A DNA stretch of 37,197 nucleotides, taken from contig JBHEMM010000008.1 of assembly GCA_046262595.1 (NCBI GenBank), positions 6,231-43,427 on the forward strand, given 5' to 3'. Source of the stretch: Vulcanimicrobiaceae bacterium. Lineage in GTDB: Bacteria > Vulcanimicrobiota > Vulcanimicrobiia > Vulcanimicrobiales > Vulcanimicrobiaceae. Positions 1 to 37,197 of this stretch are shown piece after piece. A program made the position numbers and the translations under genes. How positions within the stretch are numbered: the stretch's first letter is position 1; the number at the start of each line of letters is the position of its first letter. The notes under the pieces were generated by a model. The model had not been told where the DNA came from and did not search any database. It worked only from the letters and a program-made list of their open reading frames with translations.

Positions 1-5
1 GATCG

Positions 6-683
6 ATGCCGTTAAGCGCTAGCATCGTGCTCGCCGCGCTGTACGCCGGCATTCAAGCGTTGTTTCTAACCGGCATGCACACGGACGTGGCGGGCGCGCA
101 GCGCGGCGTCGCGCCCGGAGCGCTGCTGCAGATCGGCGCGCAGGGCAGGCGAGTGGGTTTTCGCATCGAGGGGATACCGCCCGTGGGGCTGCCGCAAAAG
201 CCGTCCCCGTTTTACGGCGCTGCCACGCCTCAGCTCAGTCTCTTCAACGGCGCCGTGCGGTATGCCGTCGATTCATCCTCGACGCTTTGGGCTGGCTTCG
301 GTGAGACCGTTATCAATCAAAAAACTCCGCTGCCGAATCTCTCGCAGGTTGTCGCCTCACGTCTTGCCGGTTTACGGTATGAGGTGATGTACCGCGCGCT
401 GCTGGGCAGCGGACACTTCGTCGAGCTGATCGCGGGCGGTGCGCCGCACCTGACCGGCGCCGACCACTATTTCTACAGCATTCCGCATTCCGGCGTCGAC
501 AGGCCGGAGATTGCCGCAGAAGAAGACGCGCAAGCGGCATGGGGCGTGCGTTTACGCGGCTCCGAACTGCTGCTCGGCGCCCGTACGATCGACTTCTCCG
601 CGCGCTACGCCGCAACCGGCGCAGCCGCCGATCGTAACAACGGCGCGGGCCTCATGCTGGAGTGGCGACGCTTCATTAAGTAG
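6..683 (+). CDS. Hypothetical exported protein, possibly outer-membrane beta-barrel-like
   Basis: 225-aa ORF with hydrophobic N-terminus and alternating polar/hydrophobic segments (LRYEVMY, WGVRL, LMLEWRRF near C-terminus); no family recognised. Confidence 0.55.
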   Translation: MPLSASIVLAALYAGIQALFLTGMHTDVAGAQRGVAPGALLQIGAQGRRVGFRIEGIPPVGLPQKPSPFYGAATPQLSLFNGAVRYAVDSSSTLWAGFGETVINQKTPLPNLSQVVASRLAGLRYEVMYRALLGSGHFVELIAGGAPHLTGADHYFYSIPHSGVDRPEIAAEEDAQAAWGVRLRGSELLLGARTIDFSARYAATGAAADRNNGAGLMLEWRRFIK

Positions 684-689
684 CGGTGC

Positions 690-2702
690 TCAGGGCAGGT
701 TGATGCTGCGGACATCGGGCGCCTGAAGCAACGGCTTCATGCGTGCCGCAGCGTTCCCGGAAGGCTCCGTCATGCACGTCTCCCATGCCGCCACGAGCTT
801 GTGAACGCACGCCGTTTCGGAATACTGCGCTCGAACCATTCGCGAAGCGTCTGTCTGGGGATGAAGAATGCCCGCCGCGTGCATTTCAAAAAGACGCGTC
901 ACTTCGCGTTCCATGTCGTAACGCGTTTTAACCGTATGGCAAAATGGGAACGCTTGGGTCCATAAAACGTACCGTCCTGCGGCGAGTGCCTCCAGAACCA
1001 TCAATGAGAGGCCGTCATGCCGGGTGAAGCGCACCAGAAGCGAGCTGCGCCGGTAGACGCCGGTGAGATCTTCCAGCCAGCCCAAGTTCGTTGCACGCAC
1101 GTTGGGCGGAACGGTAATCGCGCCCCCGCCGACGATGAGATACTCGATCGGCAAATGTGAAAGCGATACCATCGTCCGCTCGAACTCTTGCAACCCGTAG
1201 AAGCTCCCGCGCGTTCGCGGCACGTACAAAAGAATGGTAAAATTCCCAGGCAGCGGCGGAATTTCGTGCAGAGCGCTGTTGGGGGGAAGCGGAACGATGT
1301 GTGCGGTCAGGCCCGCAGCGCGCAGTTCATCGGCGATCCATTGCGCCTCGACCAGGTGCGTGAAGCGCGGCCCAGAAAGAATTTTCGCCACGCGCGGATT
1401 CTGCAGCGCGGTCACGTCGGAACCGACCCAATGAATGACGCGCCGGCGGTTGATCTCACGTGCAAACCACTCGATCCGGCGGTCGCTTCTCGGCTCGCCG
1501 ATGGAGTACCACAGATCGCATTTTAATATCGTGAAGAACGCTGCGAGAACATCGAGGTGTGTTCGCGCTCCGACGCGCTCGGGCGTCCATCTCATCCCGT
1601 GCCGATCGAGTTGCCGGGCCAGCCGCGAACAAAAGAGCGGAAGTCCTGAAAGCGCCACGCGTCTGAACTGCTGCGCCGGACGCCTCAGAGAAAAGCGCGG
1701 CGCAATGGAAAGGACGTACTTTTCAAATGCGGCGGCAAGCGGATGGATCACGTCTTTTGCCGGCCGCGTTTGCCGGCCCAGCAGCAGCACGGCGTAGGGC
1801 ACGTATTTGAGGCCAGTCCACGAACGGATGGAGGACCGGTACGCTTCCCATGCCCGCGAAAAATTTCCGTTGATGCGGTAGTGCGAGGAAATGGAATGAT
1901 TCGCGTCGCTCATTCGGCGCGAAATCGCGCGCGCGTGCGCTGGATTTGTCGTCCATCTCAGCATTGCTTCGAGCGAATCGATTGAGGCATCGACGTAAGA
2001 ATCACGTTTCGATTGGGACACATCGGAGCTGTAAACCCGGTATGAAAGCCTGTTGACGAATCGAACGTTCAGGTCGCTCGCGATCCGGAACGCAATAACC
2101 GTCCATTCGCGGTGGCGCGGTAAATCAGCGAAGTATCTTGAACCGACCGTGTGCGTGCGGAACATGCCCCCGCACGACGCTAGCCAGTTATGCGACCGGA
2201 GCACCGACTCCGCGTAATCCGTTCTCGTAAGTTGCGCGCCGTTCGGGAAAACGCACCTGGCGCCGGTCGGAGTGATGTAAATGCCGTTCGTAGCGATGCA
2301 ATCGAAGCTCGGCGATTGCTGCAGCAGCCGGGCTGAAAAGGAAAAGGCGCCCGGCCGGAACTCATCATCGTCGTCTAAGAAGCAAAAGTACTCGCCGCGA
2401 ACCATCGATCTGCCTAAGAACGTAGCCAGCGCCTTGTTGCTTTTCTCTAACACGACACAGCGCGTACGGTCGCGGCTGCGCGCCCAAGCGACCATTTCAC
2501 CGTCCGGCGCACTGCCGTTGAAGACAACAATGCATTCGGTTCGGACACCGGTCTGTGAAAGTATAGAGCCAACGGCGCGTTTAAATTCGGCGCGCCGCGA
2601 GGAATCGCCGGCAGTGCGCACCACAGCTGAAATCAACAAATCCGATACTTGCAACGCGAACCTAACGTAGTGGCGGTAACGAGGCTGACGACAGCATGCC
2701 AC
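690..2702 (-). CDS. Two-domain glycosyltransferase (N-terminal GT2 + C-terminal GT4-like)
   Basis: GT-A motif GEYFCFLDDDD in N-half; GT-B signature HDGLSLMVLEALAAG in C-half; true start may be TTG at ~2654. Confidence 0.8.
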   Translation of the reverse strand: MACCRQPRYRHYVRFALQVSDLLISAVVRTAGDSSRRAEFKRAVGSILSQTGVRTECIVVFNGSAPDGEMVAWARSRDRTRCVVLEKSNKALATFLGRSMVRGEYFCFLDDDDEFRPGAFSFSARLLQQSPSFDCIATNGIYITPTGARCVFPNGAQLTRTDYAESVLRSHNWLASCGGMFRTHTVGSRYFADLPRHREWTVIAFRIASDLNVRFVNRLSYRVYSSDVSQSKRDSYVDASIDSLEAMLRWTTNPAHARAISRRMSDANHSISSHYRINGNFSRAWEAYRSSIRSWTGLKYVPYAVLLLGRQTRPAKDVIHPLAAAFEKYVLSIAPRFSLRRPAQQFRRVALSGLPLFCSRLARQLDRHGMRWTPERVGARTHLDVLAAFFTILKCDLWYSIGEPRSDRRIEWFAREINRRRVIHWVGSDVTALQNPRVAKILSGPRFTHLVEAQWIADELRAAGLTAHIVPLPPNSALHEIPPLPGNFTILLYVPRTRGSFYGLQEFERTMVSLSHLPIEYLIVGGGAITVPPNVRATNLGWLEDLTGVYRRSSLLVRFTRHDGLSLMVLEALAAGRYVLWTQAFPFCHTVKTRYDMEREVTRLFEMHAAGILHPQTDASRMVRAQYSETACVHKLVAAWETCMTEPSGNAAARMKPLLQAPDVRSINLP

Positions 2703-2822
2703 AACGCAGCCCCGCTTGAGGAGAGGCCTAGCGTCGGCATCAATAGGGCGAGAGGCCTAGTGCGCCGCAGCGGCACGGGAGTTTGTCTGTCTGCTTGTCT
2801 GGGTAGCCAGCTTTCGAAATAT

Positions 2823-3500
2823 ATGCGCACTTTTCTTCCACGTCGTGTTGCTTCTTTGCTTGTCGCCTTGCGCTGCGCGTATATTTTCCGGCGCGCTGTG
2901 CGCCGGCTGGCGCACCTGCGATCGGGCGAACTTCCCTCCGACGATCTACTCAGGTCGCTCGTGCGCGGGTGGAACAACGACGATTTTGTGGCGCAGCCGG
3001 AATACCTTCGCGCGCTCGCCCAATTGTGCAGCGCTTCAACGCTTCCGATACTGGAATGCGGCAGCGGGTTGACGACGATCGTGTGCGCCGCGATTGCCGG
3101 CCGCCGCGGCATTGAAGTATGGACGCTGGAAAATCACCTTGGGTGGCTTGCCCGCGTTCGAAATGCGAGCCGTATCTTCGCATCGCCAATGCTGCATTTA
3201 AAGCACGCGCCGCTGCGCAGCTACGGAGACTTCGATTGGTACGAGATTCAGCCGGAGGACCTGCCCGCTCGGTTTGGTTTGGTAATCTGTGACGGGCCTC
3301 GCGGCACAACGCGAGGCGGACGGTTTGGGCTTATGCCGGTACTGGGCGACCGGCTAGCGCCCGGCTCGGTGATCTTGGCAGACGATGTCCACCGCGACGC
3401 CGAACGCAACGTCATCGAGAAGTGGAGAACGTTCGCACACATGGATTTTGCCGTGGAACCTTCCGGTTCGCGCGCATTCGCATTAATCACCCTCCGTTAG
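2823..3500 (+). CDS. Class I SAM-dependent methyltransferase (Methyltransf_24-like)
   Basis: ILECGSGLTT motif I, LVICDGP...GR, ILADD; ATG at 2823 chosen within ORF 2649..3500. Confidence 0.75.
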   Translation: MRTFLPRRVASLLVALRCAYIFRRAVRRLAHLRSGELPSDDLLRSLVRGWNNDDFVAQPEYLRALAQLCSASTLPILECGSGLTTIVCAAIAGRRGIEVWTLENHLGWLARVRNASRIFASPMLHLKHAPLRSYGDFDWYEIQPEDLPARFGLVICDGPRGTTRGGRFGLMPVLGDRLAPGSVILADDVHRDAERNVIEKWRTFAHMDFAVEPSGSRAFALITLR

Positions 3501-3519
3501 GTGTTGGAGCGGCGCTGGT

Positions 3520-4881
3520 ATGAAGCGAACCCCGGGCGATTTCTCCAAAAAAACACTGGAAACGTTTTTGCTGCGGCTGCTCACGCAAATGCTGTCCGTC
3601 GCAGGCGGCATTGCCGTTGCGCGGGCGCTTGGCCCGTCCGGAAAAGGTGTCTTTGCGTATGCGACTACCGTGCTCGCGCTGCTCGTCAGCGTGAGCGGCG
3701 GCGCGTCTGCCGCCGTTTCGCGCCAATACGGCCGCTTGAAAGTTCCCGGCGGCGTTGTCTATGCCGGCATGGTGCGGCTGTTCTTGATTGCTTGCTTGCC
3801 GCTATCGGCAGGGTTGGCGGCTTTCGCGTTAGCGACGCACCAGACGATTCTGCTCGCGCCGGCGTTTGCGTTCCCGTTCGCATATATCAATCAAGTGACG
3901 CTGGCTTTTTCACTTGCGGACGGCGAAGTGCGGTGGGCCAACGTGCAGGGCCTTGCAATTGCCATGGCCCTCGCAGTTGCCACGGTTGTGCTCTGCGTGC
4001 TGCTGCACCGCGACATCAACGCTTTGCTGGTGGCGCTGGTGGTGATTTATGCGGCCGTCAGCGTTTACTCGTTCGTAAAAATCCGCAGGTATGCCGTCCG
4101 TTCCGGCGACGCGCCTCAGCGCCGCCAGGTGCTTCGGGAGCAAGCCGTTTTCGGCGCACGTGTAACCGTCAATCAGCTGCTCGCATCGCTGAACTTTCAA
4201 ATCGACATCTTTATCGTGCTCGCACTGCTTGGGCATGCCAAGCTCGGAACGTATTCCGTCGCGGTAGGACTCGGGCAAATGATGTGGTTCCTGAGCCGGC
4301 CGCTCGCGGTCACGTCTTATGGCCAGGTCACGAGCGGCACGCGCGCGCAAGCGGTCCAGATAACCCTTCTCTGCGTGCGTCATGCGTTGCTCGCGGTAGG
4401 TCTCGCCTGCATCGTGCTGTTTTTTCTCGGCCCGCGAATCATCGTGTTCGTCTATGGACCGGCGTTTTACGATTCCGGACCGGCGCTGCAGTGGCTGCTT
4501 CCCGGCATTTTGGCGTATTGCGTGGTTCCTTTTTTCGCGCAATACTTTACGCTGCAAGCCGGCAAGCCCGCGATCAATACCGCGGTTACCGTGCTGTCGA
4601 TCGTTATCTGCGCCGCGCTGACGTTTGTATTGGCCCCTCGATTCGGCATTATCGGCGGCTCGATCGGGACGTCCGCTTCTTATGTGCTTTCGCTTGCCGT
4701 TGCCATTGCGATCTTTCAAAAAGAGACGGGCACGGGGCTGCGGGAAATTTTCACTTTCGACCGCGCGGATGTCGGCAGATACTCCGCCCTGGTTCGCTGG
4801 GCCGCCGGATCCCTGTTCCGGTTGGCGCGCACCGGACGGCCGGCAGCGCCGAGCCAACAGCCGAACGAAAAACTTTCTTAA
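3520..4881 (+). CDS. Oligosaccharide flippase (Wzx/MOP superfamily polysaccharide biosynthesis protein)
   Basis: 453 aa, many TM helices, ARALGPSGKG motif, LGTYSVAV, FGIIGGSIGTS; adjacent to glycosyltransferase. Confidence 0.85.
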   Translation: MKRTPGDFSKKTLETFLLRLLTQMLSVAGGIAVARALGPSGKGVFAYATTVLALLVSVSGGASAAVSRQYGRLKVPGGVVYAGMVRLFLIACLPLSAGLAAFALATHQTILLAPAFAFPFAYINQVTLAFSLADGEVRWANVQGLAIAMALAVATVVLCVLLHRDINALLVALVVIYAAVSVYSFVKIRRYAVRSGDAPQRRQVLREQAVFGARVTVNQLLASLNFQIDIFIVLALLGHAKLGTYSVAVGLGQMMWFLSRPLAVTSYGQVTSGTRAQAVQITLLCVRHALLAVGLACIVLFFLGPRIIVFVYGPAFYDSGPALQWLLPGILAYCVVPFFAQYFTLQAGKPAINTAVTVLSIVICAALTFVLAPRFGIIGGSIGTSASYVLSLAVAIAIFQKETGTGLREIFTFDRADVGRYSALVRWAAGSLFRLARTGRPAAPSQQPNEKLS

Positions 4882-4893
4882 GAAGGCGCGTGC

Positions 4894-5346
4894 TCACCGC
4901 AGGTTGATGCCTTCGAACGCCAACAGTTTGCGGCGCATCGACGCGCGCGACGCTCCGCGCACCGTACCGTCCGCGCCGACGACGCGGTGTGCCGGAACGA
5001 AAAGCGCCAATGGCGATCGTGACATTGCGCGCGCAACGCCGCGCGCCGCCCGTGGTTTTCCGAGAGCGCGCGCGAGATCGCTATAGGAAATCAGCTCGCC
5101 CGTTTCCAGTTGCGAGACGGCTTGCCACACCGCGCATTCGAACTCCGCTCCGTCGAAGTGCAGCGGAAGATCGAAACGCAGCAGCCGCCGGCGGAAATAT
5201 GCTTTGACCTGATCGCGTGCCTCGCGCAGCAGCGGGTCGCTTACCGCGGGCGACCGTTTGAGCGAGCGCGAAAAGCCGCTTGCGACGATGGCCTCTCCGT
5301 TCGAGCGGACGAGCAGGCGGCAGCCGAGCGGCGTGTGGAGCAGCAT
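4894..5346 (-). CDS. Ogt/MGMT-family alkyltransferase-like protein (active-site Cys replaced by Ala)
   Basis: HTPLG start, GELISYSDLA, RAARGVA, VPAHRVV instead of PCHRVV, KLLAFEG end. Confidence 0.85.
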   Translation of the reverse strand: MLLHTPLGCRLLVRSNGEAIVASGFSRSLKRSPAVSDPLLREARDQVKAYFRRRLLRFDLPLHFDGAEFECAVWQAVSQLETGELISYSDLARALGKPRAARGVARAMSRSPLALFVPAHRVVGADGTVRGASRASMRRKLLAFEGINLR

Positions 5347-5365
5347 GCTTGGGTAAGTTCCCGGT

Positions 5366-5491
5366 ATGGATGACGACATCAACAAACCCGAAGACGAAGA
5401 TCAGGATGACGGAGCCGACAAAAAACTGACCGAATACGACAAGACGGTTGCCGATTCGTTTCCGGCGAGCGACCCACCAGCGCAGCCTTAG
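5366..5491 (+). CDS. 41-aa acidic small protein with DSFPASDPP motif
   Basis: MDDDINKPEDEDQDDGADKKLTEYDKTVADSFPASDPPAQP*, read by hand (below ORF-track cutoff); SFPASDPP recurs in small bacterial proteins. Confidence 0.7.
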   Translation: MDDDINKPEDEDQDDGADKKLTEYDKTVADSFPASDPPAQP

Positions 5492-5543
5492 TCGGACGAT
5501 CGGGATCGCGAACAGCGTCCGCGCGTACTTGTGTCGCAGCGCA

Positions 5544-5852
5544 TCAACACACCACCTCCGGCTCAACCAGCGCGTGCATGCGCCGTGCCGCCGCTTCGCG
5601 CTTTTGCGAGGCAGCAGCTTGAAGACGATCGGTGCTTCTGGCGTGTCGCGCCGTAAGGCCGGATTCTTTTCGGAAATCGATCATCTCGAGCGAGAAGCAA
5701 AGCAGACATCGCCGATCGGTAGCGCGCCGCCTTCGTTCGAGCTGGATCGCGTGCGCATGTCGTTCGCATAGCACATGCGACTTCCCGCACAGGAAGCGCG
5801 GTGCCGCGGGGCAATGCTCGCCGTCTTTTTGTACCCAGTCGCACTTTACCAT
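5544..5852 (-). CDS. Hypothetical Cys/His-rich protein (possible metal-binding)
   Basis: 102 aa with several Cys/His (CDW, HCP, LCGKSH, LCERH, CLLC); ATG 3 nt after the upstream small ORF stop. Confidence 0.45.
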   Translation of the reverse strand: MVKCDWVQKDGEHCPAAPRFLCGKSHVLCERHAHAIQLERRRRATDRRCLLCFSLEMIDFRKESGLTARHARSTDRLQAAASQKREAAARRMHALVEPEVVC

Positions 5853-5855
5853 CGC

Positions 5856-6005
5856 TTAAGCGCTCGTTAAAGCGTTTTCGGTGCGCGGGAATTGATGCAG
5901 TTCTCGAACGTGCATTGCCTCGAATGTTGCACTGAGCCAGCCATGGGCGGCGTACTGCGCCGAAATACTGCCGGCAGAAACGCCGGAACGTTCAGAAGTC
6001 GTCAT
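5856..6005 (-). CDS. 49-aa hypothetical small protein
   Basis: GGGGAGAGG-caaa-ATG RBS; stop lies 3 nt before the next ATG (operon-like). Confidence 0.35.
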   Translation of the reverse strand: MTTSERSGVSAGSISAQYAAHGWLSATFEAMHVRELHQFPRTENALTSA

Positions 6006-6207
6006 TTTGCCTCTCCCCCTGCAAAAATGAGTCCCGCGACCGCGGGGGAGAATCATAACGAATATCAAGTTGTTCCGTCAAGCGGGCGATTGTCCCCATC
6101 GTCGTCAGCACGCCACGGTAAAAAGCCGATGCACAGGCTTACGATCCGGCGCCGGACAAGGTGTTGCGTACGCGCCGCGCCGCATTGGTGAATGCTTGGC
6201 GCCGTGC

Positions 6208-6298
6208 GGAGAGGTGGCAGAGCGGTTTAATGCAGCGGTCTTGAAAACCGCAGAAGGTGATGAATCTTCCGAGGGTTCGAATCCCTCCCTCTCCTCCA
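6208..6298 (+). tRNA. tRNA-Ser (anticodon UGA)
   Basis: GGAGAGG/CCTCTCC acceptor stem, anticodon arm GCGGT-CTTGAAA-ACCGC, long variable arm, GGTTCGAATCC T-arm, encoded CCA. Confidence 0.97.
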
Positions 6299-6531
6299 GC
6301 GCGTCCCCCGGACGAAGACTCGCGCATCCGGTCAGCCCTCCGGAGCGGACGAACGTCCGTTCGGGCCGCAAAAAAGGCGAAAAAAGAAAGAATCGAACGT
6401 CCCCTGCGGAACCTTTCCTGGCTCCCTAGTGTTAACCGTACCGTTAGGTTTCGAAATTGCGGTCTACGTTCCAAGTGCTGGCGAGTCGGATACCAAGACA
6501 AATCAACCAATAAGTAGTAGGAGACTCGTAC

Positions 6532-6861
6532 ATGTACTCAGATGAAACGCTTACGTGCGTAGACTGCTCGCGGTCGTTCCCGTTTTCGGCGAGCGAACAA
6601 GAGTTTTTCGCAAGCAAAGGCTTTACCAATAAGCCCAGCCGTTGCGCGGATTGCCGCGCGGCGCGCAAAGCTTCACGCGGCGACAGCGGCGGCGGCGGCA
6701 GCTACGGTGGGAACCGTGGCGGCGGCGGCGGCGGCCAGCGCGAAATGTTCAAAGCAACGTGCAGCCAATGCGGCGGAGTGGCCGAAGTGCCGTTCCAGCC
6801 CCGCGGCGACAAGCCCGTTTATTGCCGCGATTGCTTCGCATCGCGTCCTAGCTACCGCTAG
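6532..6861 (+). CDS. Zinc-ribbon / CxxC-x17-CxxC domain protein
   Basis: TLTCVDC...EQEFFASKGF...RCADCR, Gly-rich linker, CSQCG..VPFQPRGDKPVYCRDCF; strong AGGAG RBS. Confidence 0.92.
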   Translation: MYSDETLTCVDCSRSFPFSASEQEFFASKGFTNKPSRCADCRAARKASRGDSGGGGSYGGNRGGGGGGQREMFKATCSQCGGVAEVPFQPRGDKPVYCRDCFASRPSYR

Positions 6862-6881
6862 ACGCACGGCGTAACACGCAG

Positions 6882-6913
6882 AAGCGCACCGCCGATCGGC
6901 GGTGCGCTTTTTT
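6882..6913 (+). terminator. Rho-independent terminator between convergent genes
   Basis: Perfect palindrome AAGCGCACCGCCGA/TCGGCGGTGCGCTT followed by T-run. Confidence 0.9.
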
Positions 6914-6914
6914 G

Positions 6915-7772
6915 TTACCCCCGCTCGATTGTACGAATGATCAGCGGCACTTGCGCCGGTAATTCGCGGGCTAAGAAGCCTGCGCCGGTTTCGCGCTTGA
7001 GACGTTCGCCCGCTTTGGCATGCACGTATACGCCCCACGCGATCGCGTGCAGCGGGTGCGTGCCCCGCGCAAGCAAACCGCCGATAATGCCCGCCAACGT
7101 GTCGCCGGAACCCGAGGTCGCAAGCGCTGCCGTACCGCTCGTGTTGCAATACAGGTCGCTCTGCGGTCCAGCAATCCATGTTCGCTCGCCTTTGAGCGCT
7201 ATCCACGCGCCGAAACGTTCGACTGCCGCGTGCAGCGCGCGAACGGGGCCGTTCTCCACTTCGCGCCTTTCGCATTGCAGCAGTGCGGCCATCTCGCCGG
7301 CATGCGGCGTGAGCACGACGCCGACGCCCGCGCCGCGTACCAAGGCAGGGTCAGCGCCGATGCAAACCAGCGCCGCGGCGTCGAGCACCACGGGCCCGCG
7401 CGCGAGCGGAAGCAGGCGCGTCAAGAGCGTTGCGCACGCATCGGAATCCATGCCGGGACCGAGCACCGCCGCGTCGGCGTGCTGCATCAACGGGTCCGCT
7501 TTTTCGAACGCCACAGACAGCGCTTCCGGCATCGCGATGCCGATCTGGGGCGCGATGGCGGGGCTCGTTGCGATCTGCAGCTTTCCGGCGCCCGCGCGCA
7601 ATGCGGCCGTCGCGCACAACGTGACCGGCCCGGGCAACTCTTGGGAACCCCCGACGATGAGAATTCGGCCGCGCTCATTTTTGTCGCCGCTTCGGTGCGC
7701 GGGCAGCGGCCATCCGCGCAACCGCGCCGAGGTCAGTGTTTTACTTCGGAGCAACGGGTACGTCCGGTTCAC
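6915..7772 (-). CDS. nnrD: ADP-dependent NAD(P)H-hydrate dehydratase
   Basis: K..RGRILIVGGS, ALRAGAG, LGPGM, VVLDA, LTPHAGEM, LATSGSGDTLAG motifs. Confidence 0.92.
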   Translation of the reverse strand: MNRTYPLLRSKTLTSARLRGWPLPAHRSGDKNERGRILIVGGSQELPGPVTLCATAALRAGAGKLQIATSPAIAPQIGIAMPEALSVAFEKADPLMQHADAAVLGPGMDSDACATLLTRLLPLARGPVVLDAAALVCIGADPALVRGAGVGVVLTPHAGEMAALLQCERREVENGPVRALHAAVERFGAWIALKGERTWIAGPQSDLYCNTSGTAALATSGSGDTLAGIIGGLLARGTHPLHAIAWGVYVHAKAGERLKRETGAGFLARELPAQVPLIIRTIERG

Positions 7773-8508
7773 GCGTAACGGCCTCGCCGGCTTCTTTCAT
7801 CGGCGTTACCTCGTTATAGCGCTCCAAGCGCAAACCGTTTGGCGATCCGGCATCGGCGGCATACGACGTAACTGAGCAGTTCGCAACGTCGCCTTGCCGG
7901 TCGATCGTGAGAATCTGATGTTCGTTCATCGCTTCAATGACGTAACGCATGCAGAGCACGACCACTTGATGGCTCACGATAGCGATGCTCTGCCCCGCGT
8001 GCTCGCGCTGCATCTGCGCAAAAAAGCTGCGCACCCGCAACACCACGTCCGTCCAGCTTTCGCCGCCGGGCGGGCGGTAATAGAATTTGCCGAGGCGATC
8101 GCGCATCTCGACTTGCTCCGGAAAACGCGCTTGGATACCGCTGTGCGTTAGACGGTCCAGCATGCCGAACTCGCGCTCGCGCAAGCGTTCGTCGCACCGC
8201 GGCGCCGTGTTCCAAAGCGCCCTCTGAGCCATCAGCTCCGCCGTTTGCCGCGCGCGCACGTAGGGTGAACTATAGACGACGGCCGGTGTTTCGCCGCGCT
8301 CGCGTATCCACTCGCCGAGCGCTTGGGATTGCCGTTCCCCTAATGCCGAGAGCGGGACGTCACAGTCCCGCGCCGCGATGTCAACGACGCGGCGGCCCTC
8401 GGCTAAGGCAGCGTCACGCGCAACGTTGCCCGCGCTCTCGCCGTGCCGGATGAGCACGAGGCGGGCGGGCGTCTGCTTTAGCGGATCCGGCGGATGCAGT
8501 TGGCTCAC
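7741..8508 (-). CDS. Histidine phosphatase (phosphoglycerate mutase family)
   Basis: LIRHGES, SSPYVRARQT, LREREFG, GGESW, VSHQ; GTG at 8508. Confidence 0.9.
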   Translation of the reverse strand: MSQLHPPDPLKQTPARLVLIRHGESAGNVARDAALAEGRRVVDIAARDCDVPLSALGERQSQALGEWIRERGETPAVVYSSPYVRARQTAELMAQRALWNTAPRCDERLREREFGMLDRLTHSGIQARFPEQVEMRDRLGKFYYRPPGGESWTDVVLRVRSFFAQMQREHAGQSIAIVSHQVVVLCMRYVIEAMNEHQILTIDRQGDVANCSVTSYAADAGSPNGLRLERYNEVTPMKEAGEAVTREPDVPVAPK

Positions 8509-8572
8509 TGTACGTCGTTGTACCCGCAAGTTGCGACCCGGCCGGACGACGCGTGCGCGCGGTCGGAGGGTC

Positions 8573-9754
8573 CTAGCGGCGGCGGCTGCGCGAGCGGTAC
8601 ACCACGCGCGGCTTGGGCGCTTCCAACTTCGCGTCCGGGAAGAGCGGGTTTTTGCGGCGTTCCAATTTCTTGCCAAGGCCGTACTCGATGATCCGGATCA
8701 GCGGCTCTTCTTCCGACGAGACGAACGTGATCGCATCTCCGGTCGAATTGGCGCGCGCCGTGCGGCCGATGCGGTGCAGATAATCTTCGGCGGCGTGCGG
8801 CACGTCGAAGTTGACGACGTGGCCCAACTCCTGAATGTCGATGCCGCGCGCCGCGATGTCGGTCGCAACCAAAACGCGGTGTTTGCCGCGCTTGAAGTTT
8901 TCGAGCGCGCGGGTGCGCTGCGCTTGGGTGCGGTCGCCATGGATCAGATCCGCCGAGATATTGTTTTTCTGCAGGGCGGCAAGCAGGCGGTTCGCGCGCG
9001 ACTTCGTGCGCGTGAACGCGATCGCTGAGTACAGCGAAGGATCTTTGAGCAGTTCGATCAGCAGATCCGTCTTGTGCTCTTGCGGTACCGCGTACAACGT
9101 TTGCGTAACGCCGTCGACGGCCGCCGCTTTAGCGGCAAGCTCGACGCGCACGGGATCGACGAGCATCTCGCGGACGAGCGCGGCGATTGCCGGCGGCAGC
9201 GTTGCGGAGAAAAAGAGCGTTTGCTTCAGCGCGGGCACCTTGTGAACGATGCGCCGCACATCCGGTAGAAATCCCATGTCCAGCATGCGATCCGCTTCGT
9301 CGAGCACGAGCATCGTGATGTTGCTCAGGTTCGCCGTACGCTGCGAGAGATGATCGAGCAGCCGTCCGGGCGTTGCAACGACGATCTCCGCGCCGCGTTT
9401 GAACGACATCGCCTGCGGTCCGAAGCCGACGCCGCCGTAAACTGCCGCGACGCGCAGGTCGGTATGCTTCGCGAGCAGCGCAATATGCTTGGCGATTTGG
9501 TCGGCCAATTCGCGTGTCGGCGCTAAGATCAGCGCGCGTGTTTTACCTCGCGGCAACTTGAGCAGCGCATTCAGAATCGGTAGTCCGAATGCCGCAGATT
9601 TGCCGCTGCCCGTTTCGGCGCTCGCCAAAACGTCGCGGCCTTGAAGCGCGGGCGGGATGGACGCAACCTGAATGGGTGTGGGCTCAACGAAGCCCAAATC
9701 GCGCACGCCGCTTAAGAGCGACGGCTCTAAGCCGAGGTTTTCGAAGGTTGAAAT
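8573..9754 (-). CDS. DEAD-box RNA helicase (RhlE-like); probable ATT start
   Basis: Q motif (FENLGL...PTPIQ), AETGSGKS, PTRELA, DEAD, SAT, ARGID, HRIGRTAR; N-terminal conserved residues extend upstream of GTG 9706 to ATT 9754. Confidence 0.93.
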   Translation of the reverse strand: MSTFENLGLEPSLLSGVRDLGFVEPTPIQVASIPPALQGRDVLASAETGSGKSAAFGLPILNALLKLPRGKTRALILAPTRELADQIAKHIALLAKHTDLRVAAVYGGVGFGPQAMSFKRGAEIVVATPGRLLDHLSQRTANLSNITMLVLDEADRMLDMGFLPDVRRIVHKVPALKQTLFFSATLPPAIAALVREMLVDPVRVELAAKAAAVDGVTQTLYAVPQEHKTDLLIELLKDPSLYSAIAFTRTKSRANRLLAALQKNNISADLIHGDRTQAQRTRALENFKRGKHRVLVATDIAARGIDIQELGHVVNFDVPHAAEDYLHRIGRTARANSTGDAITFVSSEEEPLIRIIEYGLGKKLERRKNPLFPDAKLEAPKPRVVYRSRSRRR

Positions 9755-9819
9755 AACGCGTATCTTTCCGTGGTGTGCGCGTTACAATCGCATTCGAAAG
9801 ACCGCGCGGAGGAGGCTTT

Positions 9820-9849
9820 ACTATCGCACGCGGCGTGCGTAGGCGTCAA
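9820..9849 (-). promoter_or_regulatory. Putative sigma70 promoter of the helicase
   Basis: TTGACG-N18-GATAGT with upstream TG. Confidence 0.5.
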
Positions 9850-9945
9850 ATGGAAAGGTCGTACCGCCGGCCGTAACCCTGGCAACCTCTTTATCGCAGG
9901 CCGCCGGGCGGTATCCCGAGGCGCGTTGCGGGTACAAAAGGCGGC

Positions 9946-10434
9946 ATGAATATTCGTAACACCGTTCGATTCATGGCACTTGCATCGCTTTTTGCTTGCC
10001 TGCCGTTTACGGCCGGCGCAAAGCCGCACGTACAGCGGTCGCCCGCGCACCCGGCGCTTGTCATCATTCGCATCGACTTGGATTTCCGTCCGCATACCCG
10101 CTCGAGCTTCGGTAAACTCAAAGGCTACGATCCGGCTGAAGTGCACGTGCACATGGGCGATAAAATCCAGTTCGTGAATACCGACGACGAACTCCACACC
10201 GCGACGGGGATGTCGTATTCGGGGCAAACGGCGCCGGCGAACTACAAGTTCGCGGGCGACTTCACCAAGCAGCACGGCCGGATCATCGACGCTTCGGAAT
10301 GGAGCACGGGCAACGTGCGCGCGCATGGCGGCAAATCGCAAGTCTTCATCGCCAAGCGCGTCGGACATTACTTTTACGCGTGCGGCTACCATTTAGGCGT
10401 CGGGCAAATCGGCGTGATCGTCGTCGGGCCGTAG
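9946..10434 (+). CDS. Exported cupredoxin (plastocyanin/azurin-like)
   Basis: Signal peptide; YDPAEVHVHMGDKIQFVN, HTAT, YACGYHLGVGQIGVIVV. Confidence 0.85.
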   Translation: MNIRNTVRFMALASLFACLPFTAGAKPHVQRSPAHPALVIIRIDLDFRPHTRSSFGKLKGYDPAEVHVHMGDKIQFVNTDDELHTATGMSYSGQTAPANYKFAGDFTKQHGRIIDASEWSTGNVRAHGGKSQVFIAKRVGHYFYACGYHLGVGQIGVIVVGP

Positions 10435-10438
10435 GGAA

Positions 10439-12310
10439 TTACGCTAAGGAAACGGGCAACACCGCGCTGACCCGGTTGCCCGTTCCGTCGTGCTCGATCT
10501 TGAAGCCGTTGGACATGGTGCGCACCAGGAACAGGCCGCGTCCGCTCTCCGAGAGCAGATCCGCGCCGCTGTTCGAAAACTCGAAGGGCCCGCCGGAATC
10601 GGAAACGCGCAAGATCGCTTGGCCGTTATCGTAGTCCAGCGCCACTTCAGCCGGGCCCGGCGTGTGCCGCGCGACGTTCCCGATAAGCTCGCCGAGAATG
10701 AGTTCTACGGCCGAAAGATCGCTTTGCGGAGCAACGAGTTCGCCTAGGTGCCACAAGAGCGCGCGTTTGACGCGCCGGCTCGATGATTCTTCGCGCGCGT
10801 CCAGCGTCCACACGCGTCCGGCGGGCGCCGTTGAGAGAGCGCCGAGTTTCGTCACGCCGATAAAGAGCAGCGCCGCGTCGTCGTGAGGGCGCGCGTTGCG
10901 AAGAACCCGGTTTTGTATCGCTTCGGCAATGTTGTCGGAGGGTTCGAAGAACTCGGCGCGCGACGCCTGCGTGAGGCGGGCTTGCCCATCGAAGTAATCC
11001 CGGTTGATTTCAATGACGCCGTCGGTGTAGACGACGAGCGCCCACCCTTCGCGCAACTCCGTGCTGTATTCGTCGAAACTGGCACGCACGTCGGCGCCGA
11101 GCATGAAACCGCGTCCCTCCAAAAACGCCGTTTCGCCGTCTGGCGAAATCGTCAACGGCGGCGGATGGCCGGCCATGCCGTACGTGAGCGCGCCGGTTGC
11201 GACGTCGAACGTCGCGACGAATGCCGTGACCACCGTTTCGGGTTCATCCGCGCACAGCACGCGGTTAAGGTTGGCCAAGACGGCGGCGGGCGACGGATCG
11301 ATGCGTGCCGCCGCGCGTACTGCCAAACGCGCGCCGGCCATCAGCGCTGCCGCGCGCAGCCCGTGTCCTGCGACGTCGCCTACGCTGATGCAAAGCGTGC
11401 GATCCGAGATGGCGAACACGTCGTACCAATCGCCGCCAACCTCGGCGTCTTCCGCTGCCGGCGTGTACGCAGAGTCGATGCGTACGCCTTCCATTTTCGG
11501 GAGCGTTTGCGGCAGGAGCACGCGCTGCAGCGTCGAGGCGATGTGATGCTCGCGCGCGATGCGCGCCGTCATTGCCTGATACACCTTGTCCAAATCCGCA
11601 AACTCGTCGTTGCCGCCGAGCGGGACGACCGTTTGGCCCAGCGCCGCGCGCTCCGCGTTTTCCGCTAAACGCTGCAGCCGTTCGGCAATGCCGATGCCGA
11701 AGCGGCCCGAAACCATCAGCGTGAGTAAAATTCCGGCAACACAGGTGAAAATGAGCGCATATTCGTAGCGCAAAATGCCTGCGCGCAAAGCGCCGATCTG
11801 CGAAAGCTCGAACGATCGCTGTGCGCTCGTGAAGTCGCTCTGCGCCGCTGCAAGCTGCACCGAGAGGGCTCGCGTCGCGCGCGCGTTCGAAATGGCACGC
11901 GCGGTTTGCGGGTGGCCGGATCGCAACGCTCGCGTGTACCGTTCCAGAACCTCGAAGCCGCCGGCAACAAGCCCACGCAGCCGCCGCACGCGGGCGGTCA
12001 TTCCCGGCTCGGCGCCGGCCGCGCTTTGCAGTTGATCCAGCGCGGCGGGCATGGCGCGGTGCGCATCCTCAAGGGCGGCGATCTTCTTGAGATCGTTCGA
12101 GCCCGCATAACTGACCGCAGCCCGGCTCGCCTGGTTCAGCAGTTCGTGCACGCGATCGTCGCGCGCAACGATCGTTTGCGAACGCTGCTCGTATTCGGAG
12201 CCGCGAAGACTGGTCTGCTGCACGAGCAGCGCCAATCCGAACACCCCGAGCAGGAAGAGCAGCGGCAGCGCGCTTACAAGATAGGCCTGCGTCCGAACTC
12301 GCGGGTGCAT
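10439..12310 (-). CDS. Membrane sensor: periplasmic domain-HAMP-SpoIIE (PP2C) phosphatase-HATPase (RsbW-like)
   Basis: Two TM segments, LQRVLLP, EVGGDWYD, GDVAGHG, YTDGV, DDAALL, ELIGNVARH, VSDSG, ESGRGLFLV; start uncertain (12310 or slightly upstream). Confidence 0.88.
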   Translation of the reverse strand: MHPRVRTQAYLVSALPLLFLLGVFGLALLVQQTSLRGSEYEQRSQTIVARDDRVHELLNQASRAAVSYAGSNDLKKIAALEDAHRAMPAALDQLQSAAGAEPGMTARVRRLRGLVAGGFEVLERYTRALRSGHPQTARAISNARATRALSVQLAAAQSDFTSAQRSFELSQIGALRAGILRYEYALIFTCVAGILLTLMVSGRFGIGIAERLQRLAENAERAALGQTVVPLGGNDEFADLDKVYQAMTARIAREHHIASTLQRVLLPQTLPKMEGVRIDSAYTPAAEDAEVGGDWYDVFAISDRTLCISVGDVAGHGLRAAALMAGARLAVRAAARIDPSPAAVLANLNRVLCADEPETVVTAFVATFDVATGALTYGMAGHPPPLTISPDGETAFLEGRGFMLGADVRASFDEYSTELREGWALVVYTDGVIEINRDYFDGQARLTQASRAEFFEPSDNIAEAIQNRVLRNARPHDDAALLFIGVTKLGALSTAPAGRVWTLDAREESSSRRVKRALLWHLGELVAPQSDLSAVELILGELIGNVARHTPGPAEVALDYDNGQAILRVSDSGGPFEFSNSGADLLSESGRGLFLVRTMSNGFKIEHDGTGNRVSAVLPVSLA

Positions 12311-12383
12311 TCGTGCGCGCTGTTCGATGCGGCGTTTTCGCATTCCCAGGCAATTTCTCAGGTGCGCACGGCAGAATGCATGG

Positions 12384-12956
12384 ATGATCCTTTTACGCGG
12401 GCTCTTGGCAGGGGCGCTTTTGGTTCTCGGACTGTTTGCGATCGGCGGCTTCGCCGCCGTCAAAACCGGTGCCATCCCGGCAAACGCGGATGCGCCGCCG
12501 CCTCATATCGAACGGTGGGCCGCGAAGACCTCGCTGCACGCACTGCTCGCGCGCGTCCCCGCGCAAAGCAACCCGCTTCCGGGGACCGACGCCAATCTCA
12601 GCGCGGGAGTCAAACTGTACGGTCAAAACTGCGCCGTCTGCCACGGAGACCGCTCGGCAAGGCCGACGAACATCGCGCGGGGCTTGTATGTGCGCGCGCC
12701 GCAGCTCGCGCGCTTCGGCGTCGAGGACGATCCCGACGCCGTGACCTACTGGAAGATCGCGCATGGGTTGCGCTGGACCGGAATGCCGGCCTTCGGCGCG
12801 TCGCTCAGCGTTCGGGAATTGTGGCAGCTTACCGCCTTTTTAAAAACGATGGACCACTTGCCGCCGGGAGCCGAAAAACTGTGGCGCCGCATGCGCGTCG
12901 ATGTGAGCGCTACCGCGCCGTGGCCGCCGAAAATTTCGCCACAAACGCGTACGTAG
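12384..12956 (+). CDS. Monoheme cytochrome c, membrane-anchored
   Basis: N-terminal TM, CAVCHG heme motif, WKIAHGLRWTGMPAF with distal Met. Confidence 0.88.
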   Translation: MILLRGLLAGALLVLGLFAIGGFAAVKTGAIPANADAPPPHIERWAAKTSLHALLARVPAQSNPLPGTDANLSAGVKLYGQNCAVCHGDRSARPTNIARGLYVRAPQLARFGVEDDPDAVTYWKIAHGLRWTGMPAFGASLSVRELWQLTAFLKTMDHLPPGAEKLWRRMRVDVSATAPWPPKISPQTRT

Positions 12957-13229
12957 CGTTCGTTTGATCGACGGCGCCGCCGTCGATATCGCCGTTGCGC
13001 AGCGTTCCCTGCACGTGCAGAATGTGGTCCGAACCGATGTGGAACCAAATGGCGCTGTAATCCGCCGGAAAATAATAACCGGTGAGGTTCCGTCGCTCGC
13101 GACGTTCAAATCCCACGAACCCGAGTAGCGTGTGCTTTCTTCCAGCGCCGTGAGTGTCGTCGAGAAGTGCAGGACGGTGCTGTGTGCGAGCCGCGGAAGC
13201 GCGGCGCACGCTTTTGCGACCGTCCGCAT
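12910..13229 (-). pseudogene. Frameshifted hypothetical beta-rich protein
   Basis: Frame A ...RYSGSWDLNVASDGT continues plausibly into frame B LTGYYFPADYSAIWFHIG...LHVQGTLRNGDIDGGA if one base is restored near 13087. Confidence 0.5.
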
Positions 13230-13262
13230 GGAAAACACCGCCGGACGAGAAGCTTCCGGGGG

Positions 13263-14189
13263 ATGGTGAGCGAATATCCGACCGATCTGCGCGGCCTCCC
13301 GGTCTGGGAGCGCGCAGGCCTCGTGCTGGGACGGGCCGACAACCTTGAGACGGGGGCGCAATACGAGTTTCTAACGGAGGTCGATCCGCGCGCGCTGATC
13401 AGCCGCCTGGAGCAGCTGCGACCCGGATCGTTCGCATACACGGCGCGGCAAGTCGGCGAGGGGCATTGGCACGTGACCTTACGCCGCACCGTGGCGGCGC
13501 GTTCTGACGGCGTTCCGGCCACGTTCGTTCGTACGCCGCTGCTCGCGCTGTTGGGCGACGAGTCGCGCCGCGAACTCATTGCAGGCGCAACGCAGATCGA
13601 TCTGCGCAAAGGACAGGTTGCTTGCGAAGCAAACCACGCGCGCGAATGGTTCGGCGCGGTGACGGATGGGGTCCTTGGAATATTCGCGGGCGCGGGAACG
13701 CGAGAGCGCCTTCTGTTTTACGTGCACGCCGGAGAAGCGCTCGGGGCGGCGGAGTTATTGGACTGCGGACTTTCATTCGGCCGCACGATCGCGCTCTCGC
13801 GCACGGCGCGCGTGCTCAAAATACCCATGGCCGCGATGCGCAAGCGTCTCGCCTGCGAGCCGGCCTTCGTACGCGCACTCGGCGTTGTCTGCGCGCAGCA
13901 CGTGCGCGCGCTCGCGGGCGCGCTTTCCGATCAAGTGCGCCAACCGATCCTCTCGCGCGTCGCGATCGCGCTCCTGCCTTACGCAGCGCCCGAGCGCGGA
14001 CTGCATCCCGCGCTTCCTCCGCTTGCATCCATGACGCAGTCGCACCTTGCCGCCGCTGCCGGCACCGTCAAAGAGGTTGCGGCTCGAGCGATTGCCGACC
14101 TGGAACGCGCCGCGGCGCTGCGGCGCGAGCGCGGCCACATTGCCTACCTCGATCGCTCTAAGCTGCTCGAGATCGTCGATCACGGCTGA
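13263..14189 (+). CDS. Crp/Fnr-family regulator with N-terminal DUF2249-like domain
   Basis: DLRGLPVWER...DPRAL...GHWHVTL N-domain; cNMP-type domain; HTH MTQSHLAAAAGTVKEVAARAIADL. Confidence 0.85.
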   Translation: MVSEYPTDLRGLPVWERAGLVLGRADNLETGAQYEFLTEVDPRALISRLEQLRPGSFAYTARQVGEGHWHVTLRRTVAARSDGVPATFVRTPLLALLGDESRRELIAGATQIDLRKGQVACEANHAREWFGAVTDGVLGIFAGAGTRERLLFYVHAGEALGAAELLDCGLSFGRTIALSRTARVLKIPMAAMRKRLACEPAFVRALGVVCAQHVRALAGALSDQVRQPILSRVAIALLPYAAPERGLHPALPPLASMTQSHLAAAAGTVKEVAARAIADLERAAALRRERGHIAYLDRSKLLEIVDHG

Positions 14190-14904
14190 GCCCTTCCCAG
14201 AAGATCTCGACCGCATCCAGCACGGCGGTGCCCGCACGTAAAAACTTCTCCCCGTCGAAGCCGGGCTGCGCGAACACCGTAGTCAGTTCGTCGTGCGTGT
14301 GCGTCGCATGCTGCTCTTCGAGCTGATCGTGCCACACCCAAAAGCCCAGGGGCAGGTCCGGCATGCGCTGCCCTTTGACGCGCCGTAGACCCGAGATCAA
14401 TTGTTTCCAAAACCCCGCCGCCGCCCAGTTCTCGATCGCGTGCGATGCGCCGGTGCTCTCGGATGTGTCGCGCGATGCGTACCAGCTCATCAGCGCATCG
14501 CAAAAGGCCAGAGTCGGCGGCGTTCCCAATTCGCGTTTACCGATTTCGTGAAATTCCAGACCGAAGTGCCCGGCAAACGCGGCGAGCCATTCAAAATGCG
14601 CCGCATGAAAGCGGAACGTCCCCTGGTCGACGCTCCCCGACGGTGCGAACGTCACGCCCAGTTCGTTCATCAAAATCTCCTTGCCGGCGCGGTACGACGC
14701 GAGATCGCGAGCGTTGATGCATTTACGCAGCTGCGCCTCGATGAAAAGGTGGCTGAAGACGGAAAACTGCACGGCGAAATGCCGCAGCTCTTCGAACGAC
14801 GCCTCGCCCCGCGCAAACCACGACGTATACGGGTTCATGCGGACGATCGGGTGATCTTCCAAATGCGTTGCGACGGCTTTTTTGAACGACTCGAGTGAAT
14901 CCAT
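14158..14904 (-). CDS. Heme-oxygenase-like diiron oxidase (HDO; TenA/PqqC/CADD-like fold), function unknown
   Basis: HP near N-terminus, NELG...AHFEW, AIENW, WHDQLEEQH (HxxxExxH) metal-ligand pattern; GGAG RBS before ATG 14904. Confidence 0.8.
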   Translation of the reverse strand: MDSLESFKKAVATHLEDHPIVRMNPYTSWFARGEASFEELRHFAVQFSVFSHLFIEAQLRKCINARDLASYRAGKEILMNELGVTFAPSGSVDQGTFRFHAAHFEWLAAFAGHFGLEFHEIGKRELGTPPTLAFCDALMSWYASRDTSESTGASHAIENWAAAGFWKQLISGLRRVKGQRMPDLPLGFWVWHDQLEEQHATHTHDELTTVFAQPGFDGEKFLRAGTAVLDAVEIFWEGLSRDRRSRAA

Positions 14905-14918
14905 GAATGACTCCGTTA

Positions 14919-14958
14919 GAAAGAAAAAACCGCCCCGGCTTTCGGCCGGAGCGGTTTT
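14919..14958 (-). terminator. Intrinsic terminator/attenuator in the 5' leader of the HDO gene
   Basis: AAAACCGCTCCGGC-CGAAA-GCCGGGGCGGTTTT stem followed by TTCTTTC, just upstream of the RBS. Confidence 0.85.
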
Positions 14959-14983
14959 GCACATCTGCAGCGATTCTACTCGC

Positions 14984-15061
14984 TTAGGGCAAACACCGAA
15001 ACAGCCGGCTCGAAGTGGAGCGGCCGTAATAAGACGAGGTTGCGCTAAGCAAGAGATGCAT
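14984..15061 (-). CDS. Putative 25-aa leader peptide MHLLLSATSSYYGRSTSSRLFRCLP
   Basis: ATG a few nt after the predicted TSS; overlaps alternative hairpins upstream of the terminator. Confidence 0.5.
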   Translation of the reverse strand: MHLLLSATSSYYGRSTSSRLFRCLP

Positions 15062-15071
15062 GTTGGAAGCG

Positions 15072-15100
15072 ATAGTATCACGGCATGAGGTGAGGGTCAA
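15072..15100 (-). promoter_or_regulatory. sigma70 promoter for leader/HDO transcript
   Basis: TTGACC-N17-TACTAT with extended -10 TG. Confidence 0.75.
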
Positions 15101-15454
15101 GTGAACATTTTTAGAAAATGGCTGCGCGTCGAGCGGCCTGCCGGCGTGGCGCCATACGCAGCACGTGCGGTCGAGTTGCCGGTGCCGGCACATGAAGTCT
15201 TAACGCTGTGCGAGTCGGCCGTGCGCGACGTGCTGGGCGGCACTATCGCGCAGAGCGAGCCGCAAAACGGATTTCTGGAAGCGCGCTTCGGTCTGGTGGA
15301 TTCCGAGCGGCTGACGATCACGGTCGAGGCAGCCGGCCCGCAGCTGACGCGCGTGCGCGTGCAGGCGCGGCGCGGCGTCTGCACGCAGACGCCCGGCGGC
15401 TCGCGCTATGCGGACGCCCTGTGCGCTTATCTGATGAAGTCGTCGCCGAAGTAA
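15101..15454 (+). CDS. Hypothetical protein
   Basis: 117-aa ORF, GTG start with GAGG upstream; alpha/beta-like pattern; no family recognised. Confidence 0.6.
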   Translation: MNIFRKWLRVERPAGVAPYAARAVELPVPAHEVLTLCESAVRDVLGGTIAQSEPQNGFLEARFGLVDSERLTITVEAAGPQLTRVRVQARRGVCTQTPGGSRYADALCAYLMKSSPK

Positions 15455-16710
15455 CGCTGCAGCGCCTGCGGCACGGCGATCGCGCCGTCCGCCTGCTGAT
15501 AGTTCTCCATGATCGCCAGCAGCGTTCTGCCGACCGCAAGCGCCGAGCCGTTGAGCGTGTGCACCAATTCCGGTTTCGCTTTCGGCTCGCGCCGGAAGCG
15601 CACGGCGCCGCGCCGCGACTGAAAATCCGTGTCGTTGGAACACGAACTGATCTCGCGGTAACGGTTCGCACTCGGAAGCCACACTTCGAGATCGTAAGTC
15701 TTGGCCGCATTGAAACCGGTATCGCCGGCGCATAGCGCGACGGTGCGGTAAGGCAGATCCAGCTCTTCCAGAAGCGCTCCGGCCTCGCTGGTGAGCGTTT
15801 CGAGCGCTTCGGACGAGGCTTCGGGCAGCGTGTACTGCACGAGCTCCACTTTTTCGAATTGGTGCTGGCGCATCAAGCCGCGCGTGTCTTTACCCGCCGC
15901 GCCGGCTTCTTTGCGGAAACACGGCGTGTATGCCGTGTACTTGAGCGGCAGCTCGCGCACGTCCAATATCTCGCCGCCGTGCATTCCGGCGAGCGGCACT
16001 TCGGACGTCGGGATGAGAAACAGATCCCCGTCGGGATCGCGGAACATCGCGTCGGAGAACTTCGTGAGCTGCCCCGTCGACCACATCGTTTCACGCGAGA
16101 CCAGCATCGGCGGAATCACTTCCGTGTAGCCGCGTTCGTTCGCGCGGTCCAGGAAGAATTGCACGATCGCCCGCGAGAGCCGCGCGCCGGCGCCTTTCAC
16201 GATCGAGAAACGGCTGCCCGAGAGTTTGGCGGCGCGCTGGAAGTCCAGAATGCCCAGGCGTTCGCCCAGTTCCCAATGGGGTAGCGGCTCGAAGCCGAAC
16301 GCGCGCGGCTCGCCGTGAGCGCGCAGGGTCACGTTCGCGCTTTCGTCCGATCCTTGCGGAACGGAATCATCGAGCACGTTGGGCGATTGCACGAGCAGTT
16401 CACGAAGCGGTGATCCGGGCGAATCCAGTGCAAGCAGTGAGGCTTGCTCCTGCGCGGCGGCGATGCGCGCGGAGAGGGTTTCAAGTTCGGCGCGCAGATT
16501 TTTTGCGGCTGTCGCCTTGTCCGCAGCTTGGGCGATCCCGGCGGAGATGCGGTTTTTCTCGGCCTTCGCCGCTTCAAGCTCGGTGAGGGCTGAGCGGTAC
16601 TGCGCATCCAAACGCAGAACCTCAGCGACGAACGACGGGTCGTGGCCGCGGCGCTCTGCGCTGCGGCGGACACGATCGGGATCGCTACGGATCAAAGCAA
16701 GATCGAGCAT
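15427..16710 (-). CDS. serS: Serine--tRNA ligase
   Basis: MLDLALIR start, LIPTSEV, FRKEAG...RGLMRQHQFEKVE, EISSCSN, HTLNGSALAVGR. Confidence 0.98.
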   Translation of the reverse strand: MLDLALIRSDPDRVRRSAERRGHDPSFVAEVLRLDAQYRSALTELEAAKAEKNRISAGIAQAADKATAAKNLRAELETLSARIAAAQEQASLLALDSPGSPLRELLVQSPNVLDDSVPQGSDESANVTLRAHGEPRAFGFEPLPHWELGERLGILDFQRAAKLSGSRFSIVKGAGARLSRAIVQFFLDRANERGYTEVIPPMLVSRETMWSTGQLTKFSDAMFRDPDGDLFLIPTSEVPLAGMHGGEILDVRELPLKYTAYTPCFRKEAGAAGKDTRGLMRQHQFEKVELVQYTLPEASSEALETLTSEAGALLEELDLPYRTVALCAGDTGFNAAKTYDLEVWLPSANRYREISSCSNDTDFQSRRGAVRFRREPKAKPELVHTLNGSALAVGRTLLAIMENYQQADGAIAVPQALQRYFGDDFIR

Positions 16711-17938
16711 GGAAACACGCCGCATTGGATTTCAGGCCGATGCGCTCCTGGAACCGCAGGAAGCGCTCGCGCGTTATTTCGCCGCTGCACAGCTGGCTGC
16801 GCCGCAAGGCGAGCTCGTTGATTTCTCATGCGCGCGCGGCCGCTTTTTAGCGGCTGCGATAACGGCGCAGACAGACTATCCCGCAGCGCCGCGCTCGGCG
16901 ATGGACGGCTTCGCGGCGCGTTCGAACGAATTGCCGGCGCGATTAAAAATTGCGGGCGTGATACGCATGGGCACGCCATGGCCCTCGCCGTTGGCGCACG
17001 GGTGCGCGCTGCGGATTCCAACGGGCGGCGTTGTTCCCGAGGGCGCCGACACGGTCGTGCCCATTGAAGACGCGCACACCGACGGCGCTTACGTCACGCT
17101 CCCGGCGGGGCCGCCGGGCGATTGCGTTACGCCCGCCGGCTCCGACATGCGCGCCGGTGAAACGGTGCTCGAGCCCGGATGCCGTTTAGGTCCGGCGCAT
17201 CTGGCGCTGCTGGCAACGTTGGGTGTCGTACGCGTTCCCGTGTTCCGCCGCCCGAGAATCGCGGTGCTCTCGAGCGGCGACGAACTGGTTGCGCCCGCGC
17301 TCGAGCCCGGGCCGGGAGAAATTCGCGACTCCAACCGGTACGGCGTTGCGGCCGCGATCGAGGCGATGGGCGCGCTCGCGGTGCACCTTCCGACCGCACG
17401 CGATGACGCCGGGATGCTGGAACGGCTGCTGCGTGAGGCGCTCGAGCAGTGTGACGGTGTAGTCATGACCGGCGGATCGTCGGTCGGTGACAAGGATCTC
17501 ACTCCGGCGATCGTCGCTCGTCTCGGCAGGCCGGGGCTGATCGTCCACGGTTTACGCGTGAAGCCGGGCAAGCCAACCGTCTTGGGCGCTGCGGCCGGTA
17601 AGCCGGTGATCGGGCTACCCGGAAACCCCGTCTCGGCTTTGGCGATTGTGGAGATGGTGGCGCGGCCGGTCCTGGAGTATCTCACCGGTTGCGGCGAATC
17701 GCCGCCTTTGTTTGCTGCGGTCCTGGGCGTGCCGCTGCGCAAGCGGGCCGGATGGACGTGGTTCGTGCCGGCCCGCCTCGACGAGGCGGCGATGCCTGCA
17801 ATAGCGTATCCGCTGCAGTTGCGGTCGAGTTCGGTCAGCCTGCTCGCCCGCGCTGCATGTCTGCTGGTCTTAGGCGAAGAGATCGAGTTGTTGCCTACCG
17901 GAGCACCGGTCGCCGTGCGGCGGTTGGGCGGGAGTTAA
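16709..17938 (+). CDS. moeA: Molybdopterin molybdotransferase MoeA
   Basis: RSAMDGFA, IPTGG..PEGADTVVPIED, SSGDEL, IRDSN, TGGSSVGDKD, KPGKP, GLPGNPVS. Confidence 0.95.
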   Translation: METRRIGFQADALLEPQEALARYFAAAQLAAPQGELVDFSCARGRFLAAAITAQTDYPAAPRSAMDGFAARSNELPARLKIAGVIRMGTPWPSPLAHGCALRIPTGGVVPEGADTVVPIEDAHTDGAYVTLPAGPPGDCVTPAGSDMRAGETVLEPGCRLGPAHLALLATLGVVRVPVFRRPRIAVLSSGDELVAPALEPGPGEIRDSNRYGVAAAIEAMGALAVHLPTARDDAGMLERLLREALEQCDGVVMTGGSSVGDKDLTPAIVARLGRPGLIVHGLRVKPGKPTVLGAAAGKPVIGLPGNPVSALAIVEMVARPVLEYLTGCGESPPLFAAVLGVPLRKRAGWTWFVPARLDEAAMPAIAYPLQLRSSSVSLLARAACLLVLGEEIELLPTGAPVAVRRLGGS

Positions 17939-17939
17939 T

Positions 17940-19046
17940 CTGAACACAGAACATTCGGCGGCGCCGCACATCGAAGCGATTCCGCAGGTCACGCCGTTCG
18001 TCGGCCCCGAGCAGCTCATGCGCGAACGGCGCTTGAGTTCGCTGTTGCGTTTGGGCGCGAACGAAAGCTCCTTCGGCGTTTCTCCCCGCGCCGTGGCCGC
18101 GATGGCCGCAGAACTGCCGCGGCTCGCGTGGTACGGCGATCCGCAGTCGTACGAGCTGCGCGAAGCAGTGGCCGCCGCCCACGGCTGCGCGTTCGAGAAC
18201 ATCAGCGTCGGCAGCGGCATCGACGACCTCATGGGATTGGCGGTGCGCGCCTTCACCGCACCCGGTTCGATCGCGCTCACGACGCTGGGAACGTATCCCA
18301 CGTTCGCTTATCACGTCGCCGGTTACAGCGCGCACTTGGAAACAGTGCCGTATACCGCGCAAGGTTCTGTCGATGTCCACGCGCTCGCGCGGCGCGCGAA
18401 CGAAATCCAGCCCGCCATGGTGTACGTGGCAAACCCCGACAATCCCAGCGGATCGCTGCTGCGGCCCGAGGAGGTCGCGCATTTGTTCGAGCGGCTGCCC
18501 GCGCGCACGCTGCTGATCTTGGATGAGGCGTACGCCGACTTTGCGCCGCCGGACGCCGCCCCCGTGCTGCCCGTTCATCCGCGGCTCTTGCGCCTGCGCA
18601 CGTTTTCAAAAGCGTATGGGCTTGCCGGAGCGCGCATCGGCTACGCGATCGGGCATGAGCGCAACCTGCAGACGTTCGAAAAGATCTCGCTGCAGTACGG
18701 CGTGAACCGCAACGCGCAGGTCGGCGCGCTCGCCGCGCTCGCGGACCGGTCGTTCTATCGCAGCGTCTTGGACGGCGTTGCCGCTGGGCGCGAAGAGTAT
18801 TACGCGCTCGCGCAATCGCTGGGGTGCGGATTCTTGCGTTCGCACGCGAACTTCGTCTGCATCGATTTTGGCACGCGCGAGCGCGCCGAACAAGTTTTGC
18901 GCGCGCTGCTCGAGCGCGGCGTGTTCGTGCGCAAGCCTGCTGCCGCTCCGCTCGACCGGTTCGTGCGCGTGAGCGTCGGAACGCCGGCGGAGCGTGAAGC
19001 GTTCGCCCGGCGTCTGCGCGAAGCGGTCACGGATCTCGCCGCATGA
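17940..19046 (+). CDS. Histidinol-phosphate transaminase-like PLP aminotransferase; probable CTG start
   Basis: LGANES, YGDP, NPDNPSG, DEAY, RTFSKAYGLAGARIGY; PFVGPE segment lies upstream of first ATG (18018). Confidence 0.88.
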   Translation: MNTEHSAAPHIEAIPQVTPFVGPEQLMRERRLSSLLRLGANESSFGVSPRAVAAMAAELPRLAWYGDPQSYELREAVAAAHGCAFENISVGSGIDDLMGLAVRAFTAPGSIALTTLGTYPTFAYHVAGYSAHLETVPYTAQGSVDVHALARRANEIQPAMVYVANPDNPSGSLLRPEEVAHLFERLPARTLLILDEAYADFAPPDAAPVLPVHPRLLRLRTFSKAYGLAGARIGYAIGHERNLQTFEKISLQYGVNRNAQVGALAALADRSFYRSVLDGVAAGREEYYALAQSLGCGFLRSHANFVCIDFGTRERAEQVLRALLERGVFVRKPAAAPLDRFVRVSVGTPAEREAFARRLREAVTDLAA

Positions 19047-19768
19047 AGTACGCGGTGGTGAGCGATATCCATGCGAATCTCGAGTCGCTCGAAAAGGCGC
19101 TCTCGCTCATCGGTGAAGACGAGACGATCTTGTGTTTGGGCGACATCGTCGGTTACGGACCCAATCCCAACGAGTGCGTGCGTCTGGTGCGCGATCGTGC
19201 GACGGAAACGGTGCTGGGCAATCACGACGTTGCGGCGGTCGACAACTTCGGCGTTGAATATTTCAATCCGGCTGCGCGCCGCGCCATCGAATGGACGCAG
19301 CGCGTCATCGACAAAGACGTCATCGTATGGCTGAACTCGCTCAGCTACGAGATGCGTCATCCGGCGTTCCTCATGGTGCACGGCGCGCCGGTGCATTACT
19401 TCGAATATTTGCTCGACAAACGGCACGCGCGCGCGGCGTTCGACCGCACCGACGCGCCGCTGATCTTCGTCGGGCACACGCACATCGCAGAGTATTATTC
19501 GCTCGATGCCGCCGGCGAAGTCGGGCACGCGCATATGCAGCACGGCGGCGAGCTGCATATGGAAGAGGGGAAGCGCTACATCGTTGACGTGGGCAGCATC
19601 GGCCAACCGCGGGATCTCAATCCGCAGCCGTGCTTCGTGCGCTATGACGATGAAACGCAGGTCGTTCAGTGGGTGCGATACGACTACGCCGTTGATGAAG
19701 TCAAAGCGAAAATGGTTTTGGCGGAGCTGCCGGCGGCCCTTGCTGCCCGCTTGGACGTCGGGCGCTAG
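19043..19768 (+). CDS. Metallophosphoesterase family protein
   Basis: SDIHAN, LGDIVGYG, GNHD, HG, GHTH, GSIGQPRD. Confidence 0.93.
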   Translation: MKYAVVSDIHANLESLEKALSLIGEDETILCLGDIVGYGPNPNECVRLVRDRATETVLGNHDVAAVDNFGVEYFNPAARRAIEWTQRVIDKDVIVWLNSLSYEMRHPAFLMVHGAPVHYFEYLLDKRHARAAFDRTDAPLIFVGHTHIAEYYSLDAAGEVGHAHMQHGGELHMEEGKRYIVDVGSIGQPRDLNPQPCFVRYDDETQVVQWVRYDYAVDEVKAKMVLAELPAALAARLDVGR

Positions 19769-20184
19769 TGGCCGCGATCGCTCCGGTTGACGACGGCCGG
19801 TGTTTTGTCTGCGGGCCGCACAACGCACACGGCTTGAAGGTGCGCTTCGAACGCGACGGCGAGGCGGGCGTGTGTGCGCGCACGGAGCTGCGCGGCGAGT
19901 TCCAAGGGTGGCAAGGTATCGCGCACGGCGGTGTAGCGCTGGCTTTGCTCGACGAAGCGATGGCGCACGCCGCGGGCGCCGCAGGCTACCGCGGAATGAC
20001 TGCAAGTTTGAATGCCCGTTTCCGCAAACCGGTTCCGCTCGAGACGCCGCTGACGATCGAGGCCCGCGTGAAGTGGATGCGCCGCAACGTGCTGGAGATC
20101 GAAGCCAGCGTGCGCGATGAGTCGGGAGAAGTGCTGCTGCAGGGTGAAGGGCGTTTCGTTGCGCGCGGGCGCATGCAGGCATAA
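19768..20184 (+). CDS. PaaI-family thioesterase
   Basis: CFVCG..N..GL, QGWQGIAHGG, LLDE hotdog-fold motif. Confidence 0.9.
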   Translation: MAAIAPVDDGRCFVCGPHNAHGLKVRFERDGEAGVCARTELRGEFQGWQGIAHGGVALALLDEAMAHAAGAAGYRGMTASLNARFRKPVPLETPLTIEARVKWMRRNVLEIEASVRDESGEVLLQGEGRFVARGRMQA

Positions 20185-20667
20185 ATGGCAAAGTCCAAAG
20201 AAGCGCGCGTTGCCAAAAAGGCAGCCGAGAAAAATCTTTCGCCGAGCATCGAGAACCGCCGCGCGCGGCACGAGTATCATATTCTGGAGTCGCTCGAGGC
20301 CGGCATCGTGCTCACCGGCACCGAGATCAAATCGATCCGCCAAGGCGGCGTGAGTTTAAATGAAGCGTACGCACGCACGCGCGACGGCGAGCTGTGGCTG
20401 CTCGGCATGCACGTTCCTGCGTACAAGCAGGGCAGCTTCTCAAACGTCGATCCCAACCGTCCTCGTAAATTGCTGCTGCACAAAGAACAGGCGGCGCGTC
20501 TGGGCGGCCGCGCCGCAGAAAAAGGATTGACCCTCGTTCCGCTGCGCCTGTACTTCACGCGCGGCAAAGTGAAGATTGAAGTCGGCTTGGCCAAAGGCAA
20601 AAAAATCTGGGACAAGCGCGAGAGCATCGCCAAGCGCGACGTCGAACGCGAACTTGCGCGGCACTGA
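20185..20667 (+). CDS. smpB: SsrA-binding protein SmpB
   Basis: NRRARHEY, EAGIVLTGTEIKSIR, RKLLLHK, GKKIWDKR. Confidence 0.98.
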   Translation: MAKSKEARVAKKAAEKNLSPSIENRRARHEYHILESLEAGIVLTGTEIKSIRQGGVSLNEAYARTRDGELWLLGMHVPAYKQGSFSNVDPNRPRKLLLHKEQAARLGGRAAEKGLTLVPLRLYFTRGKVKIEVGLAKGKKIWDKRESIAKRDVERELARH

Positions 20668-20671
20668 AGAC

Positions 20672-21562
20672 GTGCGCGGTACGCATCCCCTTCGCGCGCT
20701 CGAGCGCGCAGTTCGAACCGGCGGCGCCCTCGCACGCGGCGACCGCGTCCTGATCGCCTGCAGCGGCGGTTCGGACAGCGTGGGGCTGGCCGCGCTGCTG
20801 TGCACCATTGCCAAGCCGCTTGGGCTGCAGATCACGCTCGCCCATGTGAACCACGGCATCCGCGATTCGGCCTGGCAGGACGAAGCCGTCGTGCTGCGCG
20901 TTTCGGCAGCGCTTGGCGTTCCCGTGAAGATCGTCGCGCTGCAGAATGCCGCTGCGCGTGAAGCGGAGTTGCGTGAGGCGCGGTACGGCGCGCTCTGTGC
21001 GCTCGCGCGCCGTTGCGGAGCGAACGTTGTGGCGACGGGGCATACCGCCGAGGACCAGACCGAAACCGTGCTGCTGGCGCTCTTTCGCGGTGCCGGAACC
21101 GCCGGGATTGCCGGTATGCCTGCGCGCCGCGCGCTCGACGAGGGCGTCGAACTCGCCCGGCCTTTGCTTAGGCTCACGCGCGGGCAGGTGACCGGGTATG
21201 TGCAGAGCGCGGGTCTGCCGTACGCCGTCGACCCCACCAATGCTGATTTGACCTTGCGCCGCAATGCCGTCCGTGAAGCCCTGCTTGCGCTGCGGCCGCT
21301 CTTTCCGCGGCTTGATGAAGCGGTTTCGCGGGCGGCGCTTTTGGTCGGCGACGAACTCGCCGGCAGCCCCCAGGCAGCGCGCAGGCACCTCGTCCGGCGG
21401 ACGCTGCAAGACAGCGATGCGCTCGATGGCGTGGATTTTGCGCACATCGAGGCGGCTGTGCGGGCGCTGGAGACCGGGCGGTCCGGGCGTTTCGCCATGG
21501 CCCGCGGTGTGGAACTCACGGTTGAGAACGGCGCCGTGGCGGTACACCGAGAGGTACGATGA
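20672..21562 (+). CDS. tilS: tRNA(Ile)-lysidine synthetase
   Basis: SGGSDS PP-loop, HVNHGIR, REARY, GHTAEDQTET, RPLL, DPTN..RN; tilS-hpt-ftsH synteny. Confidence 0.95.
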   Translation: MRGTHPLRALERAVRTGGALARGDRVLIACSGGSDSVGLAALLCTIAKPLGLQITLAHVNHGIRDSAWQDEAVVLRVSAALGVPVKIVALQNAAAREAELREARYGALCALARRCGANVVATGHTAEDQTETVLLALFRGAGTAGIAGMPARRALDEGVELARPLLRLTRGQVTGYVQSAGLPYAVDPTNADLTLRRNAVREALLALRPLFPRLDEAVSRAALLVGDELAGSPQAARRHLVRRTLQDSDALDGVDFAHIEAAVRALETGRSGRFAMARGVELTVENGAVAVHREVR

Positions 21563-22137
21563 ACCGGTCCGGCGTCTTGCGCGTGCTGTTCGACCAAGAT
21601 GAAATAGCGGGAGCCCTCGGGCGCATGGCGCAGGAGATCGCGCGCGACTACCGCGGCCGGCCGCTGCTGGTGCTGGGCGTACTCAAAGGCGCGCTGTACG
21701 TCACCGCGGACTTGATTCGCGCCATCGCTGCCGTGCCGGACGGGCCAAGCGCGATCGAAGTTGATTTCCTGGTCGTTTCCAGCTACGGCAACGCGACACG
21801 TTCCAGCGGCGAAGTACGTTTGTTAAAGGATACGGCGGCGAATATCACCGGACGCAACGTGCTCGTGGTCGAGGATATCATCGACAACGGCCTCACGCTG
21901 CAGTATCTTCGCGCGTTGCTGGGTGGCCGCGGGCCGCTTACGCTGCGCTCCTGCGTGCTCTTCGATAAGCCGTACCACCGCGTCGTGAACGTGCCCGTGG
22001 AGTATGTCGGGCTGAAGGCTCCCGATGAGTTCGTCGTAGGGTACGGTTTAGACTACCGGGAAAGCTATCGTAATCTGCCGTTTCTGGGGCAGCTCGAGCC
22101 ATGGGCTTTTGCTGCAAGCGGGCCGGTTCAAAAGTAA
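21559..22137 (+). CDS. hpt: Hypoxanthine phosphoribosyltransferase
   Basis: [36 protein letters not shown]. Confidence 0.96.
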
Positions 22138-22147
22138 GGTAAATGTA

Positions 22148-24058
22148 GTGACGAAGCATCTGCGGAGCATCCTTCTCGTCGTCGTGGCATGTTTGATCGT
22201 GCTGATCGTCGTGCAGAAACTGTTCCAGGCCCCCACGGATCAGACGCGGCTGGATTACGGCGCGTTCTATCAAAAACTCGAGCACAACCAGATTAAGAGC
22301 CTCCACGCCGTTGGTTACGACGTCTCGGGCGACCTCAAGGACGGAAGCCACTACGTCACGACGATCCCCAACCGCGACTCGGCCTTCGTCACGCAGGTCG
22401 TGCAGCACGTCAGCGGGCCGGTCACGTGGGAGACGCCGACGAGCGGATCGCTCTTTACCTCGCTGATCAGCATCGCGCCGTTCTTGCTGCTCGGCGCGTT
22501 CATCTTCATTATCTTGCGGCAGGCGCAGAACGGCGGCAGTCAAGCCCTCTCGTTCGGACGCTCGCGCGCAAAGATGCTTTCCGAGAACCGCCCGAAAGTG
22601 ACGTTCGCCGACGTTGCCGGCGTGGACGAAGCCAAAGAAGAGCTGGGCGAGATCGTCGAGTTCCTTAAGTATCCCAAGAAGTTCCAGGCGCTCGGCGCGA
22701 GGATCCCCAAGGGCGTGCTGCTGCTCGGGCCGCCCGGCTCGGGCAAAACGCTGCTGGCGCGCGCGATCGCGGGCGAGGCCGGCGTGCCGTTCTTCTCGAT
22801 CTCCGGCTCGGATTTCGTTGAGATGTTTGTGGGCGTAGGCGCATCGCGCGTGCGCGACCTATTCGACCAAGCCAAGAAATCCGCGCCGTGCATCATCTTT
22901 ATCGACGAAATCGACGCGGTCGGCCGTCAGCGCGGCGCCGGCTTGGGCGGCGGACACGACGAGCGCGAACAGACGCTCAATCAGCTGCTCGTCGAAATGG
23001 ATGGCTTCGATCAGAACACCGGCGTGATCTTGATCGCTGCAACGAACCGGCCGGACGTGCTCGATCCGGCGCTGCTGCGCCCCGGACGTTTCGACCGGCA
23101 GATCGTCGTCGACCGTGCCGATATGAAGGGCCGTCAAAAGATCCTCGAAGTGCATGCGCGCAACAAGCCGCTCGGCAAAGAAGTGCAGCTCGAAACGCTG
23201 GCAAAGCGCACGCCGGGCTTCTCCGGCGCCGATTTGGAGAACTTGCTGAACGAGGCCGCGCTGCTCGCCGCGCGCCGCAACAAGACCGTCATCGAAATGA
23301 ACGATTGTGACGAGGCGATCGATCGCGTCATGGTTGGCCCGGAACGAAAATCCATCGTAATGTCGCAAAAAGAAAAAGAGAACACGGCGTATCACGAATC
23401 CGGCCACGCCGTGATCGGCGGCCTCACCGAGAAAAGCGACCCCATTCACAAAGTGACGATCATCCCGCGTGGCATGGCGCTGGGCATCACGTGGTCGCTT
23501 CCCGAAGACGATCGCCACAGCCAAACCAAGGAAGAACTCTTGGCGCTCATCACGCGGATGCTCGGCGGCCGGCTTGCCGAAGAGATCAAATTCAAAGACG
23601 TCACCACCGGCGCGAGCAACGACTTCGAGAAAGCGACCGAAGTTGCGCGCCGCATGGTCACGCAATACGGCATGTCCGAAACGCTGGGCCCGATTCAATA
23701 CGGCCGCGGCCAGCATCAGGTCTTCCTGGGCCGCGACTTGGGTGAAGAGCGCAACTATTCCGAGGAGATCGCCTCGAAGATCGACGCAGAAGTGCGGCGC
23801 ATCATCGAGAGTTGTTACGAGCGCGGCCGCGTGCTCCTCAGCAAGAACTGGAGCAAAGTCGAACGCATGGTGGGCTCGCTCTTGGAATACGAAACGGTGG
23901 ACGCGGAAGAAGTGCGCGCCATTCTGGAAGATCGCCCGTACAACCGCGGCGGCGGCGCCCCGGCTCCTGCCGATGCGGTACCTCCCGCGCCGGAGGGCGG
24001 GAAACGCGCCGACGCGCCCAAGCGCTTTCCGCCGAATATCTCGCCGGAACCGGCATGA
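22148..24058 (+). CDS. ftsH: ATP-dependent zinc metalloprotease FtsH
   Basis: Two [32 protein letters not shown]. Confidence 0.98.
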
Positions 24059-25326
24059 TCGCTGCGATCGCGCTCGCTGCTGCGGTGTCCGGTGCAACGC
24101 AGTTGACCGGCGCATTGCCGGGCGGCAGCCAATACATCATGCATCGCGACACGGCGGCGGCAACGGCAGCGATCGAACTTTGGTACCGCGCGCCTTCCGC
24201 CGGATACGACAATGCAAGCCCCGGCATTGCGCGTTTAACCATCGCCGCGCTTGCCGTTTCCGCGCGGCCGCACGGCTCTTCGCTGGCGGAGATCGTCAAA
24301 CGCAGCGGCGGGTACCTTTCGATCGACGTTTACTCCGACATCGCAATGATCGGCGCAAACGTGCCGTCGTGGCAAGCGCCTGCGGTGCTCAAAGCGTTGA
24401 CGTCAACCTATTTTTCACCCGCGATAACCGACGCCGGCTTAAAAGCCGCCTTGCGCGACAGCACCATCGTCGCGGCGCAGCAGCAGTACGATGCGCCGCA
24501 GGTGCTGCAGAACGCCCTCTTCGAGCGTTTGTTCGCCGCAGGCGCGGCACACTACGCGCCCGTTCCGTCCACGCAAGCCGCGTTCTCAAAGATCGCTCCC
24601 CAAGACCTGCGCGCGTTTGCCGCGCGCGCGCTGCGCGAGCAGAACGCAGTCCTTTCCATCGCCGGCAACGTTGACGCCGGCATCCTCGCGAACATTCCCC
24701 GCCTCAGCGCCGCGCAAGCCGCTCCGGCCGACCCGCCGTTCGACTCCACGCCGTCAGGCGCCGCCGTCGATGCGACCGTTGCTGCGCCCGTAGCGGGCTT
24801 GGGCATTGCATGGCTTGGGCCGCCGATTGCGGATGCGAAGGCCGCCACGGCGATGGACTTCATCGCGGATTATCTGTTCGATCCCTCGTACGGCGCTCTG
24901 GCCTCGGCGCTGCAGCAGACGAACGGCGACCTTTTCATATCGGGCCAATTTATCACGCTGCACCGGCCCGGCGTGCTCATTGCGACCATCGGGGGCGCGA
25001 ATGCGAACGCTGCGCGCGCGCAAGTGCTCCAAGCCGCAGCCGCAATGAGCAAACCGCTCGAGGGCAAAGTGTTTGAAGCCGCGCGCAACGCGTTCGTCTA
25101 CCGCATTCTGGCCGAATCGCAGACGCCCGCCTCGCATGCCGACAATGCCGGCTGGTACGCCGTGGAAGGTGATGCGGGATACGCGCCGGGCGATGAATCG
25201 CGCCGTTATCTGCACATTGCGAACTCGCTCGATGCCGCCTATGTCGCCTCCGTCGCGGCGCAGTATCTTCAGCATGCGGCGATCGTGCAATTGCTCACCG
25301 CTGCAGCGCCCGGGTCTTCAACATGA
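24055..25326 (+). CDS. Exported M16 (insulinase)-like protein lacking HxxEH
   Basis: Signal peptide; IELWYRA...PGIARL aligns with the M16 N-terminal pattern without zinc ligands; LSIAGNVD. Confidence 0.7.
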
Positions 25327-26564
25327 AAGGTGTCGCCGCGCTCCTCGCGCTCATCCTGCTGACGGCTGCCGCGCCGGCACGTGTAACCTTCGTGCAGCAG
25401 CCGGACGCCGCGGCCGATTTGATCGGAACGCAAGTGCTCCTGCAAGCGGGCCTGGACCGCGAAGCGCCCTCGCAGAACGGCTTGGCCGCGCTTACGGCGC
25501 AAACGATCCTGCGCACCCCCGTCTCGAACATTCCGCTTGAAGATGCGGTGAAAGCGGCGGGCGGCTCCGTTTCGTTCGTCATGGCGCCCGGCCGCGTCCG
25601 CTTCTATCTGGAAGGGCCCGCTTCACGTTACGCGGTGCTGCAGCAGTTGTTTTCGACTGCCCTTGCACATCCCGATTTCACGCCCTCAACGGTCGTCGCC
25701 GCGCGCGTGCAGCTGAATAAAAAGATTGCGGCCGACCAGCGCTCGCCGCTGCGCGTCGGCATCGAGATGCTCGATCGCGCGTTCTATCAGAATTCCGACG
25801 CCGGTCTGCCGCGTTACGGCATCAGTGAAACGCTCGCCGGTTTCACGGCGGCCGACGTGCAAGCGTTCTATGCGGCGCATTACCGCGCGGGCGATGCATT
25901 GGTCAGTTCCGCCGGCAACACCGCCGCTGCAGGGGTTTCGCCTGCAGCGATCGTGCAGGCGCTGCCCGCGGGCACCTCGACGGCTATCGTCGTCCGGGCC
26001 GCGGCACTGCCCTCGACCTCGCGCCAACTCGTCGCCCGGCGCGACGTTCCCGTTCCGTGGCTGGTCGCGCAGTACGCCGCCCCGGCCGCCGGGAGCAAGG
26101 ACTTCGGCGCGATGCTGATCTTGACCGAGTTCATGCAGCGCACGCTTTCCGACGTTTCGGATGTCCCCGCGATCGCGACGCGATCGGCCGCCGAAAGCGG
26201 CGTCGGCGCCTACTACAACTTCGATTCCTCGCCCGCAAACGTCATTGTGTACGTGGACGGCGGCTTGGGCGATCCGGTGCGAACGTTTTCCATGGCACTT
26301 GGCGTCGTCGGGGTTTTGGGCCACGCGAAGCTGGGCGGCGACATCGCCGAGCTCAAAAACTTTGCCGCGGGGCGCCTGCTCGTCGATTCACAGACCGTGG
26401 AGCAGCGCGCGTATTTGGCCGCGCTGTTCGCCCGCAGCGGCGGCAACGCGCAGGCGCAGATATTGAAAGCGATCGATGCAACGAAAGCTGCGGACCTGCA
26501 GCGCGTTGCGGCGCGTTATCTCAACGCGCCGGCGATTGCGCTCGTCCTTCCGCGCTCGAAGTAG
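25323..26564 (+). CDS. Exported M16 (insulinase)-like protein lacking HxxEH
   Basis: Signal peptide; AGLDRE...NGLAALTA, HPDF, TAADVQAFYAAHY, ADLQRVAARYL. Confidence 0.78.
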   Translation: MKGVAALLALILLTAAAPARVTFVQQPDAAADLIGTQVLLQAGLDREAPSQNGLAALTAQTILRTPVSNIPLEDAVKAAGGSVSFVMAPGRVRFYLEGPASRYAVLQQLFSTALAHPDFTPSTVVAARVQLNKKIAADQRSPLRVGIEMLDRAFYQNSDAGLPRYGISETLAGFTAADVQAFYAAHYRAGDALVSSAGNTAAAGVSPAAIVQALPAGTSTAIVVRAAALPSTSRQLVARRDVPVPWLVAQYAAPAAGSKDFGAMLILTEFMQRTLSDVSDVPAIATRSAAESGVGAYYNFDSSPANVIVYVDGGLGDPVRTFSMALGVVGVLGHAKLGGDIAELKNFAAGRLLVDSQTVEQRAYLAALFARSGGNAQAQILKAIDATKAADLQRVAARYLNAPAIALVLPRSK

Positions 26565-26568
26565 TCCC

Positions 26569-27642
26569 TTGCGCGTCGCGCTCGTTCACGACTACCTCAA
26601 CCAGCGAGGCGGCGCCGAGCGCGTATTCGCGCACATTGCGCGCGCGTATCCCGATGCTCCGGTCTACACGGCGCTCTACGACGCGCGCCGCAACGGCGAT
26701 CTGGTCGCGCCGGCCCGCGTGCGAAGCTCGTTTCTCGCGCGCATTCCGGGGGCGAACCGCTTTTTCCGCTTTCTCGCGCCGCTGTATCCCCGGGCGTTCG
26801 AATCGTTCGACCTCAGCGGCTTCGACACCATCGTCAGTTCGACCACGGCGTGGGCCAAGGGCGTGCTGACGCCCCCCGGAGCACTGCACGTTTGCTACAT
26901 CAATACGGTGAGCCGTTTCTCGTTCGCGTATGAAGACTACGTCCGCAATCCGCTGCTGCGTCCGCTCGTCGCGCCTCTGGTCGCTTGGGATAAGCGCGCC
27001 GCAACGCGCCCCACGCTGTTCGTCGCGAACTCGCATAACGTTGCGCGGCGCGTGAAGAGCTACTACAACCGCGAGGCGCTCGTGCTGCATTGTCCGGTTG
27101 ACGTCGACCGGTTCGATGTCGGCCCGGGCGGCGGCGACTATTTTTTCATCGCCTCGCGCTTGCTGCCGTACAAGCGCATCGACGTTGCAATCCGCGCCGC
27201 GCAGCTCGCGCGCGTTCCTTTGTATGTCGCCGGTACCGGGCCGCAAGAGCGCGAGCTGCGCGATCTCGCCCGCGGCACGACGACGCGCATGCTGGGCTTT
27301 GTGTCGGACGCGCAGGTGAATGAGCTCTTGGGCAACGCGCGCGCGGCGATCTTGCCGGGCGAAGAAGATTTCGGTTTGGTGCCTCTCGAGGCCGCCGCTT
27401 GCGGGCGTCCGGCGATTGCGCTGCGGGCGGGCGGCGCGCTGGAAACGGTGCAGGAGGGCGTGACCGGCGCATTTTTTGATGAATCATCGCCGCGCTCCCT
27501 AGCAAACGTGCTGCGCAATTTCGACGGATCGCGCTTCGATCCGCAACGTCTGCGCGCCCACGCGCAAACCTTCGCGCCGCAGCAGTTTATCGACAATTTG
27601 CGCGCTATCGTGCGCCGCGCGCGAGATGCAGCAGCGCCGTAA
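26569..27642 (+). CDS. Glycosyltransferase family 4
   Basis: RVALVHDYLNQRGGAERV, SRLLPYKRID, EDFGLVPLEA; TTG start. Confidence 0.93.
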   Translation: MRVALVHDYLNQRGGAERVFAHIARAYPDAPVYTALYDARRNGDLVAPARVRSSFLARIPGANRFFRFLAPLYPRAFESFDLSGFDTIVSSTTAWAKGVLTPPGALHVCYINTVSRFSFAYEDYVRNPLLRPLVAPLVAWDKRAATRPTLFVANSHNVARRVKSYYNREALVLHCPVDVDRFDVGPGGGDYFFIASRLLPYKRIDVAIRAAQLARVPLYVAGTGPQERELRDLARGTTTRMLGFVSDAQVNELLGNARAAILPGEEDFGLVPLEAAACGRPAIALRAGGALETVQEGVTGAFFDESSPRSLANVLRNFDGSRFDPQRLRAHAQTFAPQQFIDNLRAIVRRARDAAAP

Positions 27643-28603
27643 CGGCTGCGCCGCGCGTAGCGTTTTCCACGCGTTTAAAACCGCGCGCCCGCAGATCGTC
27701 GCGCAGTTGCGCATCTGCGGCGATCCGTACAATGGCGCGTTCCCAGGCGTCGGGCGTGAGCGCGACGAGTTCCGCCGCGCCTCCGGCCGTCTCGGGCAGT
27801 GCGGCGGCGTCGGCGGCAAGAACCGGCGCGCCGCACGCCATCGCTTCCAAGACCGGCAGGCCGAAGCCCTCGGCCAGTGAAGGCACGAGCAGCGCAAGCG
27901 CGCCGCTGTAAAGTTCTCGCAGCCGCTCGTCGTCCGGATGTTCGCGCCGCACATTGGCAAGCGAGGCAGCGAGCTGCTCGGCGTCTTTCGCGAGCGCACC
28001 GGCAATGACGAGTTGCGCCGCGTGACCGTTCGCGCTCGCGCATTCGAACGCTCGCAGAAGCATCGTTGCGTTCTTGCGTTCCTCCGCACCGCCTAAAAAG
28101 AGGAGGTACGGTGTGCGCCCGTCAGCGGCGACCGGTTTCCAATACGCGTCCGGCTCGTTCGGCACGACCGTCATGCGCGATCCATCGATCCCGAAAAGGC
28201 GCCGCAGTTCGCGCGCGGTCCAGTGCGAAACGGCAAAGACGCGATCGGCCCGCCGCACGGCCCGCGCGATTGGCCGCTGTTCGCGCCAACGCGCGACGGC
28301 ATTGCGATGGGGAAACGTAAAGGCGAACGGATCGTGCACCGTGACGGCGCAAACCGCATGCGGTTCAAAACGCACCGCGTTCCAAGGAAACCACACGGCC
28401 GCGAAACGCGCATTGCGCACATCCCCCGCAGTGATTGCCGGCAGGCCGAACTGCGCTTGCAGCGTCGCGCGATCGGCACGCGTTCTGCCGATCAGCACCG
28501 GCGAGGCTCCGCGCTCTTGCAAACCATGGAGCGCGCAGCGCACGACGCGGCCCATACCGCGCCGGTCGGCGATCAGATTATAGGCATCGATGCCAAGGTT
28601 CAC
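27605..28603 (-). CDS. Glycosyltransferase family 4
   Basis: GIDA..RGMGR, TVHD, EERKN, EGFGLPVLEAMACG. Confidence 0.93.
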   Translation of the reverse strand: MNLGIDAYNLIADRRGMGRVVRCALHGLQERGASPVLIGRTRADRATLQAQFGLPAITAGDVRNARFAAVWFPWNAVRFEPHAVCAVTVHDPFAFTFPHRNAVARWREQRPIARAVRRADRVFAVSHWTARELRRLFGIDGSRMTVVPNEPDAYWKPVAADGRTPYLLFLGGAEERKNATMLLRAFECASANGHAAQLVIAGALAKDAEQLAASLANVRREHPDDERLRELYSGALALLVPSLAEGFGLPVLEAMACGAPVLAADAAALPETAGGAAELVALTPDAWERAIVRIAADAQLRDDLRARGFKRVENATRGAAVTALLHLARGAR

Positions 28604-29373
28604 TTCACCAAGTTGGGGACTGCGTACAACCCGATCACGGAAACGGCGTTAAAAAGCGCGTGCGTGATCATCGACATGTAAGCGTTCTTGGAATACGCGT
28701 ATACACCGCAGAGGATCGCGCCGCCGAAAATGAGCGGAACGAGCGCGTACGGATCCATATGCGCTAAACCGAAACACACGCCGCTGACGGCCGCAGCGAT
28801 CCAGAAACTCCCGTGCTTGCGCACCGCGTTGAAAATGAACACGCGGAACGTCATCTCTTCGGCGATCGGGGCAACGATGATTGCCAGCGCGGCAAAAGCC
28901 GCTTTCACCACCGGATTCTTTTCGGCCAAAAACAGCTGAATCGCAGCCTGCTCGTGCTTGTTGTGCAGCAGAAAAGCAATGAGAGCGCCGGTGCCGTTCA
29001 CGATGAGGATCATCAAAACCGCGCCGCCGAGCGCGACGGCGATCTGCGTGCCGTTGGGGCGCGTGAATCCCAGGCCCGCGAGCGTTGTCTTTGCTAGAGC
29101 CGGCAGCGCAAGGACGAGATACACCACGACGCCCGCATCGATGACGGCTTGCAGGACGACTGTCAGCGCGATTGCGTGCTGTGCTATCGCCGTGCGATCC
29201 AGGTGCGCGGAAATCAGGACGATGACGATAGCGCCGAGCACCGCGGCCACGCAAAGCAGCACGATGCCGGCCAAGCCGAGCGCGACGAGCACACTGCGGC
29301 GCGCGGGGAAACTATCCGCCGCGTAAACGATCGGCGAGTCGTGCAAAATCGGTGAGCCCGAGCTGTTCTCCAC
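28600..29373 (-). CDS. CPBP-family (CAAX/Abi) intramembrane glutamic endopeptidase
   Basis: APIAEEMTFR, FGLAH, HALFN motifs; multiple TM. Confidence 0.92.
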   Translation of the reverse strand: MENSSGSPILHDSPIVYAADSFPARRSVLVALGLAGIVLLCVAAVLGAIVIVLISAHLDRTAIAQHAIALTVVLQAVIDAGVVVYLVLALPALAKTTLAGLGFTRPNGTQIAVALGGAVLMILIVNGTGALIAFLLHNKHEQAAIQLFLAEKNPVVKAAFAALAIIVAPIAEEMTFRVFIFNAVRKHGSFWIAAAVSGVCFGLAHMDPYALVPLIFGGAILCGVYAYSKNAYMSMITHALFNAVSVIGLYAVPNLVK

Positions 29374-30127
29374 GTATCTCCGTATTCAAGCCGATGGCGG
29401 CCAGCGCATCGGCCACTGCGCCGCGCTGCACGTCGAGTGCGAGGGAAAGGCTGTTCGCCAGCGTTTTGCGGCGGTACGCGAACGCTGCGCGGACAACCTG
29501 CAAAAAGTACGGCTCGTCGCCAACGCTCACCGCTTTTGCGGCGCGACGGCGTAACACGAGCACCGCCGACTCGATCTTGGGCCGCGGATAGAACGATCCG
29601 GGCCCCAGCGTGAACGCTCGCTCGATCGTCATCGCATATTGAAGCGCAACGCTTAAACTTCCGTACGCGCGCGTGCCGGGGACCGCGCTCATCCGCTGCG
29701 CGACCTCCTTCTGAACCATCACGACGAGCTCATGGGGCCCGTTTTGCATTTCGATCAAGCGCATGATCAGCGGCGTGGCGATGTTGTACGGAAGGTTTCC
29801 CGCAATGTTCCAGCGTTCGCCAGCCGCGAAGCCGGCGTAATCGAACGTGAGCGCATCGGCGTGGACCATCGCGGCACGCTGCAGTTCAGGCAGCGAACGC
29901 AGGATCCGGATCATGTCTTCGTCGATGTCGATCGCGGTGATCGCGGCATTCGTTTGCAGGAGCGCGACCGTTAGCGCGCCCGTCCCGGGACCGATCTCGA
30001 CGATCCGCGGCGCGTCGCCCGCCAGAGCGGCAATGCGCGCGGCGGCTGCCGGATCGATCAAAAAGTTTTGGCCGAGGCGTTTCTTCGGGCGGTAGCCAAA
30101 ACGATCGAGAAGAGCCCGCGGATGCAT
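29312..30127 (-). CDS. rsmA: 16S rRNA m6,2A dimethyltransferase
   Basis: KKRLGQNFL, EIGPGTG, NLPYNI, MVQKEVA, YGSLSV, RRKTL. Confidence 0.97.
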   Translation of the reverse strand: MHPRALLDRFGYRPKKRLGQNFLIDPAAAARIAALAGDAPRIVEIGPGTGALTVALLQTNAAITAIDIDEDMIRILRSLPELQRAAMVHADALTFDYAGFAAGERWNIAGNLPYNIATPLIMRLIEMQNGPHELVVMVQKEVAQRMSAVPGTRAYGSLSVALQYAMTIERAFTLGPGSFYPRPKIESAVLVLRRRAAKAVSVGDEPYFLQVVRAAFAYRRKTLANSLSLALDVQRGAVADALAAIGLNTEIRGEQLGLTDFARLADRLRGG

Positions 30128-30142
30128 CCGGGGCCCTTCTTG

Positions 30143-31183
30143 TTACTTGAGCGTGTAAACCTTTACCGCACGCCTGCCGAAACCGAGCGCGTCGGCGAGC
30201 GAATCGAATCCCAGATCGATGCGGTTGCCGGATATTGCGCCGCCGGTGTCACCGGCGATCGCAAAACCGTAGCCGGGAATATACAATCGCGTACCGAGCG
30301 GAATAATACGCGGATCGACCGCGACGATGCCGTGCCCCGCGTGATAGCCGCCGGCCGTAAAACCGGTGCATCCGAAACACTCGGCGGTGTAGGCCGTCGC
30401 GACCATGTCGATCGCCTGCGAGGCGATATACGATGTTTTTTGCAGACCGCGCCGCGCGAAGTCGGCAATGGCAGCGCCCGTTCCCACACCTTCGGCGATG
30501 ATGCGTGTCTGCGGTTTACGCACCACGCGGCGCGTCAGGATGCGTTTGTGCAGCGTGCCGTCGGTTTGCGTGTAGTCCACCATGGTAAGCGAAACGCCGG
30601 CCGAGCCGGCTTCGAGAACGCGCGTTTGTCCCGGCGGAAGCGAGAAATCGATCTCGCGCACGGTGCGCTCAGAGACGCGCTGCTTCTGCGATGACACCCA
30701 TTGCACGACGCGCATGATGCGCACGGTCGAGTGTGCTACGAGCGGGTCGGAAAGCGACGGACGGACGACGTCGTGCGCGCCGAGCTGGATGCCCTGCTCT
30801 TCCAAAAGCGAGCCGACGTCGGTCGCGGTAGTGGTGATCACGTGCGCGCCCTTTGCCGTCACGAGTTTGACGGGAATCGCCGGCGCGTAATCGATGACGA
30901 GATTATCCACCAGCGGCGTGTCCGTCGATGGGTGGATGTAGTCGCGGTCGCCGGGGGCGATGCCGCGCTCTTTGAGGAACGCGCCGACCGTCGGCGCAGT
31001 GGTCACGTGCTCGGTCTGCTCGCCGCCCGATTGGAACATCACCGCATGGGTGACGCCGTGGACGTCGAGAGCGGCTGCGACGGCCGAGAGCGGGTGCGTG
31101 ACGAAGCCCGCGGTTAAGACGGTAACGGTAAGCGTACCGGCAGCGAAGAGATGACGAAAGCGGCTTATACAGCGTCCTATCAA
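30143..31183 (-). CDS. DUF348-G5-3D domain cell-wall protein (YabE/Sps-like)
   Basis: N-terminal TM, two TTAxTVG..L repeats, G5 region, 3D domain ATAY..TA.G..VAVDPRIIPLGT..AGDTGGAI.GNRIDL; upstream of rsmA as with yabE/rpfB. Confidence 0.92.
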   Translation of the reverse strand: MIGRCISRFRHLFAAGTLTVTVLTAGFVTHPLSAVAAALDVHGVTHAVMFQSGGEQTEHVTTAPTVGAFLKERGIAPGDRDYIHPSTDTPLVDNLVIDYAPAIPVKLVTAKGAHVITTTATDVGSLLEEQGIQLGAHDVVRPSLSDPLVAHSTVRIMRVVQWVSSQKQRVSERTVREIDFSLPPGQTRVLEAGSAGVSLTMVDYTQTDGTLHKRILTRRVVRKPQTRIIAEGVGTGAAIADFARRGLQKTSYIASQAIDMVATAYTAECFGCTGFTAGGYHAGHGIVAVDPRIIPLGTRLYIPGYGFAIAGDTGGAISGNRIDLGFDSLADALGFGRRAVKVYTLK

Positions 31184-31350
31184 CCCAAATTCCTTTCCTT
31201 GGAAAGACCGTGGTGCGCTCTCGACGGTTGTTTAGGGACCGGTTTTTTGAGCAGCGCACCAGACCTAAGAGGCGGTGATTGGTTGACGGATCCGGATTCG
31301 GAAACGTCGGAACGGGCAACACGGTCGCCCGGTCAAGAACTGACCCGCGC

Positions 31351-31359
31351 ACTATAGCA
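31351..31359 (-). promoter_or_regulatory. Extended -10 promoter for the G5/3D-rsmA operon
   Basis: TGCTATAGT (TGn-TATAGT) about 165 nt upstream of start. Confidence 0.6.
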
Positions 31360-31476
31360 TGGCTTTACAAAGCGGGGCATACGGCAAAAGTCGTTGCTAT
31401 AAAAGGTCGTCCCTTTAAGGCAAGCGAGCCGCCCGGAAAAACATGGAAGTGGGCGGCGCGGCTTTAACAGCACGGC

Positions 31477-32622
31477 ATGCGCGCAGGGTTTTTCACCGAA
31501 GTTTACCGGCCGGTCGTGAACGGCGTCGTCGCTTCGATCGATGCGCTGGCGGCCGGATTGCGCGAGCTCGGTCATGAGGTTTCCGTCTTCGCGCCGGGCG
31601 CGCCGGGATCGGACCGGGACGAGCCGCCGGTGTTTCGCATTCCCTCGCTGCCGCTTCCGATCGCATCGCCCTACCGCTTGACGGTACCGCACGTGCGGCG
31701 CGGCCCGCGCCATGCCGTTATCGATCACCTGCAGATCGTTCACGCGCATTCCCCGTTTGTCACGGGCTGGATGGCCGCGCGCATCGCGCGGCGGTTGCGC
31801 GTCCCGCTGATCTACACGTATCACACGCGGCTTGAGGAATACGCGCACTACGTGCCTTTCGAAGCCAATGCGACCAAACGCGCTGCGGAAGCGCTGACGC
31901 GTACGTACGCAAACACCGCCGATGCCGTCGTCGTGCCCACGCACGCGATGCAGGAGCGCCTGCTGGAGCTGGGCGTGGAGGTGCCGATTGAGATCGTGCC
32001 CAGCGGAATCGACCTCGAACTCTTCGGCGGCGGCCGGCGCAGCGATGCATTGCGCACGCGCCTGGGCGTCAAACCCGGACAGCGCCTGCTCTTCACCGTC
32101 TCGCGTCTTGCACGCGAGAAGAACATCGATCTGCTTCTTCACGCGCTGGCGCGTACCCGCGTGCCGGCTTTGCTCGCGATTGCCGGCGAGGGCCCGTACG
32201 AACCGGATCTGCGCGCGCTGGTGCAGAGCCTCGGCCTGCAGGATCGCGTCGTTTTCATCGGTCCGGTTCAGCGCGAAGAACTGCCGCATTATTATGCCAG
32301 CGCGGATGCGTTCGTGTTCGCAAGCGTGACCGAGACGCAAGGCATGGTGCTGGCCGAAGCGCTCGCTGCCGGGGCGAGCGTGATTGCCGCCGACGTGCCG
32401 CAAGTGCGCGACGTGCTTGGCGGTGCTGGTGCCGTGGCCGCGCCCGACGCCTCGGCGTTCGCGCTGGCGTTCGAAGCCATTCCTCGAGGCCGGTCGGCAG
32501 GCGGCGCGGCGCTTGCGCAGAGCGGCGCGAGGCGCTTCGGCCACCTCGAGCAGGCGCGGAAGGTTGAGGCGCTTTACGACCAGTTGACTCGAACATATGT
32601 TCGGTATACAATAAAGCCATGA
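31477..32622 (+). CDS. Glycosyltransferase family 4 (diacylglycerol glucosyltransferase-like)
   Basis: FTEVYRPVVNGV, HAHSPF, TYHT, SRLAREKN, ETQGMVLAEA. Confidence 0.92.
   Translation: MRAGFFTEVYRPVVNGVVASIDALAAGLRELGHEVSVFAPGAPGSDRDEPPVFRIPSLPLPIASPYRLTVPHVRRGPRHAVIDHLQIVHAHSPFVTGWMAARIARRLRVPLIYTYHTRLEEYAHYVPFEANATKRAAEALTRTYANTADAVVVPTHAMQERLLELGVEVPIEIVPSGIDLELFGGGRRSDALRTRLGVKPGQRLLFTVSRLAREKNIDLLLHALARTRVPALLAIAGEGPYEPDLRALVQSLGLQDRVVFIGPVQREELPHYYASADAFVFASVTETQGMVLAEALAAGASVIAADVPQVRDVLGGAGAVAAPDASAFALAFEAIPRGRSAGGAALAQSGARRFGHLEQARKVEALYDQLTRTYVRYTIKP
32584..32612 (+). promoter_or_regulatory. sigma70 promoter containing a LexA (Cheo-type SOS) box
   Basis: TTGACT-N17-TACAAT with perfect palindrome CGAACATATGTTCG (32590-32603) in the spacer; ATG 6 nt after -10. 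Confidence 0.85.
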
Positions 32623-33026
32623 AAGGCTTCATTGCGGCAGCCCTAGGGTTTGCAGCCGGCGAACGGGGCGAAGGCATCGCGTACGTGCGGTTCCCCGGCG
32701 TCGAATGCGCGCGGGTCCTGCGGGTGCCGTTTACCGTAAAACGCTTCGCCGGTCTTCAAGACCGCGAAGTGGGCTACGCAGCCGTGCGCGCGGTGGCTGA
32801 AGTTCTGCGAAAGCGCGGCGCCGCGGCGGCTGCTTTCCACATCGAGGATCCGGCGCTGGCCGGCGATCTGCGCGAACACCGCGACGTGCCTGCGGCACTG
32901 ACGCTGGCCTACGTTCGTCTGCGATGTGCGCTCAATCGATTCGACCGGTACGAGGTCCACGCCGCAGCGGAAAGCGATCTTACCGCGCGTGCGCGTTCCG
33001 AGGCAGCGCTGCACGTCGCGGCTTAG
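32619..33026 (+). CDS. Hypothetical protein, degenerate RNase H-like fold
   Basis: REVGYAAVRAVAEVLRKRG...FHIEDPAL resembles the RNase HI NxAEYxAL...DSxLV pattern without the acidic catalytic residues; leaderless start. Confidence 0.65.
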   Translation: MKGFIAAALGFAAGERGEGIAYVRFPGVECARVLRVPFTVKRFAGLQDREVGYAAVRAVAEVLRKRGAAAAAFHIEDPALAGDLREHRDVPAALTLAYVRLRCALNRFDRYEVHAAAESDLTARARSEAALHVAA

Positions 33027-33628
33027 TGCCGCTCTACCGCCGCCTCGAACGCCGCGAGCTGCCGCAGGAAACGGTCGCACTGGCTCGGGCTCTGATCGGG
33101 TGCCTGCTCGTGCGCGACAGTGCGGAGGGCCGCGCCGCCGGCCGGATCGTGGAGACGGAAGCGTACGTTCCGGGCGATCGCGCATCGCACGCTTACGCGG
33201 GCGCCGGCAAACGCAACGCATCCATGTTTCTGCGTCCGTTCCATGCGTACGTCTATAAGATTTACGGAACGTCGCTGTGCGTGAACGTGACGAGCGAAAA
33301 CGTCGGCGAGGGGGCAGCCGTTCTGTTACGCGCGCTCGAACCGCTCGAAGGAATCGAGCTCATGCAGGCGCGCCGCGCGACGGCGCGGCTGCGAGACTTG
33401 ACGCGCGGCCCCGGGCGGTTGTGCCAGGCGCTTGCGATAGGCTTAGAAGAAGATGGCCTCGATCTGCTGGCCGCGTCTGCGCTCTGGCTTGCCGCACCGC
33501 CGCAGGCGCGGCGCCGCCGTTTGGGCCGGAGCGCGCGCATCGGCATCACGAAAGCGGCCGCGCGCCGCCTGCGTTTCTACGAGCGCGGCAATCCCTATAT
33601 CTCCGGCCCGCGAGCGCTCTCGCCATGA
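33026..33628 (+). CDS. mpg: DNA-3-methyladenine glycosylase (MPG/AAG family)
   Basis: GRIVETEAY, D.ASHAY, YVYKIYG, AVLLRALEP, GPGRLCQAL, RIGI. Confidence 0.95.
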   Translation: MPLYRRLERRELPQETVALARALIGCLLVRDSAEGRAAGRIVETEAYVPGDRASHAYAGAGKRNASMFLRPFHAYVYKIYGTSLCVNVTSENVGEGAAVLLRALEPLEGIELMQARRATARLRDLTRGPGRLCQALAIGLEEDGLDLLAASALWLAAPPQARRRRLGRSARIGITKAAARRLRFYERGNPYISGPRALSP

Positions 33629-33677
33629 GCCGCCGGCGCGCATTGGGCGCCATACCTTGTCGCAGGGCCGATGCCTA

Positions 33678-33686
33678 TGCTATAGT
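33678..33686 (+). promoter_or_regulatory. Extended -10 promoter upstream of rho
   Basis: TGCTATAGT, identical to the element upstream of the G5/3D gene. Confidence 0.55.
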
Positions 33687-33940
33687 TTGCTCGTCGTGGA
33701 GTCGTCGCCCTGAGCAAGTCGAAGGGTCGTAAGAACCTCCGCGGCGCAGTAATTCCCCCACCGCTCACGTTTAAAGTCGAAATCGCGGCAGCCTCGCCGG
33801 CCTTTTCATACATGTGACGTGCGCGACTCTACGAGAGAGATACTCCACTGCAATTCGATAATCGTCCCAACGATGGGCGGCAACCACAAGGCGCAAACCG
33901 CCGCCGCCGTTCACGCCGCCACCGCAGCTTTAATGGGAAC

Positions 33941-35293
33941 ATGCCGCCGCACCACGCGGCCGAGCAGTTTCCGCAAGCGGAAGCCGCCGGGCCTCCGATG
34001 CTCACCGCCGAGCAACTCGGCGAGAAAACCAAAGCCGAGCTCAATACGCTGGCCAAAGACTTCGACATCGAGTCGCCGCTCAAGCTGAAAAAAGATCAGT
34101 TGATTCCCGCGATTCTTGAAATTCAGGCGCAGCGTTCCGGCCTCGAAATCGCCAACGGCGTACTCGACATGCTGCCCGAAGGCTACGGCTTTTTACGGCG
34201 CGACGGCTACATTCTCGGACCGGAAGACATCTACGTCAGCCAATCGCAGATCCGCCGCTTCGAACTGCGCCGCGGCGATTTGGTCGAAGGTCAAGTGCGT
34301 CGCCCTAAAGAGGGCGAGAAGTACTTTGGTCTGATCCGTGTCGACAAGATCGACGGCCTCACGCCCGAGGAAATCCGCGGCCGCCGCCTTTATGAAAAGG
34401 GCACGCCGATTTACCCGAACGAGCGCTTCCGTCTGGAAGTGCGCGCGACTCAACTCTCGACGCGCGTCATCGATCTGTTCTGCCCGATCGGCAAAGGGCA
34501 GCGCGCGTTAATCGTCTCGCCGCCGAAAGCCGGCAAGACGACCCTGCTCAAGAACATCGCGAACGCCATTTCGATCAACCATCCAGACGCGCACATCATG
34601 GCACTGCTCGTGGACGAACGCCCCGAAGAAGTGACCGACATGCAGCGCACTATCGACGGTGAAGTGATCGCCTCGACGTTTGACGAGCATCCCGAGAATC
34701 ACACCGCCGTTGCCGAGCTTGCGATGGAGCGCGCCAAGCGCCTTGTCGAACTGGGCAAAGACGTCGTCATTCTGCTCGACTCAATCACGCGTCTGGCGCG
34801 GGCTTACAACCAAGTGATTCCGACGTCGGGCCGCACGCTGTCGGGCGGTTTAGATACGGCCTCGCTGCATAAGCCGAAACGCTTTTTCGGTGCGGCGCGC
34901 AAAATCGAAGAAGGCGGATCGCTGACCATCATCGCCACGGCGCTGGTCGAAACGGGATCCAAGATGGACGACGTCATCTTTGAAGAGTTCAAAGGCACGG
35001 GCAACATGGAACTCAACCTCACCCGTAAACTTGCCGAGTCACGCGTCTTTCCGGCCGTCGACATCAAACGTTCCGGTACGCGGCACGAAGAGTTGCTGCT
35101 TAGCGAGATCGAAATGCGCAAAATCTGGATGCTGCGGCGCGCAACGAGCGTGCTGAACTCCGGCGACATCACCGAGCTCATCCTCGATAAAATGGCGCAG
35201 ACGCGCACGAACGAAGAGTTCTTGCAAAGCGTCACCAAAGAAGCGCTCTCGCTTTCGCGCGGCTACAACGAAGAAGGCAACGGAAAGTACTAG
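33941..35293 (+). CDS. rho: Transcription termination factor Rho (may start at CTG 33848)
   Basis: GYGFLR, DIYVSQSQIRRF, PIGKGQR, PPKAGKT, DERPEEVTD, DSITRLARAYN, FKGTGNME. Confidence 0.98.
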   Translation: MPPHHAAEQFPQAEAAGPPMLTAEQLGEKTKAELNTLAKDFDIESPLKLKKDQLIPAILEIQAQRSGLEIANGVLDMLPEGYGFLRRDGYILGPEDIYVSQSQIRRFELRRGDLVEGQVRRPKEGEKYFGLIRVDKIDGLTPEEIRGRRLYEKGTPIYPNERFRLEVRATQLSTRVIDLFCPIGKGQRALIVSPPKAGKTTLLKNIANAISINHPDAHIMALLVDERPEEVTDMQRTIDGEVIASTFDEHPENHTAVAELAMERAKRLVELGKDVVILLDSITRLARAYNQVIPTSGRTLSGGLDTASLHKPKRFFGAARKIEEGGSLTIIATALVETGSKMDDVIFEEFKGTGNMELNLTRKLAESRVFPAVDIKRSGTRHEELLLSEIEMRKIWMLRRATSVLNSGDITELILDKMAQTRTNEEFLQSVTKEALSLSRGYNEEGNGKY

Positions 35294-35381
35294 CGACGTC
35301 GGCAACCGCCAAGCTGAAGTGTCCAACGCTCCCGGTTTTATCGTCATAGGCTAATCGTAGCCAGCGGAGTAATAGATCGGC

Positions 35382-36104
35382 GTGGCCGAACAGATGCGTC
35401 TGCAAAAACTTCTCGCGCACGCCGGTGTCGCTTCCCGGCGCGCGAGCGAAGAGTTGATCGCGCGCGGGAAGGTGCGCGTGAACGGTAAGGTCGTGCGCGA
35501 ACTGGGGACGGTCGTTTCGACCGACGATCGCGTGGACGTAAGCGGCACGCCCGTACGCCTTGAAACACAGCAGGCATACTTGATGCTGCACAAGCCGGCG
35601 AATGTCGTTACGACGATGAAGGATCCCGAAGGCCGCCGCACGGTTGCGGACTTTATCCCGAAAGGTTCGCCGCGCGTCGTGCCCGTCGGACGGCTGGACT
35701 ACGATACGTCGGGGATTCTGCTGCTCACGAACGACGGCGAACTCGCGAACGTCCTCACGCATCCCAAATTCGGCGTCGAGAAAACATATCGCGCGTTCGT
35801 GCAGGGGCGTCTGCTGCCGGACGAGATCAAACGCTTGCAGAGCGGCGTGCTGCTCGATGAGTTTCAAGCATCGGGCGCCCACGTTCGCGTGATCGCGTCG
35901 CGACGCGACAGTTCGGTGCTCGACCTCACGATCCACGAAGGCAAGAACCGCCAAGTACGCCGCATGTTCGAGGCGCTCGGTCACCCCGTGCTCGGGCTTG
36001 CGCGCTTGCGCTTCGGCCCGCTGAAGCTGGGCGATTTGCCGCCGGGGCAAAGCCGTACGCTGACGGATCGCGAACTCGGCCAGTTGCGCCGTCTGATACG
36101 ATAG
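35382..36104 (+). CDS. rluB: Ribosomal large subunit pseudouridine synthase (RluB/RsuA family)
   Basis: S4 domain [34 protein letters not shown]. Confidence 0.9.
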
Positions 36105-36109
36105 GGCTC

Positions 36110-36973
36110 GTGGACCGGCTCACCGCGCTTCCTCACGCTTACAAACTTGCCCGACGCGACGCTCGCGCGGGCCGTACCGTCGTCCGCTTAGCCAACGGCG
36201 CGGCGTTCGGAGCGGAAGAAGTGGCAATCTGCGCCGGCCCCTGCAGCGTCGAGTCGCGCGAACAGATTGAAGCGGCCGCCAAAGCGGTCGCTGCGCAGGG
36301 CGCCAACGTGCTGCGCGGCGGCGCATTCAAGCCGCGCACCTCGCCGTACGCTTTTCAGGGCATGGGGGCGGAAGCGCTGAAGCTGCTGCGCGATGCCGCG
36401 GACCGCAACGGATTGGCGGTCGTCACCGAAGTGCTCGATCCGCGCGAGGTTGAAACGGTGGCGCGCCATGCCGATATGCTGCAGATCGGCGCGCGCAACA
36501 TGCAGAACTTCAGCCTGCTGCGTGAGGCCGGCGAGGCCGGTAAGCCCGTACTCCTCAAGCGCGGACTCTGCGCAACCATCGAAGAACTGCTCATGGCCGC
36601 CGAGTATCTTTTGGTCGCGGGAAACACGCAAGTCGTTTTATGCGAGCGCGGCATCCGCTCGTTCGACAGCGCGACCCGCAATCTGCTCGATATTGCAGCC
36701 GTGCCGCTGCTGCAGGGGCTCACGCACCTCCCGGTGATCGTCGACCCCTCGCACGGCACGGGCGTCGCGCGCCTGGTCGGGCCGATGGCGCTGGCTGCGG
36801 TCGCTGCCGGCGCCGACGGGCTGCTTGTTGAAGTGCATCCCGATCCGGCCGCGGCCGTTTCCGACGGCGCGCAATCGCTCACGTTCGAGCAGTTTGCGGC
36901 GTTGATCGCACAATTGCAAGCCGTGGCGCATGCGCTCGGACGCCGCCTTCCTGAAGCGAGTTTGGCTGCTTGA
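36110..36973 (+). CDS. aroF: DAHP synthase (class I-beta)
   Basis: [53 protein letters not shown]. Confidence 0.95.
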
Positions 36974-37131
36974 GCCGCAAAGCAGGGGACGCAAACCGGG
37001 CGCCGTACAGTGCTCGGCGTCCTGGAGGGCTGTCCGGGTAACGGGTGCCGTTTGAGTTGCGTTGATCGGCGGTAGAAAGGTACGCGCCTTCCTCCGTCTT
37101 TCATTAGAGTCTACGAGATAGGAAACAACGC

Positions 37132-37197
37132 ATGATTCGCATTCCTCGATGGGCAGCAACGGCTGCGGCGCTTGCGCTCGCAGGAACGTTCGCCGCG
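37132..37197 (+). CDS. N-terminus of an exported protein (truncated by window edge)
   Basis: AGGA RBS then MIRIPRWAATAAALALAGTFAA..., signal-peptide-like. Confidence 0.6.
   Translation, partial: MIRIPRWAATAAALALAGTFAA

What the first reader, a model, noticed from the sequence alone, without database searches (positions are those of the whole stretch)
14905..15100. Apparent leader-peptide transcription attenuator controlling an orphan diiron oxidase
Seen on the minus strand: promoter TTGACC-N17-TACTAT; a near-leaderless 25-codon uORF (MHLLLSATSSYYGRSTSSRLFRCLP, 15061-14984); an intrinsic terminator (14958-14919) right before the RBS of the HDO gene. The uORF 3' segment GCCGGCTGTTTCGGTGTTTGC (15009-14989) is complementary to the terminator 5' arm GCAAAACCGCTCCGGC (14960-14945), so it could act as an antiterminator. 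The same region can instead pair with the uORF 5' part (CTTGCTTAG-C-GCAA with TTGC-C-CTAAGCGAG; CGGCCG with CGGCTG). Established: this 1:2 / 2:3 / 3:4 layout is the trp/his-type attenuator logic. Inference: a ribosome stalled at tandem Tyr codons 11-12 (or at the Ser codons) would mask segment 1 and free the antiterminator, so the oxidase would be induced by amino-acid limitation or translational stalling. I know of no attenuator described for this enzyme class. An unknown riboswitch is an alternative reading.
Basis: partly seen in the sequence, partly recalled or inferred. Interest (0 to 1): 0.85.

Follow-up and report, generated by a model that had tools for sequence, protein, structure and literature searches.

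The report
Tyrosine-starvation switch on candidate phenylalanine hydroxylase
A tiny upstream gene with tyrosine codons and a transcription stop signal, conserved in two bacterial phyla, likely switches on an unstudied two-metal-fold enzyme when tyrosine runs short, and genome patterns suggest that this enzyme is probably a new, pterin-free way to turn phenylalanine into tyrosine.

Summary
Of 47 Eremiobacterota/Obscuribacterales orthologue leaders, 46 carry a uORF with a 2-6 Tyr run; in 45 it is near-leaderless and followed by a terminator. Terminator and 1:2 helix covary; the antiterminator is pairing-conserved but does not covary. No Rfam match. Similar Tyr leaders precede aroH-tyrA in relatives, which supports the polarity: ON when Tyr is scarce. 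The Ser idea fails.

The gene has the HDO fold (CADD Z 22) and an invariant 3His/3Glu set. It is not an orphan: in Acidimicrobiia it sits in Lrp-HDO-hppD(-hmgA-fahA) clusters, where phhA also occurs. In the window's family 32 of 41 HDO genomes lack tyrA (23 of 90 without HDO do); 31 of those 32 lack any detected chorismate mutase, and none has PhhA. Best reading: a classical Tyr attenuator controlling a pterin-independent dimetal Phe 4-hydroxylase (inferred, untested; about 0.65).

The scan noted each half before on other DNA (e1-9953771, e1-9734112); this report joins them and adds the no-prephenate argument.

The parts
15072..15100 (-). sigma70-type promoter (-35 at 15100-15095, -10 at 15077-15072); start site inferred a few nt before the uORF ATG
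   Evidence: a -10-like hexamer lies 6-11 nt (9-10 in 42 of 45) before the uORF start in orthologues
14984..15061 (-). near-leaderless leader-peptide uORF, 25 codons
   Evidence: conserved frame, 19-27 codons in orthologues
15026..15031 (-). control codons Tyr11-Tyr12 (runs of 2-6 Tyr in orthologues)
15016..15026 (-). segment 1 (anti-antiterminator), pairs with segment 2
   Evidence: 86% of cells paired, covariation score above 500 of 500 shuffles
14989..15014 (-). segment 2 (antiterminator 5' strand)
14941..14960 (-). segment 3 (terminator 5' arm and loop), shared by antiterminator and terminator
14918..14958 (-). intrinsic terminator (3:4 hairpin plus U tract)
   Evidence: 97% paired, 33 double changes, 0 of 500 shuffles
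14910..14915 (-). Shine-Dalgarno-like site of the enzyme gene
   Evidence: sequence
14158..14904 (-). 248-aa heme-oxygenase-like dimetal enzyme, predicted ligands E81, H103, E158, H192, E196, H199; candidate phenylalanine 4-hydroxylase
   Evidence: function inferred

Best explanation
This is likely a classical ribosome-stalling transcription attenuator that senses tyrosyl-tRNA and would switch on a heme-oxygenase-like dimetal enzyme predicted to hydroxylate phenylalanine (or phenylpyruvate) at C4 without a pterin. Shown: the promoter, the near-leaderless Tyr uORF, three mutually exclusive helices, their conservation, the HDO fold and ligand set, and the genome patterns. Modelled: with Tyr plentiful the ribosome runs to the uORF stop, covers segment 2, and the terminator forms; with Tyr scarce it stalls on the Tyr codons, covers segment 1, segment 2 pairs with the terminator's 5' arm and loop before segment 4 is made, and RNA polymerase reads into the gene. 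Inferred: the product supplies Tyr from imported Phe in cells that lack chorismate mutase, prephenate dehydratase and prephenate dehydrogenase; in Acidimicrobiia the same enzyme would open Phe catabolism ahead of HppD under an Lrp/AsnC regulator. Chemistry (dimetal O2 activation, two electrons from a general cellular reductant) is inferred from the family. Odds: attenuator about 0.9; hydroxylase about 0.7.
For: Leader: 45 of 47 leaders by a strict script, Tyr 21% of residues, 118 TAT/100 TAC, run starting at codon 8-11, rest of the peptide variable. Stall mask pairs more of segment 3 upstream than stop mask in 43 of 45; stalled-state energy beats shuffles of the intervening region (at most 3 of 60) in 36 of 45. 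Terminator and 1:2 helix covary. Controls: 7 of 20 aroH-tyrA leaders in relatives have 4-5 Tyr with the same layout; this genome has a Trp-run leader before a DAHP-synthase-like gene (family named from recalled motif). Enzyme: model pLDDT 89; CADD Z 22.0, rmsd 2.5 over 211; HrmI and BesC Z 21.4; six predicted ligands in 120 of 120 homologues. Family f1, 131 genomes: HDO+/tyrA+ 9, HDO+/tyrA- 32, HDO-/tyrA+ 67, neither 23; genus g4 7/17/18/5. Of the 32: AroH mutase in 1 (against 29 of 29 tyrA+ genomes tested), CM_2 over cut-off in 0, PDT in 2, PhhA in 0. HDO decayed in 3 of 9 tyrA+ genomes against stops in 2 of 32 tyrA-. Obscuribacterales: tyrA not found in 7 of 15 HDO+ against 2 of 45 HDO-. Acidimicrobiia: hppD beside HDO in 29 of 31 loci, Lrp in 30, hmgA-like in 13, FAH-like in 6; phhA loci carry the same partners. 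80 metagenome loci: 16 Tyr leader, 46 catabolic neighbour, 0 both.
Against: No activity, metal, RNA or ribosome data. The antiterminator core is 82% paired (slid controls 32-57%) but shows no covariation above shuffles (209 of 500). On the full transcript the terminator still wins with the stall mask, so the switch must be kinetic. Stall beats the ribosome-free state in only 28 of 45, and the stop-mask contrast is partly built in. The window's leader has only 2 Tyr. 23 of 131 family genomes have neither HDO nor tyrA; 6 have both with an intact-looking HDO; 8 of 15 HDO+ Obscuribacterales have a TyrA-like match. This genome keeps chorismate synthase, so a chorismate- or prephenate-derived substrate is not excluded; it is also only 89.7% complete. 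PhhA/HDO non-overlap in Acidimicrobiia (13 and 4 of 151) is too sparse to count. Kin are not independent, so the Fisher p values overstate. A 49% homologue in Gloeothece sits in an unrelated context. No dedicated reductase gene recurs next to it. hmgA-like neighbours score below the NCBIfam cut-off.
Confidence: 0.65

Rival explanations
1. Tyr attenuator as above, but the enzyme makes 4-hydroxyphenylpyruvate or Tyr from prephenate, arogenate or chorismate by O2-dependent oxidative decarboxylation, as a direct TyrA substitute.
For: Tracks loss of tyrA; chorismate synthase is present here; UndA-type decarboxylation is known HDO chemistry (PMC13108848, passages and section 4 read); class II DAHP synthase lies behind the Lrp gene in 6 of 31 actinobacterial loci.
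Against: 31 of 32 HDO-only genomes lack AroH and none has CM_2 over cut-off. Coupling to hppD-hmgA-FAH catabolic genes under Lrp would burn a biosynthetic intermediate.
Confidence: 0.1
2. Tyr attenuator, but the enzyme recovers Tyr or 4-hydroxyphenylpyruvate from another aromatic compound (a modified Tyr, an O-alkyl or amino analogue), or does another step attached to the homogentisate pathway.
For: Both contexts only require a product that feeds Tyr/HPP. Characterised HDOs do varied amino-acid chemistry (PMC13108848 section 4). A distant homologue has another context.
Against: A niche salvage substrate would hardly explain loss of the whole aroH-tyrA route in 31 of 32 genomes; phhA loci share the same partners.
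Confidence: 0.15
3. The leader is a ligand-binding riboswitch or a general translation-stress sensor, and the uORF is incidental.
For: The ribosome-free leader is strongly structured (z -4.2); in some orthologues the antiterminator forms without a ribosome.
Against: Tyr codons are kept with free synonymous change and indels in multiples of three; run length varies 2-6; no Rfam match; related leaders carry Tyr or Trp runs matching the downstream aro genes.
Confidence: 0.07

Closest known systems
Classical leader-peptide transcription attenuators (E. coli trpL, hisL, pheL; recalled)
   Same: uORF with a run of control codons, 1:2 / 2:3 / 3:4 helices, intrinsic terminator before the gene, predicted ON at starvation.
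   Different: Control codon is Tyr; the uORF is near-leaderless (no Shine-Dalgarno); segment 2 reads the terminator loop; the target is not a known biosynthetic gene. No Tyr-codon attenuator turned up in searches, but older comparative papers in subscription journals are not in the library.
PhhA, pterin-dependent phenylalanine 4-hydroxylase (PF00351)
   Same: Proposed reaction; shares hppD, hmgA-like and Lrp partners in Acidimicrobiia; known dual role in Tyr supply and Phe catabolism (recalled).
   Different: Unrelated fold (HDO helical bundle, two-metal site); no PhhA or pterin-4a-carbinolamine dehydratase in this genome.
Heme-oxygenase-like dimetal oxidases (CADD 8VA9, HrmI 9N1A, BesC 7TWA, FlcD 8W1Q, UndA 6P5Q)
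   Same: Fold (Z 19.7-22.0) and 3His/3carboxylate-type ligand set.
   Different: 12-16% identity; about 20-residue insertion between E81 and H103. Ring hydroxylation of a free aromatic amino acid is not among the reactions listed in section 4 of the 2026 review PMC13108848. A role in primary amino-acid supply.

Membership tests
Classical leader-peptide attenuator | Short uORF with a conserved run of one amino acid's codons, in frame | tested here: met
   45 of 47 (46 with L018); 118 TAT/100 TAC
Classical leader-peptide attenuator | Intrinsic terminator between uORF and gene | tested here: met
Classical leader-peptide attenuator | Antiterminator overlapping the terminator and exclusive with it | tested here: met
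   pairing conserved (82% against 32-57% slid) and energy above shuffles in 36 of 45; covariation not above shuffles
Classical leader-peptide attenuator | 1:2 helix positioned so that a stalled ribosome frees segment 2 | tested here: met
   (modelled footprint)
Classical leader-peptide attenuator | Read-through depends on uORF translation and charged-tRNA level | not testable with these tools
   needs reporters or Term-seq
Classical leader-peptide attenuator | Downstream gene supplies the sensed amino acid | tested here: inconclusive
   genome patterns fit; no activity data
Known Rfam riboswitch or cis-element | Match at the gathering score | tested here: not met
   best 16.5 bits, far below cut-offs
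HDO superfamily | Heme-oxygenase-like helical bundle | tested here: met
   PF14518 in 23 of 44 members at E up to 0.1, none for the window protein itself
HDO superfamily | 3His/3carboxylate ligand set | tested here: met
   E81, H103, E158, H192, E196, H199 in 120 of 120; E158, H192, E196, H199 align to matching BesC residues in a weak match (E 0.11); E81/H103 assignment inferred
HDO superfamily | Binds two metals and activates O2 | not testable with these tools
   Fe/Fe or Fe/Mn left open
Pterin-dependent aromatic amino acid hydroxylases (PF00351) | Biopterin_H domain | tested here: not met
   no Pfam match for the protein; different fold
CADD/NePabS self-sacrificing pABA synthases | Sequence family match and folate-pathway context | tested here: inconclusive
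   no NCBIfam match, 16% identity, context is Tyr-related; the sacrificial Tyr was not mapped

The most novel reading that the evidence does not exclude
A widespread HDO subfamily (4,572 homologue clusters) is a second, pterin-independent phenylalanine hydroxylase that performs aromatic C-H hydroxylation at a dimetal site; soil Eremiobacterota use it as their only route to tyrosine and control it with a leaderless Tyr-codon attenuator of the same type that controls aroH-tyrA in their relatives.
Probability: 0.6. Interest if true: 0.88.

Novelty: new variant of a known kind. Interest (0 to 1): 0.76.

Why it matters
If right, it names a new enzyme for a textbook reaction (Phe to Tyr) and a reaction type not listed for HDOs in a 2026 review. 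It would close a pathway hole in genomes now scored as Tyr auxotrophs or as lacking the first step of Phe catabolism, and could give a pterin-free biocatalyst. The attenuator is a known kind of device, but Tyr-sensing and near-leaderless, and it serves as a functional label for an unannotated family. One complementation test in E. coli could decide the enzyme claim.

Tried and rejected
Rfam at gathering and E-value thresholds: nothing. Pfam, NCBIfam and PDB sequence searches with the single protein: nothing. Ser as control codon: rejected. Reverse polarity (ON when Tyr is plentiful): disfavoured by the masked folding and by similar leaders on aroH-tyrA. Neighbours in the window (serS, Crp-like DUF2249 gene, moeA) are lineage synteny only. 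PhhA exclusivity in Obscuribacterales was uninformative (0 of 60 have PhhA) and in Acidimicrobiia too sparse. Foldseek against the PDB was not obtained; VIA-align was used. A whole-genome gene-calling script timed out. Paper searches listed no paper whose title or abstract start reports an HDO Phe hydroxylase or a Tyr-codon attenuator; only PMC13108848 was opened (passages and section 4), no supplements were seen, and subscription papers are not covered. No complex prediction was sent (enzyme and substrate, not suited).

Full report
Observation. On the minus strand the promoter-like site (15100-15072), the 25-codon uORF (15061-14984, Tyr11-Tyr12 at 15031-15026), the terminator (stem 14958-14926, U tract to about 14918), an RBS-like site and the 248-codon gene (14904-14158) are as described. 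The leader folds better than all 200 shuffles. Rfam finds only a tRNA elsewhere in the window, and nothing near threshold in the leader. Named relatives place the window in Eremiobacterota (inferred).

Conservation of the leader. One search gave 80 orthologous loci: 49 labelled Eremiobacterota, Obscuribacterales/Melainabacteria, other Cyanobacteria or unclassified bacteria, and 31 Actinomycetota. Three of the 49 have too little upstream DNA. Among the other 46 plus the window, a strict script found a -10-like hexamer, then 6-11 nt, then a 19-27-codon uORF with at least two Tyr and a terminator in 45 of 47; a looser script adds L018; L039 has none. Tyr is 21% of leader residues, split 118 TAT and 100 TAC, runs are 2-6 long and start at codon 8-11, alignment gaps before the run are multiples of three, and the peptide ends vary. 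That is selection on Tyr codons, not on peptide or exact bases. Ser is missing from the four codons before the run in 15 of 45. None of the 31 actinobacterial loci has such a leader with a terminator.

Structure. On alignment A2 (37 of the 45 leaders) the terminator is 97% paired with 33 double changes (0 of 500 shuffles), and the 1:2 helix is 86% paired with covariation above all shuffles. The antiterminator core is 82% paired against 32-57% when slid, but does not covary beyond shuffles; six window-type rows are also shifted by a column there. With transcripts cut just past the terminator loop and a ribosome-sized mask at the last Tyr codon, a median of 12.8 nt of segment 3 pair upstream, against 0.6 with the mask at the stop codon and 7.8 with no ribosome; stall exceeds stop in 43 of 45 and free in 28 of 45. 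The stalled fold is more stable than shuffles of the intervening region in 36 of 45 by energy and 16 of 45 by pair count. On the complete transcript the terminator still wins, so the switch has to be co-transcriptional, as in classical attenuators (recalled). Controls: 7 of 20 aroH-tyrA upstream regions in relatives carry 4-5-Tyr leaders of the same layout, while the others are Tyr-poor, shortened or absent. This genome has a Trp-run leader and terminator before a DAHP-synthase-like gene on contig C24.

The protein. It has no Pfam, NCBIfam or PDB sequence hit but 4,572 homologue clusters. The alignment weakly hits BesC (E 0.11) and PF14518 (23 of 44 members); the ESM Atlas points the same way. 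The AlphaFold model (pLDDT 89) matches CADD (Z 22.0, rmsd 2.5, 211 aligned), HrmI, BesC, FlcD and UndA. E81, H103, E158, H192, E196 and H199 are present in 120 of 120 homologues, fitting the 3H/3C set described in PMC13108848 (section 4 and passages read). Metal binding is not shown.

What it does: first context. This genome (89.7% complete) has chorismate synthase but no detected prephenate dehydrogenase, prephenate dehydratase, either chorismate mutase, PhhA or pterin dehydratase. In 131 family genomes of at least 90% completeness: HDO and tyrA 9, HDO only 32, tyrA only 67, neither 23; within genus g4, 7/17/18/5 (kin are not independent). PhhA is in 0 of 131. Of the 32 HDO-only genomes, 1 has the AroH mutase (29 of 29 tyrA genomes tested do), 0 have CM_2 over cut-off, and 2 have PDT. 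So they appear to make no prephenate and to import Phe. HDO is decayed in 3 of the 9 tyrA genomes and has stops in 2 of the 32. In 60 genomes of the order of L042, tyrA is not found in 7 of 15 HDO carriers and 2 of 45 others; the other 8 carriers have TyrA-like matches.

Second context. In the 31 actinobacterial loci hppD lies beside the gene in 29, an Lrp/AsnC gene in 30 (divergent), an hmgA-like gene in 13 and an FAH-like gene in 6 (90 of 162 neighbour ORFs were scanned: hppD over cut-off where full-length, hmgA-like below it). Of 13 phhA loci from the same class (1.5 kb flanks), 2 have hppD, 4 an hmgA-like gene, and 1 has hppD plus an Lrp 56-65% identical to the HDO-linked ones. In 80 metagenome loci, 16 have a Tyr leader, 46 a catabolic neighbour, none both, and 18 neither, many on short contigs (at least one, L152, duplicates a genome locus). 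A step that both supplies Tyr without prephenate and feeds HppD is most simply para-hydroxylation of Phe or phenylpyruvate. This is inference from context.

Against. No experiment or RNA data; 23 genomes lack both routes and 6 have both intact; chorismate is made here; a Gloeothece homologue has another context; no dedicated reductase recurs; HDO/PhhA exclusivity could not be tested with power.

Comparison and novelty. The leader meets the sequence-testable features of a classical attenuator; it differs in sensing Tyr and being near-leaderless. The protein is an HDO by fold and ligands and is not a member of the PhhA family, though it likely works like PhhA. Ten paper searches listed no report of either claim; all but one paper were seen as listings only, and subscription literature is outside the library. 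My reading was recorded before the first look-up of scan notes. Earlier notes on other DNA describe the attenuator (e1-9953771), the PhhA-replacement idea (e1-9734112) and the catabolic context; they are unchecked and are not counted as support. Verdict: real; new variant of a known kind; interest 0.76.

Noticed in passing
G000:C24:25865 (minus), locus L132: Near-leaderless uORF with three Trp codons and a terminator before a DAHP-synthase-like gene; a likely Trp attenuator in this genome.
   Followed up: partly
L094, L112, L116, L122, L126, L129-L131: Tyr-rich near-leaderless leaders with terminator before aroH-tyrA in relatives; in others (L091, L093, L127, L128) the leader is missing, and in L115, L117-L119, L121, L123-L125 it is shortened and mostly Tyr-poor.
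   Followed up: partly
L095, L096: Leaders with Tyr and Trp codons before a roughly 600-aa prephenate-dehydratase fusion gene in aro operons.
   Followed up: no
genus g4 (0 of 47 with PF00800): A whole genus seems to lack prephenate dehydratase while about half keep aroH-tyrA: likely Phe auxotrophs that make Tyr.
   Followed up: partly
genus g2: All 10 genomes have PDT but neither tyrA, HDO nor PhhA; their Tyr source is unexplained.
   Followed up: no
G000:C28:5800-10600: hppD, hmgA-like and FAH-like genes are present in this genome; the apparent split in hppD falls on an assembly gap.
   Followed up: partly
L134 (G094): An HDO copy that lost several predicted ligands also lost the Tyr run in its leader, in a tyrA-positive genome.
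   Followed up: partly
window 13167-14189 (+): Convergent gene fusing DUF2249 to a Crp-like regulator; its stop overlaps the end of the HDO gene.
   Followed up: no
window 6208-6295 (+): tRNA gene with a long variable arm (Rfam).
   Followed up: no
L230 (NC_014533.1): A 49%-identical homologue in Gloeothece lies before a 2OG-Fe dioxygenase and a cysteine-desulfurase-like gene; it may have another function.
   Followed up: no
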